A program made the translations under genes and the position numbers. DNA of 64,000 bases from a virus: IMG/VR virus record IMGVR_UViG_3300022752_000026, positions 32,001 to 96,000 of that record. One strand, written 5' to 3'. Below the pieces are notes generated by a model. It made no database searches, was not told the DNA's origin, and saw nothing but the letters and a program-made list of their open reading frames with translations. Below, in pieces: positions 1-64,000 of this stretch. Every line of letters starts with the position of its first letter. Positions within the stretch are counted from its first letter, which is position 1.

Positions 1-197
1 GCTGGGTCTTTCTTGTTGATATAGCGAAGCGCTACTGGGACAAGAGATGCCCAAAGGGAATTAGCAACCAAGAGCCACTCTCCCTGTCCGAAATCCAATG
101 GACTGGAAATTCCGCTGGTGCTTGCCACAATTGTGACTGCGCCAAATACCTGACCGAGCAGGTTGCGGAGGTAGGACTCAATCATTGCCTTGTTCAT
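1..197 (-). CDS. Holin-like membrane protein (3' end runs off window)
   Basis: Not in ORF track; reads MNKAMIESYLRNLLGQVFGAVTIVASTSGISSPLDFGQGEWLLVANSLWASLVPVALRYINKKDP, two hydrophobic segments ending in LRYxNxxDP as in small actinophage holins. Confidence 0.55.
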   Translation of the reverse strand, partial: MNKAMIESYLRNLLGQVFGAVTIVASTSGISSPLDFGQGEWLLVANSLWASLVPVALRYINKKDP

Positions 198-380
198 GTT
201 GTTACTCGTTTCTGTGGAAAGGAAGGTTCCCACGTCATAACAGACATTAGCAGATATGATGGGAAAAGATTTTTGTGAAAACGCGGATACATAAAGAGTT
301 TTTACTTAACAAGGACTAATTTGAGCGTGTAGAACAGCACGAATCTACTGTCTATTGTATAGAAAAAATATTAAGAAAAA

Positions 381-545
381 TTAGGACAAAGTGCTTTTGA
401 GATTTGTTTTTGGACTGTCGTTTCTATCATTCCAACACGGTTTACATAACCAACCGTTGAGTTCTTTTTCGTAGAGATAAGTAACTCTGACTGGAATCTT
501 GGCATCGCAAAGGACGCAATAAGATTTTCTGACATGACTACTCAT
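381..545 (-). CDS. Small zinc-finger protein
   Basis: MSSHVRKSYCVLC...WLCKPCW, two CxxC pairs; ATG overlaps upstream stop. Confidence 0.6.
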   Translation of the reverse strand: MSSHVRKSYCVLCDAKIPVRVTYLYEKELNGWLCKPCWNDRNDSPKTNLKSTLS

Positions 546-852
546 GGTGGTCAAATGGCCTCTGGAAGTTTCTAACATCATCGCCATTGATTGGCTTGTA
601 ATCACTTTCACGAATCAGGTCAATGGCTCGTCTTAGTCCTAAGGTGTAAAGACTTTTATCGTCTTCACCCATGCTGGCTTCCCATGCTCTAACTAGTTCT
701 GCAAGTCCACTAATCAAATACTGTTCTCTGCTATCTATTGCTTCATCTATAAAAGAAATCAAGTCAGGGGCAGAGTCTGGTTTTAGACTTCCATCCATAA
801 TCTTTTCAGTCATATGCCCAGAGATGACTCTTTTCAGTTCTGCTCTATTCAT
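538..852 (-). CDS. Hypothetical protein
   Basis: Start reassigned to MNRAELK, overlapping the upstream stop; part of a coupled leftward operon. Confidence 0.65.
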   Translation of the reverse strand: MNRAELKRVISGHMTEKIMDGSLKPDSAPDLISFIDEAIDSREQYLISGLAELVRAWEASMGEDDKSLYTLGLRRAIDLIRESDYKPINGDDVRNFQRPFDHHE

Positions 853-1402
853 TCTTTGGCAACCTTCCTGTTGTCTGCAAGGTAGCATCACATTGTTGGC
901 ATAGCAAAATGTCGTAGCGGTCAAAGAGAATATCTTTGTTCGGTTCGGCTGGTCTACCTTCTCCATCTATAATAACTGGATAGACAGCATCAGTAACTCC
1001 ACATGAAGCACAGATGTATGCGCCATCAATCCAATTGAAAGTTCCACCACTTTCCATCAATGCAACTATCCCTCGGATAAGAGCATGTTGGTTTGCGTTT
1101 CCATCAGAGACTCTTGCAAATGGGTTCAAAGTGCTAGCGGTTATCACTCCACGGAACTTATGGCAATGGCAGTAGCGAATATTGACTTGGCAAATAATCT
1201 GACCTTGAGTATTTCTTTTATGTCTATTAGCGCCGTGTCCACAGATACAGATACCTTTTGAAAGTCTGCGCTGTTTTCTAGTTCCAGACAAATCCTCTAC
1301 AATGCTGTCTGCTGTTGTAGCATCAATGCCCATCTTGGCAAGAACCTCAAGTTGTTCTTTACTCCATCTGCTAGTTGTTTCCTGGTTGTTGTCCACCACC
1401 AA
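845..1402 (-). CDS. Cys/His-rich multi-zinc-finger protein
   Basis: CICGH...H...C...CHCH plus CASC and CQQC motifs. Confidence 0.7.
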   Translation of the reverse strand: MVVDNNQETTSRWSKEQLEVLAKMGIDATTADSIVEDLSGTRKQRRLSKGICICGHGANRHKRNTQGQIICQVNIRYCHCHKFRGVITASTLNPFARVSDGNANQHALIRGIVALMESGGTFNWIDGAYICASCGVTDAVYPVIIDGEGRPAEPNKDILFDRYDILLCQQCDATLQTTGRLPKNE

Positions 1403-1619
1403 AGTCCCTCCGCATCTGTTCTATTATTTCTTGAAACTCTTCCTCTGTTTGAATCTTTTGTTGAATGTGAGATAGGAAGTCTTCCATCATCCTTCTCTTC
1501 AAAACTCTCTGCCACCAGTTCATAGTGCCAATTGCAAACATTGAAGCAAAGTAGCAAATTACCCAGAGCCCGACAACTTCTATCAGGCTAAACTGCCAAT
1601 CCATTATATTTTCATTCAT
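1371..1619 (-). CDS. Small single-pass membrane protein
   Basis: Hydrophobic LIEVVGLWVICYFASMFAIG followed by charged helix. Confidence 0.6.
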   Translation of the reverse strand: MNENIMDWQFSLIEVVGLWVICYFASMFAIGTMNWWQRVLKRRMMEDFLSHIQQKIQTEEEFQEIIEQMRRDFGGGQQPGNN

Positions 1620-1806
1620 GTTCTTGAATAACTCCAATTTCTTTTAGATGTTCGTAAATCGCATTGGAGTCACCAAGAGCAATCTCAGTCCACCTCTCCA
1701 AATCATCACCAGTTGGTTTCTTTTTGGGGAACCACCATTTCATCAGAGCAAAAGCCATCTCATCAATCAGGTCGTTGCCTTCCATCTCCCTGCCTTGCTC
1801 ACTCAT
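1612..1806 (-). CDS. Hypothetical protein
   Basis: Overlapping start/stop with neighbours; GGAG upstream. Confidence 0.6.
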   Translation of the reverse strand: MSEQGREMEGNDLIDEMAFALMKWWFPKKKPTGDDLERWTEIALGDSNAIYEHLKEIGVIQEHE

Positions 1807-2044
1807 AGTCTTCTCCTTCCAAACCAGTTCCCCAATCGTTAGGGAAATCTTTTGGGGTGCAAGCGGTTACTTCAGATTTACAGTTATAGCAATGTCCGTT
1901 GACTCCCCACATTCCAATCATGTAACTGTCTTTACAGAACTTGACTGGAACTACTAACCACTCACTTCCACACACTGGACATACAGGGGTAGGAATCCCA
2001 CTGGCATCAATGCTTGGGAACTCATTGCTTCCATTTACTGCCAT
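1799..2044 (-). CDS. Zinc-ribbon protein
   Basis: GIPTPVCPVCGS...CYNCKSEVTACTP. Confidence 0.65.
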   Translation of the reverse strand: MAVNGSNEFPSIDASGIPTPVCPVCGSEWLVVPVKFCKDSYMIGMWGVNGHCYNCKSEVTACTPKDFPNDWGTGLEGEDYE

Positions 2045-2220
2045 GTCATTACCGTCCTTTGTCAAGCAAAACAATACACCCTCTGTCAAGTATCTGTCTA
2101 TTCAACATTCCAACAATCCCATCAATAATAAAATCTAAAAAGAACTATAACACTATTGTAATCTCTAAACTGTCAAATTACATTTTTTCTTCCCTAATAC
2201 TATCACATAAAAGTATTGTC

Positions 2221-2343
2221 ATGTAATTCAAGTATTACCAAGTATTTTTCCTTAACGTACGCGTGGGGGCCCTTAAGGACCTCTGGAAAATATACTTAGC
2301 AATATATGAATATCTTAGCAATACTTGAATACATGTATACATG
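2221..2343. other. Nested inverted-repeat/palindrome cluster in AT-rich non-coding gap (ori- or terminus-like candidate)
   Basis: ATTCAAGTATT (2226) / AATACTTGAAT (2320) perfect IR; CCTTAA...TTAAGG around a GC core; CTTAGCAATA direct repeat x2; CATGTATACATG palindrome (2332-2343). Confidence 0.45.
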
Positions 2344-2553
2344 AATTACGCACAAATCCACCCAAAAGGTTCACCATGTATTCAACTATCAAAGTATCGC
2401 TAATTTTTCACCTAAAATATATTTAGAGCCGAAACAAAAATTTTTTTATATAAAACATACAAATAACTTGTTCAAGATGTCAAAATTTTCAAAAATCCTT
2501 GACAAAAACTTGACAACCACATTCTAGATTAACAGATATATTTTTGTTGTCAG

Positions 2554-2757
2554 TTACTTTTTTACATGTTTTTTGATGTATCGCAAAGTAAAACCAAGTA
2601 TCAAAGCATCATCCATTTGACCCAATACAGGGATAAAGTCAGGAATCAAATCTATTGGAGATGCCAAGTAGAGAACTAGCAGACCAACTACAACCTTTAC
2701 ATGAAGAGGACAACTACGGACATCTTCTATAATGGATTTATACTTCTCAGACTTCAT
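2554..2757 (-). CDS. DUF1232 (YkvA-like) membrane protein
   Basis: [21 protein letters not shown] signature. Confidence 0.9.
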
Positions 2758-3415
2758 AAACAATTTCTTTATGGTGCTTTACTTTGACTAGAGGGTCCAC
2801 AAAAATCTTGAACCCAGCCCTAGTAGCGTTGGCACACCAAGAATAATCCTCACCAACATTGACTCTCATCTCTCGGCCCTCTTCCCATTGGACACGATTT
2901 ATCAAGAACCATGGTCGCTCCATCTTCTCAAAGACACCATGCTTGATAGCCACAAAGCCAAAACCAACTCCACCAACCTCTACTGGCAAATCATGTAGCA
3001 AGAACTCAACCTTGTTGACCCTTGTTGGAACCCCTCGTTCATTCGGGTAGTTCACAGCCACAGTTCCAGCAGAGTCCAGTTGATAGAGACCAGAAACAAT
3101 ATCTAGTTCTGAATAGAACAACTTTAGGAAGTCATCAGGCTCCCACTCAATATCCGAATCAATCCAAAATATCTTTTTATACTCAATTCCCCCAGCAACC
3201 CCTACCCCCTCAGAGTAGTCATGTTGAGTCTTATTGAGAGCGGTTAGTTCTCTAGCGGTTGGCACAAAAGAGGAGTATTGTGATAGAAAGTCGTATTTGA
3301 TACCATTTGCGCTCAATTCACGCAAAGTCTTGGTCAAACTCTTTACATACTCCATTTTTGCCGAATGACCGGGGGTAGCAATCAAAACTCTATTGTCTCC
3401 AACTACAGGACTCAT
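2747..3415 (-). CDS. Glycosyltransferase, GT-A fold (GT2-like)
   Basis: IATP start, FWIDSDI (DxD), GFGF, GEDYSWC, HHK motifs. Confidence 0.75.
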
Positions 3416-4086
3416 AATCTAAACCCAATCTCTTTATGGTGTTGAACCAATACCGACCTATCAACCTTTATTTCAAATCCAGCCCTTTTAGCCTTAAGAC
3501 ACCATGAAAAGTCTTCGCCTACAGAGGTAGCCCCATCTTCCCAAACAACACTCTCAATGCTAAAGTATGGCCTTTCAAGTTTTTCAAAGACCCCCGCTGC
3601 CACACATAGAAATCCAAATCCAACTGTATAAACACCAACAACTTCTTCACCTTCAGGGATAAATCCCAAAAAGTTGCTCTTCTTATGCCAGACCGGCATT
3701 CCGTCCTCTCCACGATAAAAGACGCACAAATCTCCGTCAAGGCTAGAGGCATAGACCCCAGAGATGATACTTTCCTGACTTTTATACAACTTCATAAAAT
3801 CATCAGGGGTCCACGAAATATCTGAATCAATCCAAAAGATTTTGTTGTAAGTAATGCCCTGCAAAATTGGAGCATCTAGAAACTCTGACTTTTTCTCTCC
3901 TGCTCTAGGGTTGGCAAGAATTGTTATCTCCCTAGCATGAGCAACAAAAGAAGAATATTCGCTGACAAAGGTATAACTAATACCCTCTTCTTCTAAGCGT
4001 TTTATAGTGTGAATTAGGCTCTTTACATAAGGAGCCTTCATTGAATGTCCAGGGGTGCAGATAACTACATCGCGGTGTGTTGTCAC
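3412..4086 (-). CDS. Glycosyltransferase, GT-A fold (paralog of 2747-3415)
   Basis: ICTPGHS, FWIDSDI, GFGF, GEDFSWC, HHKEI shared with neighbour. Confidence 0.75.
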   Translation of the reverse strand: MTTHRDVVICTPGHSMKAPYVKSLIHTIKRLEEEGISYTFVSEYSSFVAHAREITILANPRAGEKKSEFLDAPILQGITYNKIFWIDSDISWTPDDFMKLYKSQESIISGVYASSLDGDLCVFYRGEDGMPVWHKKSNFLGFIPEGEEVVGVYTVGFGFLCVAAGVFEKLERPYFSIESVVWEDGATSVGEDFSWCLKAKRAGFEIKVDRSVLVQHHKEIGFRL

Positions 4087-4120
4087 GGGTTTACTCTACT
4101 CCTTCTGTTAATATTTTCCT

Positions 4121-4336
4121 ATGCCTTTTGAAGACGATTTGGATGTTTTAGATTTTACTTGCGACTTTGTAAATTGTCCAACTCACTACATACGAGGCGC
4201 AAAGGGCTCAGAGTTCGTCACCGTCATCACCAATACAGGGATGCTCTATTTCTATTCAATGGACTGCCTTGCTTTATGGGCAGGGTCTTTTCCTATCGGT
4301 CACTTAGTTACAGGCACAGATGCGGCAGAAGAATAA
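4121..4336 (+). CDS. Hypothetical small protein (Cys-containing)
   Basis: TAATAT 6 nt before ATG (leaderless); CDxxxC...FxSxxC. Confidence 0.6.
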   Translation: MPFEDDLDVLDFTCDFVNCPTHYIRGAKGSEFVTVITNTGMLYFYSMDCLALWAGSFPIGHLVTGTDAAEE

Positions 4337-4584
4337 TGGCAAGACCAAAAGTAAGTAAGAAAATCCTTTGGGAGATAGCCGAAAAGATTATGTCTGATAG
4401 GGGTTGGACTCCAGAGCAATCTCCAATAGAGTTTGATAGGAACAGAGACGATAGCCAAATTGTTCTTATCAAAGAGGACCTAGAAGATATGCTTACATAC
4501 TTTAGTTATAGCGAAGTTTATTGCGAACACATTGGTTGTAAGAAAAAAGACATGATTATTTTTACTCACACACATGAACACTAA
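4336..4584 (+). CDS. Hypothetical protein
   Basis: Start MARPKV coupled to upstream TAA (TAATG). Confidence 0.6.
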   Translation: MARPKVSKKILWEIAEKIMSDRGWTPEQSPIEFDRNRDDSQIVLIKEDLEDMLTYFSYSEVYCEHIGCKKKDMIIFTHTHEH

Positions 4585-4921
4585 AACTGTAATGAAATCA
4601 AAGATTTATCTTTCTGGTCCAATGACTGGTTATCCAGAATATAACTATCCGTTATTCAATAAAACTGCCGAATATATTCGTTCCTGCGGCTATCCAGTAT
4701 TCAATCCAGCAGAATGTTTTGATGGAGATACTTCTCTTCCTAAAGAAACATATATGCGTGAAGACATCAAAGCAGTCTTAGAGTGTGAGATGGTCGTGAC
4801 TCTTCCTGGATGGCAGGAATCGTCTGGGGCTTTACTTGAGGTTGAGGTTGCTCGCGCTTGCGGAATACCTGTTATAGACTTACAAGAGTTCATGTGGCTA
4901 GAAGAAAACGAGAGGGATTAA
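4574..4921 (+). CDS. DUF4406 / nucleoside 2-deoxyribosyltransferase-like protein
   Basis: IYLSGPMTGYPEYNYPLF...VFNPA...LPGWQESSGALLE. Confidence 0.85.
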   Translation: MNTKTVMKSKIYLSGPMTGYPEYNYPLFNKTAEYIRSCGYPVFNPAECFDGDTSLPKETYMREDIKAVLECEMVVTLPGWQESSGALLEVEVARACGIPVIDLQEFMWLEENERD

Positions 4922-4923
4922 TA

Positions 4924-5163
4924 ATGTCTGATGATGTAGCAGTTCGTTGGAGCAATTATGATGAATTTCGTTCTAGAATTGAATATGAAACAAGACATAA
5001 AATATCAGCACAACTTCAACTTAAAATTGCAGTTGTCAAAGAAGCAGGTCTGTCAACAGAATTTCTTGCTGGTTTATCGTTAGCCAACGCTATTATTCTT
5101 AATCAGATACCAGAAGAAAATAATAAAAAATTGGACGAGTCCTCACAACTACGTCTCATTTAG
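4924..5163 (+). CDS. Hypothetical protein
   Basis: GAGGGA SD before MSDDV. Confidence 0.55.
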   Translation: MSDDVAVRWSNYDEFRSRIEYETRHKISAQLQLKIAVVKEAGLSTEFLAGLSLANAIILNQIPEENNKKLDESSQLRLI

Positions 5164-5237
5164 TCTTTGCTAGTATTTCCGTCCAAGGCAGTCGCTAAGG
5201 GTTATAAATCATTCGTTTTCCGTTGAGAGGGGCCTAA

Positions 5238-7289
5238 GTGTCTATTAATTTTTCCTTCAAGTTGTCAGAGGATTTTGTCGGCTCCTATAAGGATAAGAAA
5301 GCACCTTTTGGTTATAGGGATGCTGCTGGCAACTCTGTTGGAGAAATTACTTTCCTACGCACATATTCACGACTCAAAGAAGACGGCACAAAAGAAACTT
5401 GGGCAGATGTTTGCGAGCGCGTAATCAATGGAATGTATTCAATCCAAAAAGACCACGCTAAAACACAGCGTCTTCCTTGGTCTGATACTCGTGCTGCTGC
5501 TAGTGCAAAAGAAGCGTTTGACCGTTTATTTAATTTGAAGTGGACTCCTCCAGGACGCGGTCTTTGGGTTATGGGAACAAACATTGTCAATGTCCAAAGA
5601 AACTCAGCGGCGTTACAAAACTGCGCATTTGTTTCAACAAAAGAAATGACAAAAAACGACCCTGCTAAACCGTTTGCGTTTCTTATGGAAGCATCAATGC
5701 TCGGCGTTGGAGTTGGTTTTGATGACAAAGGCGCAGATAAAGATTTCACAATTTATGAGCCAAAGGGAGAAGAGACATATGTCGTTCCAGATACCAGAGA
5801 AGGATGGGTTGACTCGCTCGTCCTCATCCTCAACTCTTACCTCCGACCAGATACGAAGGCTCCACTATTTGATTACAAAGAAATCCGCCCTGCGGGAACT
5901 CCAATTAAAACATTCGGAGGAACAGCAGCAGGACACGAACCACTAGAAAAACTTCACAACCATATTCATAAACTATTCAAAGGACGCGCTGGTGAAAAAG
6001 TTACTCGTAAAGATATTGCTGATATTGGTAATCTTATCGGTGTCTGCGTCGTTTCTGGCAACGTTCGTCGCTCTGCTGAACTTCTAATTGGTCGCATTGA
6101 CGACCAAAATTTCTTAAACCTAAAGAACGCTGAAGTTTATCCAGAACGCAATTCATATGACCCAGAAAATCCAGGTTGGGCATGGATGTCAAACAACTCT
6201 GTTGAAGCATCAGTTGGTGCTGACCTAACTCCAATTGTTGACGGTATTGCTCGTAACGGAGAACCTGGAGTTATTTGGCTTGATGTATCTCGTAAGTATG
6301 GTCGTCTTATTGACCCACCTAACGATAAAGATTGGCGTGTAGCAGGTTACAACCCATGCGCAGAACAATCACTTGAATCTTATGAGTGCTGCACACTTGT
6401 TGAAACATATCTAAATCGCCACGAATCATCTGAAGACTATAACCGCACATTGAAATTTGCTTATCTTTACGCAAAAACTGTAACTCTTCTTCCAACACAT
6501 TGGGAAGAAACTAACGCAATCATGCAGCGCAACCGTCGCATTGGCACATCAATGTCAGGTGTCGCTAACTTTGCTGACCGCGTTGGTCTTCCCACTCTTC
6601 GTGAATGGATGGACTCAGGATACAAAACCATTCAAGCATACGATAAAACATATTCAGAATGGCTTGGAGTTCGTGAATCAATCAAGACAACTACAGTAAA
6701 GCCTAGTGGAACAGTTTCTATTCTTGCTGGAGAATCACCAGGAGTTCACTGGACTCCAGGCGGCGAATACTTCCTTCGTGCTATTCGTTTTGCTAACTCT
6801 GACCCAATGCTTCCTCTTTTCAAGATGGCTAACTATCGTGTAGAACCAGCATCAGAGTCACCAGACACAACCTCAGTTGTATTCTTCCCAATCAAGTCTG
6901 ATGCTAAGCGAAGTGAAAAAGATGTTTCTATTTACGAAAAGATGTCACTTGCAGCCGTTGCTCAGCGTTATTGGTCTGACAACTCTGTCTCTGTAACAAT
7001 TTCTTTTGACTCAGAGAAAGAAGCAGATGCTGTTGGAACAGTCCTACATATGTATGACGGACAACTAAAGACTGTCTCTTTCCTTCCACAAGGAAACTTT
7101 ACCTACCCACAGATGCCCTACACCCAGATAACTGAAAAAGAATATGAAGAAGATGGAACTCTCAAACTCTTCCCAATTGACTTCTCAGGTGTCTACGCTG
7201 GAATGGGAGCAGAAGCGATTGGCGAGGCTTATTGCACCACAGACGCTTGTGAGATAAAATTGATTACCGAAAACCAGAAGGATAAATAA
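5238..7289 (+). CDS. nrdJ: Class II (adenosylcobalamin-dependent) ribonucleotide reductase
   Basis: PPGRGLW, NCAF, NPCAEQ catalytic motif, TTVKPSGT, C-terminal CTTDAC redox pair. Confidence 0.95.
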   Translation: MSINFSFKLSEDFVGSYKDKKAPFGYRDAAGNSVGEITFLRTYSRLKEDGTKETWADVCERVINGMYSIQKDHAKTQRLPWSDTRAAASAKEAFDRLFNLKWTPPGRGLWVMGTNIVNVQRNSAALQNCAFVSTKEMTKNDPAKPFAFLMEASMLGVGVGFDDKGADKDFTIYEPKGEETYVVPDTREGWVDSLVLILNSYLRPDTKAPLFDYKEIRPAGTPIKTFGGTAAGHEPLEKLHNHIHKLFKGRAGEKVTRKDIADIGNLIGVCVVSGNVRRSAELLIGRIDDQNFLNLKNAEVYPERNSYDPENPGWAWMSNNSVEASVGADLTPIVDGIARNGEPGVIWLDVSRKYGRLIDPPNDKDWRVAGYNPCAEQSLESYECCTLVETYLNRHESSEDYNRTLKFAYLYAKTVTLLPTHWEETNAIMQRNRRIGTSMSGVANFADRVGLPTLREWMDSGYKTIQAYDKTYSEWLGVRESIKTTTVKPSGTVSILAGESPGVHWTPGGEYFLRAIRFANSDPMLPLFKMANYRVEPASESPDTTSVVFFPIKSDAKRSEKDVSIYEKMSLAAVAQRYWSDNSVSVTISFDSEKEADAVGTVLHMYDGQLKTVSFLPQGNFTYPQMPYTQITEKEYEEDGTLKLFPIDFSGVYAGMGAEAIGEAYCTTDACEIKLITENQKDK

Positions 7290-7534
7290 TGAAGGTAACT
7301 GTTTACACAATGCCTCATTGCGCACAATGTGACATGACTAAAAAACTACTGACTAGAGATAATGTCGTATTTTCTGAAGTTGATGTAAGCATAGACACCG
7401 AGGCATACGACTACATAACCTCTCTAGGCTATAAACAGGCCCCAGTTGTTGTAGTCAACGATGACCTGCATTGGTCTGGGTTTAGGGTAGATAAGATTGC
7501 TTTTCTAAGAAGTCTTGACCTAGGCTCTAACTAA
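7289..7534 (+). CDS. nrdH: NrdH-like glutaredoxin
   Basis: VTVYT..CAQC..TK, LGYKQAPVV, HWSGFR. Confidence 0.92.
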   Translation: MKVTVYTMPHCAQCDMTKKLLTRDNVVFSEVDVSIDTEAYDYITSLGYKQAPVVVVNDDLHWSGFRVDKIAFLRSLDLGSN

Positions 7535-7579
7535 AACCTGTAGACTAAGGCTCCATTTCAATACCTAAGGAGTAGTCCC

Positions 7580-7969
7580 GTGTCAGTAGAACACAAACAC
7601 ATCCTCATCAACGCACGGGTCAATAACCCGCTCAATCGCTTTGAGGAAGCAATAGAGTTTTTGAATGATTTAGTAGACCGAGTTGGAATGAAGGTTCTTA
7701 TGGGGCCTCATGCTACCTATGTCAGCACTCCAGGAAATCAGGGAGTTACAGCAATCGTTGGCATTGAGACCAGCCATATTGCTTTCCACGTCTGGGACGA
7801 AGAGATGCCAGCAAGACTTCAGTTTGACCTCTATACCTGTGGTTCTCTAGATAAGGACGTTGTCCTAGAAGCAGTTCATCGTAAATTTGACGTTGTTAGC
7901 GCCGACTACCGAATCTACGATAGAGAGACTGGTTTCGTGCTTCTAGAAGAGGGAACTCTTCCTTCTTAA
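7580..7969 (+). CDS. speD: S-adenosylmethionine decarboxylase proenzyme (auxiliary metabolic gene)
   Basis: H-x-L-I N-terminus, GVT...IETSHIAFHVW, FDLYTCG motifs of the SpeD/SpeH family. Confidence 0.85.
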   Translation: MSVEHKHILINARVNNPLNRFEEAIEFLNDLVDRVGMKVLMGPHATYVSTPGNQGVTAIVGIETSHIAFHVWDEEMPARLQFDLYTCGSLDKDVVLEAVHRKFDVVSADYRIYDRETGFVLLEEGTLPS

Positions 7970-8019
7970 CCAAAATCACCATCTCCGTCCAACAGTAAAA
8001 TTGTCTACTGGAGGACACG

Positions 8020-8250
8020 ATGTCAAAACGATTTTTAGCACTAACCCTTGTCTGCCTGACTCTCACAGGTTGTGGCTACCAAGGGACATATCGCTACCCA
8101 TGTCAGAACCCTGCCAACTGGGAAAAAGCGGAGTGTAAGCCACCTATCTGTGAAGTGGCTGGAACATGTCCAGAAGACATTGTTGGCGAAGACATTGTAA
8201 ATCCACCGACAGATGCAACCACAACGGACGGGACAACAAACAATGGCTAA
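8020..8250 (+). CDS. Small lipoprotein
   Basis: Signal MSKRFLALTLVCLT followed by lipobox LTGC; YRYPCQNP..W...ECKPPIC....TCP. Confidence 0.75.
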   Translation: MSKRFLALTLVCLTLTGCGYQGTYRYPCQNPANWEKAECKPPICEVAGTCPEDIVGEDIVNPPTDATTTDGTTNNG

Positions 8251-8686
8251 ACAGCGCCTTACTCCATCAGAACTAGATGCTCGCTTAAAGTTTATTTTAG
8301 GTATCACTCTAGGAGCAATCCTTTTACTTACAGCAGTAGGAATTCTTTACGGACTTCTATTTGTCTCGCAGCCAATCAATGCGCAGTCAGAAAATGACAA
8401 GATGTTCTTCAATGTTCTTGGTTCCGTTGCCACGTTCATTACAGGAACTTTGGCTGGTCTTTTGATTGGTCAGTCTGGTGCTAAAGACATTATGTCGGCA
8501 CAACTAGCAAACAAAGAGATGGACGCTAAAAACACTCAGGCAGATAAAAAACTTGAGTCAGAACTTGAAATTGCAGAAAAGAAAGTTGATGCTGAGATTG
8601 ACGCTACTCGCGCTCGCTTAGCAGCAAAACCAGATGGCGCAATGCCACAAGAACAACCAGTAGACACTGACTGGGATAAGGAGTAA
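8243..8686 (+). CDS. 2-TM membrane protein with coiled-coil tail (holin/lysis-associated candidate)
   Basis: Two hydrophobic helices then charged helix; lies upstream of the endolysin. Confidence 0.65.
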   Translation: MAKQRLTPSELDARLKFILGITLGAILLLTAVGILYGLLFVSQPINAQSENDKMFFNVLGSVATFITGTLAGLLIGQSGAKDIMSAQLANKEMDAKNTQADKKLESELEIAEKKVDAEIDATRARLAAKPDGAMPQEQPVDTDWDKE

Positions 8687-8688
8687 TC

Positions 8689-8859
8689 ATGGGAGCCCTA
8701 AGAGCAGCAGCAAAAGCAGCAGCAGAAGCAGCAGCAGCAAAAGCAGCAGAGACAGCAAAAGCAGAAGCAGAACGTGCTGCCCTTGCTGAAAAGGCTAAGT
8801 CAGAAAAGGCAAAAGAAAAAGCCAAGGACTCTTTTGATGATGAAGAGGATGAAGACTAA
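8689..8859 (+). CDS. Ala/Lys-rich 56-aa peptide with acidic tail
   Basis: Not in ORF track; AAGGAG SD; MGALRAAAKAAAEAAAAK...DSFDDEEDED fills the gap exactly. Confidence 0.6.
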   Translation: MGALRAAAKAAAEAAAAKAAETAKAEAERAALAEKAKSEKAKEKAKDSFDDEEDED

Positions 8860-8861
8860 TT

Positions 8862-9515
8862 ATGGCTGTAGATGACTTTCCAGTTCCAGCACCTTCTGAC
8901 GCTAAACCTCAAGGTAGCGTTGCTCGCTTTGTGCAGGTTGCTAAGTCTCAAGTTGGATACATTGAAGGTCCAAAAGATAACGAGACAAAGTATGGAGCAT
9001 ACACAAAAGCCAACTTTCAACCTTGGTGCGGTTCTTTCGTAAACTGGTGTGCAAACGAAGCAGGAGTAAAAATTCCTAATACTGTTTACACTCCAGGTGG
9101 AGCAGCAGCGTTCAAAAAGGCTGGACAGTGGATTGATGTAGATGTTGCTGACCCAGAAGCAGGAGATATTGCCTATTTTGATTTCCCATCAGATGGCGTT
9201 GATAGAATTTCACATGTCGGAATTGTTATTGAAGACAATGAAGATGGAACCGTTTGGTGCATTGAAGGCAATACAACTGGTGATGGCAAAAAAGGTAGCC
9301 AACGAAATGGCGGCGAGGCTTGCAAAAAACTTCGTGCTTATAAGAAAAACAAAGCAGGAGTAATGATTTCTATTGTTGGCTTTGGTCGTCCTAAGTTCAA
9401 AGCAGGTGGTTCAGCATCCGCTCCTTCTAGTTCTACAAAGGCAGCACCATCAACCGAGCAGAAAATAGCACCTAAAAAGAAGACATGCTCAGAATGTGGT
9501 CAGGAAATTAAGTAA
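8862..9515 (+). CDS. CHAP-domain endolysin/peptidoglycan hydrolase
   Basis: QVGYIEG..N.TKYG, PWCGSFV, SHVGIV, IEGNT motifs. Confidence 0.9.
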   Translation: MAVDDFPVPAPSDAKPQGSVARFVQVAKSQVGYIEGPKDNETKYGAYTKANFQPWCGSFVNWCANEAGVKIPNTVYTPGGAAAFKKAGQWIDVDVADPEAGDIAYFDFPSDGVDRISHVGIVIEDNEDGTVWCIEGNTTGDGKKGSQRNGGEACKKLRAYKKNKAGVMISIVGFGRPKFKAGGSASAPSSSTKAAPSTEQKIAPKKKTCSECGQEIK

Positions 9516-9748
9516 TGAAGACAAAAGATAGAGTTATTTATGTTCTTGCGTTATTTGTAGGTCTTGCTGTAATCCTTGCAATTGTTGGAGATTACTGGAC
9601 TGCATACGAAGAAACAAAAGCAACTGGAGAGTCTGTAGAGGTTTCTTCAGAGGTTATGACTCTAGTTCAAACAGCACTTGGTGGTCTCATCGGAATCATC
9701 GGTGGGTATTTTGGTGCTAAAGGCTCTAAGAAAGATGACGAGGAATAA
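9515..9748 (+). CDS. 2-TM membrane protein (holin candidate)
   Basis: Two hydrophobic helices, GIIGGYFG, charged C-terminus; follows endolysin. Confidence 0.6.
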   Translation: MKTKDRVIYVLALFVGLAVILAIVGDYWTAYEETKATGESVEVSSEVMTLVQTALGGLIGIIGGYFGAKGSKKDDEE

Positions 9749-9753
9749 TAAGA

Positions 9754-10164
9754 ATGTATATCTATCGTGTAAGAAAAGTCCACAAAGTTGTTGATGGTGA
9801 CACTATTGATGTAGACATTGACCTAGGTTTCAACGTCTCTTACTACCAACGTGTTCGTCTTGCTGGAATTGATACTCCAGAGTCTCGCACAACTGATGCT
9901 TACGAGAAAAAACTTGGTCTTGAAGTAAAAGAAAAACTAAAGCACCTTCTTGAGGGCTGCGAAGATATTGTTATCAAGACTCAAAAACCAGACTCAACTG
10001 AAAAGTATGGTCGCATCCTTGGATGGCTTTATCTCAACGGAGCAGAGCAATCTGTAAATGAAGCCCTTGTTGCTGGCGGTTATGCTTGGTCATATATGGG
10101 CGAAACAAAGATTAAAGACTTTGCTGCTCTAGAAGCCAAGCGAAAGGCTTCTGGAACGCTATAG
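9754..10164 (+). CDS. Thermonuclease (SNase-like)
   Basis: VVDGDTID, VRLAGIDTPE, KYGRILG, N..LV..GYA. Confidence 0.92.
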   Translation: MYIYRVRKVHKVVDGDTIDVDIDLGFNVSYYQRVRLAGIDTPESRTTDAYEKKLGLEVKEKLKHLLEGCEDIVIKTQKPDSTEKYGRILGWLYLNGAEQSVNEALVAGGYAWSYMGETKIKDFAALEAKRKASGTL

Positions 10165-10171
10165 TTCTCTA

Positions 10172-10267
10172 ATGAGAGAACTTTTTCTTACACTTATTTT
10201 CCCTATCTACTGCTGGGTAGCGGGGATGGTTGTCATGTATATCTGGATGAAACACGGAAAGAAGTAA
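10172..10267 (+). CDS. 31-aa single-TM peptide
   Basis: MRELFLTLIFPIYCWVAGMVVMYIWMKHGKK; fills gap. Confidence 0.45.
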   Translation: MRELFLTLIFPIYCWVAGMVVMYIWMKHGKK

Positions 10268-10268
10268 A

Positions 10269-10436
10269 GTGGCAATTTATGAATACCAGTGCGAGCACTG
10301 CCAAAAACTTGAAGAAACACAAATTCATTTTGAAGTTGGTCCAGATTGCCCTAATTGTTTTAGAACAATGAAAAGGGTGTGGAGTTCTCCCGCTGTGCAC
10401 TTTAAGGGCAAGGGGTTTTACTCCACTGGAGGATAG
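10269..10436 (+). CDS. FmdB-family zinc-ribbon protein
   Basis: Not in ORF track; MAIYEYQCEHC...CPNC..TMKRVWSSPAVHFKGKGFYSTGG. Confidence 0.85.
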   Translation: MAIYEYQCEHCQKLEETQIHFEVGPDCPNCFRTMKRVWSSPAVHFKGKGFYSTGG

Positions 10437-10610
10437 TTACTTAGTTCCCGCTAATCTTGGGTTAGGAACTTTTTTCATTCTGTAGCGTCCGCGCTTTTCA
10501 TTGAAGACAAGCGTCCAGATAGTTTTCTTATACGCTTTACCGCAGGGGCGATTAGCCCCACTCATTACTTTTGCGGGAGCCGAAGCGCCACCAGATTTTC
10601 CTTTAGCCAT
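10437..10610 (-). CDS. Small basic protein (57 aa)
   Basis: MAKGKSGGASAPAKVMSGANRPCGKAYKK...; TAGAAT 6 nt before ATG. Confidence 0.55.
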   Translation of the reverse strand: MAKGKSGGASAPAKVMSGANRPCGKAYKKTIWTLVFNEKRGRYRMKKVPNPRLAGTK

Positions 10611-10656
10611 AAGAGAATTCTAGAGCATAATGTGTTAATGTATGTGAATAAAACAC

Positions 10657-10730
10657 GCGGACGTTGCATATCGGTAGTGCCTCTGCCTTCCAAGCAGAAG
10701 GGGTGGGTTCAATTCCCATCGTCCGCTCCA
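10657..10730 (+). tRNA. tRNA-Gly (anticodon TCC)
   Basis: Acceptor GCGGACG/CGTCCGC, anticodon loop CTTCCAA, T-arm GGTTCAATTCC, encoded 3' CCA. Confidence 0.95.
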
Positions 10731-10781
10731 ATTTGACGTGTCGCACTAATAAGGTAGGAACTAAACAGTTAAAATTATGTT

Positions 10782-11018
10782 ATGAGTGAGACAGTCTTTG
10801 ATGTAGACACCGACACGTTACTTATAGATGACACGGGTGAACATGACCGTTTTGCTCACTATGTTGAAAAAGAGGCTGCTACTCGTTCCATGGTTTATGG
10901 AGAACCAGTAATCGCCCTCTGCGGAAAAATCTGGGTTCCTTCTCGTGACCCAGAGAAATACCCAATCTGTCCTACATGTAAAGACCTTTTCAAAATGATG
11001 TCAGACGGAGGCAACTAA
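10782..11018 (+). CDS. DUF3039 domain protein (actinobacterial)
   Basis: GEHDRFAHYV...GEPVIALCGKIWVPSRDP..YPICPTCK. Confidence 0.9.
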   Translation: MSETVFDVDTDTLLIDDTGEHDRFAHYVEKEAATRSMVYGEPVIALCGKIWVPSRDPEKYPICPTCKDLFKMMSDGGN

Positions 11019-11019
11019 C

Positions 11020-11247
11020 ATGATAGGAACAGAGGCTCCAGAGACTATGAAAGTTATTGGACCACTTGAGCGCTGTGACAGATGCATCGCTAAGGCTGTC
11101 TTTATGGTTGTTTTCAACAACGGTGATTTGTATTTCTGCGCCCATCATTTCAGAGAACACGAAGATAACTTTATAGAGTCTGCTCTAGATATTTATGATG
11201 AGCACGACGAAGTTCTAGTTAATCCTTCTGCTCTGGACGAGGAGTAG
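11020..11247 (+). CDS. Conserved actinobacterial small Zn-binding protein
   Basis: ERCDRC..KA...GDLYFCAHH motif. Confidence 0.75.
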   Translation: MIGTEAPETMKVIGPLERCDRCIAKAVFMVVFNNGDLYFCAHHFREHEDNFIESALDIYDEHDEVLVNPSALDEE

Positions 11248-11401
11248 ATTTCTTTTTAGGACTCTGCTCGTGGATGTATTCCCTCAACGAATGCATTCTA
11301 AAGTAGGCATCACCGCCACCATCAAGTATGGTCAAAATTTCTTCAATAACTTGCTTGCGTGCTTTAGCACATCCATTACAAGGACACTTCCACCGAGTCA
11401 T
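11219..11401 (-). CDS. Hypothetical protein (CxCxxC)
   Basis: MTRWKCPCNGCAKARKQ; ATGA overlap with upstream gene. Confidence 0.6.
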   Translation of the reverse strand: MTRWKCPCNGCAKARKQVIEEILTILDGGGDAYFRMHSLREYIHEQSPKKKSTPRPEQKD

Positions 11402-11568
11402 ATAGACATCCACCCCTCATATCCAGCATCGGGGTTTGCTTCTTTCCACTCTTTCATTTTTTGATTTTCTTCAGCCCAATTCATTCTATGACTTGGCGCT
11501 CCACAAAAATCACAAGGGTCGCACTTTACTTCTTCATAAACGTGACGACAGATAGGAAAATCCACCAT
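11398..11568 (-). CDS. Small Zn-finger protein (56 aa)
   Basis: Not in ORF track; MVDFPICRHVYEEVKCDPCDFCGAPSH...GYEGWMSI. Confidence 0.55.
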   Translation of the reverse strand: MVDFPICRHVYEEVKCDPCDFCGAPSHRMNWAEENQKMKEWKEANPDAGYEGWMSI

Positions 11569-12466
11569 CTCTTACACCTATTCTTTCACGAGCGATTGTT
11601 GCATAGTCGGGGTTCAGTTCTATACCCACAAAGTTTCTTTCGTGACGTAAAGAAACAACGCCCACTGTCCCAGAGCCAGCAAATGGGTCTAGAACTAAAC
11701 CACCGACACGGCTTCCAGCAAGAACGCATGGTTCCACGAGTTCTTCTGGCATGACAGCAAAATGCGCTCCAGGAAACGGTTTAGTTTTTACAAACCAAAC
11801 ATCCCTTTTGTTTCTTTTGCCATCATAAATCTTATAAACAGGCGGTCTTGCATTTACTCCTGGAATTCCTTGGCGTTCAACAGAACCCTTAGCGCCTTTA
11901 GTTCCAGCAGGAATAACGCCATCTTCTTTTATTGCTTCGCTATCAAAATAGTATTTATTTGATTTACTAAGTAAAAACACATACTCATGTGACTTAGTGC
12001 ATCGGTCTTTTACACTTTCAGGCATTGGATTTGGTTTTGCCCAGATAATGTCCTGTCTGAGATACCAACCATCTGCTCGTAAAGCAAAAGCAAGCATCCA
12101 AGGAATTCCAACTAAATCTTTTGGTTTAGTTCCTTCGGGGACAAGTCCACCAGTTTTATGCTCAAGGTGTCGCTCGTTGTGCTTCTTTCCTAGGTTTCCA
12201 GCAGGTCCTTTTCCAGAACCAGAATAACTATCCCCAATATTGAGCCACAAAGTTCCATCATCTTTGAGAACTCTTTTTACTTCTCTAAAGACTTCAACCA
12301 TCTTGGCTACATACTCGTTTGGGTCTTCTTCTAGACCAATCTGTCCGTCATTGTTGTAATCACGCAAACCCCAATAAGGAGGAGAAGTAACGCAGGTATC
12401 TACTGTTCCGCTTTCAATTTCAGCAATCTTGGCAAGAACATCTCCTACTTTTATTTCATAGCCCAT
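11534..12466 (-). CDS. DNA methyltransferase, beta class (SPPY, likely N4-cytosine)
   Basis: TSPPYWGLRDY catalytic motif N-terminal, VLDPFAGSGT SAM motif C-terminal. Confidence 0.93.
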   Translation of the reverse strand: MGYEIKVGDVLAKIAEIESGTVDTCVTSPPYWGLRDYNNDGQIGLEEDPNEYVAKMVEVFREVKRVLKDDGTLWLNIGDSYSGSGKGPAGNLGKKHNERHLEHKTGGLVPEGTKPKDLVGIPWMLAFALRADGWYLRQDIIWAKPNPMPESVKDRCTKSHEYVFLLSKSNKYYFDSEAIKEDGVIPAGTKGAKGSVERQGIPGVNARPPVYKIYDGKRNKRDVWFVKTKPFPGAHFAVMPEELVEPCVLAGSRVGGLVLDPFAGSGTVGVVSLRHERNFVGIELNPDYATIARERIGVRDGGFSYLSSRL

Positions 12467-13451
12467 TGACAGCAGCCACCCTTCTCTTTGCTATCTCAAC
12501 ATACTCTTCATTTTGGTCAATTCCAATAAAGGAGTAACCATCAATAACTGCCGCTCTACCCGTTGAGCCAGAACCCATAAATGGGTCAAGCACAACTCCA
12601 GCAGAAGGAGTAATCAAGCGTACCAAGTAGCGCATCAATTCTGTGGGTTTGACAGTCGGGTGAGTGTTCTTTTCTTCTCCCATTCCGTCATTTCTTTCTT
12701 TAGTGTTTGCTTTAGCGCAGTAGAAGAATCTTGCGGCGCTACCGTCATCTCCCATTGCCCTGAATCCACCTTCAGTTTCTTGACCAGATGCAAAAGTTGT
12801 TGATACTGCTTTTCCACGCTTGGCTGGATACGCTCCGCCCTTCGCTCTTGGGAACAACTTAGTGACCTCGTCACTCCCGTCGTGAATAAGATTTGCTGGA
12901 TAACGACCTTTGGTATTCATCTCCTGTGTGTATTCAGGATTTTTAAGTTGTCCGAATCCAGACCAATCTTCAAGTTTATTGATAGGAACAGGCTCACCTG
13001 GCACTCGTGATAGTTCTATGTTAAGAGCCCCAACTCCCCACTTCTTCAAGTTGTTCTCAACTGTTCCTTCTAACGGTTTTCTTGCTAACGCAATCGGTTC
13101 ATGGGCAGGTTTCAAAGCAGTTCCAAGTCCATCACCAACACTCAAAGATTTAGGAAACCCCTGTGCGTAGACCCACATAATTTGGTCACGAATTTCAAAA
13201 CCAGCATCTTCAATCGCACAGACCATGCGGTGATAAGTCCGAGACCCACTAAAAACTAAAATATGCCCACCAGGTTTGATAGCGGCGAGCGCTTTTTTCC
13301 ACACATCAACATTGAAAGCAATTCCTGTGGAATCCCACTTCTTACCCATAAACCCAAGTTCGTATGGAGGGTCGGTGACTATTGCATCAATGCTGTTAGG
13401 TTCTAAAGAATCTAGAACATCCAAACAGTCGCCATGGAGAAACCGAATCAC
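12456..13451 (-). CDS. DNA methyltransferase, beta class (DPPY, N6/N4)
   Basis: TDPPY, HPTVKP, VLDPFMGSGSTG. Confidence 0.93.
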   Translation of the reverse strand: MIRFLHGDCLDVLDSLEPNSIDAIVTDPPYELGFMGKKWDSTGIAFNVDVWKKALAAIKPGGHILVFSGSRTYHRMVCAIEDAGFEIRDQIMWVYAQGFPKSLSVGDGLGTALKPAHEPIALARKPLEGTVENNLKKWGVGALNIELSRVPGEPVPINKLEDWSGFGQLKNPEYTQEMNTKGRYPANLIHDGSDEVTKLFPRAKGGAYPAKRGKAVSTTFASGQETEGGFRAMGDDGSAARFFYCAKANTKERNDGMGEEKNTHPTVKPTELMRYLVRLITPSAGVVLDPFMGSGSTGRAAVIDGYSFIGIDQNEEYVEIAKRRVAAVNGL

Positions 13452-13462
13452 CCACAAACCTT

Positions 13463-13527
13463 AACACAAACACACAACTCACTTCCCCGTTTTCCCTCCG
13501 TTTCTTATAACGGAATGAAGGCGCGAA
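13463..13527 (+). repeat. Dispersed intergenic element, copy 1
   Basis: AC-rich tract, C/T tract, TAACGGAATGAAGGCGCGAA at 13508-13527. Confidence 0.85.
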
Positions 13528-13531
13528 GAAA

Positions 13532-13933
13532 TCAATCATCCATCATAGAGATGCCAAGTTTGTCTATCTGTAAAAGAAAACTAAAGTGTTGACCAATCAA
13601 TTCAATACTTACATCATCAATACTCATAAATCTATCTGCTGGTTCAATCTCCCAAAATCGTTCCATCTCTGGTTCGGTATATGTTGGTCTTATGTAGTTG
13701 ACAGAGTGATTAACAAAATATTGGGGGCGAAGGTTAAAGTCTCCACTTATCTCAGGGTTACTGGCTATTTTTACAGTTCCAGCGCAGATGATTGCCCATT
13801 TTTTGGTAGCGCCTCGGATATACATAAACAGGTTTTCACCACCGTCGTCCACCCCTTCAATAGAGTAAGAAACAATTTCTCCATGAAGTTGGTTCCAAAT
13901 TCGGTCCGTGTCTGCTTTATCAGTCTTAATCAT
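13532..13933 (-). CDS. Hypothetical protein
   Basis: 133-aa ORF; TAGTCT 6 nt before ATG. Confidence 0.65.
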   Translation of the reverse strand: MIKTDKADTDRIWNQLHGEIVSYSIEGVDDGGENLFMYIRGATKKWAIICAGTVKIASNPEISGDFNLRPQYFVNHSVNYIRPTYTEPEMERFWEIEPADRFMSIDDVSIELIGQHFSFLLQIDKLGISMMDD

Positions 13934-13960
13934 CTCTGAAGACTACACTAAAATATATAC

Positions 13961-14233
13961 ATGGAAGAGCGAAACGACGAGTATTACAACAAGGAATTCA
14001 TAAAAATGGTCCTTGACTCTGGATACCGTACGGACAAAGAAGATTTTGTCATGGAAGTTCTCACAAGTCTTTATAACTATATGTCTGAAAAAACTAGCCT
14101 TGCTCCAGAACGACTCACAGACTACATTCAAGAAGTAACCAAGATAGTTGGAGCCCAACATGTTCAGACTCTTAGCGTTGACGAGATGGTTGACTGGATA
14201 AACTGGCTCTTAGAGCAGAGAAACGAAAAGTAA
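13961..14233 (+). CDS. Hypothetical protein
   Basis: TAAAAT 6 nt before ATG; divergent from 13933 gene. Confidence 0.65.
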   Translation: MEERNDEYYNKEFIKMVLDSGYRTDKEDFVMEVLTSLYNYMSEKTSLAPERLTDYIQEVTKIVGAQHVQTLSVDEMVDWINWLLEQRNEK

Positions 14234-14283
14234 CACATTTATCTTTTTTAGAGTAATTTGTCAGGGAAGTATGTTAAGACAAG

Positions 14284-14312
14284 TTGCAGTCTTTGCAAAT
14301 CTCTACTAAACT
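14284..14312 (+). promoter_or_regulatory. Sigma70-type promoter
   Basis: TTGCAG-N17-TAAACT upstream of HTH gene. Confidence 0.55.
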
Positions 14313-14350
14313 ATAAGCAAATGACTCAAACACGAAAGGATATTTCAATA

Positions 14351-14911
14351 ATGTCTAGCCCATATACAAAAATTAATCACACTTTGCCAAAAGAGGTTTA
14401 CAAGGCATTTGAAGAGATTGGCGACGACATTGAGAAGCGCAATGCCTACATTGCCGCTCTACGCAATGGTCAGTGGAGTCTTCAGTCAATTGCTGATGCT
14501 GTTGGCTTTACCCGCGAGCGCATTCGTCAAATCTGCGAAGTGACATCTGTTCCAACAAACATTTCATACTCAATTCCAACTCCTCCACTCAAGCCAGTCA
14601 AAGAAAAGCGTGTTCTTCCAGAACCAGACCAGAAGAGCATTGAGCGTCTACTCAAACTTCAGCCAATGGCTCAGCAAGTTCGTTCACACTCAACAAAGTT
14701 CCGTAAGGAAGCAGAGGAATACTCCGCGCTTGTTTACAAGGTTTACAAGGAAGATGGAGTTTCATTGTTCCGTCTTGCTAAGTATCTTGGAGTAACTCAT
14801 GGTGCTCTTCGTTTCCGAATGGCTCGCTATGGATACATCAAGACTAAGAATCCAAAAAGCAGTTGCTACCAACCAATCCTTGAGAAGAATCGCTATGTCC
14901 TCAAATCATAG
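14351..14911 (+). CDS. Tandem HTH DNA-binding protein (sigma region 4-like)
   Basis: WSLQSIADAVGFTRERIRQI and SLFRLAKYLGVTHGALRFR; AAGGA SD. Confidence 0.8.
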   Translation: MSSPYTKINHTLPKEVYKAFEEIGDDIEKRNAYIAALRNGQWSLQSIADAVGFTRERIRQICEVTSVPTNISYSIPTPPLKPVKEKRVLPEPDQKSIERLLKLQPMAQQVRSHSTKFRKEAEEYSALVYKVYKEDGVSLFRLAKYLGVTHGALRFRMARYGYIKTKNPKSSCYQPILEKNRYVLKS

Positions 14912-15062
14912 TTTGGAGCCTAAGTTCGGCTGGGGACACCAGCAAGCACTTGAAGACTATAAAGAAGAACTTGCTAAGAAAGTTGAGTCTTTATATGTTG
15001 ATAGTAGTTGGCGTCCCCAGGAAGTTATCAATGCTGTTGTAAGGATGATTAGGCAGTCATAA
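14895..15062 (+). CDS. Hypothetical protein
   Basis: Short ORF coupled to HTH gene. Confidence 0.45.
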   Translation: MSSNHSLEPKFGWGHQQALEDYKEELAKKVESLYVDSSWRPQEVINAVVRMIRQS

Positions 15063-15087
15063 TAGAAGGACGGGGTAGAATACTCTA

Positions 15088-16299
15088 ATGCGAGATAAAA
15101 CCCCGAATGTAAAAGCCAACGGCTATGGCTCGTTCCGAACCGATATGTTCGGACGTATCAAAATTTCAGAGGGTTTTACAATCTTTGACTCTAGTCATCG
15201 TTACAGTCAAAATGGAGACTTTAGCGATGTAACTGAAGTTGGTGGAACTGTATCCCATGCTACATATGAAAGTACGGCTCTTTTAAGTGTCACTGGTCAA
15301 AGCGGTTCTTATGTTTACAGAGAATCTAAAAAAGTTTTTCCTTATCAGCCAGGAAAAGCACTTCAAGTTCTTCAGACTTTTTGCTTTGCTCCTTCCCACT
15401 CAAATCTTAGACAAAGAGTTGGCTACTATGGAAGACAGAATGGCTTTTATCTAGAGCAAGATGGAACTAATGTTTATTTTGTAAGACGTTCTTATGTTAC
15501 TGGCTCAATTGTAGAAACTAGGGTTGCTCAGGCTGACTGGAATGTTGACCCACTTAATGGTTCTGGTCCTAGCGACTTGCTTCTTGATTTATCTAAAGTT
15601 CAAATTTTATGGTCAGAATATGAATGGTTGGGCGCTGGCTCAGTTCGTTTAGGTTTTGTTATTGACGGATACTTTATTATTTGTCACCAATTTAACCACG
15701 CAAATGTAGAGACAGGTGTTTACATGACAACTGCTTCTCTTCCCGTTTCATACGAAATTTATAATAAGGCTGCAACAGGAATTTCTTCTACAATGAAACA
15801 AATATGTGTGTCTATTACTTCTAATGGAGGATTTTTACGACATACAGAGCGTTGGTCTGTAAAATCAAGTGCTAACGCTACAACAACATGGAAACCTCTT
15901 GTTTCTATAAGACTAGCACCAGGAAAAACAGACTCTGTAATCCTTCCAGCATCTGTTGGAATTATGGTTGGAACTTCGGCAAATACAGAGTGGGCAGTCT
16001 ATAAAAACGCAACAGTAACTAACGGAACTTGGGTCACTCACGATGGAACTCCTAATGTTGAATATGACGCGTCATCTACAGCAATCACAGGGGGAACCAT
16101 AATTCGTCAAGGATATTTTGCTGGGTCAAACCAAGGCTCTGGTTCAGTTGATATTAGTGATGGTTTTGGAACTTTTGATATGCAACTGGGGAGAACTAAT
16201 GCTGATACCCCTGTAAGCGATATTTTGACACTAGCCATAAGAACAGTTTCTGGTTCTGGAACCGTCTATGGCTCGCTATCTTTCTACGATTTGCTTTAG
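15088..16299 (+). CDS. Putative virion structural protein (beta-rich), paralogous to the core of 45256-48525
   Basis: FPYQPGK, NGFYLE, DWNVDPLNG.GPS...LD, YEWLGAGSVRLGF; TAGAAT 6 nt before ATG. Confidence 0.7.
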   Translation: MRDKTPNVKANGYGSFRTDMFGRIKISEGFTIFDSSHRYSQNGDFSDVTEVGGTVSHATYESTALLSVTGQSGSYVYRESKKVFPYQPGKALQVLQTFCFAPSHSNLRQRVGYYGRQNGFYLEQDGTNVYFVRRSYVTGSIVETRVAQADWNVDPLNGSGPSDLLLDLSKVQILWSEYEWLGAGSVRLGFVIDGYFIICHQFNHANVETGVYMTTASLPVSYEIYNKAATGISSTMKQICVSITSNGGFLRHTERWSVKSSANATTTWKPLVSIRLAPGKTDSVILPASVGIMVGTSANTEWAVYKNATVTNGTWVTHDGTPNVEYDASSTAITGGTIIRQGYFAGSNQGSGSVDISDGFGTFDMQLGRTNADTPVSDILTLAIRTVSGSGTVYGSLSFYDLL

Positions 16300-16326
16300 T
16301 TTATTCTAGGTTGTATTATTCAGGAG

Positions 16327-16626
16327 ATGAAGAAAAGAAAAATGAATTGTTCTCGCTGCCAAGTAGTTTTAGAAGAAACTGGTTTTGGTGGCTTTGACAA
16401 CATTCTTCGCGTTCGTTTAGAAGGCGGATACGCCGAATTTGTTGACGATATTGTCTACAGTTCTAGAGATAAAGTCAACTACCCTCTGTATCATGTTCTA
16501 TGTCATCAATGTGGACATGAACTGATGACGTGGCTAAAAGTGCCAGAAGACCAAATAAAACCTTGGCACCCTCTTGACGAGAACGAGCCTCTTTGTAAGG
16601 GTTGGGTTCATCAGAAAACTCTCTAA
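16327..16626 (+). CDS. Zinc-finger protein
   Basis: CSRC...GGYAEFVD...LCHQC. Confidence 0.65.
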   Translation: MKKRKMNCSRCQVVLEETGFGGFDNILRVRLEGGYAEFVDDIVYSSRDKVNYPLYHVLCHQCGHELMTWLKVPEDQIKPWHPLDENEPLCKGWVHQKTL

Positions 16627-16628
16627 AA

Positions 16629-16937
16629 TTAGTTGTCATAACCCATATCCTTGAAATATTTCATTCCCTCTTCTGTGGCACTAAAGTGAGCCGTTAGGTC
16701 TTCATCGTAATCTACTTTTACATAACCGTGCTCAAACAAGTTCATTAGGCCGTCATTTACTCCCTGCATGATTTCGTCATACATCTCTGGCATCAAAGAT
16801 TTCATCAATGGAAAGTTATAGACATAAGTAACTTCACCATCTTCATCAAACCCATCTTCTTCTAAGATACCAATTTCTATCAAATAGTCAACAAAGGCAT
16901 CTTCGTCGTCTGGGTCCATAGGCATGAAATCTTCCAT
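16629..16937 (-). CDS. Acidic hypothetical protein (possible winged helix)
   Basis: LIEIGILE..GFDEDGE..Y; L...G.V..DYDEDL.A.F..TEEG. Confidence 0.7.
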   Translation of the reverse strand: MEDFMPMDPDDEDAFVDYLIEIGILEEDGFDEDGEVTYVYNFPLMKSLMPEMYDEIMQGVNDGLMNLFEHGYVKVDYDEDLTAHFSATEEGMKYFKDMGYDN

Positions 16938-16969
16938 TAACTCAACATACCACTGCTAGACTTATTCGT

Positions 16970-17257
16970 ATGGCTTACGCACGGTTTCTTAAATCAGATA
17001 TTTACGTCATCATGTCTTCAGGTGGGTTTCTTTATTGTGTCACTTGTAGCCTTATAGATGACATGAATGGCGCAGGATATTCTGCGCACAACACTCAAGA
17101 CATGATTGACCACATCAAACAACATGAAAATTCTGGTCACAGAGTTCCAGAAAACATATACGAAGAACTGCTTAAAGATGACGCAGAAAACTTCCCAAAC
17201 CAAAACACACAAAACACACAACCCTCCCCCACTCCTCCTCCTCCGTTAACGGAATGA
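16970..17257 (+). CDS. Hypothetical Zn-binding protein whose C-terminus reads through repeat copy 2
   Basis: MAYARF..SDIYV...CVTC...H...H...GH.VP; tail NQNTQNTQPSPTPPPPLTE is encoded by the repeat. Confidence 0.7.
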   Translation: MAYARFLKSDIYVIMSSGGFLYCVTCSLIDDMNGAGYSAHNTQDMIDHIKQHENSGHRVPENIYEELLKDDAENFPNQNTQNTQPSPTPPPPLTE

Positions 17258-17290
17258 AGGCGCGAAAAAACACACTTTTCATTGTATAAG
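17199..17290 (+). repeat. Dispersed intergenic element, copy 2
   Basis: TAACGGAATGAAGGCGCGAA at 17247-17266; perfect palindrome TCCGTTAACGGA; downstream TTTTCATTGTATA. Confidence 0.85.
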
Positions 17291-17341
17291 TAAATAATAA
17301 GCACAAATCACTTTTTCTTTTTAGCCTTACTCTTATAGTTA

Positions 17342-17824
17342 ATGGCTACTAAGAAAAAGAGTGCGTCAACACGACACACCAAATCAGTATCAAAAGCCAA
17401 GGGAATTGGTAAGGCCATACACCTGCTCGCTTCAGAGGGAAAGTCATATAGACAAATATCAAGCGAGTTAGGTGTCTCTAAAGGAACTATCTCTTATCAC
17501 TTAGGAGATAATCAAAAAGACAAAACGATAGGACGAACAAGACATTATCGTTCTCAGATAGATGCCTACCTACAAAAAGAAAAGGCAGCAGTTAAGAATT
17601 GCCCAGACTGCGGAGAAGAAAAGCAGTGGTTTCAGATGGACTTTGACCACGTCCGCGGAGTCAAGAAATTCAGCCTCTCTCAGTATCACCGCCACACTCA
17701 GAGCCTAAAAGTTGTCCAGGCTGAGGTGGCTAAATGCGACATTGTGTGCGCTTGTTGCCATAGACTACGGACCTATATGAGGGCTTTGGAGGCAAAAATC
17801 GCTCGTGAAAATAAGGTGGACTAA
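17342..17824 (+). CDS. HTH plus HNH-like endonuclease
   Basis: KSYRQISSELGVSKGTISYH; CPDC...MDFDHVRG.K...KCDIVCACCHR. Confidence 0.8.
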   Translation: MATKKKSASTRHTKSVSKAKGIGKAIHLLASEGKSYRQISSELGVSKGTISYHLGDNQKDKTIGRTRHYRSQIDAYLQKEKAAVKNCPDCGEEKQWFQMDFDHVRGVKKFSLSQYHRHTQSLKVVQAEVAKCDIVCACCHRLRTYMRALEAKIARENKVD

Positions 17825-18347
17825 AGAACGAGACCAGCGTTTTTGGGATAAAGTCTGGATAGACGAAGAAGAAGACGACTGTTGGTATTGGATTGCTGCC
17901 ACAACAAGCAGAGGTTATGGAGCATTTGCTTATACTAAAACAAAGATTATTACTGCTCACAAACTTTCATACTCTCTTGCCAAAAACAAAGGAGTTTTAG
18001 TTTCCCCCAAACTACACGTTATGCATATGTGCGACAACAAGATATGCGTAAATCCAAGCCATCTACAACTAGGAACTGCTAAAGAAAACAACAGAGATGC
18101 CATAGAACGTGGACTTGCTACTTCTATAGAGCAGATAGTTGGTCGTCCTAGCCAAAGAAGATACTGTAGTCATGGACACCCAAGAACTAAGAAGAACACC
18201 ATCATCAAGTCCAAGAACGGATACCAATATCCTCTCTGTCATATCTGCTACCTAGCAAACAACAGAGCATATAGAAAACGAGTTGCTAAGGCTAAAAAGT
18301 CTCAATACATGCGTGACTACAGAAAAAGAAAGGCTCAAAATGTCTGA
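17805..18347 (+). CDS. HNH homing endonuclease
   Basis: RFWDKV...CWYW...GYG..., AHKLSY, VMHMCDNKICVNPSHL..GT..EN. Confidence 0.9.
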   Translation: MKIRWTKERDQRFWDKVWIDEEEDDCWYWIAATTSRGYGAFAYTKTKIITAHKLSYSLAKNKGVLVSPKLHVMHMCDNKICVNPSHLQLGTAKENNRDAIERGLATSIEQIVGRPSQRRYCSHGHPRTKKNTIIKSKNGYQYPLCHICYLANNRAYRKRVAKAKKSQYMRDYRKRKAQNV

Positions 18348-18864
18348 GCGCTATGACTATAGAGAGGCTTTTACCCTTGGCCACGGCTACAACCAAAAGA
18401 TGGCCAAAAGACTTCAAGACCGAGGAGTTGATTGTTACCCACCGTCCCTCAGATTTGCAGACGATACTCCTGAAGCACGTTTTGAGTTTACCCAAAACGA
18501 AAAAGACATTGTCCTTAATAATCCAAGTGGTTTGATAGAGGTCAAATCAAGCAGCACCTATTGGGAAGATGGAGACCCTTCTTCTATAAGAAGCAATTTC
18601 TCCAGCGTTTTTGTAGATACAGTTTCTTCCTACGAGGAAAAACTCATTAAGCCAATAGCCTATATTTTGGTATCTCAGCATACTGATGGTGTTTTGGTTG
18701 TTCCAGTCACAACAAAACCTCTGTGGCAAGTAAAGAAGAATCTTTATGACAAAAAGCAGGGAATCTTTGATGATTTCTACTTAGTTGAGTTTCAGCACCT
18801 CAAAACTTTTGATGAGTTGGTTTCTCACATTATGAAACAACAACAACTACAAACAACTACATAG
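18340..18864 (+). CDS. PD-(D/E)XK nuclease-like protein
   Basis: KDIVL...IEVKSS motif. Confidence 0.6.
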   Translation: MSERYDYREAFTLGHGYNQKMAKRLQDRGVDCYPPSLRFADDTPEARFEFTQNEKDIVLNNPSGLIEVKSSSTYWEDGDPSSIRSNFSSVFVDTVSSYEEKLIKPIAYILVSQHTDGVLVVPVTTKPLWQVKKNLYDKKQGIFDDFYLVEFQHLKTFDELVSHIMKQQQLQTTT

Positions 18865-18879
18865 TAGTAAAATAAGATT

Positions 18880-18965
18880 GCTGGGCCTTATCTTAGGATT
18901 GGCTTAGTTACCACTGGCCCCCCCTCGCAAATTGTCCACAATTGTCGGGGGGGAGCCAGCCCAGC
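18880..18965 (+). ncRNA. Candidate structured small RNA (86 nt)
   Basis: Ends pair (GCTGGG/CCCAGC); inner CTGGC-C6/G6-A-GCCAG stem; TAAAAT 6 nt upstream. Confidence 0.55.
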
Positions 18966-19059
18966 AAAAAACACACAACACACACCCCTACCCGCCTTTC
19001 CCGCTTATAAAGGAACGAAGGCGCAAAGATTTGCACTTTTTATTGTATAGGTGTATCCT
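18966..19059 (+). repeat. Dispersed intergenic element, copy 3 (variant)
   Basis: TAAAGGAACGAAGGCGCAAA at 19008-19027 with the same AC-rich and C/T flanks. Confidence 0.8.
19031..19059 (+). promoter_or_regulatory. Sigma70-type promoter, leaderless transcript
   Basis: TTGCAC-N17-TATCCT-N6-ATG(19066). Confidence 0.7.
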
Positions 19060-19065
19060 GTCTCC

Positions 19066-19230
19066 ATGACACAAACCATAGACCAAAACGACTTCTACGA
19101 AATCATTGACGAGACATTTGTCTGCTGCGATGAACACCAATTTGTTTACTACTGCAAAGCCCACTCAGAGAGAATGGGTTGCCAGTTCTGCGCCTTTGAC
19201 CCTTACAGTAAATGTGGTTGCGATGAGTAA
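19066..19230 (+). CDS. Cys-rich small protein (54 aa)
   Basis: Not in ORF track; MTQTIDQNDFYEIIDETFVCCDEHQFVYYCKAHSERMGCQFCAFDPYSKCGCDE. Confidence 0.65.
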   Translation: MTQTIDQNDFYEIIDETFVCCDEHQFVYYCKAHSERMGCQFCAFDPYSKCGCDE

Positions 19231-19351
19231 GAAAGCATCAGTTGCTGCCAACAGGGTTGTTATCTGTCCTGAGTGTAAGAAAGAGATTGAAGTTCGCTCT
19301 GGCTTTGCGCACCACACACTAGTTCGTCATATAAAGGAGCATAAGAAATGA
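19223..19351 (+). CDS. C2H2-like zinc-finger peptide
   Basis: CPEC...L.RHIKEH. Confidence 0.65.
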   Translation: MSKKASVAANRVVICPECKKEIEVRSGFAHHTLVRHIKEHKK

Positions 19352-19503
19352 AACTCTTTGGATTAGAGATAAAGCGAAAAGTAAAACCACTCTCTAGTGG
19401 AATGATGGTTAATTGCTACGGCTGCGGTAAACAGTTCTTTCTGTACTCTACTAAAATTAGAGTAATGAATTACTGCTCTCAATGCTCACCTAGAGTTGTA
19501 TAA
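19348..19503 (+). CDS. Zinc-ribbon peptide (51 aa)
   Basis: Not in ORF track; CYGCGKQF...NYCSQC; AAGGAG SD, ATGA overlap. Confidence 0.6.
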   Translation: MKLFGLEIKRKVKPLSSGMMVNCYGCGKQFFLYSTKIRVMNYCSQCSPRVV

Positions 19504-19508
19504 AAGCC

Positions 19509-19603
19509 CACACAAAAAACACACACCTCTCCCCCGTTCTCCCTTTTCGGTTAACGGAATGAAAGCGCGAAGATTTGCATTTTCTATTGTATAGTGCTAT
19601 AGT
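19509..19603 (+). repeat. Dispersed intergenic element, copy 4
   Basis: TAACGGAATGAAAGCGCGAA at 19552-19571. Confidence 0.85.
19575..19603 (+). promoter_or_regulatory. Sigma70-type promoter, leaderless transcript
   Basis: TTGCAT-N17-TATAGT-N6-ATG(19610). Confidence 0.8.
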
Positions 19604-19609
19604 GTTCTT

Positions 19610-19888
19610 ATGAAGACACCAGACAAGTTTGCACTAGAGCGTTACTTTCCTAAAGGAATAGTTCCATCTGATGTAAGCGCTGTTCTTGAGATAAAAGGAA
19701 TCAAGACTCTCAAGAGCGGAGCAAAGTTCAAAGTAAAAGGCGAACGCGGAATGTGGACATTTCTTTATGTTCAAGGTGAAGCGGTTACTTGCTTTGACGG
19801 CCTAGGTCAGTTTAGAAGTATCTCAAAAGACAAAGTGAAAAAGGGAATCAATCGCTCTAAGCGCGAGATTGCTTTGGAGAAGGCTTAG
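19610..19888 (+). CDS. Hypothetical basic protein (SH3-like beta barrel possible)
   Basis: FKVKGERG.WTF...FRS. Confidence 0.7.
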   Translation: MKTPDKFALERYFPKGIVPSDVSAVLEIKGIKTLKSGAKFKVKGERGMWTFLYVQGEAVTCFDGLGQFRSISKDKVKKGINRSKREIALEKA

Positions 19889-19976
19889 TTTTTAGTCCAG
19901 TTGCCTCGTAAGCATCAATAGCGTCATCCATCGTGTAGGGATGTTCTGCCGAGCAGTTGCCACAATTACGACACAT
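19857..19976 (-). CDS. Small Cys-rich peptide
   Basis: MCRNCGNCSAEH... Confidence 0.45.
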   Translation of the reverse strand: MCRNCGNCSAEHPYTMDDAIDAYEATGLKTKPSPKQSRA

Positions 19977-20154
19977 CGTCATCTCCATGGTCATCGCAGA
20001 CAGAATAAAGTCTTTCTTTGATTGCCTTGATGCCAACAGACTTTTTTGCACAGAAGTAGCAAAAAGACCATTGATGCAAGTTCTTCTCACGAAGGTGGTC
20101 CAAATACTGAATCAGCCTTTGGTCCCTACTCCACTGAGTGTGTTGACTTGGCAT
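19966..20154 (-). CDS. Small Zn-finger protein
   Basis: Perfect TATAAT 6 nt before ATG; CYFC...VCDDH. Confidence 0.65.
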   Translation of the reverse strand: MPSQHTQWSRDQRLIQYLDHLREKNLHQWSFCYFCAKKSVGIKAIKERLYSVCDDHGDDDVS

Positions 20155-20182
20155 AGTCTTATTATAGCGTTACAGTTACCCC

Positions 20183-20302
20183 ATGAGAAAACTACTAGCA
20201 AGACCTTTTTGGTTTATCCACGACCAAGCAGATTGGTTCAACCGAGTTGGTTGTTATATTGCCTTTGGCAAGAAATGGAGGACGATGCATGACCCACAAT
20301 GA
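20183..20302 (+). CDS. 39-aa peptide
   Basis: MRKLLARPFWFIHDQADWFNRVGCYIAFGKKWRTMHDPQ; TACAGT 5 nt upstream, back-to-back with the 20154 promoter. Confidence 0.4.
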   Translation: MRKLLARPFWFIHDQADWFNRVGCYIAFGKKWRTMHDPQ

Positions 20303-20570
20303 AAAGAAAGTTATGAAAGAGCCTCCCATGGGGTCAGTAGTAGTTGATATAAGAGGAAGTGCGTGGCAACGACATCCTGTTGGCTGGGCAGTTGCTGGAA
20401 GCGATATGTCATGGTCCTACACTTGGAAGCAACTACTCAAAGAGTTATATAGTCCTATGGATTACCCTTCTCAGGAATGGGCACCAGTCTTGCATGACCC
20501 AAGGCTCCCTTTGATTGTTTATGTCCCCCACGAAGAACTACTACTAGAAGAGGAAGACAATGATGAGTAA
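20289..20570 (+). CDS. Hypothetical protein
   Basis: EPP.GSVV.D..G.AWQR....W motif; start uncertain (20289 or 20313). Confidence 0.65.
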   Translation: MTHNEKKVMKEPPMGSVVVDIRGSAWQRHPVGWAVAGSDMSWSYTWKQLLKELYSPMDYPSQEWAPVLHDPRLPLIVYVPHEELLLEEEDNDE

Positions 20571-20832
20571 TGACGGCGAACTAACCCTAAGGGTCAAAAG
20601 AATCACCTTTGAAGGAGAACCTACCCACTGGGACGTTGAAGGAGAGATTGTTAGAGACGGAGAATCTAGTGGAAGTTATGGTGGCACTGGTCCGACCTTC
20701 TACGGGGTCGTAGATGCCTTCTTTGAGTATCTCCATGAACATCTCAAGGACGAAGAGGACAATAAATGGCTGATGTTCAATGCCAATGTCAAGGCTGAAA
20801 AGAATAATAATCCTGTTATTGACGTCCAATAA
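20560..20832 (+). CDS. Hypothetical protein
   Basis: Coupled ORF with GAGG SD. Confidence 0.6.
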   Translation: MMSNDGELTLRVKRITFEGEPTHWDVEGEIVRDGESSGSYGGTGPTFYGVVDAFFEYLHEHLKDEEDNKWLMFNANVKAEKNNNPVIDVQ

Positions 20833-21000
20833 CAATAAGTTGTTCGTAGTTGAAGCCTAGTATATTAACACACCATATATATCCAATGCCAAAAATCGTC
20901 CAATATGACACTTAGAAATAGGGGCTATTTTTTGTATACTTTTAGGTGTAAGAGTGTATAGTTATGCCTAAGAAACTCCATTTACGAGAGGAAAAGACGC

Positions 21001-21207
21001 ATGGACTGGAAACAACCGTTTGAACTTGCCTTTGAGTTAGGTCTCTGGGCTATTGGCTGGACATTGGTAGCAATCATTGGATTGTTTATTCTTGCGATTG
21101 CTATTGCTGTAGTCAAAGGAACTATTGCCATGTTCAAGGGAAAGAAGCCCACTAAGGAAGTGACCAAGACTTTTAGATTGGTCAAGGGCGATGGCGCGGG
21201 GCAGTAA
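21001..21207 (+). CDS. Single-pass membrane protein
   Basis: Long hydrophobic stretch, basic tail, GAGG SD. Confidence 0.7.
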   Translation: MDWKQPFELAFELGLWAIGWTLVAIIGLFILAIAIAVVKGTIAMFKGKKPTKEVTKTFRLVKGDGAGQ

Positions 21208-21349
21208 GCGCATCAACATCAACCTCGGCTGGGGGACTTGGGATAGTTGGGGGTTTGGTCTCAACTATTGTCCTTATGCTAATTCTGTAACTATTGAGTT
21301 TATCCATTGGTATTTTTATGTAGAGATGTGGAGCCCTAGTGACGACTAA
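21191..21349 (+). CDS. Aromatic-rich small protein (52 aa)
   Basis: Not in ORF track; MARGSKRININLGWGTWDSWGFGLNYCPYANSVTIEFIHWYFYVEMWSPSDD bridges both neighbours. Confidence 0.55.
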   Translation: MARGSKRININLGWGTWDSWGFGLNYCPYANSVTIEFIHWYFYVEMWSPSDD

Positions 21350-22007
21350 AAAGGTTGCTTACTGTTATGCCCGCGTCTCTACCTCCATGCAAGCAGAAGA
21401 AGGCGTAAGTCTTGATGCTCAAGAAAAGCAACTTATTGGGGCAGCAGAGTTCAATGGATACGAAGATGTTCTTATCTTGCGTGAAGAAGGAAAATCTGGA
21501 AAAAGTATCAAGGGAAGACCTGTTCTAACTAAGGCTTTAGAAGACCTTGATAACGGAAAAGCGGAAGCACTTTTTGTAACTCGTTTAGACCGACTTGCTC
21601 GCTCTACAAGAGACTTTTTAGAGATTGTTGACCGTTCACACAAACATGGTTGGCGTCTAATGCTTCTTGATTTAGGTTTAGATACTGCAACTTATCAGGG
21701 CCGCTTTGTTGTAACCATTATGTCTGCAATGGCTGAAATGGAGCGCGGAATGATTTCTATGCGCCAAAAAGACATTCATCAAGATAGAAGAAGCAGTGGT
21801 AAGCGCTGGGGAGTTGATTTAGGACCACTACCACTTGTATCTAAAGACATTGAAGAAAGAATAAATAAAGAAAGAGATGCAGGACTTTCTTATAAAGAAA
21901 TTTCTGATAATTTGAATAAAGATGCAATACCAACTCTTCTAAAAGGTAAAAAATGGTATGCATCAACTGTTCGTGACATATATTTACGTTATAAATCAAC
22001 TAGTTAG
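21339..22007 (+). CDS. Serine recombinase (resolvase family) with short C-terminal DNA-binding region
   Basis: YARVST catalytic Ser, SGK...RP, TRLDRLAR, AEMER; LN...IPT..G.KW..STV. Confidence 0.92.
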   Translation: MTTKKVAYCYARVSTSMQAEEGVSLDAQEKQLIGAAEFNGYEDVLILREEGKSGKSIKGRPVLTKALEDLDNGKAEALFVTRLDRLARSTRDFLEIVDRSHKHGWRLMLLDLGLDTATYQGRFVVTIMSAMAEMERGMISMRQKDIHQDRRSSGKRWGVDLGPLPLVSKDIEERINKERDAGLSYKEISDNLNKDAIPTLLKGKKWYASTVRDIYLRYKSTS

Positions 22008-22065
22008 ACTTTCATTACTGTAAAATTATCTCCGTCATATTCTTCTGTGGTGGGAGATTTACTAA

Positions 22066-25000
22066 ATGCGCCGTTCGGCTGCTCGCTTTTTATTATTACC
22101 TATTACTAAAAAAGCAATAATAGGTCTTTTTGGGTATTCATTTTTTGTAGTAATCTATTCAATACTTGCCCCGACTTCTGCTTATGCAGAAGAAGGCGTT
22201 CCACAAGATGGGGGTGCTGGCGGAAACAATAACCAGTCTAATTCCAGTGCGTCGTCGGGAGGTGGTCCAGAGGCTTCTTCACAGAGTTCAGCGCCAGAAC
22301 CTATAACTGAAGCGGCAACTGCTGTAGCAACAGCAGAATCTAACGTAACAAGTCTTGAAACTAAAGTCACTCAAATTCAGGAGGTAGCATCATCAATACC
22401 CCAACCATCACAACAAGTTTCTCAATCAATTCAAACTGCGACTACATCATTACAGGAAGCATCTAGCGCAACGGAATCAGCAGCAACATCAGTTGCTACA
22501 GCACAAGCGGCAGTTACTGCGTCAGAGACTGCAAACACTAATCTGGCTCAAGCAACTGCCGCTGTGTCATCTCAAGAGACAGTAGTTGCTACGGCTCAGT
22601 CTGCGGCAACATCAGCAGCACAAGCGGTAACAACTCAAGAAGCAGTGGTTGCTTCAGCACAAACAACAGCAACAGCAGCCCAAGCAGCGGCAAATGCAGC
22701 AAATACAACTACAACAGTTACAGAGACTTTTACCAACAACACAACTTCCGTTGTAACAATTACAACTGGAGCAAGTGGAACTTCGCCTCTTCCAAACAGT
22801 AACGTATCTATTAGTGGACCTTGGAACACACCACAAACATCAGGCCCTGCGCTTGTTCTTATGAATCCAACCAATGATGTTATTATCAATGTAAATCCAA
22901 CTGGTCAGGGAACTGTTACTTCTGTAACTATGGGTGTTTATGCCAAAAATGGCGACACAAATATGATTGCTACAAACTCAGATGGAACAACAACTACTGA
23001 AGTAATAAACAATAACGTATCTTCTCAGACACAAGCAGTCGGATATACCTCAACAGAGACTATAACTGGCTCAAACATTCAAACAGTAACTATTAAAAAA
23101 GATGCTGACTATTATGTTGTTGACAATATTGCTGTAACTAAAACAACTTCTGACCCAGCCCTTACAGCCGCTGCCCAACAAGCCAACGCCACCCTTGCGT
23201 CAGAGCAAACAACCTTAACTACTCTTCAGGCTACTAATGCAGAAGCACAAACAACTTTATCTTCTGCTCAATCAACTCTAACAACTCTTCAATCGTCAGA
23301 ATCAACTGCTACCACTACGGCTCAGCAAGCAGAGACAACAGCAACTAACGCAACTACAACAGCAGTTACCGTTTCTGCAACGGCAACAGCAGAAGTAAAA
23401 GAAGCAACTGTTGACGTTGCTAAGGCTCAGATTGTTGTTTCATCAGCAGCAGTAGAAGTTTTATCTTCTACAGTCACCGCTCTTACACAGACTGCTAATA
23501 CGCTTCAACCTACAACAGAAGTAACTACTGCTATAACAACAGCAACCACTGAAGTTGCTCAAGCACAAGCAGCAGTGACAGCAGCACAGACAGCAATGGC
23601 TACCGCAGAAACTTTAGCAGCGAACGCTCCAACAGTGGCAGCAGCAACTGCTGTAGTTGAGGACAAGACAGCAGTTCTCTTAACTGCTCAAAATGCTGTA
23701 GATGCTCAGGAAGTTGTTGTCGCTCAAGCAACCACCGCTGAGGCAACTGCTCAGGCTGTAGTAAATGCTGCTACATCACCAGGTCTTAAAGTAGAAGTAT
23801 TCAATGTTCAAGGACAGAACAATGCTCCAGTTCTTCCAGCAGGTGCTACACCAATTCTTACAACTACTGATACAAATGGAATCAATGAGCAATGGGGTAA
23901 CGGTAACGTCGCTGGTTCTAATCGTTCAGAAGATGTCATTGTTCGTTATAGCGGAGATATTACGTTTCCAGTGGGGGGAACTATTCGTTTTTATGCTCCT
24001 GGGGATGACGGAGTAAGGGTCACAATCGGCGGGCTTCGGGTAATCAATGATTGGTATGACAAGGGTGGCGGCGGCTCAACTGCTATGGAAAATTTTAATT
24101 CAAATACACCTTATTCTTTTGAACTTATGTATTATGAAAATGGTGGCGGAGCCTGGGTTCAGATGTATTGGCACATTGGTCAGGGATACACAATTATTCC
24201 TGGCTCAGCCTTTACTAATTCAACTGCAACAATTCAGCAATTACAAACTTTAGCAACAGCAGAGGCCACACTTGAGCAAGAGCAAAATGAACTTGAATTT
24301 TTAGAAGCAGAAGAAGACCAGGCTGCTACTAATTTGGCTAATGCTCAATCTAACTTAGTTTCTGCTCAGCAAGCAGTAACTGCTATGAATACAGCAGTTA
24401 CTTTGGCTCAAACAGCAATTACCGAAACTGTTCAAGCAATACAAGCAGTTCAAACTGCTGATGTTGTTGTATCAACAACTCAAGACTCTCAGCAAGCAGC
24501 ACAGGCTGCGGCACAAGCAGCAGCAGCACAATTAGCAGCAGAACAAGCAGCAGCACAGGCTTTAGCAGCACAACAAGCAGCGCAAGCGGCTGCTCAAGCG
24601 GCTGCTCAAGCGGCAGCGGCACAAGCGGCTCAATTAGCAGCACAACAAGCAGCGCAAGCAGCAGCAGCGCAAGCAGCAGCACAGGCAGCATCTGCTGCTC
24701 AAGCAGCGCAAGCAGCAGCAATAGCAGCAGCACAACAAGCAGCGCAAGCAGCAGCGCAAGCAGCGGCAGCAGAGGCAGCACGAATTGCTGCTGAAAAACA
24801 AGCAGCAGATGAGGCTCGTGCAGCAGCAGAAGCAGCAGCACAAGCAGCAGCACAACAACAAACAACTGCTGAAACTTCTGCATCATCAGCGCAATCATCA
24901 GCAACTACAGCACAAGAACAACAAACAACTGCTGAAGAACTTAGTCCTCCACCTCCACCTCCCCCAAGTGAACCAGAACCTCCAGTTGAACCTGAAGTCC

Positions 25001-25881
25001 CACCTACACCAGTAGAACCTGAAGAACCTCCTGCTGAAGAACCACCAGCAGAAGAACCTCCTGCTGAAGAACCACCAGCAGAAGAACCACCAGCAGAAGA
25101 ACCTCCTGCTGAAGAACCACCAGCAGAAGAACCACCAGCAGAAGAACCTCCTGCTGAAGAACCACCAGCAGAAGAACCACCAGCAGAAGAACCACCAGCA
25201 GAAGAACCTCCTGCTGAAGAACCACCTGCTCCTGTTGAACCTGAAAAACCAACAACTCCAGAAGAAGCAGTAGCAGAGGTTGTAAAAGATGCTATGGCAG
25301 ATGGAAAACTTACTGCTGAAGAAAAAGAAGCAGTAGTTACTGCAATATTAGCAACTGTTGCTCCAGGAGAAGCAGTCTCAGGCGATGCGATAAAAGAAGC
25401 AGGACTAACTTATTCAGATTTACCACCAGCAACACCTGTAGATGTTCGTACAGATGAAAATGGCAATGCTGTTGTTATTACTGCGGAAGTAGCAGCAGCC
25501 CTTGAGATACTTGACAATCCAGTACAATTGTTATCCGAAGTTTTCTCTGACCCTGGTAAAGTGCTTCTTGCTTTATCTAGTTTAGGTGCTGATATGAGCC
25601 CAGAAGAACGAGAAGAAGCAGAGAAAATGGTTGTGACAGTTGTTGTCGCTGGTCAAGCAGTGCAGACTGCTTTAGGTGCAGCGGCAGCAGCGACAGGTGC
25701 AGCCGGCGGTGGAGCATCATCTGGTGGAAGCGGTGGAAGTAAAACTCCTTCATCTCCTAGAGGAGGCGGGGATGCTGGCGCTCCTACTGGACGTGAAGAT
25801 GGTACTCGTCGCAAACCAAAAACAAGAAGAGTAAGAAAAACAAAAATTAAGAAGGCAACTAGAACAAGGAGAGCAAAATAA
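22066..25881 (+). CDS. Large exported/membrane protein with PA14 domain, Ala/Thr/Gln coiled coils and EEPPA stalk
   Basis: Signal-like N-terminus ending AYA|EE; PA14 motifs INEQWG, DDGVRV.I....VINDWYD, YYENGGGA; Pro/Glu repeats; hydrophobic segment then basic tail. Confidence 0.8.
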   Translation: MRRSAARFLLLPITKKAIIGLFGYSFFVVIYSILAPTSAYAEEGVPQDGGAGGNNNQSNSSASSGGGPEASSQSSAPEPITEAATAVATAESNVTSLETKVTQIQEVASSIPQPSQQVSQSIQTATTSLQEASSATESAATSVATAQAAVTASETANTNLAQATAAVSSQETVVATAQSAATSAAQAVTTQEAVVASAQTTATAAQAAANAANTTTTVTETFTNNTTSVVTITTGASGTSPLPNSNVSISGPWNTPQTSGPALVLMNPTNDVIINVNPTGQGTVTSVTMGVYAKNGDTNMIATNSDGTTTTEVINNNVSSQTQAVGYTSTETITGSNIQTVTIKKDADYYVVDNIAVTKTTSDPALTAAAQQANATLASEQTTLTTLQATNAEAQTTLSSAQSTLTTLQSSESTATTTAQQAETTATNATTTAVTVSATATAEVKEATVDVAKAQIVVSSAAVEVLSSTVTALTQTANTLQPTTEVTTAITTATTEVAQAQAAVTAAQTAMATAETLAANAPTVAAATAVVEDKTAVLLTAQNAVDAQEVVVAQATTAEATAQAVVNAATSPGLKVEVFNVQGQNNAPVLPAGATPILTTTDTNGINEQWGNGNVAGSNRSEDVIVRYSGDITFPVGGTIRFYAPGDDGVRVTIGGLRVINDWYDKGGGGSTAMENFNSNTPYSFELMYYENGGGAWVQMYWHIGQGYTIIPGSAFTNSTATIQQLQTLATAEATLEQEQNELEFLEAEEDQAATNLANAQSNLVSAQQAVTAMNTAVTLAQTAITETVQAIQAVQTADVVVSTTQDSQQAAQAAAQAAAAQLAAEQAAAQALAAQQAAQAAAQAAAQAAAAQAAQLAAQQAAQAAAAQAAAQAASAAQAAQAAAIAAAQQAAQAAAQAAAAEAARIAAEKQAADEARAAAEAAAQAAAQQQTTAETSASSAQSSATTAQEQQTTAEELSPPPPPPPSEPEPPVEPEVPPTPVEPEEPPAEEPPAEEPPAEEPPAEEPPAEEPPAEEPPAEEPPAEEPPAEEPPAEEPPAEEPPAEEPPAEEPPAPVEPEKPTTPEEAVAEVVKDAMADGKLTAEEKEAVVTAILATVAPGEAVSGDAIKEAGLTYSDLPPATPVDVRTDENGNAVVITAEVAAALEILDNPVQLLSEVFSDPGKVLLALSSLGADMSPEEREEAEKMVVTVVVAGQAVQTALGAAAAATGAAGGGASSGGSGGSKTPSSPRGGGDAGAPTGREDGTRRKPKTRRVRKTKIKKATRTRRAK
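25021..25230 (+). repeat. 15-bp coding tandem repeat x14 (EEPPA)
   Basis: Two DNA variants GAAGAACCTCCTGCT and GAAGAACCACCAGCA, last unit hybrid. Confidence 0.95.
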
Positions 25882-26057
25882 TGAAAGACTTCCTCAGAGA
25901 TGTTTTAGACCAAGTCTGGACACTACTAGGCATGTTTATTGCTTGGCTTGTTCTTGACGGGTCTGCAAAAACAGTTGTAGGTTGGGCAATCATTTTCTCT
26001 ATGGTCGTATGGTGGGCAACATACCCAATCAGACGCGATAGAGATGAGGACGAGTAA
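25881..26057 (+). CDS. 58-aa 2-TM membrane protein coupled to the PA14 protein
   Basis: Not in ORF track; MKDFLRDVLDQVWTLLGMFIAWLVLDGSAKTVVGWAIIFSMVVWWATYPIRRDRDEDE; TAATG overlap, AGGAG SD. Confidence 0.75.
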   Translation: MKDFLRDVLDQVWTLLGMFIAWLVLDGSAKTVVGWAIIFSMVVWWATYPIRRDRDEDE

Positions 26058-26121
26058 ACCCAAATAACCCCTCAACTCTCCGTTATGATAGTGCTACCCA
26101 CTATTTATAATGGAGTTGACA

Positions 26122-26583
26122 ATGAGTGCAGAATTAGTAGAGCAATATAGAGTAATGATTGAACCACTCCTCCCTTTGGCTAAAAGGGCTTATGGTTCTA
26201 GATTTCAAAATACACCTGCACATAAAGCCAGCCGCGAATACACACGGTTGCTCTGCGAATTTTATGAACAAGGCGGAAGTCTTCCAGACTTAGCAAAAGT
26301 GCTAAAAGTTGCGTATCCAGGGGTAAGACGTCGTGTTGTCATGGAGAATGTCTCCATTCAACAGATAAAGCCTCATAAAAAAGCCCACAAGTCAGAGATT
26401 CCATCTGCTGTTGAAAGAATTAAGAATGCTAAACAAAATGGTGGAGTTGAGGCATACCACGCACAAATTGCCGAAGAGTATAAAAATGGATTTTCACTTC
26501 AAGATTTGGCGAAAGGGTTAGGGCTCAGTTCTGCTGCACCGCTTTATTATGGTGCCCAGAGAAGTTTGCAGAAAGGAAACTAG
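26122..26583 (+). CDS. Tandem HTH protein (possible terminase small subunit or regulator)
   Basis: SLPDLAKVLKVAYPGVRRR and SLQDLAKGLGLS; directly upstream of TerL. Confidence 0.65.
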   Translation: MSAELVEQYRVMIEPLLPLAKRAYGSRFQNTPAHKASREYTRLLCEFYEQGGSLPDLAKVLKVAYPGVRRRVVMENVSIQQIKPHKKAHKSEIPSAVERIKNAKQNGGVEAYHAQIAEEYKNGFSLQDLAKGLGLSSAAPLYYGAQRSLQKGN

Positions 26584-26586
26584 CCA

Positions 26587-27996
26587 GTGGGACAAAGTAA
26601 GATGGAATGGCTAGCAACCCTTCCATTAGATGAGCAAGAAAAAATTCTTGCCCTCATGGACCCAGAAAAACTTCAATGGGACTGGCGTGCTTGGGGTAGA
26701 CCAGAACAAATACAACCAGATGGTGATTGGAATATTTGGGTCTATCTTGCTGGACGCGGTGCTGGAAAAACTCGCGCTGCATCTGAATGGATTCGTGAAG
26801 AAGCAAGATACACAAACACAGGGCAACGACGTTTTGCTTTAGTAGCAAGAACTGCTGCCGATGTGCGTGACGTTATTGTTGAAGGACAGTCTGGAATTAT
26901 GAATGTTTCTCCTCCCAGCGAAAAACCTTTATACGAGCCATCAAAAAGACGTTTGACATGGCCAAATGGAAATGTTGCTACCTGCTTTACAGCAGATGAA
27001 CCAGACTCTCTTCGTGGTCCTCAATTTACACACGCTTGGGGTGATGAGGTTGGCGCTTGGCGTCAAACTCCAGATGCTGCTGGTATGACCGCATTTGATA
27101 ACTTGCGTGTTGGAACTCGTCTTGGGCAAAATCCAAAAATTATGCTGACTACTACTCCTAAAAGAATTCCTCTTTTATATCAACTTATGGATGAGGCAAA
27201 AAAGCCTGAAGGAAAAGTAATTATTACTAGAGGCTCAACTATGGATAACAGAGGAAATTTGAGCCAATCATACCTTGATGCAATCATGGGTGTTTATGAG
27301 GGAACCTCTCTTGCTCGTCAAGAACTCTATGGAGAGATGATTGATAACATAGAAGGAGCCTTATGGTCTCAGGACATGATTGATGGGGCTAGAGAAAAGT
27401 TATTTCCTCAGTCAACCCCTCTTCGTGTTATTGGAGTTGACCCTTCTGTTGCTGAAAATCCACGAGATATGTGTGGAATTGTTGTCTGCGCCTCAACAGG
27501 AGAGTCAGACTTATATAAGAGACACTCTTGGGTTTTAGAAGACGCAACAATTCATGGTTCTCCAGAAGTCTGGGCAAATAAAGTTGTTGAGATGGCTCGC
27601 CGCTGGGGTTGTCCAGTTGTTGCTGAAGTAAACCAAGGTGGAGCACTTGTTCGTAGTGCAATCAACTCTATTGACCCAAACATAAAAGTTTTTGAAGTTC
27701 ACTCAAAACATGGAAAGGCTCTTCGTGCAGAACCTATTGTTCTTGCATACGAACAGCAGCGTGTTCATCATGTTGGGTATCTTGCAGAACTAGAAGACCA
27801 GATGACTTCCTGGATTCCAGGGGAAGGAAAATCTCCTGACAGAGTTGATGCTCTTGTTCACGCTATGACCGCATTGCTTATTAAGCCACCGCAGGGGTTT
27901 GTTGGAGGAAGACTAATTGCTAAGTCTCCAGCAGCAAGAAGAATTCCAGGAATTAATGGTGGAAATAGAGGAGCAAGAGTATTTCGTCCACGCTAA
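26587..27996 (+). CDS. terL: Terminase large subunit
   Basis: Walker A AGRGAGKT, LRGPQF..AWGDE Walker B, TTTP, IGVDP nuclease, SPDRVDA. Confidence 0.95.
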   Translation: MGQSKMEWLATLPLDEQEKILALMDPEKLQWDWRAWGRPEQIQPDGDWNIWVYLAGRGAGKTRAASEWIREEARYTNTGQRRFALVARTAADVRDVIVEGQSGIMNVSPPSEKPLYEPSKRRLTWPNGNVATCFTADEPDSLRGPQFTHAWGDEVGAWRQTPDAAGMTAFDNLRVGTRLGQNPKIMLTTTPKRIPLLYQLMDEAKKPEGKVIITRGSTMDNRGNLSQSYLDAIMGVYEGTSLARQELYGEMIDNIEGALWSQDMIDGAREKLFPQSTPLRVIGVDPSVAENPRDMCGIVVCASTGESDLYKRHSWVLEDATIHGSPEVWANKVVEMARRWGCPVVAEVNQGGALVRSAINSIDPNIKVFEVHSKHGKALRAEPIVLAYEQQRVHHVGYLAELEDQMTSWIPGEGKSPDRVDALVHAMTALLIKPPQGFVGGRLIAKSPAARRIPGINGGNRGARVFRPR

Positions 27997-30638
27997 ATTC
28001 CATAGCGTATAGAAGCAAGTCCAAGACCAGGAATAGTTTCATTTTGAACAATTCTTGGAGGAAGCATAATTCCTTTAACTACTGCACGAGTTCCAGTTCC
28101 TTCAATATCAAGTTGCTTATCTCTAAGTTTTCTATTGAAACCCATCTGACTCAAGCCAAGTTCTCCACGACGCTGACTCCAAAGTTTATAAGTCAAATAC
28201 AAATCTGAAATAATAATTGAAGCATCTGGATTTGGCTTTGTCTCTTCTTCTAAGAATAGGCCAATTCTATCCTCTTCTTTTTGATAAATGTCTGATGCCT
28301 CTTTAACAACACTGCACCAACCTAAAGCATCCATTGAACTTGAATTCAAATATTTGATAGCGCCCTCAACTGCCCAAGCAAGAACTCCAGGCAATGCTCC
28401 TTCAGCATCAAAAATATAATCTTTTAGTCCAGGGTCTGGTTTTTCTGGAACCTGAGTAAATGGAACTGGACGGATACGACGCCACATAGCATCATCAGTA
28501 ATAATCGGTCTGTGGTTAGTTGAAATCCAAAGTTTTGCATGAGACTGAAAAGAAAATGGTTTTTCTCCAGGAGAACGTCCAGTAATTTCAGATGAACCAG
28601 TAAGACGCTTCAACGAGTTTTCTTTGATGCGTTCAGAGTCTGGCAACTCGTCAACCCACACGACGCGACGACCACGCAACTGAGCCCAGTAGTAAGCATC
28701 CTGCTGGGAGTTTCCTTTTCCATCACCTAAAGAGATAACGCTTGTATCAAATGGCCAAGAATATTGTTGAGTTCCTAGTGCTTTAACTATGGCTTCAACA
28801 AATGTATTTTTACCAGAGCCCGGTGGTCCGTAGACCATAAACATTACATCTAAGTTTTTATACCCTGTAAGAGAGTATCCAGCAGCCCTCTGTAGCCATT
28901 CTTGAAATTCAACATCTCCACCAGTGGCGTAGTCCAAAAACTGTTTCCATCTCGTGTTTGTGTGACCAGGAATGTATCCAACAGGACAGGTTCTTGTTAT
29001 GTATAAATTAGGGCTGTTCTTTATCAGTTTTCCAGTTTTTAGGTCAACCACACCATTGCGAACACCAAGTAATTCAGGGTTTTGGTCCCAATCTTCTACT
29101 TTCAAACGAATACGAGTATCTGACTGAGCCGAATCAATAGCAGAATTTATTCTGGCTACTGACTTAGAGTCATTGCCCCATCGCACAGTTTTTAGAATTT
29201 GGTCATCTTCCGTGTATTGCTTACTTTCAGAGACGATTATTGAACCTAACTTTTTAGTAAGTTCTTTAATATCAAGTTTTTCGTAATCTGGTTTCCAGTG
29301 AGAACCGTCCCAGTGGAACCACCCAAGACCTTCTGTGTAGCGAATCATTGGATTGAAAAGGTCTACTAAACGACGACCATTTCCAACGTCAGTGAGGCTT
29401 CGTTTTCCAGGAGTTCCACCATCTTCTTCATAGAGAGCATCTTGGTCAGGAGCAATATCTAAGTTTCTATTGAGAAGACTTTGTTCCATAGGAACACCAG
29501 CCTCTATAGATTCCCTAAGTCCGTTATACGCTTCTAATGGTGTCAGAGAATAGATTTCTGTTTTTGGACTAACAACTCCAGTCAATGGCTTCAAGTCCCC
29601 TGAGCCACGACTTTCTGCCTGAGATTTTTCAGCCCATGATGTTAGCGCTTGTTCCTCTTCAAAAGATGTTCCTGCTGGCCAAAACATATTTGATTTTGGA
29701 TTATCTGCTACAAAATCTATTGCTCTTCTAGTGTGCATTAGAAGACTGTTTGTTCCTTCTAGCGGCATAGGAGGATTTACTTTTTCAGCATTGAACCGAA
29801 TCATCGTGGTTTCAATTGCTGTCCTCTGCGCTTCTGTTTGGACTCCAATTTTATTAGCAAGAGATAAAGCAATCTTGTAAAGACCTACTGCTCTTTCTCC
29901 CTCAACCAAACCTTTATCAAGAAGTTTGTCAATATCAAGTCTTTCTCCGTTAAACTGAAGTTCATCAAATATGCTGTCCCAGTCTCCCGCAGCGTAACTT
30001 GTTCCCTTCTTTTTTCTGTTCTTTTTGCGTAAAAATTGAAGCAGTTCTTCTGGAGCATCTGCAATCTCAATTTGGTCAGGACGCTTCCCGTCAACCCACT
30101 CGTAGGTTGTTCCTGAATAGTGTTTTGATGGAGCAATAAGAACATAACCGTTATGCTTAATATCAACACCGCGAAGACCTACTTTTTCAAGGTTTCCAAT
30201 CAAATCTTCGCTTGGGTCACATTTGTAATAAAGATGACGCCCACGGACACTCTGTGAATTCAATGTGTATGTTCCAGTAAGAGCCTCAATTGTTGGCGGT
30301 AAATTTCCATCAACAAGTTCTTCAAACTTAGAAAATGAATCAGTTCCATCAGAACGAGGGTCAATATCAATCACTAAAAACCCACTAGGACGACATACAA
30401 CACCTACGTTGTAGTTTGGTTCTGTGTGCCACCAACGCCTAATTGTTTCTATATCTGAAGTTGCTGCTTGATTCCATGAAGTAACTGGATGCTTACCAAT
30501 ATCTTTTGGCTCAGCATGAGAACCCCTACATGTACACTTATTTCCTTCAGTAATTCCGTGACAGGGGACAATCTTCCAACCAAGATTTGCGTACCACTCG
30601 GCAGACGCCAGTAGCAAATTGTTGTTTTCCGATGTCAC
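27993..30638 (-). CDS. Bifunctional primase-polymerase fused to D5/SF3 helicase
   Basis: GKHP, VIDIDPR, GRHLYY, GYVLIAPS.H; TDVGNGRR; GPPGSGKNT; NHRP...DDAMWRRI. Confidence 0.93.
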   Translation of the reverse strand: MTSENNNLLLASAEWYANLGWKIVPCHGITEGNKCTCRGSHAEPKDIGKHPVTSWNQAATSDIETIRRWWHTEPNYNVGVVCRPSGFLVIDIDPRSDGTDSFSKFEELVDGNLPPTIEALTGTYTLNSQSVRGRHLYYKCDPSEDLIGNLEKVGLRGVDIKHNGYVLIAPSKHYSGTTYEWVDGKRPDQIEIADAPEELLQFLRKKNRKKKGTSYAAGDWDSIFDELQFNGERLDIDKLLDKGLVEGERAVGLYKIALSLANKIGVQTEAQRTAIETTMIRFNAEKVNPPMPLEGTNSLLMHTRRAIDFVADNPKSNMFWPAGTSFEEEQALTSWAEKSQAESRGSGDLKPLTGVVSPKTEIYSLTPLEAYNGLRESIEAGVPMEQSLLNRNLDIAPDQDALYEEDGGTPGKRSLTDVGNGRRLVDLFNPMIRYTEGLGWFHWDGSHWKPDYEKLDIKELTKKLGSIIVSESKQYTEDDQILKTVRWGNDSKSVARINSAIDSAQSDTRIRLKVEDWDQNPELLGVRNGVVDLKTGKLIKNSPNLYITRTCPVGYIPGHTNTRWKQFLDYATGGDVEFQEWLQRAAGYSLTGYKNLDVMFMVYGPPGSGKNTFVEAIVKALGTQQYSWPFDTSVISLGDGKGNSQQDAYYWAQLRGRRVVWVDELPDSERIKENSLKRLTGSSEITGRSPGEKPFSFQSHAKLWISTNHRPIITDDAMWRRIRPVPFTQVPEKPDPGLKDYIFDAEGALPGVLAWAVEGAIKYLNSSSMDALGWCSVVKEASDIYQKEEDRIGLFLEEETKPNPDASIIISDLYLTYKLWSQRRGELGLSQMGFNRKLRDKQLDIEGTGTRAVVKGIMLPPRIVQNETIPGLGLASIRYGI

Positions 30639-30851
30639 TATGCGTCACTCGCTTCCTCTTACTGGCCCAAAAAGACGGGACAAAGTTTTGCCTCTGGGTG
30701 TGGCTTAAGTCAATAGTGACTATACCCCTAATTTTTAATTTTTGCTGACAGACCCGCCGTAGGGGGCTAATACTAGCCAATACCTGTATAGAAAGTATGC
30801 CAAAATACTCTATAAGGCGACCCTGCCGAATACCATCGGGAATTGTATACA

Positions 30852-31202
30852 ATGTTTTCACAAATGTCGCCTTTGTCTGAACTTTTGTTCTTAGTTGGAG
30901 CAGTAACTACTTTAGTTAGTTTTGCATTGGTTATTTATAAAATTGCAAAAAGAATTGATGCTGCTATTGGGGTAGACGGAGAAGGAAGAAGCCTAAGCGA
31001 AAGAATGGAAAAAGTTGAATATCAACTTTGGCCAAACAGTGGAAAATCTTTGATGGACAGAGTTAATCGTCTAGAGGAAACAAGTAACAAAGTATCAGCA
31101 GAAATTGCTATTGTCAAAAATTTAGTAACTATTTTAGTTGACTCTCATGTCACAAACAACACTCCTAAAAAACCACGCAGTCGCAGAAAGACGTCAGAAT
31201 AG
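30852..31202 (+). CDS. Membrane protein with coiled coil (holin-like)
   Basis: N-terminal TM, PNSGKSLMDRVNRLE. Confidence 0.65.
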   Translation: MFSQMSPLSELLFLVGAVTTLVSFALVIYKIAKRIDAAIGVDGEGRSLSERMEKVEYQLWPNSGKSLMDRVNRLEETSNKVSAEIAIVKNLVTILVDSHVTNNTPKKPRSRRKTSE

Positions 31203-31306
31203 GCTAAAGCGACACGCCGAGTAGGTATCTTCCTATCGGTAAGACTTACTGTTACTCTACCGTTCACAAATCCGCCGGGGTTTGTTAGAAACGGAGCATA
31301 ACTCTT

Positions 31307-31669
31307 ATGAGTCTTGCAGAACGAATAAACAAACTAACACCAACAGGACCAGGCTTGCCATGTGGTGTTGGAAAGTTAGTGTCTCAACTTGGTGATGTTG
31401 ATAGGGAAGCACTTATTGCTCTTTTTGATGCTAGCCCATACCCTAACGGTGTGTCAAATAGATTGATTTTTAGAATTCTAGAAGAAGAGGGCTACAACAT
31501 AGCATTTGCCTCTATTAGATTACATAGGTCTAAAAATTGCAGATGCTTTATTGGAAAAAATAGTCCTTACCGCAATAACCCAGTAACGATTCCTGAAGTT
31601 CCTACAACATCAAAAAATGTCTCCATTGGGAAGAAAACAAAGTCGCGGGCGGGGGCTAAAAATAAATGA
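31307..31669 (+). CDS. Hypothetical protein (HTH-like with H...C.C)
   Basis: C.V..L...L...DREAL; IRLHRSKNCRC. Confidence 0.65.
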   Translation: MSLAERINKLTPTGPGLPCGVGKLVSQLGDVDREALIALFDASPYPNGVSNRLIFRILEEEGYNIAFASIRLHRSKNCRCFIGKNSPYRNNPVTIPEVPTTSKNVSIGKKTKSRAGAKNK

Positions 31670-32898
31670 AAAAAGTTGCTGAGGAGAAAGACCCTAACTC
31701 ACTCCTAAAAGCAATCCATGAAAAGTTATCTTCTCCTGGAGTCACTGGAAGCGACACAAAACAGTCTGCTCCAGCAGAAGAATGGCGACCACGAATTGAA
31801 CTTGACGAAAATGGCGGGTTTTTAGTCTCTACTCCAAGAAAAGACAACAACGCTGATTCCGAGGAAATTCTAAAAGAATTTAATTTAGACCCGAAGCAGT
31901 GGGCGGTAGTTGGAGTTAGAACAAGTAGGTGGCAAAAGCATGATGAAGACTGGCTTACTTCATACAGACTAACATTAGTCCCTAAAGCAGTAGAAACTGC
32001 TCTCCAAGAAGATGTTGAAAAAATAAAGAAAAAATTAGAAACATGGAAGCCTCTATCTAAGCCAAAGAAAAAACAAAAAACTGGCTTGGCTTTTGTAGTT
32101 GCACCTAGCGACCAACAAATAGGAAAAAGAGCAAACAGCACTGGGACAGATGAAATAGTTTCAAGAATTCTTGATGTTACAGAGAAAGCAGTCCATAGGT
32201 ATCAAGAGTTAGAAGCGGCAGGAAGACCTCTTTCAAAAGTAGTCATTGCTCTCCTTGGAGACCATGTAGAGGGAAATACCTCTCAAAATGGAAAACTACA
32301 AAGCACCTATGCTTCAGATTTAGGACTTACCGAACAAATTAGAGTTGCTAGACGAGTTTTACTTGCACAAATCAAAGCATTTTCTGAAGTATGTCCAAAC
32401 ATAGTTGTGGCTGTTGTAAACGGAAACCACGATGAAGTTACTAGACAAGTTAGTGTTGACCCAGCGGAAGGTTGGAATACAGAAATAGTAAGTTCAGTCT
32501 CAGATGTTTGCCGCGAAGTAAAAGAACTTTCTAAAGTAGAGTTTAGATTTCCTCAGAGTGGTCATCAAACTTTAGCCCTAGATGTGAACGGAACTATGCT
32601 TGGTCTATTCCACGGGCATCAAATGAAGAGTGGCGGAGCCTTGAAATATATTTCTGGGCAAGCCGCTGGAAATACCCCTATTGGCCGCTGTGATGTATGG
32701 CTTTCTGGGCACTACCATCACTTTAGGTCAGAGGACATTGGTCAAAGGTTTTGGGCACAATGTCCGACCCTAGACGGTGGCTCTGGCTGGTTTAGGGACA
32801 GAGTTGGCCTTGAGTCGGACCCAGGATTATTGACTATGGTTATAGGAGAAGGACACTCTCCTAAACAGGATATTAGTATAATTAGCACTAAGTGCTGA
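31666..32898 (+). CDS. Calcineurin-like metallophosphoesterase/nuclease
   Basis: SDQQIGK, LGDHVEG, GNHDE, FHGH, GHYHH motifs. Confidence 0.88.
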   Translation: MKKVAEEKDPNSLLKAIHEKLSSPGVTGSDTKQSAPAEEWRPRIELDENGGFLVSTPRKDNNADSEEILKEFNLDPKQWAVVGVRTSRWQKHDEDWLTSYRLTLVPKAVETALQEDVEKIKKKLETWKPLSKPKKKQKTGLAFVVAPSDQQIGKRANSTGTDEIVSRILDVTEKAVHRYQELEAAGRPLSKVVIALLGDHVEGNTSQNGKLQSTYASDLGLTEQIRVARRVLLAQIKAFSEVCPNIVVAVVNGNHDEVTRQVSVDPAEGWNTEIVSSVSDVCREVKELSKVEFRFPQSGHQTLALDVNGTMLGLFHGHQMKSGGALKYISGQAAGNTPIGRCDVWLSGHYHHFRSEDIGQRFWAQCPTLDGGSGWFRDRVGLESDPGLLTMVIGEGHSPKQDISIISTKC

Positions 32899-33003
32899 TT
32901 GATTTTTGTCTCAGTTTCAAACTCGTGTGCTTAAAAACAACGTAAAATTAGAACAACAATAGGCGCATTGTATCTTGTCCGCTTTAGGGGTCATGGAGTG
33001 TAA

Positions 33004-37575
<4,572 letters not shown>

Positions 37576-37578
37576 TAA

Positions 37579-38628
37579 ATGGCTATTGATTTTCCTAATT
37601 CGCCCTCGTTAAATCAAACTTACACTTATGGTGGACAGCAATGGAAGTGGACCGGAACCACATGGGATTTAGTTGTAACTCAAGTTGTAGGCCCTACCGG
37701 ACCGACTGGAGCAACTGGAGCAGCAAGTACAGTTCCTGGTCCAACTGGTTCTACTGGACCTACTGGAAGATATGGCTCGTTTGCTCTTTCATCTTCAACT
37801 CCACCTGCTACACCAGCGCTTGGTGATGCTTGGTTTGATTCAACAACTGGACAAATTTATGTTTACTACGACGGTTATTGGGTTGAGTCTGCATCAAGTA
37901 TTGCTGGAGTCACTGGACCAACTGGTCCACTTGGACCAACAGGACCTACTGGTTCTCAAGGAAATATTGGTTTATTAGGACCAACAGGACCTACTGGAGC
38001 AGCAAGTACAGTTGCTGGACCAACTGGACCGACTGGACCAACAGGGCCATCTGTAACTGGACCAACTGGTCCTCGTGGACTTACTGGACCAACTGGGCCA
38101 GGAGTTACAGGACCTACAGGTCCTACGGGAACTCAGGGTCCTCAATATTCTTCAAATGTTTTAGCACGTCGTCATAGCACAACACAAAACATTTCTTCTG
38201 GAATTGAAACAAGAGTTCAGTGGAATATTACTGACCCAGATAACTCTAGAGGCAGCGTCTCCTTAACTTATGACGGAGCAACTCAAGTTGGAAGATTTAC
38301 AAACAACTCTGGAACAACTAAAACTTATTTAGTTACATGGCAAATAAATTTTGGACCAGACCCTGTTGGAGCAAGAGCAACTTGGCTGTGGCACAACAAC
38401 ACTCTAAACGGAAGCGGTGCTGCTCAAAAGCGTCAAGGAGAGGTTCACACTGGAATCAACAATGACTTTACTGTGGTCACATCTTCAACTATTGCTGTTT
38501 TAGATAACGGAGAGTTTTTTGAGATTTGGGCATGGCAAAATTCTGGAAACGAACTTCAAATGGGTGGTTCTGTTGGTCTAAGAGTTGATTCTGGATATTC
38601 CAATAAAATTCAAGTGGTGGAGATTTAA
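37579..38628 (+). CDS. Collagen-like fibre protein with C1q-like C-terminal beta domain
   Basis: IDFPNSP N-terminal module, GPT repeats, L..G...EIWAWQNSG. Confidence 0.8.
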
Positions 38629-38630
38629 TT

Positions 38631-40025
38631 ATGCCTATTGATTTTCCTAATTCTCCTACACTCAATCAGGAATATGTTTCTGGAAACTTAACTTATCGTT
38701 GGAATGGAACAGCATGGCGTTTAGTTAGAACAATTGCTGCCGGTGCTACTGGACCAGTTGGACCAACTGGTCCACAAGGAATTCAAGGAATTCAAGGACC
38801 AACAGGACCTCAAGGGACTACTGGTCCAACAGGTTCTGGTCCTACAGGTCCAACAGGTCCAGTTTCAACAGTTCCAGGTCCTACAGGTCCGCAAGGTCCA
38901 ACTGGACCACTTGGGCCGCAAGGTATTCAAGGAAACACCGGACCAACAGGTCAAACAGGTGCAACTGGCCCTACTGGTGTTCGTGGATTCCAAGGTCCAA
39001 CAGGGCCGCAAGGAAATGTGGGCGCTACTGGACCAACAGGAGCGACTGGTCCTCAAGGTATTCAAGGAATTACTGGTCCTACAGGTCAGCAAGGCATAAC
39101 TGGTCCTACAGGTCAGCAAGGACAAGGACTAAACATTCTTGGTTCTTATGCAACTTTGGCAGCATTACAAGCAGCACGTCCTATTGGTAATGCTGGAGAA
39201 GGATATTTAGTTGTTGGTGTTCTGTATGTCTGGGACCCAGCAACAAGTCAATGGATTAGTGCTGGAAATATTCAAGGTCCTACAGGACCAACAGGTCCAA
39301 CATCAACTGTTGCTGGGCCAACTGGACCTACTGGTGCAAGCGGCGGAATTACTTACACAATCACAAATAATGGAGCAACCTCCTACACAATAAATGGAAA
39401 CACAAACCCAACGCTTTATTTAATTCGTGGAAATAGATATGTTTTCAATATAAGCGCTAGCGGTCATCCATTTAGAATTCAAACAAGTGTTAATACTGGT
39501 GGATACATTTCAGGAAATCAATACACAACAGGAGTGACAAATCCTGGAACAGCAGTAGGAACTCTTACATGGGAAGTTCCACTTAATGCTCCGTCCACTC
39601 TTTATTATGTTTGTGAATTTCATTCAATTATGGGTGGACAAATTGTTATTACAGATATTGGACCTACTGGTCCTACTGGAGGAACTGGACCTACTGGACC
39701 AGCGTTTTATGAACTTACATCTAATACATACACAACATCAACAACATTATCATCTAGTGATGCTTTCAAAATAGTAAAAATTACTTCTTCAGGAAGTGCT
39801 GATATTACTATTCCTTTAGACGGAACAGGTGGATACACATTCCCTGTTGGAACTCAAATTGTTGTTGTCCAATATGGAATTGGGCAACTAACCTTTGTCC
39901 CTTCTGCATCTGTTACTTTGTATTCAGAAGGTAGTAAGAGAAAAACATCCCAACAATATGCTACTGCTTCACTTATAAAAATGGGTAACAATGAATGGCT
40001 TTTGAGCGGAAGTTTGTCAGCATAA
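38631..40025 (+). CDS. Collagen-like fibre protein with cupredoxin-like insert
   Basis: IDFPNSP module; GHPF...[13 protein letters not shown]; [13 protein letters not shown]-terminal domain. Confidence 0.8.
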
Positions 40026-40951
40026 TGATAAGAACTTTACATGGTGTTTTTTCGGCAAGAACTAGAGCCGCATCTCCTGGAACTTTTACTCAGCAGACAT
40101 CTACTTTTCTTTCTACTGATGAAATTTTGTCTATTCAATATCTAAATGGAAAATTTTGGACAGTTGGAACTTCTGCAAAAATGGCAGATTCTGTAGATGG
40201 TCTAAGTTGGACTTCGCGTCCAAGTTCTTTTGGAACTTCTATTATTTATGATATTACTTATGGTGCTGCTCTTCTTGTTGCAGTTGGGGGAACTGGAAAA
40301 CTAGCAACATCATCAAATGCTGGGAGTAGTTGGATTCAAAGAGCAAGTTCTTTTATCACAACATCAATATTCCATGTTACTTATGCAAATAACACTTTTG
40401 TTGCTGTAGGAGCAAGTGGAAAGATTGCTACATCAACTGATGGGATTACTTGGACACAAGTTGCTGATTCTTCTTTTGCTGGTTCTTTTATTTATGGAAT
40501 TACTTATGGTAATGGATTATTTGTTGCTGTAGGAGCAAGTGGGAAAATAGCATATTCTAGTGATAACGGAATAACATGGACAGCAGTTCCAGTGTCTAAT
40601 TTTGGAACAAGTCAAATAAATTCAATTACATATGCAAATTCAACATATGTTGCCGTTGCTAATGATGGAAAAATTGCTACATCAACTGACGCCATAACAT
40701 GGATACAAAGAAGCAACACTTTTTCTGGGTTGGCCATTAAAGATGTTTCATTTGGAGCAGATATTTTTACAGCAGTTGGTGTAAATGGTCAGATGGCATA
40801 CTCTGTTGATGGAAGAAGTTGGTCTTCTGTCACTTCTTCTTTTGGAACAACAAATATAAATTCTATTACTTATGGTCTTGTAAATTTATCAAATGGATTT
40901 GCTATAGCAGGAGCAGAAGGAAAAATTGCAACGTCAGCGGTTGCGAATTAG
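40025..40951 (+). CDS. Beta-propeller (BNR/Asp-box-like repeat) protein
   Basis: Repeated ITY....FVAVG..GKIA.S.DG.TW units. Confidence 0.8.
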   Translation: MIRTLHGVFSARTRAASPGTFTQQTSTFLSTDEILSIQYLNGKFWTVGTSAKMADSVDGLSWTSRPSSFGTSIIYDITYGAALLVAVGGTGKLATSSNAGSSWIQRASSFITTSIFHVTYANNTFVAVGASGKIATSTDGITWTQVADSSFAGSFIYGITYGNGLFVAVGASGKIAYSSDNGITWTAVPVSNFGTSQINSITYANSTYVAVANDGKIATSTDAITWIQRSNTFSGLAIKDVSFGADIFTAVGVNGQMAYSVDGRSWSSVTSSFGTTNINSITYGLVNLSNGFAIAGAEGKIATSAVAN

Positions 40952-40961
40952 GTGAATTAAT

Positions 40962-41138
40962 ATGAAGTATACTTATACAATAACCGAAGATTTGAGATGC
41001 ATAGTCTCCTTGGATGGGCAAGAAATTGACAACTCGGGTCCATGGGAATCAATGGAATCTGCTTCAGCGTGGGCTAAAAATTATGTTGATGAGTTAAACT
41101 TAATCAGTAACGAGGAGGGTACAGATGCCAGCGATTGA
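40962..41138 (+). CDS. Small hypothetical protein (58 aa)
   Basis: Not in ORF track; [10 protein letters not shown]...[17 protein letters not shown]. Confidence 0.6.
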
Positions 41139-44004
41139 TTTTCCTAATTCGCCTTCCTTAAACCAAGAATTTTCTTCTGGTGGAAATACTTGGCGTTGGA
41201 CTGGTTCTGTTTGGCAAGTTGTAAGAATTGTTCCTACTGGACCTACAGGTCCTCAGGGTATTCAAGGAGCGACAGGTCCAACTGGTGCAACAGGTCCTCA
41301 AGGGCAAGGTCTCACTGTTCTTGGTTCTTACAATACATATGCAGAACTTATTGCTGCTGACCCAACGGGCTCTGCGGGTGAGGCTTACATTGTTGCTGGT
41401 GATTTGTATGTGTGGAACGTTCTCAATAATACATGGACAGATGTAGGAAGCCTTCAAGGTCCTACAGGTCCTACAGGTGCTACAGGTCAACTTGGTCCTA
41501 CTGGTCCAGCAGTAACTGGTCCTACAGGTCCTACTGGTTCTACTGGACCACAAGGTGCATCAATCACAGTTAAGGGAAGTGTTGCTACTTCTGCAAATCT
41601 TCCTCCATCAGGAAACAACATCAATGACGCTTATATTGTCTTAGATGATGGTGATTTATATGTATGGACAGCGGCTTTATCTTGGTCAAACGTAGGACAA
41701 ATTGTTGGACCAACAGGACCTACAGGTCCTGGAGTTACTGGTCCTACTGGTCCAATCGGTCCTCAAGGAAAAGACTATCAATCAACTGATGGAACTGGCA
41801 TACCTACAGAAACTTATATTGGTGCTGGTGCTCCTACTGCTCCAACATCTGGAGATATTTGGTTTGATATTGATGACCTTGGGCCAAATGCATTTATTTA
41901 TGCTGGGGTTACTGCTCCAAATCCAGCAGACTTTTTATTCTGGGCATCTGAAAATGACCCAGTTGAAGAATTAATTTTTTCTGACCCAGAAGCACCTACA
42001 GGTCCACGATATGAAGGCGACTTGTGGATTGATGAAGACGATATTGATTTAGATTATTTATCTATCGGACCAACAGCACCACCAACAACTACTGCTCTTT
42101 GGGTTGATACATCTGAAGAAGAATTTTTAATTGGTGCTACTGGTCCAACTGGACCAACTGGACCACAAGGCGTTGCTGGACCTAGTGGAGGTCCTACAGG
42201 TGCAACTGGACCAATGGGTCCAACAGGTCCTACAGGGATGACAGGACTTACTGGAATGCCTGGTCCTGCTGGTAGCACAGGACCAACAGGTGCAACTGGA
42301 CCTGCTGGAACAAATGGAACTACTGGACCAACAGGTGCAACTGGAGCACTTGGGCCAACTGGTCCTAGTGGTGGACCTACTGGTCCTCAAGGAAATACTG
42401 GTCCTGCCGGACCGACTGGGCCAACTGGACCACAAGGTCTAAATGGTGCAAAAGGTGATACAGGAAATCAAGGACCTACGGGAGTTTCTGGTCCTACTGG
42501 ACCAGCCGGCGCTACAGGTCCTACAGGTGCAACGGGAGCAGCATCAACAGTAACTGGACCGACTGGTGCGACTGGTTTGACTGGTGCGACTGGTCCTACA
42601 GGTGCTCAAGGAATAACAGGACCTACAGGAGCAACGGGGCAAGCAACTCTTACTCGTTATCGTTATGTAGCAACTGCTGGACAGACAAGTATTTCTGGTA
42701 TTGATGCTAATGGACTGACTTTGTCTTACACATCTGGTCTTGAGCAGGTTTACATCAATGGTGTATTACAAACTCGTGGTCAAGATTATGTAGCAACAAA
42801 TGGAACATCTATTACTGGAATTCCTGCTTTAGCAGTAAATGATGAAATTGTTATTTTGACTATTGGTGGATTCAATGTTGCTGACACAATTCCACTATCA
42901 ACTATTGATGCTAAAGCAGATTTAGTAGTTGGAACTGCTGATAACGCTGTGACAAGACTTGGAGTTGGTTCAGACTTCAGCATATTGTTTGCAGATAGCA
43001 GCACTGTAAGCGGACTCCGCTGGGGAAGCACTTATCAAGTATCTGGAAAGAACCAACTGCTCAACGGAGACTACAGCGTGTGGCAGCGTGGTACTGGAAC
43101 ATTTACTTTGACTGCTCCAACTTTTGTAATGACTGCTGACCGCTGGCGTGCTGGAGGAAATGGAAACGTAACTCGTCAGTCTTTTGTAGTCGGAAACTCA
43201 ATTGTTGGATATGAGCCAGCATTTTTCTTACGCTACACAATTACATCAAATAGCCAAAACTACGAACTTATGAACCGCATGGAAGACGTAAGAACGCTTG
43301 CTGGTCAAGTAGCCACTGTCTCCTACTGGGCAAAACTATCTAGTGGCGTTGATACGCTTACAATTTTGCCTAGATTAGTTCAAGATTTTGGAACTGGTGG
43401 CTCTCCATCAGCAACTCTTCCTACAAACTTAAGCGTCCCAACTCTTACTACTTCGTGGCAAAGATTTACTTCAACTATTACAGTTCCTTCCATATCTGGA
43501 AAGACTTTAGGAACAAACAACGACTCAAGTTTGTATCTATCTTTCCAAGTATCTAATACAGGAACTGGAGCAGTAGATTTCTGGGGAGTGCAGGTAGAAC
43601 CAGGAAATACTGCAACTCCTTTTGTGACAAAGGGAGGCTCGTATGATGAAGAACTTTCTTTCTGTCAAAGATTCTACTATCGCCAGACTGCTCCAAGTGC
43701 TAACACTCGTTTTGCAATTGGAAATGCTACTTCAGCAACTAACGTATCAGGAACAGTAGTTCTTCCTACAACTATGAGAGTAGCGCCTACAGCGATTGAT
43801 TTCTCAACTCTTGGAGCATTTTCAAGTGGAGCAAATATTGCTATTACCGCAGCAACTCTTGATACAACAGCAGTAGGTCTTAATTCTGCTGCAATCAACT
43901 TTACTGTTGCTGCTGGCCTTACTCAGGATAGAACTTACTGGATTGTGGCCAACAACTCCACTAGCGGATTCCTTGGTATTAGCGCAGAGATTAGGAACGA
44001 ATAA
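41125..44004 (+). CDS. Collagen-like tail fibre with carbohydrate-binding-like C-terminal domain
   Basis: IDFPNSP module, GPT repeats, [13 protein letters not shown]...ADRW...VQVE.G..ATPF...CQRFY. Confidence 0.85.
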
Positions 44005-44636
44005 TGACTAGAGCAAGAGATATTGCTAGCCAAATAACAAACTTAAGTTATGTAAGCAATGGAGCCAACTGGGTTGACCCAGTGCATATTGAGCCATTTT
44101 CTAAAGGTTTATTAATGCTGGCTGGTGCTGGTGGAGTTGCTACTTTTTCAACAGCAAATCGTTCTATGCTGTTATTTCAAGCAGATAAAACCTTAACAAT
44201 CAGCAATCTCAGCATCTGGGTTACTACTGCTGGTGCTTTAGTTTCTCCTACTTACGCAAAACTTGCTTTGTATACCTACAACCCAACTCCAAATACTGCT
44301 ACTTTGGTGGCTAGAACAGCAAATGACACAACTATGATGACTGCTGCTGGCTTAAAAACCATTCCACTAAGCATCACTGGAGGCTATCCAGCAACATATA
44401 CGATAAATGCTGGAACAACCTACGGCTTTGTGATTCTTACAGATGGAACAAGTGCTGGAAGCGTTTTAGGACTAAGCACCACAACCCTTCCAACTTTACT
44501 TTTGAACTCATATTTGACTGGTGGCTCTCCTGCTTCTGGAATTCCTTTTGGAGGACAGACAACAGCAGCAGATACCCCAACTCCTGTCAACCTGTCTGCG
44601 TTAGCAACTGGATACCCATGGTTCAGGCTTTCATAA
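44004..44636 (+). CDS. Putative structural protein
   Basis: MTRARDIA start, beta-rich, within fibre cluster. Confidence 0.65.
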   Translation: MTRARDIASQITNLSYVSNGANWVDPVHIEPFSKGLLMLAGAGGVATFSTANRSMLLFQADKTLTISNLSIWVTTAGALVSPTYAKLALYTYNPTPNTATLVARTANDTTMMTAAGLKTIPLSITGGYPATYTINAGTTYGFVILTDGTSAGSVLGLSTTTLPTLLLNSYLTGGSPASGIPFGGQTTAADTPTPVNLSALATGYPWFRLS

Positions 44637-44701
44637 GACTCATTGAAACAAAAATACGATAATATATGGAGGCTACTTGTGTTAAGGTCTAGGAGCAATC
44701 A

Positions 44702-45238
44702 ATGTCATTAAAACGCTGGACAGGCTCTCAATGGGTCGTTGTTGCAGGTTCACGTCCAGGTGCTCAAGGTCCCGCTGGAGCAACTGGACCAACTGGTCCT
44801 ACTGGTGCTGCTGGTACTAATGGTGCCAATGGTGCTACGGGTCCTACAGGCGCCGCTGGTGTTGCTGGAACTCGTGGTAGCAAGATTTATACAGGAAACT
44901 CAACCCCTGAGGCTGCTGGACTAACAAACGTCCTTGAGGGAGATAACTACTTTAGAGTTTCAAATGGAGATTATTTTGCCTATAGCGTTCTTTCTGGATG
45001 GGTAATTCAGGGGAATATCAAAGGCGCAAATGGTGCTACTGGACCAACAGGTTCAGCAGGTCCAGTCGGTCCTACAGGTCCTGCTGGAACAACTGGCGAC
45101 ACAAACCGTATCAACATCATTGAAATGAATCAATTGTTGAATCTCGGCCTGTTTGGTGCCACAACTGGAAGCACAACCACTAATATTACTAACGTAGGTC
45201 TAACGGCGGGCAGCGTTCTTGCGCTGGCTCTTCTATAA
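44702..45238 (+). CDS. Short collagen-like protein
   Basis: LKRWTGSQW, GXX repeats, W...GNIKG. Confidence 0.75.
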   Translation: MSLKRWTGSQWVVVAGSRPGAQGPAGATGPTGPTGAAGTNGANGATGPTGAAGVAGTRGSKIYTGNSTPEAAGLTNVLEGDNYFRVSNGDYFAYSVLSGWVIQGNIKGANGATGPTGSAGPVGPTGPAGTTGDTNRINIIEMNQLLNLGLFGATTGSTTTNITNVGLTAGSVLALALL

Positions 45239-45255
45239 GAGGCGAGGATAACTAA

Positions 45256-48200
45256 ATGGCAAGACGAGTAATTAAAGGTACGGATTACACATTTAATCCG
45301 GCAACGAGGACGATAGTCATTCCTGCCTTCCTTCTTGAAGAGCGTTTGATGCTTATTACAAACGTCACTACTGGAACAGTGATTTATAACTTTGCTGACC
45401 CTACTCTTGGATTTACTAGTTGGTCTTATATTGGAGACCCAACAAACCCAAAGACTCAAGTAGTTCTTGAATACAACACAGCGTCAATGAGTTCAACAGA
45501 CTTATTACAGATTATGGTTGATGAGTTCAACGAACAAATTACTTATTCAGATACTCTTCTTGATGCTGTTGAAAAAGTTCGTACCGCATCTCCTCAATCT
45601 TTGATGGATACAGACTTTGAATATTCAGTTCAGCCATCTAAGTGGGAAGCGCTATTTATGGCGTGTAACTATCCTTCGTTCTTCTCTAAAACTTCTGGTG
45701 GTAACTCTTTTGACGTTTCTTTGGTTCAAGGAAATGGTGCTGGACCTCGTTCATTAGTAACTGTTACAACAACAACCCTTCATAACCTTCAAATTGGAAA
45801 CGTAATCAGCATCCAAGATACACTAAACTTTCGTGCTGAAGGAACATTTATTGTTAACTCAACACCAACTCCGTTTACTTTTACATATTTTGCTCGTGGA
45901 TTAGTTGATGGTGTGATTAATATTTCAAATAACACTACTGTATACGGTGGAGACGTTTACGATAACGCTCATATTCCTGGTGGAACAGCATCTCTTGGAA
46001 CTCTTGTCGGGTTCTCCGCTGCTGCTGATGGAGGAAATCCAACAACAGTAACAATTACTACTCCAAATCCTCATGGCTTATATCCTGGTATTCCGATTAT
46101 GATTAATAACACCAGTGGTATCAACGGTAACTGGATTATTAAAGATGTTTTGACCCCTACATCATTTACATTCCAAATTTTAGATACAGTAGTTACATCT
46201 GCTGGAACATCTTCTTCTTCTATTTTGTATACCAAACCAGAAGGATATATTCAGCATCGTCCACTAGATGGTGGCGTGTCTTTAACTACTCTTGGAAATG
46301 CTATTGGTCTTCAAACAATTCGTCAGACTCGTCGTTATTTCCGTTATCAATCTGGTAAAGCAATTCAATTTTCAACCGGTGCCAAATTCACTCCAACCTA
46401 TGACGTTGTTACTATGTCTGGCTCTGGAGTTACAACTACTGGAGTAAAAACAGTAACTGTTACAACTCTACAAGACCACGGCATGCAGCCAGGAGCAAGT
46501 ATTCTTGTTGAAGGGACTACGCTTTCAACTGGAGCAACAAGTCCTTACAACGGAACATTTATTGTAACTAGCGTTTCTGGTTCAAATACTTTTACTTATT
46601 CAATGACTTTGGCGTCTGCTCTACAGGCTCAAGATGCAACTCCTGGTGGAGTAAACATTTTTATCACTGTTACAAAGTGGAAAGGCGCTGCCACCAGAAC
46701 TGGTATGTATGACGAGCAAAATGGTTTTTATTTTGAATACGATGGCGAATGGATGTATGCAGTTCGTCGTTTTTCAAACAAAGAAATTGGTGGAACTGTA
46801 AACGTAACAGCAAATAGTGGACTTATCACAGGAAACAACACTCAATTTAGACGTCAACTTCTTATTGGCGACAAAATTGTAATTCGTGGTCAGTCATATC
46901 AAATTTCTGCAATTGATAGCGACACAACAATGTATGTCTCTCCAGCATATCGTGGAACAACTGGTTCTTTTGTCCGAGTCTGTAAAACTCAAGAAATCAG
47001 AATTCGCTCTGATGAATGGAACCAAGACAAGATGGATGGTCGCGGTCCTGGCGGATACCTTCTAGATGTAAATAAAATGCAAATGGTCTATATTGACTAT
47101 ACATGGTACGGAGCAGGATATATTCGTTGGGGGTTCCGTGCTATTCGCGGAGACATTGTCTATGTCCATCGTATGGCAAACAACAATATTAACACTGCTG
47201 CTTATCAGCGCTCAGGAAACCTTCCTGCTCGCTACGAAGTAATCAACGAGCCAAAGCGTGCTCGTTTGGTTGGTGGAGCAACTGTTACTTATGCGTCAAC
47301 TTTGAATCCAAACGATACGACCATGTATCTTGACGAAGTAAAAGAATGGCCTACAAGTGGATATGCTCTTATTCGTAACAGCAACGCAAATGAACTTGTT
47401 CAATATACCGCTATTGGAGCATACAACTCCACTATGCGTGGTTATCCAGTAACTATTGTTCGTCGTCAGACTTTCCCTATTTACTTCCCAGGGCAAGTAG
47501 TTGTTCTTGGTGGTGGAATAACTAGTTCAACGGCATTTAGTCCAGATGTAACTCTTGGCGGTTCTGGAACGTCTCAGGTTGCCGTGATTGCACTAAGTCA
47601 GACCTGCGCCCCCCAAATCAGCCACTGGGGTTCATCTGTAATTATGGATGGTCGTTTTGACTCAGATGCTGAATATGTCTTTACCGCTGGTATGACTAAG
47701 CGTCTTTCTATTCCAAACGGTGTAACTAGACCTCTTATGGCAGTTCGTCTTGCTCCATCTGTAGATAACGCTGTAGCAAGAAACTTTGGTATCCGAGAAC
47801 TTATCAACCGCATGCAGATGCGTTTGGTTTCTGTTGGTGTGTCAACTAACGGACAGTTCTTAATTTCAGGATTTTTGAATCCAGGAACACTTTCATATGC
47901 TCAGCACGGAAGCGCTGCATTCAATACTTCTAAAACAAACAATGGTGGTATTTCTTTAGGAGCAACCCAAATTCTTCTAAATGATATTCAAAATATTTCT
48001 GTAGGTATGACCATTATTTCTGGACCAACAGGTATACCAGTTGGAGCAGTTGTTGTTGCTATTAGCGGTCTCACCGTAACTCTTTCTTCTCCAGTTACTA
48101 CTGGTTTTGCTAATGGACAGACCATCGTATTCGGTGGAGTTCGTGCTTACTTAGGACTTCCAACAGATTGGGACCGCGAGCGTGTTGGCGCTGGTTCTCT

Positions 48201-48525
48201 ATCTCAGGTGCTTTACTTTGATAATACTGGACCTATTGGTGGAATTGTTCCTGCTTCTAATGCTCCATCTGGTGCTTTAACAGGTGGTGACGCGGTGTTC
48301 TCCTTCTACTCAGAAAACGGTGGTGGTGGAACAAACTTCAACGTTACCTCGTATGACTTGAAGGCAATCCGTGAACTTGGAAACTCAATCCTGAGTGGAA
48401 ACGGAAACCCATCAAGCCCTTCATATCCAAATGGCCCGGACGTTCTAGTTATTACAGCAACTAACATTGGAACAACATCAGCCGACGTTGCTGCTCGTAT
48501 CTCTTGGACCGAGGCACAGGCATAA
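45256..48525 (+). CDS. Large virion structural protein (baseplate/fibre-like)
   Basis: YTFNP...LITNVT..VIYNF N-terminus; DTDFEY..QP.KWE; RRYFRYQSGK; YTWYGAG.IRWG. Confidence 0.75.
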   Translation: MARRVIKGTDYTFNPATRTIVIPAFLLEERLMLITNVTTGTVIYNFADPTLGFTSWSYIGDPTNPKTQVVLEYNTASMSSTDLLQIMVDEFNEQITYSDTLLDAVEKVRTASPQSLMDTDFEYSVQPSKWEALFMACNYPSFFSKTSGGNSFDVSLVQGNGAGPRSLVTVTTTTLHNLQIGNVISIQDTLNFRAEGTFIVNSTPTPFTFTYFARGLVDGVINISNNTTVYGGDVYDNAHIPGGTASLGTLVGFSAAADGGNPTTVTITTPNPHGLYPGIPIMINNTSGINGNWIIKDVLTPTSFTFQILDTVVTSAGTSSSSILYTKPEGYIQHRPLDGGVSLTTLGNAIGLQTIRQTRRYFRYQSGKAIQFSTGAKFTPTYDVVTMSGSGVTTTGVKTVTVTTLQDHGMQPGASILVEGTTLSTGATSPYNGTFIVTSVSGSNTFTYSMTLASALQAQDATPGGVNIFITVTKWKGAATRTGMYDEQNGFYFEYDGEWMYAVRRFSNKEIGGTVNVTANSGLITGNNTQFRRQLLIGDKIVIRGQSYQISAIDSDTTMYVSPAYRGTTGSFVRVCKTQEIRIRSDEWNQDKMDGRGPGGYLLDVNKMQMVYIDYTWYGAGYIRWGFRAIRGDIVYVHRMANNNINTAAYQRSGNLPARYEVINEPKRARLVGGATVTYASTLNPNDTTMYLDEVKEWPTSGYALIRNSNANELVQYTAIGAYNSTMRGYPVTIVRRQTFPIYFPGQVVVLGGGITSSTAFSPDVTLGGSGTSQVAVIALSQTCAPQISHWGSSVIMDGRFDSDAEYVFTAGMTKRLSIPNGVTRPLMAVRLAPSVDNAVARNFGIRELINRMQMRLVSVGVSTNGQFLISGFLNPGTLSYAQHGSAAFNTSKTNNGGISLGATQILLNDIQNISVGMTIISGPTGIPVGAVVVAISGLTVTLSSPVTTGFANGQTIVFGGVRAYLGLPTDWDRERVGAGSLSQVLYFDNTGPIGGIVPASNAPSGALTGGDAVFSFYSENGGGGTNFNVTSYDLKAIRELGNSILSGNGNPSSPSYPNGPDVLVITATNIGTTSADVAARISWTEAQA

Positions 48526-48592
48526 TGTTTGATATGAAAAGAACGCTTATTACAAAAAATGATAGAATTTACAGTCAAGGAATGGAGCAATA

Positions 48593-48931
48593 ATGCCTAG
48601 TTATGATAGCCTCAATACGCAAATTGATGCGGTAAAATCTGAAATCACTGCTAGCCTCAATGCTAGCACTTATACTGCCCAAGATTTGGTTTTTGTTTCT
48701 AAGGCATTAGAAACCCTTGGAAGCCTACTTGGAGTAAATGACATTGTTGCAGCAACTGCTGCTCAGGTGTCTTCAATAACTTCTGCTGGCACCACACAGG
48801 TGACGGCAGTAAACAGCGCTGGAACGACTCAGGTTGCGGCAGTCAACTCAGCGGGTAATACAAAAATCGCAACTATTAGCGCACTCGCGGCTAATATTGA
48901 AATCAACTCATACATGGGAGTGTTAGCATAA
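48593..48931 (+). CDS. Putative structural protein
   Basis: SAGTTQV.AVN repeats; GGAG SD. Confidence 0.65.
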   Translation: MPSYDSLNTQIDAVKSEITASLNASTYTAQDLVFVSKALETLGSLLGVNDIVAATAAQVSSITSAGTTQVTAVNSAGTTQVAAVNSAGNTKIATISALAANIEINSYMGVLA

Positions 48932-49266
48932 TGCCAACTACAGCAGCAAAACTCTTCAGAGGCGCGGCAACCACAAGCGGAGTCACTGCTTACTCCACCG
49001 TACCTGCTGGGGGACAGACAATCGTAACTAACATTGTCGCAGCAAATAAGACCGCTACAGTGGTCACTTTGACTGTTCAGTTTGGAACTGGTGGCTATAA
49101 TTCAGCCACTGCTTTCAATTTCTGCAATGGTCTACAAATTCCAGCAAATGGAACAGTAAATTTTGACATCCGTCAAGTTATGACAGGGTCAGACGCAATT
49201 TACGTTGCAGCATCTTCAAACAGTGCCATTGACGTAATGGTATCTGGCGTAGAAGTCACAGCGTAG
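48931..49266 (+). CDS. Putative structural protein
   Basis: Y.TVPAG..TIVTNI..AN...SGVE small beta protein. Confidence 0.7.
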   Translation: MPTTAAKLFRGAATTSGVTAYSTVPAGGQTIVTNIVAANKTATVVTLTVQFGTGGYNSATAFNFCNGLQIPANGTVNFDIRQVMTGSDAIYVAASSNSAIDVMVSGVEVTA

Positions 49267-49296
49267 TAAGACAAGAGAGCGAGAGGCTAAAGAACA

Positions 49297-52200
49297 ATGG
49301 CTATTTCAGGTAGCAAAGACCTTATTGTATTTCCTAACGACAACTCTGGACGCTTCTCAATCAAAGAAGTCCAGTACACAGCGAATGGAACATTTACTGT
49401 GCCAACTGGTGTTACTGCTGTAGAAGTTGTTGCAGTCGGTGGCGGTGGCGGTGGCGGTGGCGGAAATGATGCTGCTGCTGGTGGCGGTGGCGGTGGCGGA
49501 CAAGTAGTTCGTCGTAACGTCAACGTAACCCCAGGAACCACTTATAACGTAGCAATTGGCGCAGGTGGACATGGCGGTCAGGGTGCAATTATTTCAGCAA
49601 CTGACAACGTAAACACTCAACCTGGCGGAATTGGTGGAACCACAACATTTGGTGGCTCTGCTCCAGTAAACCTATTGATGAACCCAAGTTACGCTAAAGG
49701 TGTAACTCTTTGGGAAGCAAATAATATTCAGCAACTTCAAAAATCAGCAACAGGAACTTCTGGACTAACAACAATTATTGTTAACCCAGACAACACTGGT
49801 ATTCAGGTTGGTATGTTTGTGTCTGGTTCTGGTATTGGTGCAAACGCAGTTGTTTCATCAATCTCTGGAACAACTATTACTTTGACCGTTGCTAACTCAG
49901 GAACTGTTTCTGTAGGTACTACAGTCACATTCAACTTACAGTCAAGCCGTGTTACAACCACCTCGTTGGTGTATAACGACAACATTGCTCTGTCTGCATC
50001 ATTAGGTGCTACACAGTCAAATAACGTAATTCAAGCACAATATGCTCAGATGGAAGACCTTGGCCTTAGCGGTGGCTCTTCTTTCGTTCTTGATACTCTT
50101 GGAAATATTTCAGCAGCGGTTCTTTCAAACCCATATACCAAACTTGCTGAAATGGTCTCTCCAACAGAAATTTCTGGAACTACTGTAGGTGCTAACGCAC
50201 TCCAGTGCGTAAACTCATCTGCTGGTGCTCGTCTTGTAGGTCTATCAACCTCTGCTGCTGGTGCTCTAAGCAACAATGGAACAACTGGTTTTGCTTATGA
50301 CCCAAACGTAAACTACACAGTTTCTGCTTATGTGTATCACACAAATCCATCCCCACAGAACTTGATTGTTCAACTTCGTATTGGAGATGGAACTAACTTC
50401 CCAGGAAACAACCAAGGAACATCAAACGGAACAGGAACTGTTTATTCAGCAGTTAGCCCTTCTGCTGGTGGCTACCATGTTGCTCAGCAGACAGTAACCG
50501 TACCACTTGCTGGATACGGCGGGTCTGTGACTAAGACAATTTCTGGAACTAGCGGACAAACATTTATTACCGTTGATAATGCTGACGGTCTGTTCTTCGG
50601 TCAGACAGTTTCTGGAACTGGTGTTGCTGTAGGTGCAACAATTACAAGCATCTCTGGAACAACAATCAACCTCAGCCTTGCTAACAGCGGTTCTGTATCA
50701 GGAACCGGAACATTCGTTCACTCTGGAATTTTCTCTGGAGCATGGCGTCGTGTTTCAGCAACATTCTCTGGTCTACCAACATATGCTACTGGTCTAACCG
50801 CTAAGTGGGCATATGTAGGATTCCTAATTCCAGCAAACACAACTATGCACATTGATAACGTTCAGGTTGAAACAGGTTCTTCTCCTTCAGCATGGCGTCC
50901 ACCAACATATGAAACTGGTCTAGGACTTCGTCTATTATCAACAGATACAACCAGCGAAAATATGGAAGTTTCACATGACTGGGTTAAAGCAACTCCTGGT
51001 GTTCAATACACAGGTTCTGTTTATGCCTGGGCATGGAAGGAATATCGCACATCTTCTGCTTATCTTGAGTTCTATGACATTGACCAAAACTTAATTGGCT
51101 CAAGAACTAACGGAACAACAATTTTTGTTCCTGTAACTGCAACTAAGATGGGTTCATCTACACAGGCTCAATCAACTGCTGGAAAGCGTATGAGCGCTAC
51201 AGCAACAGCGCCTGGAACTGCTGCTTATGTTCGTTTTGGTGTTCAGTTCAATAACGCCGCAAATAACAATACAGGTGGTCAGGAACCAGAGTTCTATCTT
51301 GCTTACGCACAGTTAGAAGTTGGCTCTACCCCAACCTTCTACAAGGATGGAAACACCACCGGCTTCACATGGGCTGGCGAGTCTCACTATTCAACAACAA
51401 TTACTTCTCCTCTAGTTGCTGCTAAAGGTGGCGGAGGTGGAGGAACTTATAACTCTAACTTCCGTTTCTGGCAGTTTGGTCTTCCTGGTGCAAACTATGG
51501 TGGACATGCAACAACCAACTCACCTACCTCTCCAACATATGCTGGAGGTGGAGGTGGAGCAGGTTCTGCTGGAGCAAATGCTATTGCTTACTATGCTGCT
51601 GTATCAGGTGGTAATACTACTACTGGATATGGTTCATCTGGTTCTACACAACTTCAGTTCATTCCACAAAATGGAAACCTTGGAGGATATGCGGTTACAG
51701 GTAGTAACGTAAACATTCCTCACTACGGTGGAGATGGTGGTCTAGGTGTTGATGTGAATGGAGCAGGAACACTTGACCAGCACTACCTCGGTGGAGGTGG
51801 CGGTGGAGGCGGATGGAATACATTCGCACAGGCTGGCTTCAACAACCCTGGCCGTGGAAACGGTGGCGGTGGTAAGGGTGGACATACATACCTTGCTTAT
51901 CTAACAGGTATTGAATCTGGCTCACTTATCACTGACATCTACTCTCGTGGATTTGATGGAACACCTAATACTGGCGGTGGCGGTGGTGGAGCAGGTTCAA
52001 ACGGAAACAACTCTCCGTTGACCCTTGCTACACATAACGCATCTCAGTTCTTAACATTTGAAAACAACTCGTTGACTGACCTCAACCGTTGGAACCCAGA
52101 TTACAACTGCTCTATCGCAATTTCTGCAACAACTCCAGCATATGGAAGTTTTATGCTAAGGGCTACTGTTCAAGATGCTGGAAACATCCGTGTAAAGACC

Positions 52201-52626
52201 TCTTGGTCAGATTTCCCAATCTTGCCTAGAACACAACTTTATTTCTCTGGATTTGCTTTCCGTCTTGGTTCAACAAACACCAACCCTGGAACTCCAAATA
52301 TTGGAACTAAGGTTGCTCGTCCAGTAGTTATCTGGCTTGACATCAACAAGCGTGTTATCCGCGAAGACCGTCCTTCTACAAACGCAACTTTGGTTGCTGG
52401 TTCTTGGACAAAAGATGTTGCTAACACAATGCAGGTATGGCAGCCATCATTGGCTCCAGCATCTGCCGCATACTTCCAGGTTGCTGTTGAAGCGCTATTC
52501 ATGTCAGGTGGAGACACCCTTGATATTGACTTCAACACACTTCAGTACTATCCATACGTTTCTAACGGTGGAAATGGTGCAGATGGAACTGTTATTATCC
52601 GTTACGCAGAGAAGTTCACAGCGTAG
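49297..52626 (+). CDS. Glycine-rich tail/receptor-binding protein with CBM-like inserts
   Basis: GTFTVP.GVT.VEV..VGGGGGG ... G.G..G.VIIRY frame; W.RVS.T and QLE.G..P motifs. Confidence 0.8.
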   Translation: MAISGSKDLIVFPNDNSGRFSIKEVQYTANGTFTVPTGVTAVEVVAVGGGGGGGGGNDAAAGGGGGGGQVVRRNVNVTPGTTYNVAIGAGGHGGQGAIISATDNVNTQPGGIGGTTTFGGSAPVNLLMNPSYAKGVTLWEANNIQQLQKSATGTSGLTTIIVNPDNTGIQVGMFVSGSGIGANAVVSSISGTTITLTVANSGTVSVGTTVTFNLQSSRVTTTSLVYNDNIALSASLGATQSNNVIQAQYAQMEDLGLSGGSSFVLDTLGNISAAVLSNPYTKLAEMVSPTEISGTTVGANALQCVNSSAGARLVGLSTSAAGALSNNGTTGFAYDPNVNYTVSAYVYHTNPSPQNLIVQLRIGDGTNFPGNNQGTSNGTGTVYSAVSPSAGGYHVAQQTVTVPLAGYGGSVTKTISGTSGQTFITVDNADGLFFGQTVSGTGVAVGATITSISGTTINLSLANSGSVSGTGTFVHSGIFSGAWRRVSATFSGLPTYATGLTAKWAYVGFLIPANTTMHIDNVQVETGSSPSAWRPPTYETGLGLRLLSTDTTSENMEVSHDWVKATPGVQYTGSVYAWAWKEYRTSSAYLEFYDIDQNLIGSRTNGTTIFVPVTATKMGSSTQAQSTAGKRMSATATAPGTAAYVRFGVQFNNAANNNTGGQEPEFYLAYAQLEVGSTPTFYKDGNTTGFTWAGESHYSTTITSPLVAAKGGGGGGTYNSNFRFWQFGLPGANYGGHATTNSPTSPTYAGGGGGAGSAGANAIAYYAAVSGGNTTTGYGSSGSTQLQFIPQNGNLGGYAVTGSNVNIPHYGGDGGLGVDVNGAGTLDQHYLGGGGGGGGWNTFAQAGFNNPGRGNGGGGKGGHTYLAYLTGIESGSLITDIYSRGFDGTPNTGGGGGGAGSNGNNSPLTLATHNASQFLTFENNSLTDLNRWNPDYNCSIAISATTPAYGSFMLRATVQDAGNIRVKTSWSDFPILPRTQLYFSGFAFRLGSTNTNPGTPNIGTKVARPVVIWLDINKRVIREDRPSTNATLVAGSWTKDVANTMQVWQPSLAPASAAYFQVAVEALFMSGGDTLDIDFNTLQYYPYVSNGGNGADGTVIIRYAEKFTA

Positions 52627-52647
52627 TAGGAATAGGAGAGGATACAA

Positions 52648-52956
52648 ATGAGAAAATTCGCTCTTATCGGAGGCGGCAAAGTTGCTAACGTTGTCGTTGC
52701 CGAAAATGCATCAACAATTGGCCCAATGGCAGATGCCTTTGTTGTCGTTGATATTACTGATATGGAGCCAGCACCTTCTACAGGTTCTTCTTATGATTTG
52801 AAGACCAAGAAGTTTGCTCCAGCAGTACCAGATAACATGCAATCACTACTAACTGGAGATGTTCTTGTCTTTGAAACACCAACAACTCCAGCACCATCAG
52901 CGCCTAAGGCTTCTACAAAGAAGAAGTCTGCTGACGAGACACCTGCGGAGGAATAA
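52648..52956 (+). CDS. Tail-fibre-associated small protein
   Basis: FALI..GKV.NVVVA...G.SYD....F motif. Confidence 0.65.
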   Translation: MRKFALIGGGKVANVVVAENASTIGPMADAFVVVDITDMEPAPSTGSSYDLKTKKFAPAVPDNMQSLLTGDVLVFETPTTPAPSAPKASTKKKSADETPAEE

Positions 52957-52959
52957 ACA

Positions 52960-53349
52960 ATGCCAATTACAATGTCACCTCAGGTGCTAACCGCATCTCA
53001 GGATGCCTACATCACTCAGGGAGTCACGGCCCGTCTTCAGACCTTGTCTGGAGCAGCGGCATCTGGCTCTGTATCAATCAGCGTCATTGACTACCCCGTA
53101 ACGGTTTTGTCAGCACAAACTAGTTCTTCTACAGTATCGTTTACAAACGTTCCATCAAACTATGCAAATACTTGGTGGGTAGAAATTGCTGGTCGTGGAG
53201 CAAACACTGTTACATTTACTGGAGTCACATGGGATGGCGGCTCTGCCCCATCTTTTGCTGCTGGAACTGCTAAAAGCGTAGTAGAGTTTTATAGCCGTGA
53301 CGGTGGAAGCACTATTTATGGTGTTCTTCGTTTTGCTAACGTTGCCTAG
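52960..53349 (+). CDS. Putative structural protein
   Basis: V.W.GG.AP...FY..DGG.T.YG. Confidence 0.7.
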   Translation: MPITMSPQVLTASQDAYITQGVTARLQTLSGAAASGSVSISVIDYPVTVLSAQTSSSTVSFTNVPSNYANTWWVEIAGRGANTVTFTGVTWDGGSAPSFAAGTAKSVVEFYSRDGGSTIYGVLRFANVA

Positions 53350-53360
53350 TTCGTTCTAAT

Positions 53361-53392
53361 AAAAATCCCCCGTGTCAAAGCGGGGGTTTTTT
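53361..53392 (+). terminator. Intrinsic terminator (possibly bidirectional) ending the fibre operon
   Basis: AAAAAT-CCCCCG-TGTCAAAG-CGGGGG-TTTTTT. Confidence 0.85.
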
Positions 53393-53415
53393 ATTTAATT
53401 AGGTAGGATGTAGAC

Positions 53416-54489
53416 ATGAAAATATGCGTATACACAATAGCCCTAAATGAAGAGCAGTTTGTTGAGCGTTGGTATAACTCGGTAAAAGATGAAGCAGATT
53501 ATCTACTTATTGTTGATACTGGCTCCACGGATAAAACCGTTGAGTTGGCAAAATCTTTAGGAATCAATACAGCACAGATATGTGTAAAGCCTTGGAGGTT
53601 TGACACTGGAAGAAATGCTTCGCTTGCGTTAGTTCCTGCTGATATGGACTACTGCATACCTTTAGATATGGATGAAATTATGCTTCCTGGTTGGCGTGCG
53701 GAATTACAAAAAGCATTTGATGCCGGAGCAACTAGACCTAGATACAAATATGTTTGGAATTGGAACCCAGACGGAACTCCAGGTCTTACCTTTGGTGGAG
53801 ATAAAATTCATAAGAGACATGGATATAGATGGAAGCACCCAGTCCATGAAGTTCTTACTCCAGACCGCATGACAGAAATTCCTTTTTGGACAGAAGCAGT
53901 GATGGAGCATCATGCCGATAATTCAAAGTCTAGGGCTCAATACTTACCTCTACTAAAACAATCTACAGAAGAAGACCCGAACGACGATAGGAACGCTTTT
54001 TACTACGCAAGGGAACTTTTCTTCTATAACAAATTTGGAGAGGCGTCAGCAGAGTTTAGACGCCATCTATCTCTACCTACCGCAACGTGGAGAGCAGAGA
54101 GAGCAGCGTCATATCGCTATTTATCAAAACTTCATCCAAGCGAATCAGAAATTTGGCTCACTCTTGCTCACGAAGAAGACCCAAGAAGAAGAGAAGCCTC
54201 TGTTGATTTAGCAAAACTCTATTATCGTCAGAGTCGCTGGCAAGACTGCTATGAGGCTGCTAATAGAGCGCTAAGCATCAAAGAAAGACCAATGGAGTAT
54301 CTAAACGAGGCTGAAGCGTGGGGATACACCCCTCACGATATGGCTTCTATTGCTTCATATCATTTACAAAAATATGAAGAAGCAGTGATGCACGCTAAAA
54401 ATGCCCTTGAGTTAGGTCCAGATAGTGAAAAAGAAAGACTGATGGCCAACCTACAGTTCTGCGAGGATAAATTAAATGACAAAGAATAG
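53416..54489 (+). CDS. GT2 glycosyltransferase with TPR repeats
   Basis: VYTIALNEE, VDTGSTDKT, F...RN.SL, LDMDE, HE; helical C-terminal repeats; TAGGAT 6 nt before ATG. Confidence 0.9.
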   Translation: MKICVYTIALNEEQFVERWYNSVKDEADYLLIVDTGSTDKTVELAKSLGINTAQICVKPWRFDTGRNASLALVPADMDYCIPLDMDEIMLPGWRAELQKAFDAGATRPRYKYVWNWNPDGTPGLTFGGDKIHKRHGYRWKHPVHEVLTPDRMTEIPFWTEAVMEHHADNSKSRAQYLPLLKQSTEEDPNDDRNAFYYARELFFYNKFGEASAEFRRHLSLPTATWRAERAASYRYLSKLHPSESEIWLTLAHEEDPRRREASVDLAKLYYRQSRWQDCYEAANRALSIKERPMEYLNEAEAWGYTPHDMASIASYHLQKYEEAVMHAKNALELGPDSEKERLMANLQFCEDKLNDKE

Positions 54490-55060
54490 TTACCCTAATT
54501 GGTTTACTGTCACTGCTCAGACTCCTTTTTCAAAATATCTTGGAGAGTTCAAAGATAAGCAAGTAGACTTTTTACAAATAGGAGCATACACAGGAGATGC
54601 TACCCTCTGGCTTTTTGAGAATATATTGACTAATCAAGAATCAACCTTAACAGATGTAGATACATGGGAAGGCTCTGATGAAGTTGTTCATAAAAAGATG
54701 GACTGGGACGACGTTGAGACAGTGTATAACTCAAGAACAAAACAATTTATTGAAGATGGGCGTCTTATAAAGATAAAAAACACTAGCAACAACTTTTTCT
54801 CAACAAACAACAATATGTTTGATTTTATATATGTTGATGGGGACCATACTGCTATGGCTGTTCTAAAAGACGGACTTAGTGCCTTTAATTATCTAAAACC
54901 TGGCGGAGTTCTAGCCTTTGATGATTACACATGGAGTGAGGGAAGCGGCGACATAATGAGAGACCCTAAGCCAGCAGTAGATGCTTTTCTTTTATTCCAC
55001 AAGAAAAATATATCTGTTATTGAGATAGGGAGTCAGGTTTGGCTAAGGAAGAACGCTTAA
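54476..55060 (+). CDS. Class I SAM-dependent methyltransferase (Methyltransf_24-like)
   Basis: LQIGAYTG, VDTW, FDFIYVDGDH, LKPGG.LAFDDY. Confidence 0.88.
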   Translation: MTKNSYPNWFTVTAQTPFSKYLGEFKDKQVDFLQIGAYTGDATLWLFENILTNQESTLTDVDTWEGSDEVVHKKMDWDDVETVYNSRTKQFIEDGRLIKIKNTSNNFFSTNNNMFDFIYVDGDHTAMAVLKDGLSAFNYLKPGGVLAFDDYTWSEGSGDIMRDPKPAVDAFLLFHKKNISVIEIGSQVWLRKNA

Positions 55061-55592
55061 CGTTTTTTCTTAGTTTTGCTTTTTCCTTTTCTTTAGCCTT
55101 CTTCTGCTTCTCTCTATCTCTGCGCTGACGTTCCATTCGCTCACCGCGGTCAACTTTATATGCTTCAACAGCATTTGCGCTTGTTCTACTCTTCCAAGCA
55201 AATCCGCACTCTAAACAAGTAACAACTTTTGCTGTATTCCAACGTCCAGAACTATCAAGTTGAACTATTGATGTTTCAAGTTTATTAGGTCTTGCTGTGC
55301 AGTAAGGGCAATTTGGATAACGACGTCTGCGTGTTTCTTCGCCTAAATAAGAAACAGATAATGCTCTACGAATATCAACTTCATCTCTACCGCCCCAGAC
55401 ACCCCAGATTTGACGATGCTCTAGAGCCCACTGTAAGCATTGCTTGCGAACAGGACAGGTAAAGCACATATTTTTTGCTGCATATTTTTTCTCAAACTCT
55501 GGAGAGAAGAACCAATCTATCTTGTTGCGATTTATTGGTTTAGCACATAGTGCTTCTGATTGCCAATCAAGGCTGTCCGCTGGTTTCCACAC
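55017..55592 (-). CDS. whiB: WhiB-family regulator with C-terminal zinc ribbon and basic tail
   Basis: W...ALC, AK..C..CPV..QCL.WA, GVWGG; extra CPYC...CLEC. Confidence 0.9.
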   Translation of the reverse strand: MWKPADSLDWQSEALCAKPINRNKIDWFFSPEFEKKYAAKNMCFTCPVRKQCLQWALEHRQIWGVWGGRDEVDIRRALSVSYLGEETRRRRYPNCPYCTARPNKLETSIVQLDSSGRWNTAKVVTCLECGFAWKSRTSANAVEAYKVDRGERMERQRRDREKQKKAKEKEKAKLRKNVKRSSLAKPDSLSQ

Positions 55593-55647
55593 ATGTGTTA
55601 ATCTACACTATTCATGTATAAAAGTATGCTTCAACACGCCTATCAAT

Positions 55648-55983
55648 CTATATTTCTATCAAAGTAATTTCTAGTGGTTCTTCTACAAAATCCCCATAAC
55701 GAGTTTCTCCGTCTGGACTACAAACAATATATAGATGTTCACCTTCAAGAAGACCACAGTGCGTATACTCAACTACGGAATCCTCTAACAACTTAAATCC
55801 ATGACCTAAGGAAAAAGCAACTCCGTCACGTTGGAGTGCAGAAGCAAGAGCCCTGCGAACTATTTCATTGGTAGTATCTACTGAATCAAAAGTATAATAG
55901 ATTACGGGGTCTTGTTTGATGGGATTGTATTCATAGCCATCCCACTCCATCCAGAGGCTTTCTCCAGGTCTTTTGTCTTTCAC
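55648..55983 (-). CDS. Hypothetical protein
   Basis: 111-aa ORF in leftward block. Confidence 0.65.
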   Translation of the reverse strand: MKDKRPGESLWMEWDGYEYNPIKQDPVIYYTFDSVDTTNEIVRRALASALQRDGVAFSLGHGFKLLEDSVVEYTHCGLLEGEHLYIVCSPDGETRYGDFVEEPLEITLIEI

Positions 55984-56000
55984 TTTTTCTACCTAACTAC

Positions 56001-56300
56001 TTATTCTTCGTCAAGCATACTAAAGTCAAACTCAAATCTGTTGTAGGAATTGCTATCTTCCCCAATAAAATATACCTTGGTAGGGTCAAGCATTTCATAG
56101 ATGCCAGCAATAGTTATTTGTCCACACATACAGCAAACATCAACATTACCTAGAGTAATGTGTTCTGGAGTATCTACGCCGACTAACTTCATTGTTATGT
56201 TGCCGCCCTCGTCCATACTCTGAGGTTCCCAGTTTGTATGGTTTTCAAGCCAGCACTGCTCACAAAGTGCTAGTGGTCGCAATGCATGTTCTGCTGCCAT
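56001..56300 (-). CDS. Zn-finger hypothetical protein
   Basis: CEQCW...CCMCG..T..GIY; TAAAAT 6 nt before ATG. Confidence 0.7.
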   Translation of the reverse strand: MAAEHALRPLALCEQCWLENHTNWEPQSMDEGGNITMKLVGVDTPEHITLGNVDVCCMCGQITIAGIYEMLDPTKVYFIGEDSNSYNRFEFDFSMLDEE

Positions 56301-56322
56301 AGGACAATTTTAGTCCCAATAC

Positions 56323-56607
56323 TTATCGTAGAGTCTTCAATTCGCCATCAATAACTATGTTTCTTTGGCGTCTTATGTTTCTTCTTTGCTGAGGCGTTGT
56401 GCCTCCCCAGATGCCGAATAATTCGTGGCTTATTGCCCATTCAGCACACTCAGCAATATGCTCGCAAAGTGAGCAAACTTTTATTGCTGACCTATAGTCT
56501 TCTCGTGATGTCTCTTTGTTATTTACTTTCTCAGAATCTTCAAAAAATGTCTCTACACCAATCTGAGAACATAGTGGATTTTCAAAACTCCATGGCTCAT
56601 TAGCCAT
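56323..56607 (-). CDS. whiB: WhiB-family regulator
   Basis: LC.....E.FF, A..VC..C.H..EC..WA, GIWGGTT...RR. Confidence 0.92.
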   Translation of the reverse strand: MANEPWSFENPLCSQIGVETFFEDSEKVNNKETSREDYRSAIKVCSLCEHIAECAEWAISHELFGIWGGTTPQQRRNIRRQRNIVIDGELKTLR

Positions 56608-56631
56608 ACCTTCCTCTTTCTATGCAGTTAG

Positions 56632-56961
56632 TTATTGCTGTTGTTGGGTTTTATGACTTTCTATTAAACCAACTTCATAACCGCAGCCGGCATAGCCAGC
56701 AATATCTACCCATGTATCTGGTTGGTAGCCAGACTTTGAAGCATAACGAGCAACCTTCAAGCCCACCATCATCATTGCGACGTCTTCATTACTGATAGGG
56801 ACTCCAAGGATTACAGACCAAATCTGTGCTGTTCTTTCAAAGTTATCTTCGGGAGCACCATACTGTTTATTTCTATCGCCAGAAATAATTTTTGCTGCTT
56901 CCCGAAGGGCTTCAACACGAATAGGGGTTTCTTGTGTTTGCGGTGTTTGGTTAGTATCCAT
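56632..56961 (-). CDS. DUF6378-like phage protein
   Basis: L.EA..IISGDR..QYG.PEDNF..A..WS...LKVAR...D..VDIAGYA. Confidence 0.85.
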   Translation of the reverse strand: MDTNQTPQTQETPIRVEALREAAKIISGDRNKQYGAPEDNFERTAQIWSVILGVPISNEDVAMMMVGLKVARYASKSGYQPDTWVDIAGYAGCGYEVGLIESHKTQQQQ

Positions 56962-57163
56962 TTTTTACCTTTGCTATCACCTGAGCAGTGTAGGTAGAAG
57001 AACTCTGCTCGTCAATACCTTTTTCAATAAAAATTTCATAATTTACTTTTTTACCAATGTCTTCAGTTGTGTCAAGATATTTTGAAAGTTCTTCTTCAGT
57101 TTTTGAAACCACATCTGAATGATTTGAACCACTTACAAAGAACTTTATAGTTGTTGTGTTCAT
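56951..57163 (-). CDS. Hypothetical protein
   Basis: Coupled ORF. Confidence 0.6.
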   Translation of the reverse strand: MNTTTIKFFVSGSNHSDVVSKTEEELSKYLDTTEDIGKKVNYEIFIEKGIDEQSSSTYTAQVIAKVKNGY

Positions 57164-57585
57164 ACTAACTTTTCCAAGTTTTCTGGTCTGAAGTGGACTC
57201 CATCTAAAAGAGGAGTTCTTCCATCATCACTTTTTACAACAATATCTCCATACCGAACACCAACAATTTTTCCACGACGCCCGTTGAGATGATACTTCCC
57301 ACTTGCCTCGTCAAAAGCATCAAATTTAACTCTGACTATGTCGGCTACTTTGACATCACCAGCCTGTGCTGGAACCCAAGTTTCATTCTTATCTTCTTTT
57401 ACTAAAGCATGACCTAGAGCCAACTTAGAAAACAGTTCTACTACTTCTTTTGATATATCGGTCTTAGGTGGCTTTTTTACATTTTTCCATGCATCTAATA
57501 ACTCAAGGACAGCGTCCCCGGTCATTTTTCTTGTTTTATTTTGAGTAAGTTGTTCTTTTACCCAATCCATATTTAACTCTGACAT
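57160..57585 (-). CDS. Hypothetical protein with KOW/SH3-like C-terminus
   Basis: VKVADIVRVK...NGRRGKIVGVR. Confidence 0.7.
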   Translation of the reverse strand: MSELNMDWVKEQLTQNKTRKMTGDAVLELLDAWKNVKKPPKTDISKEVVELFSKLALGHALVKEDKNETWVPAQAGDVKVADIVRVKFDAFDEASGKYHLNGRRGKIVGVRYGDIVVKSDDGRTPLLDGVHFRPENLEKLV

Positions 57586-57605
57586 ATATCTCCTTATTAG
57601 TTTTT

Positions 57606-57631
57606 GGTTGCCGCCCTTGCGGACGGCAACC
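57606..57631 (-). terminator. Strong hairpin after SSB gene (terminator or mRNA stabiliser)
   Basis: Minus strand GGTTGCCGTCC-GCAA-GGGCGGCAACC, GNRA loop, no U tract. Confidence 0.6.
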
Positions 57632-57651
57632 CAAACTTTTTCTAACTTAGA

Positions 57652-58188
57652 TTAGAACGGTGCTGCTGGAGCAGAAGCAACTGCTTGTGGTGCTGGAGCA
57701 GGTGCTGGAGCAGGAGCAGGAGCAGGTGCTGGAGCAGCGGCAGCAGGTGCTGCTGGAGTTGTAGCCGCCGCTGCTGCTAGAGCAGCATAGCGACGAATCT
57801 CGTTGCGCTTGTTGCCGTTATAGACACGGCTTCCCACAGTTCCACGGAACTTGCGACCAACTAAAACCTGCTCAATCTGAGCATTGGTTGGTGCAGGAAC
57901 CTGTGTAAAGAACTGCTGTGTGATTCCCATAGCGTGCATCTTTCCAAAGAAAATTGAAAGTGCATTTTTATTTTCTGGAGAGACAGTTAGGTTGTCCCAT
58001 ACAAAACGCTTGTTGTAGGCGCCGCCTTCAACTTGTGTCTTGATAGAGAACATTGTCTTTCCAGTTGCTGTGACTTTTGCTGTTGCTTCAATAACAGTTA
58101 GGTCATATTCGCCATCTGGTAGTGGCTCGTAACTGCTGCTGATTTCACCAGCATCTTTGATTAGGTCGCCCCAATTGAGTGTAGACAC
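57652..58188 (-). CDS. DUF669-family single-stranded DNA-binding protein
   Basis: YEPLP.GEY...., G.Y..R.VWDN, P/A-rich tail ending PF. Confidence 0.8.
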   Translation of the reverse strand: MSTLNWGDLIKDAGEISSSYEPLPDGEYDLTVIEATAKVTATGKTMFSIKTQVEGGAYNKRFVWDNLTVSPENKNALSIFFGKMHAMGITQQFFTQVPAPTNAQIEQVLVGRKFRGTVGSRVYNGNKRNEIRRYAALAAAAATTPAAPAAAAPAPAPAPAPAPAPAPQAVASAPAAPF

Positions 58189-58952
58189 TATTCGCTCGCT
58201 TTCGTTTCAGTAGTTTGTCGTGGTCCAAACACTTGGTCAAGCATCTTTTCCAAGTGAAGGGTTTCTTGCTCAATGACTTTGCCTAGTCGTCCTTGAACTC
58301 GTTCTCCAGCCTCATAGTTATTAGTTCTCTCCACATACATGCGGCGAGTCTTAAGATTTGGCTGGGTTGGGTCTGGATTCATTCTTTCCTCAACGGTAAG
58401 AGCGCCCAGAATGTCGTAGAAGTATGGTGCTTGAATTGCCAACTGACCCTGCAAGTAAGGACGGTATCTTCCATCACGGTCCTGCTTAGCCATAGCAGTA
58501 AGAACCACTGCCTCTAACGGATTTGTAGCGTGCATTGTTAGGTCACGAAGGTCACGCAATAGCGCACCCATGTGACGCAACAACTCGCCCCACTGCTGTT
58601 GTGTCATCTGATTGACACCAGCAATGTTTTCCAAGCATTTAACTTGGAGTTCTGATACAGAGTCAATAATTAGACTCTTGAAGTGGTGCTTACCTAACTG
58701 CAACCACTGATATGTTTTGAGAACAGTGTCGTAATCACGAACTGTGACTACGCATGTGTCCCATGTCCCGTCAGCCAAAGGCGGCTCCTCACGCAACGGG
58801 TCCCAATACTTAACAATGATAGGCAAGAAACGATGTCCGCCTTCAACGTCAAGCATTAGGCGAGGATATGGCGCTGTGACAGCAAAACTGGATTTACCAA
58901 CTTTACTCTCTCCATACACCATGACTGTAAGTGAGCGTTGTATTTGGCTCAT
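58188..58952 (-). CDS. AAA_24 / Sak4-like ATPase (ssDNA annealing)
   Basis: VYGESKVGKS Walker A, LDVEGG, IIDSVSE. Confidence 0.85.
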   Translation of the reverse strand: MSQIQRSLTVMVYGESKVGKSSFAVTAPYPRLMLDVEGGHRFLPIIVKYWDPLREEPPLADGTWDTCVVTVRDYDTVLKTYQWLQLGKHHFKSLIIDSVSELQVKCLENIAGVNQMTQQQWGELLRHMGALLRDLRDLTMHATNPLEAVVLTAMAKQDRDGRYRPYLQGQLAIQAPYFYDILGALTVEERMNPDPTQPNLKTRRMYVERTNNYEAGERVQGRLGKVIEQETLHLEKMLDQVFGPRQTTETKASE

Positions 58953-58954
58953 TG

Positions 58955-59896
58955 TCACTCGCTTCCTTTTTTCTCTGTTTCATAGTATGCATAAGGGTCT
59001 GCTTCCTTATACAAATCGCTAATTACCTCTTCAACGGCTTCACCGTTGTCAAACATCGGGCAAATAGCGAAAAATTGGCATTTCCATTTGCAGTCACGAG
59101 TTGTTGGTCGTGGATACGCAACAAAATGATGAGGCTCTCCAGCATCAAGAGCAGTTCTTGTTCGCATCATGTCTGACAGAACTCCATGAATTCTTAGCCA
59201 GAAATTTCTAAGCGCAAACGTATTATGACGAACTTCAATCTGTTTGTAGTATGGAGGCTTAGAAGCAGCAGTGCGCTTTACCTTCTTTAGCATTGTAAAA
59301 ATGCCACCTTCGGTGCGTTGTTCTTCTTCACCATGCTTGAGTTTTTCTAAAATCATATATGTAAGAATTTGTTCATTCATATTTGCTGTTCCAGCAAACT
59401 CATCTAGAGAGCCACCTACGGTTTTGAAGTCACGGAATAGTTTGACGCCATCCGCCTTGCGACGAACACGCATATCAATCTTTCCTTGTAGTTCAACCTC
59501 TCCGTTGAACATTGGCACGACAATCTTTTCTTCCGTTGAGACCATTTCAAGTTCTGCGTCTAAACCTTCTTCAGCAACCCATTGCTCGTATCCCTCAAGC
59601 ATGATGCGACCCATCTCTGCCTCTGATTCCAAGTTTGAGGTATCTTCAAAGTTTTCTAATAGAATTTTTTTGTCAGCATCTACTAACTCGGCGTGTGCTT
59701 GAAGCAGCGGAACGTTTTGAGAATAGTGAGTATCTAAGGCTGCGTGAATGCGACTACCAAATGCGAGCGCACCAGTAAATTCTTGAAACTTAGGCTGTAG
59801 ACCGCGGTAGTAAGTAAGCCACCAACGTCTACGGCAATCTTTGAAAGTTTGTATCTCTGAGTTGGAGATACGAACTACTTTGTCATTTTCTGTCAT
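58955..59896 (-). CDS. Cas4/RecB-like PD-(D/E)XK exonuclease
   Basis: SNSE..TF..C.RRW, GS.IH, GKID...DFKT, C.W.C.F..IC. Confidence 0.88.
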   Translation of the reverse strand: MTENDKVVRISNSEIQTFKDCRRRWWLTYYRGLQPKFQEFTGALAFGSRIHAALDTHYSQNVPLLQAHAELVDADKKILLENFEDTSNLESEAEMGRIMLEGYEQWVAEEGLDAELEMVSTEEKIVVPMFNGEVELQGKIDMRVRRKADGVKLFRDFKTVGGSLDEFAGTANMNEQILTYMILEKLKHGEEEQRTEGGIFTMLKKVKRTAASKPPYYKQIEVRHNTFALRNFWLRIHGVLSDMMRTRTALDAGEPHHFVAYPRPTTRDCKWKCQFFAICPMFDNGEAVEEVISDLYKEADPYAYYETEKKGSE

Positions 59897-61695
59897 AGTT
59901 TTCCACTCTTATCATCTTGTAGTAGTCGCAATAGTTGGTCCTTATCACGAACAATCTGTTCAAAGTTATCAGCCTTTGTCTCAAGAACGTGGATGACACG
60001 CTCTTCAATAGTGCCTTCCGTGACATAATCAGTGATAACAATTGAGTCGTGAATCTCGCTTCCAATGCGGTGAACTCGGTCTAATACTTGCTTGTAATCA
60101 ACTAATGACCAAGGTCGCTGAAGCATAACTAGACGGCGAGCCGTCGTCAAGGTAATACCGACTCCACCTGCCTGTGCCGTAAAAAGAACCCACTTAGTGA
60201 CACCAGATTGAAAATCATCAATTGCTTGCTGACGCTCATCTTCGTCTTGGTCGCCAGTAATTAGTCCATGTGGTATTTTCTTCTTAGTCATCTCAGCGCT
60301 TAGAAGATTGATAAGTTGTTTGGAGACAGCGCTTACAGCAACTGAATCATCTCCAAAGTCTCCGTTTTCAATGTCTTCCATCAATGCTTCTACCTTACAA
60401 GAAGGCATGTCTAAAATAGCCTTTGTTTCTCCAGTAAGTTCATCTACTTCTAAAGTAGCACTAGCACTAGCAAACTGTAAAAGACGTATGGTCTGAGTCA
60501 AAATACTTGGAGCAGAGAGAATGTCTCCAGAAGAGAGTTCTGCAATCATGTTGTCACGCATTTGCGCATAAGCCTTGGCTTGTTTTGTAGACATCTCAAC
60601 ATCTCGGCGCTCATTCATTACTGGCGGTAGATGAGGCAAAACAACTTTTTTTAACATACGACGCATATATGGATTTACGCTCTTATAGAACTCATCAGTC
60701 ATTGTTGGTTTGACGCCAAGAACCATCATTCCACCAAAGGCATTGAGCATGACATCAATCATTCGGTCAATCCACTTGGTCTTTGAAGGCCAGTCTTTTG
60801 GAGACAACCAGTGAAGTATTGCCCATAGGTCAACTACATTGTTTGCAATTGGAGTTCCAGTAAGTGCAAAACGGATTTCAGCATTGCCACTAGCAGACCA
60901 CAAAGCGCGACTTTGTTTGCTCTTTGGGTCTTTTGAGCGATGAATTTCATCAGCAATTACAGCCTTAAAATCTATATTGTTGAGTTCTCTAAGATGAACC
61001 TCGCAACGGCTTTCACTAATTTTTTCATCTTGTCCGCCGCAAGCCTTGCATCTAGTTAGTGCAATAGAGCCATAGGAAACGAGTCTTGAGTGAGAGCGAA
61101 GGGATTCCCAGTTGATAATAAAAACTTGGGCTGGTTCTTCAAATTGCTTTTTACGCTGAGCAGCAGAGCCTTTGATTATTTGAGTGACTACAGAATCAGG
61201 CCACCATTTTTGGAACTCTCTGGCCCAGTTCTTTTTCAAGGTGTTAGGACAAACTACAAGAATAGGAAAAACATCTTCACCTTTATCGTGAAGAGCCTTT
61301 AGAGCCCTAATAGCCTGAGCGGTCTTTCCTAGTCCTGGTTCATCGGCTAGAAGCGCTCGTTTGGCTGTGCTTAGGAAGGCTACTCCAGCCCTTTGATGAG
61401 GGAATAGGGCTTCATCACCTTCATAGGTATCTAACTCTCTTAGAGCCAGCGCAGGATTGATTCTTGTGTTGATATGGTCTGCTGCCCACTCAGCAAGTTT
61501 GGGTTGAATCTCTAGTTGGTCTTTGAATGTAGACCGTAGGGCTAAACATGTTGTCCAACTTAGTGGAACCCTCCAGACACCCTCAGAAACGTTCCAGGAG
61601 GCCCCTGGAAGGCTTTTACAGAGTTCTTTTAGCCTCCAGTCAGCACTTATTACTATATGTTCGCCTGAGGCATCTATGTCCACTGAAACTGGCAC
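59893..61695 (-). CDS. SNF2-family helicase
   Basis: LADEPGLGKT, DEIH, LTGTP..N, GGVGITL, DRVHRIG. Confidence 0.93.
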   Translation of the reverse strand: MPVSVDIDASGEHIVISADWRLKELCKSLPGASWNVSEGVWRVPLSWTTCLALRSTFKDQLEIQPKLAEWAADHINTRINPALALRELDTYEGDEALFPHQRAGVAFLSTAKRALLADEPGLGKTAQAIRALKALHDKGEDVFPILVVCPNTLKKNWAREFQKWWPDSVVTQIIKGSAAQRKKQFEEPAQVFIINWESLRSHSRLVSYGSIALTRCKACGGQDEKISESRCEVHLRELNNIDFKAVIADEIHRSKDPKSKQSRALWSASGNAEIRFALTGTPIANNVVDLWAILHWLSPKDWPSKTKWIDRMIDVMLNAFGGMMVLGVKPTMTDEFYKSVNPYMRRMLKKVVLPHLPPVMNERRDVEMSTKQAKAYAQMRDNMIAELSSGDILSAPSILTQTIRLLQFASASATLEVDELTGETKAILDMPSCKVEALMEDIENGDFGDDSVAVSAVSKQLINLLSAEMTKKKIPHGLITGDQDEDERQQAIDDFQSGVTKWVLFTAQAGGVGITLTTARRLVMLQRPWSLVDYKQVLDRVHRIGSEIHDSIVITDYVTEGTIEERVIHVLETKADNFEQIVRDKDQLLRLLQDDKSGKL

Positions 61696-61763
61696 TAGTG
61701 GTTCCTTTCGTCACTAAGAAAAAAATTTTTTATTGCGGCTTGAAATATTTTTTCTTCTATTTG

Positions 61764-62231
61764 TTAGTCTAGCAGGATTTTTGGTTTCCAACCAACTCTA
61801 GTCATTTTGAGTAGGGCGTGTCGGGCAGCATCTAGGGCGTGACCCCCACCCCCCACATGCCACACCCCTATCTTCTTTAGGGCTGGGTTTGGAAACATTG
61901 ATTTAGCGTCTACAGGGGCTTGAAAGGATATTTCTGCTGGGTTATACCCATTTACCCTACATAGATGCTTGAGGACACCAATCTGTTCAAGACTATAAGG
62001 AGCCTGAGAGTTTCTAACAGTTTGAGCGTTTATTATAAATCTTTCGCAAACTACATAAAAACTACCATACGACTGTTTGTTTGCCAATATTGGTTCTATA
62101 GATGAAGCAAATGACTCTTGGTCTGCTTCAGCAGAAATTACTTTTGTTGGTAGTTGTTCTTGATTTTGGTCCCACTCAATAAAAACAATTCCAGTAGTTT
62201 GTCCTGGGTCAACCGCTAATACACCAATCAT
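61764..62231 (-). CDS. RuvC-like Holliday junction resolvase
   Basis: LAVDPGQTTG, VVCERF, HALDA. Confidence 0.75.
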   Translation of the reverse strand: MIGVLAVDPGQTTGIVFIEWDQNQEQLPTKVISAEADQESFASSIEPILANKQSYGSFYVVCERFIINAQTVRNSQAPYSLEQIGVLKHLCRVNGYNPAEISFQAPVDAKSMFPNPALKKIGVWHVGGGGHALDAARHALLKMTRVGWKPKILLD

Positions 62232-64000
62232 CAGTATTTATCTCCCCAAGTCTCTAGTGGACCATCAACATCCGCTGTAAGTGGGACAGCCCAGCCTTCT
62301 TCGGTTGTCATACATTGCTGAACAATTCTTTTTATTTCTTCAGCATCTTCTCGTGGTGCTTGTAAAACAATTTCATCGTGGACAGGAACAATCAATAGTT
62401 CAGTCAAGTCTGCTTGGTCCAGTTTTACAAGGTTACTTTTGAAGACCTCTGCCGCCCCACCTTGAATCAAATAATTTACAAGAGTGTAGACACGACCTTG
62501 GTCGCAAGGGATTCTTCTTCCAGTCCAAGTATGAACAAATCCTTGACCAGTATCGCGCTCTCGCATCATTCCAACATGTTCAATTTCTTTTTGGAAACGA
62601 ATCATTCCTGGATAGCGAATATCAAATGCGTCTGATACCGAGCGCATTTGCTCCTCAGCAACTCCAGCAGTAATTGCTTGTTTAGCAACACCTGCTCCGT
62701 AAAGACGACCATAAACCATTCCTTTGATAAGAGTTCTGCGCTTATCAGACTTTTGCATATCTGGTTCTTGATAAACCTCACGTCCAATTTCAGTGAACGG
62801 GTCAGAACCAATTTGGTCAGCACGATTGAATAGTCGTATCAAGTTCGGGTCTTGCGACAAAGACGCAAACATACGGAACTCAACTTGGTCAAGGTCAGAT
62901 GTAATGATGACATGCTTGTCATCTCTAGGAATAAATGCTCGGCGCACAGTTTCGTCTCCCTTAGGAAGAGTCTGTAGCGCTGGGTCAGTAATTGACATAC
63001 GCGATGTCCGTGCGCCGAGCGTTTTGACGGATGGATGAAGAACCCCATCAATATTTTTATCAATGAAGTTCAAAAAATAAGTATTAGCAAGTTTTTCCGC
63101 TTTGCGTAACTGAACAACTGTTTCAGCAAGATTTTTTACTTCAGCATTACCATCTCTAATAAGAAGTTTTAGTTGGTCTTTTGTGCACGCCTTTTGCCCA
63201 CTTGGGGTGAGTTCAGTAATCTCTCCACCCAACTTTTCAAAGAGACGGACAAGTTGAATATTGCTTGTAAGGCTTGTTCCAGAGTAGGTATTAGCACCCC
63301 ACTCTTTAACACTTGTTGTGTAATCAATTAGTTCTTGATATTTCTTGCGTGAGTAATCAACATCAATGCGAGCGCCATTGATTTCCATACGAGTGACAAT
63401 TTTGCGGGTTGCCATTTCAAGTTCATATGCCTTGTGATATGGCTTTCCAGGGCCGCACTTTTCATAAAATTTTTCCCAAAGACGCATAGTTAGGATTGGG
63501 TCAAGCGCACCGTAAGCCCAATAAGGCTCAAAGTTGATGGGAACAGTTCCCCAAGTCCAACCATTTTCAACTAAACCTTCATCTAGTTTTTGTTGAAGAT
63601 ATGCGCCTCTTGGGTCAATAATATTTTCTGCTAATACTTTCAAAGCACCTGGACCAAGTGGGTCAATCAGATGAGCCATAATCATTGTGTCGTGAGCACG
63701 GTGCCAAGGAATTTCCCAACGAGATTTGATTGCAAACCATCGTGCTTCAAACGCTATGTTGTGACAAACAAGTGGGCCATCAAACTTATCCATTGCTTCA
63801 TAAAAAACTCCAGACCATTCGTTCCAAGGAATTGCCCAACCCTTTTGAGAATCACCAACTTGAACAAGTCTTAAATCTCCATGCCAAGGAGATAAAGCAT
63901 CACTTCGTGGTCTTCCTGGTCGTTCACCAGTTTCAGTATCAATAGCAATCGCGTTGTAAGGACGACGCTCACCGAGCCAATGAATAAAATCCGAGGCTTT
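62231..64000 (-). CDS. polA: Family A DNA polymerase with 3'-5' exonuclease (5' end outside window)
   Basis: Frame stays open from 63793 to 64000 and contains IAIDTET; motif A DLDQVEFR, motif B KGMVYGRLYG, motif C VHDE. Confidence 0.95.
   Translation of the reverse strand, partial: KASDFIHWLGERRPYNAIAIDTETGERPGRPRSDALSPWHGDLRLVQVGDSQKGWAIPWNEWSGVFYEAMDKFDGPLVCHNIAFEARWFAIKSRWEIPWHRAHDTMIMAHLIDPLGPGALKVLAENIIDPRGAYLQQKLDEGLVENGWTWGTVPINFEPYWAYGALDPILTMRLWEKFYEKCGPGKPYHKAYELEMATRKIVTRMEINGARIDVDYSRKKYQELIDYTTSVKEWGANTYSGTSLTSNIQLVRLFEKLGGEITELTPSGQKACTKDQLKLLIRDGNAEVKNLAETVVQLRKAEKLANTYFLNFIDKNIDGVLHPSVKTLGARTSRMSITDPALQTLPKGDETVRRAFIPRDDKHVIITSDLDQVEFRMFASLSQDPNLIRLFNRADQIGSDPFTEIGREVYQEPDMQKSDKRRTLIKGMVYGRLYGAGVAKQAITAGVAEEQMRSVSDAFDIRYPGMIRFQKEIEHVGMMRERDTGQGFVHTWTGRRIPCDQGRVYTLVNYLIQGGAAEVFKSNLVKLDQADLTELLIVPVHDEIVLQAPREDAEEIKRIVQQCMTTEEGWAVPLTADVDGPLETWGDKY

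Follow-up and report, generated by a model that had tools for sequence, protein, structure and literature searches.

The phage genome and the genes around the element

The stretch of DNA analysed here, referred to as the window, is 64,000 nucleotides long and corresponds to bases 32001-96000 of a 124,941-bp IMG/VR virus record; the DNA runs that hold it are lake, river and drinking-water metagenomes. Its helicase (59893-61695, minus strand) shares 75% identity with the counterpart in Actinomycetia phage DSL-LC01, and the runner-up matches are Microbacterium and Arthrobacter phages. DSL-LC01 is described as a lake phage assembled from a metagenome, with Actinomycetia as the predicted host (PMC10611076). 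The host of the present phage is probably an actinobacterium.

The element under study lies between nuclease genes and a small cysteine-rich gene (Table 1). Upstream of it, two genes with HNH domains are followed by a gene whose 174-aa product belongs to no Pfam or PHROG family and has no relatives in the viral contigs; the PDB matches of this protein, to designed repeat proteins, are spurious. Downstream, at a distance of 2.4 kb from the element, lies a gene for a small serine recombinase (21339-22007, 222 aa), which falls into PHROG integrase/invertase families (E 6e-44 and 1.5e-39).

Table 1. Features of the locus, in window coordinates
Feature	Position	Strand	Remark
HTH+HNH gene	17342-17824		upstream
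Second HNH gene	17805-18347		upstream
174-aa gene, no family	18340-18864	+	inside indel cassette ~18194-18865
TAAAAT, -10-like hexamer	18868-18873	+	6 nt before G18880
5' segment	18880-18913	+	pairing not conserved
Long hairpin, 16-18 bp, tetraloop UCCA	18914-18959	+	conserved core
Apical 22 nt with palindrome AATTGT-CC-ACAATT	18926-18947		21/22 positions invariant
C-rich, G-poor rut-like tract	18960-19009	+	5' part of repeat copy 3, directly after hairpin
88-nt repeat, copy 3 of 4	18966-19051	+	nhmmer
TATCCT-N6-ATG, putative leaderless promoter and start of 54-aa Cys-rich gene (19066-19230)	19054-19068	+	

A stable, non-coding stem-loop present in one copy

In a sequence-only reading, the 86 nucleotides beginning at G18880 had been proposed to form a stand-alone structured RNA, and the letters on which this proposal was built are all in place: GCTGGG at 18880, CCCAGC at 18960, six A residues at 18966-18971, the upstream TAAAAT and, within the long hairpin, the GC-rich stem CTGGC-C-C5UCG / CG7-A-GCCAG capped by AATTG-TCCA-CAATT. 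The predicted energy of the 86-nt RNA is -42.9 kcal/mol, against -29.6 +/- 3.3 kcal/mol for shuffled sequences (z -4.0; 0/200 shuffles as stable), and the minus strand of the same stretch is equally stable (-44, z -4.2). Among non-overlapping 60-nt plus-strand windows across the 125-kb genome, the one with the hairpin ranks sixth in stability.

No known RNA family is matched at the element, and the statement that it is not a tRNA cloverleaf is borne out. At gathering scores the sole Rfam match is a tRNA at 10657-10727, none of the three weak matches obtained at E up to 10 overlaps the element, and ARAGORN reports nothing besides the tRNA-Gly at 10657-10727; with neither a tRNA nor a tmRNA match by ARAGORN, a degenerate tRNA or tRNA-like fold is ruled out. 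The element is also non-coding, as had been claimed, since the lineages differ by indels of 3, 2 and 1 nt (see below), which exclude a coding frame through the hairpin. The accompanying remark that no start codon follows the hexamer is mostly correct, the exception being a 9-codon frame, from TTG 18878 to TAG 18905-18907, which starts only 4 nt past the hexamer and is open in 5/5 contigs. The window starts this frame with TTG, L003 with CTG and L005 with ATG, and five of its nine residues differ, which speaks against a conserved peptide; the frame is probably not translated.

A GC-rich stem-loop is one of the features of an intrinsic terminator, and the element has it. CCCAGC and then A6 come after the stem on the plus strand, a T6 run precedes it on the minus strand, a U-tract 0-2 nt after the stem is absent in all lineages, and a terminator scan gave no entry at the element. 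Hairpins followed by T-runs, i.e., canonical terminators, are present elsewhere in the genome (for example at genome positions 6.8-7.5 kb). Because the U-tract is missing in every lineage while the genome uses U-tract terminators at other places, the element is not an intrinsic terminator on either strand, which for the forward strand agrees with the sequence-only reading. Before the start of the window, at genome 6811-7485, a stretch of less than 700 bp contains three near-identical canonical terminators, each with a GC stem and a T-run, and the host polymerase thus meets U-tract terminators elsewhere in the genome.

The element is single-copy in the genome. Covariance model R1, applied to the genome and related loci (174,265 bases), returned the known copies and no paralogue, the rest of its output being reverse-strand hairpin echoes and weak matches (E 0.29-0.63). 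The apical palindrome has one exact copy in the window, and the sole other match, with one mismatch, lies at 30841. In assembled contigs of metatranscriptome run X7, the full 3 kb are contained in one 10-kb piece; in those of metatranscriptome X14 the pieces end at 18887 and restart at 18955, a contig hole that proves nothing. DNA carry-over is possible in both runs.

Occurrence in related phages and gene cassettes

Exact-pattern scans of three collections, the only type of search applied to these large collections, found the element in five contigs and one partial contig, which represent three lineages: the window and L025 (lineage 1), L003 and L004 (lineage 2), and L005 and the partial L023 (lineage 3). 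In viral contigs, the repeat-core pattern gave three loci, of which L003 and L004 are real and L002 is a chance match in high-GC DNA; a 23-mer of the hairpin gave none, and an apical 19-mer gave two, both previously found. The 5'-block pattern hit 26 viral loci (2 real and 24 unrelated) and the pattern TAAAAT-N5-block 33, two of them real; the 31 others were rejected, with at most 18.4 bits under model R1 as compared with 107-126 bits for the true copies. Metagenome contigs contributed 21 loci, three real (L005, L025 and the partial L023) and 18 unrelated, and none of the 10 pattern loci in representative bacterial and archaeal genomes is real. A blastn search of 18000-20000 against the phage collection found no match. 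In DSL-LC01, the closest named relative, model R1 detected no copy of the element, and this phage has no DNA similarity to 16900-20300.

The window is 79.6% identical to L003 in the region surrounding the element and 91.7% identical overall to the L005 region, and gene content changes on both sides of it. On the left, the window, L025 and L003 carry a cassette made up of the 174-aa gene and an altered C-terminus of the HNH gene; L004 and L005 lack it, and their homology resumes at 18866, the right junction. The conserved block begins 2-3 nt after the HNH stop codon in L004 and L005, and 16 nt after the stop codon of the 174-aa gene in the window. As the element is present in L004 and L005 without the 174-aa gene, it is not part of that gene; rather, it trails whichever gene is last. 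To the right, only the window has a 92-aa DUF7246 gene (19610-19888), which sits immediately after repeat copy 4; L003, L004, L005 and L025 all skip from ~19595 to ~19891.

Conservation within the element

In the 5' segment, the blocks GCTGGGCC, CTTAG, TGG and TAGTTACCA are invariant, with three variable patches between them, and the identity between the window and L003 (73.5%) is not above the regional value of 79.6%. The first small hairpin of this segment differs in register between lineages, and in an alternative 5' hairpin of 8 bp, which joins 18880-87 to 18901-08, 95% of cells are paired and none shows a compensatory change. The multi-branched fold with enclosing ends, which the sequence-only reading had described, is present in the letters of the window, but its three-way junction is not conserved. 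Two of the six pairs of the closing stem GCUGGG/CCCAGC are lost in L005, and its 3' half, CCCAGC, really belongs to the adjacent 88-nt repeat, the other copies of which align with it at their 5' end.

The long hairpin is the sole part of the element in which pairing is kept across lineages, and in its apical 22 nt only position 18945 varies (T or A). The stem consists of 5+8+5 bp with a C.A mismatch in the window, of 5+6+5 bp in L003 and L004, where a joint loss has shortened the 5' arm by 3 nt and the 3' arm by 2 nt, and of 13+5 bp, with no bulge or interruption, in L005. The hairpins of L005 and the window are 63% identical, yet the region as a whole is 91.7% identical. Over all lineages the energy of the long hairpin ranges from -25.7 to -28.8 kcal/mol on the plus strand and from -22.7 to -29.0 kcal/mol on the minus strand, the latter range being wider because two plus-strand G.U pairs of the L005 hairpin turn into A.C mismatches on the minus strand.

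Covariation among homologues, which had been suggested as a check on the fold, gives a mixed result: the pairing of the long stem is kept by means of paired indels, but column-wise covariation is not significant, with one pair changed on both sides and 84/500 and 91/500 shuffles reaching the observed values in the three lineages. Moreover, paired changes in a long DNA palindrome can arise by template switching during replication, without any selection on RNA. It is on these points that a reading without selected function would be built, in which a recombination junction carries a relic palindrome whose symmetry template switching restores, with TAAAAT either a chance occurrence or a remnant of coding sequence. 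The small number of lineages, the non-significant covariation, the lack of the element in DSL-LC01 and the position at indel junctions are in line with such a relic. The persistence of an intact element whether or not the cassette is present, and across a genome divergence of ~20%, together with a plus-strand stability held within 3 kcal/mol, argues against it, and we consider it decidedly improbable.

The same symmetry raises the question of whether the 46-bp palindrome, which has a non-palindromic CC in the middle, serves at the DNA level as a site of binding or cutting, either as a recombination site of the serine recombinase encoded downstream, as an operator or as a cruciform. The frozen apical palindrome, the presence of the recombinase gene 2.4 kb downstream, the indel junctions that adjoin the element and a hairpin that, in the window, is equally stable on both strands all fit a site of this kind. 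On the other hand, indels shift the distance from the centre to the outer arms between lineages, which suits a fixed protein footprint poorly, the G.U pairs favour a plus-strand RNA, and the recombinase is only 222 aa long and not adjacent. As the genome has a single copy, the palindrome cannot be one of an inversion pair. A function at the DNA level thus appears quite unlikely. An attP beside an integrase was likewise dismissed, the recombinase being small and 2.4 kb away.

The TAAAAT hexamer and the possibility of a small RNA

Leaderless genes with a TANNNT hexamer are reported to be common in Actinobacteria, and the same design is described in Deinococcus-Thermus (PMC3160421). In the present genome, a TA...T hexamer stands 6 nt before the start codon 16 times, vs 0-8 times at each other spacing from 0 to 15, in a crude count of in-frame ATG/GTG codons around the beginnings of ORFs that are 50 aa or longer; there are 30 TA...T-N6-ATG/GTG sites before ORFs of at least 40 aa, and five of these use TAAAAT. 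The hexamer upstream of G18880 thus matches the leaderless -10 of the phage, as had been argued. Leaderless starts are found across the genome, for example at window positions 10782, 13961, 15088, 19066, 19610, 53416 and, on the minus strand, 56300, and a canonical terminator lies ~10 nt upstream of the leaderless-type -10 at 53416. A phage RNA polymerase or sigma factor for special promoters was not found with PF00940 and PF04542, a weak negative as the PF00940 control was silent everywhere.

The hexamer is kept in 5/5 contigs and the five nucleotides after it vary. This conservation is confounded, because in L004 and L005 the hexamer overlaps the V-K-stop codons of the HNH gene. In addition, TAAAAT occurs 69 times in the genome, mostly within genes, so that the hexamer alone is not diagnostic; six of the 69 lie 5-7 nt before the start of an ORF of at least 30 aa. 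No -35 element accompanies TAAAAT. A real transcription start at G18880 is likely but unproven.

If TAAAAT fires at G18880, the product might be a stand-alone, trans-acting phage sRNA of ~86-92 nt, with both ends base-paired for stability, which would act on a phage or host target or bind a protein via its invariant apical loop. The -10 match with its spacing, the hexamer kept in all five contigs before a variable pentanucleotide, the lack of an ORF and of any Rfam or tRNA match, and the invariance of 21/22 apical positions agree with this possibility, for which DrrS of Mycobacterium tuberculosis offers a precedent (PMC5360333). The 5' part of the putative RNA, however, is no better kept than neighbouring DNA (73.5% between the window and L003) and its small helices are not maintained; nowhere else in the phage genome is there a mismatch-free complementary stretch of at least 13 nt, and a trans target inside the phage genome was rejected on this basis. 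The overlap of TAAAAT with coding sequence in two contigs, its 69 occurrences and the absence of the element from DSL-LC01 weigh on the same side. Taken together, an sRNA of this kind is possible but doubtful. Should a discrete RNA be made, it would be a rare phage sRNA candidate in Actinobacteria.

In a more specific form, which is unlikely, a stable RNA of ~90 nt would be made from a leaderless-type promoter that has lost its gene, and the invariant apical loop would be the working part, carried on a changeable stem. Such an RNA could be a protein-binding decoy, or a regulator tied to the abutting four-copy promoter repeat, and it would define a new phage sRNA family in a group of hosts from which hardly any are known.

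The C-rich tract, the repeat and the putative downstream promoter

The tract that follows the hairpin has 23 C and 3 G in 50 nt, which places it in the top 0.04% of plus-strand windows. When plus-strand windows of the 125-kb genome are ranked as C-rich and G-poor, 17195-17244 comes first, 13449-13498 second, 18956-19005 third and 19499-19548 eighth; these are the 5' halves of the four 88-nt repeats, and the top three are copies 2, 1 and 3. Over the full 124,941 bp, nhmmer detects exactly four repeat copies. The stretch 18960-19053 is 91.5-96.8% identical from one genome to another, vs ~80-92% in the flanking DNA (about 80% for L003). Within one genome the four copies are only ~62% alike. Since copy 3 is well kept between genomes while the copies are this dissimilar to each other, each copy is held individually.

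The hairpin adjoins only one of the four copies. The other three have the same C-rich tract without a hairpin, and the hairpin is therefore not a general need of the module. Copy 1 is located in a divergent gap and has no plus-strand gene upstream. Two neighbouring DNA methyltransferase genes (310 and 333 aa, both phrog_67) occupy 11534-13457 on the minus strand and are directed away from it.

The arrangement of the element tail-to-tail with a minus-strand repeat RNA, as imagined in the sequence-only reading, finds no support, the repeat bearing on its plus strand a leaderless promoter architecture, TATCCT-N6-ATG. Promoter function of the TATCCT site is predicted from its sequence: the lineages share the hexamer in the form TATYCT and differ in the N6, which is the same pattern as at TAAAAT. 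The 54-aa protein encoded downstream has only two database relatives.

Transcripts from TAAAAT might cross the repeat into the 19066 gene, and the structure would then be a cis-acting 5' leader that controls read-through (attenuation or antitermination) or the stability of the RNA. Alternative pairings can be drawn: GCUGGGCC has as possible partners 18901-08, CCCAGC and, for its GGGCC, the GGCCC on the 5' side of the long stem. A terminator U-tract is also absent. The next gene, however, has its own conserved leaderless promoter, no switch is marked by covariation and, the 19066 gene being without a Shine-Dalgarno sequence, a leadered transcript would be translated poorly. A leader function is accordingly regarded as very improbable.

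A possible transcript end and insulator

In uncultured freshwater actinophages, very little is known of the signals that mark where transcription units end and that insulate leaderless promoters. The reading we favour, with a probability of roughly 0.45, is tentative and takes the hairpin and the C-rich tract as a Rho-dependent type of transcript-end and insulator module, placed before a conserved leaderless promoter. We infer the following steps. A polymerase that has started at the TAAAAT hexamer, or is coming through the HNH/nuclease genes upstream, would reach the hairpin and transcribe it; Rho, whose use by the host is assumed, would load on the C-rich tract and free the polymerase before the next promoter is overrun. 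Exonucleases acting from the 3' end would then trim the RNA to the hairpin, which would protect it from there on. TAAAAT may also start an RNA of ~80-90 nt that ends at the same hairpin, as a by-product of the module or a second user of the stem.

The evidence for this module is comparative and comes from three lineages. It consists of the position after whichever gene is last, the pairing retained despite sequence change, the steadier stability of the plus strand, the lack of a U-tract in a genome that has such terminators elsewhere, the extreme C-over-G tract, the -10 match of TAAAAT, the probable actinobacterial host and a precedent in Escherichia coli (see below). Against it stand the non-significant covariation, the possibility of template switching, the three repeat copies that have the tract but no hairpin, and the location of copy 1 in a divergent gap. 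The reading as a transcript end leaves unexplained the frozen apical 22 nt and the conserved blocks of the 5' segment. If it is correct, the phage would combine, in a compact design at gene-cassette junctions, a U-less protective hairpin, a Rho-loading tract and a leaderless promoter.

Comparison with known systems

With intrinsic terminators the element shares a GC-rich stem with C and G runs located after a gene, and it differs from them, including the genome's own terminators with T-runs, in having no U-tract on either strand in any lineage. A U-less RNA capped by stems at both ends is known from the host group in DrrS (MTS1338) of M. tuberculosis, described as an RNA whose base-paired 5' end coincides with the transcription start and whose 3' stem is long, imperfect and free of poly-U; it is cut from a longer transcript, and its promoter has a -10 of the TANNNT type (PMC5360333). 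As described there, DrrS is chromosomal and DosR-regulated, unlike the present element, whose RNA is putative and to which it has no sequence relation.

Closer in arrangement are the Rho-dependent 3' ends of Escherichia coli, which are reported to lie just after stable stem-loops that have no U-rich tail and are followed at once by rut sites (Dar and Sorek, 2018; PMC6061677). The element likewise has a stable, U-less stem-loop at the end of a gene and, immediately 3' of it, a C-rich, G-poor, rut-like tract. By comparison with the E. coli ends as reported, the phage stem is longer (16-18 bp), its apex is invariant and a -10-like hexamer lies just upstream; moreover, Rho dependence and an RNA 3' end are putative at the phage locus, and the host is a probable actinobacterium.

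The second parallel is provided by the PeSL (promoter-early stem-loop) cassettes of T4-like phages, in which, according to the published descriptions, an intergenic stem-loop with poly-C and poly-G stands beside a conserved promoter element of ~100 bp (PMC2839356; PMC4122927). As in those accounts, the region of the present element contains small ORFan and homing-endonuclease genes, and the element is found at gene-indel junctions between close relatives; the stem-loop lies directly upstream of a conserved early promoter, putative in function, at these junctions. The composite itself is not repeated, the element being single-copy and joined to one of the four repeat copies. In other respects that the PeSL descriptions cover, the phage promoter is leaderless, of the TANNNT type, in contrast with the sigma-70 consensus and Shine-Dalgarno sequence of PeSL, and the phage is an actinophage relative and not T4-like, with a terminator activity that is only putative. 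If the proposed reading as a transcript end and insulator is correct, it would extend cassettes that shuffle terminators together with promoters beyond the T4-like phages.
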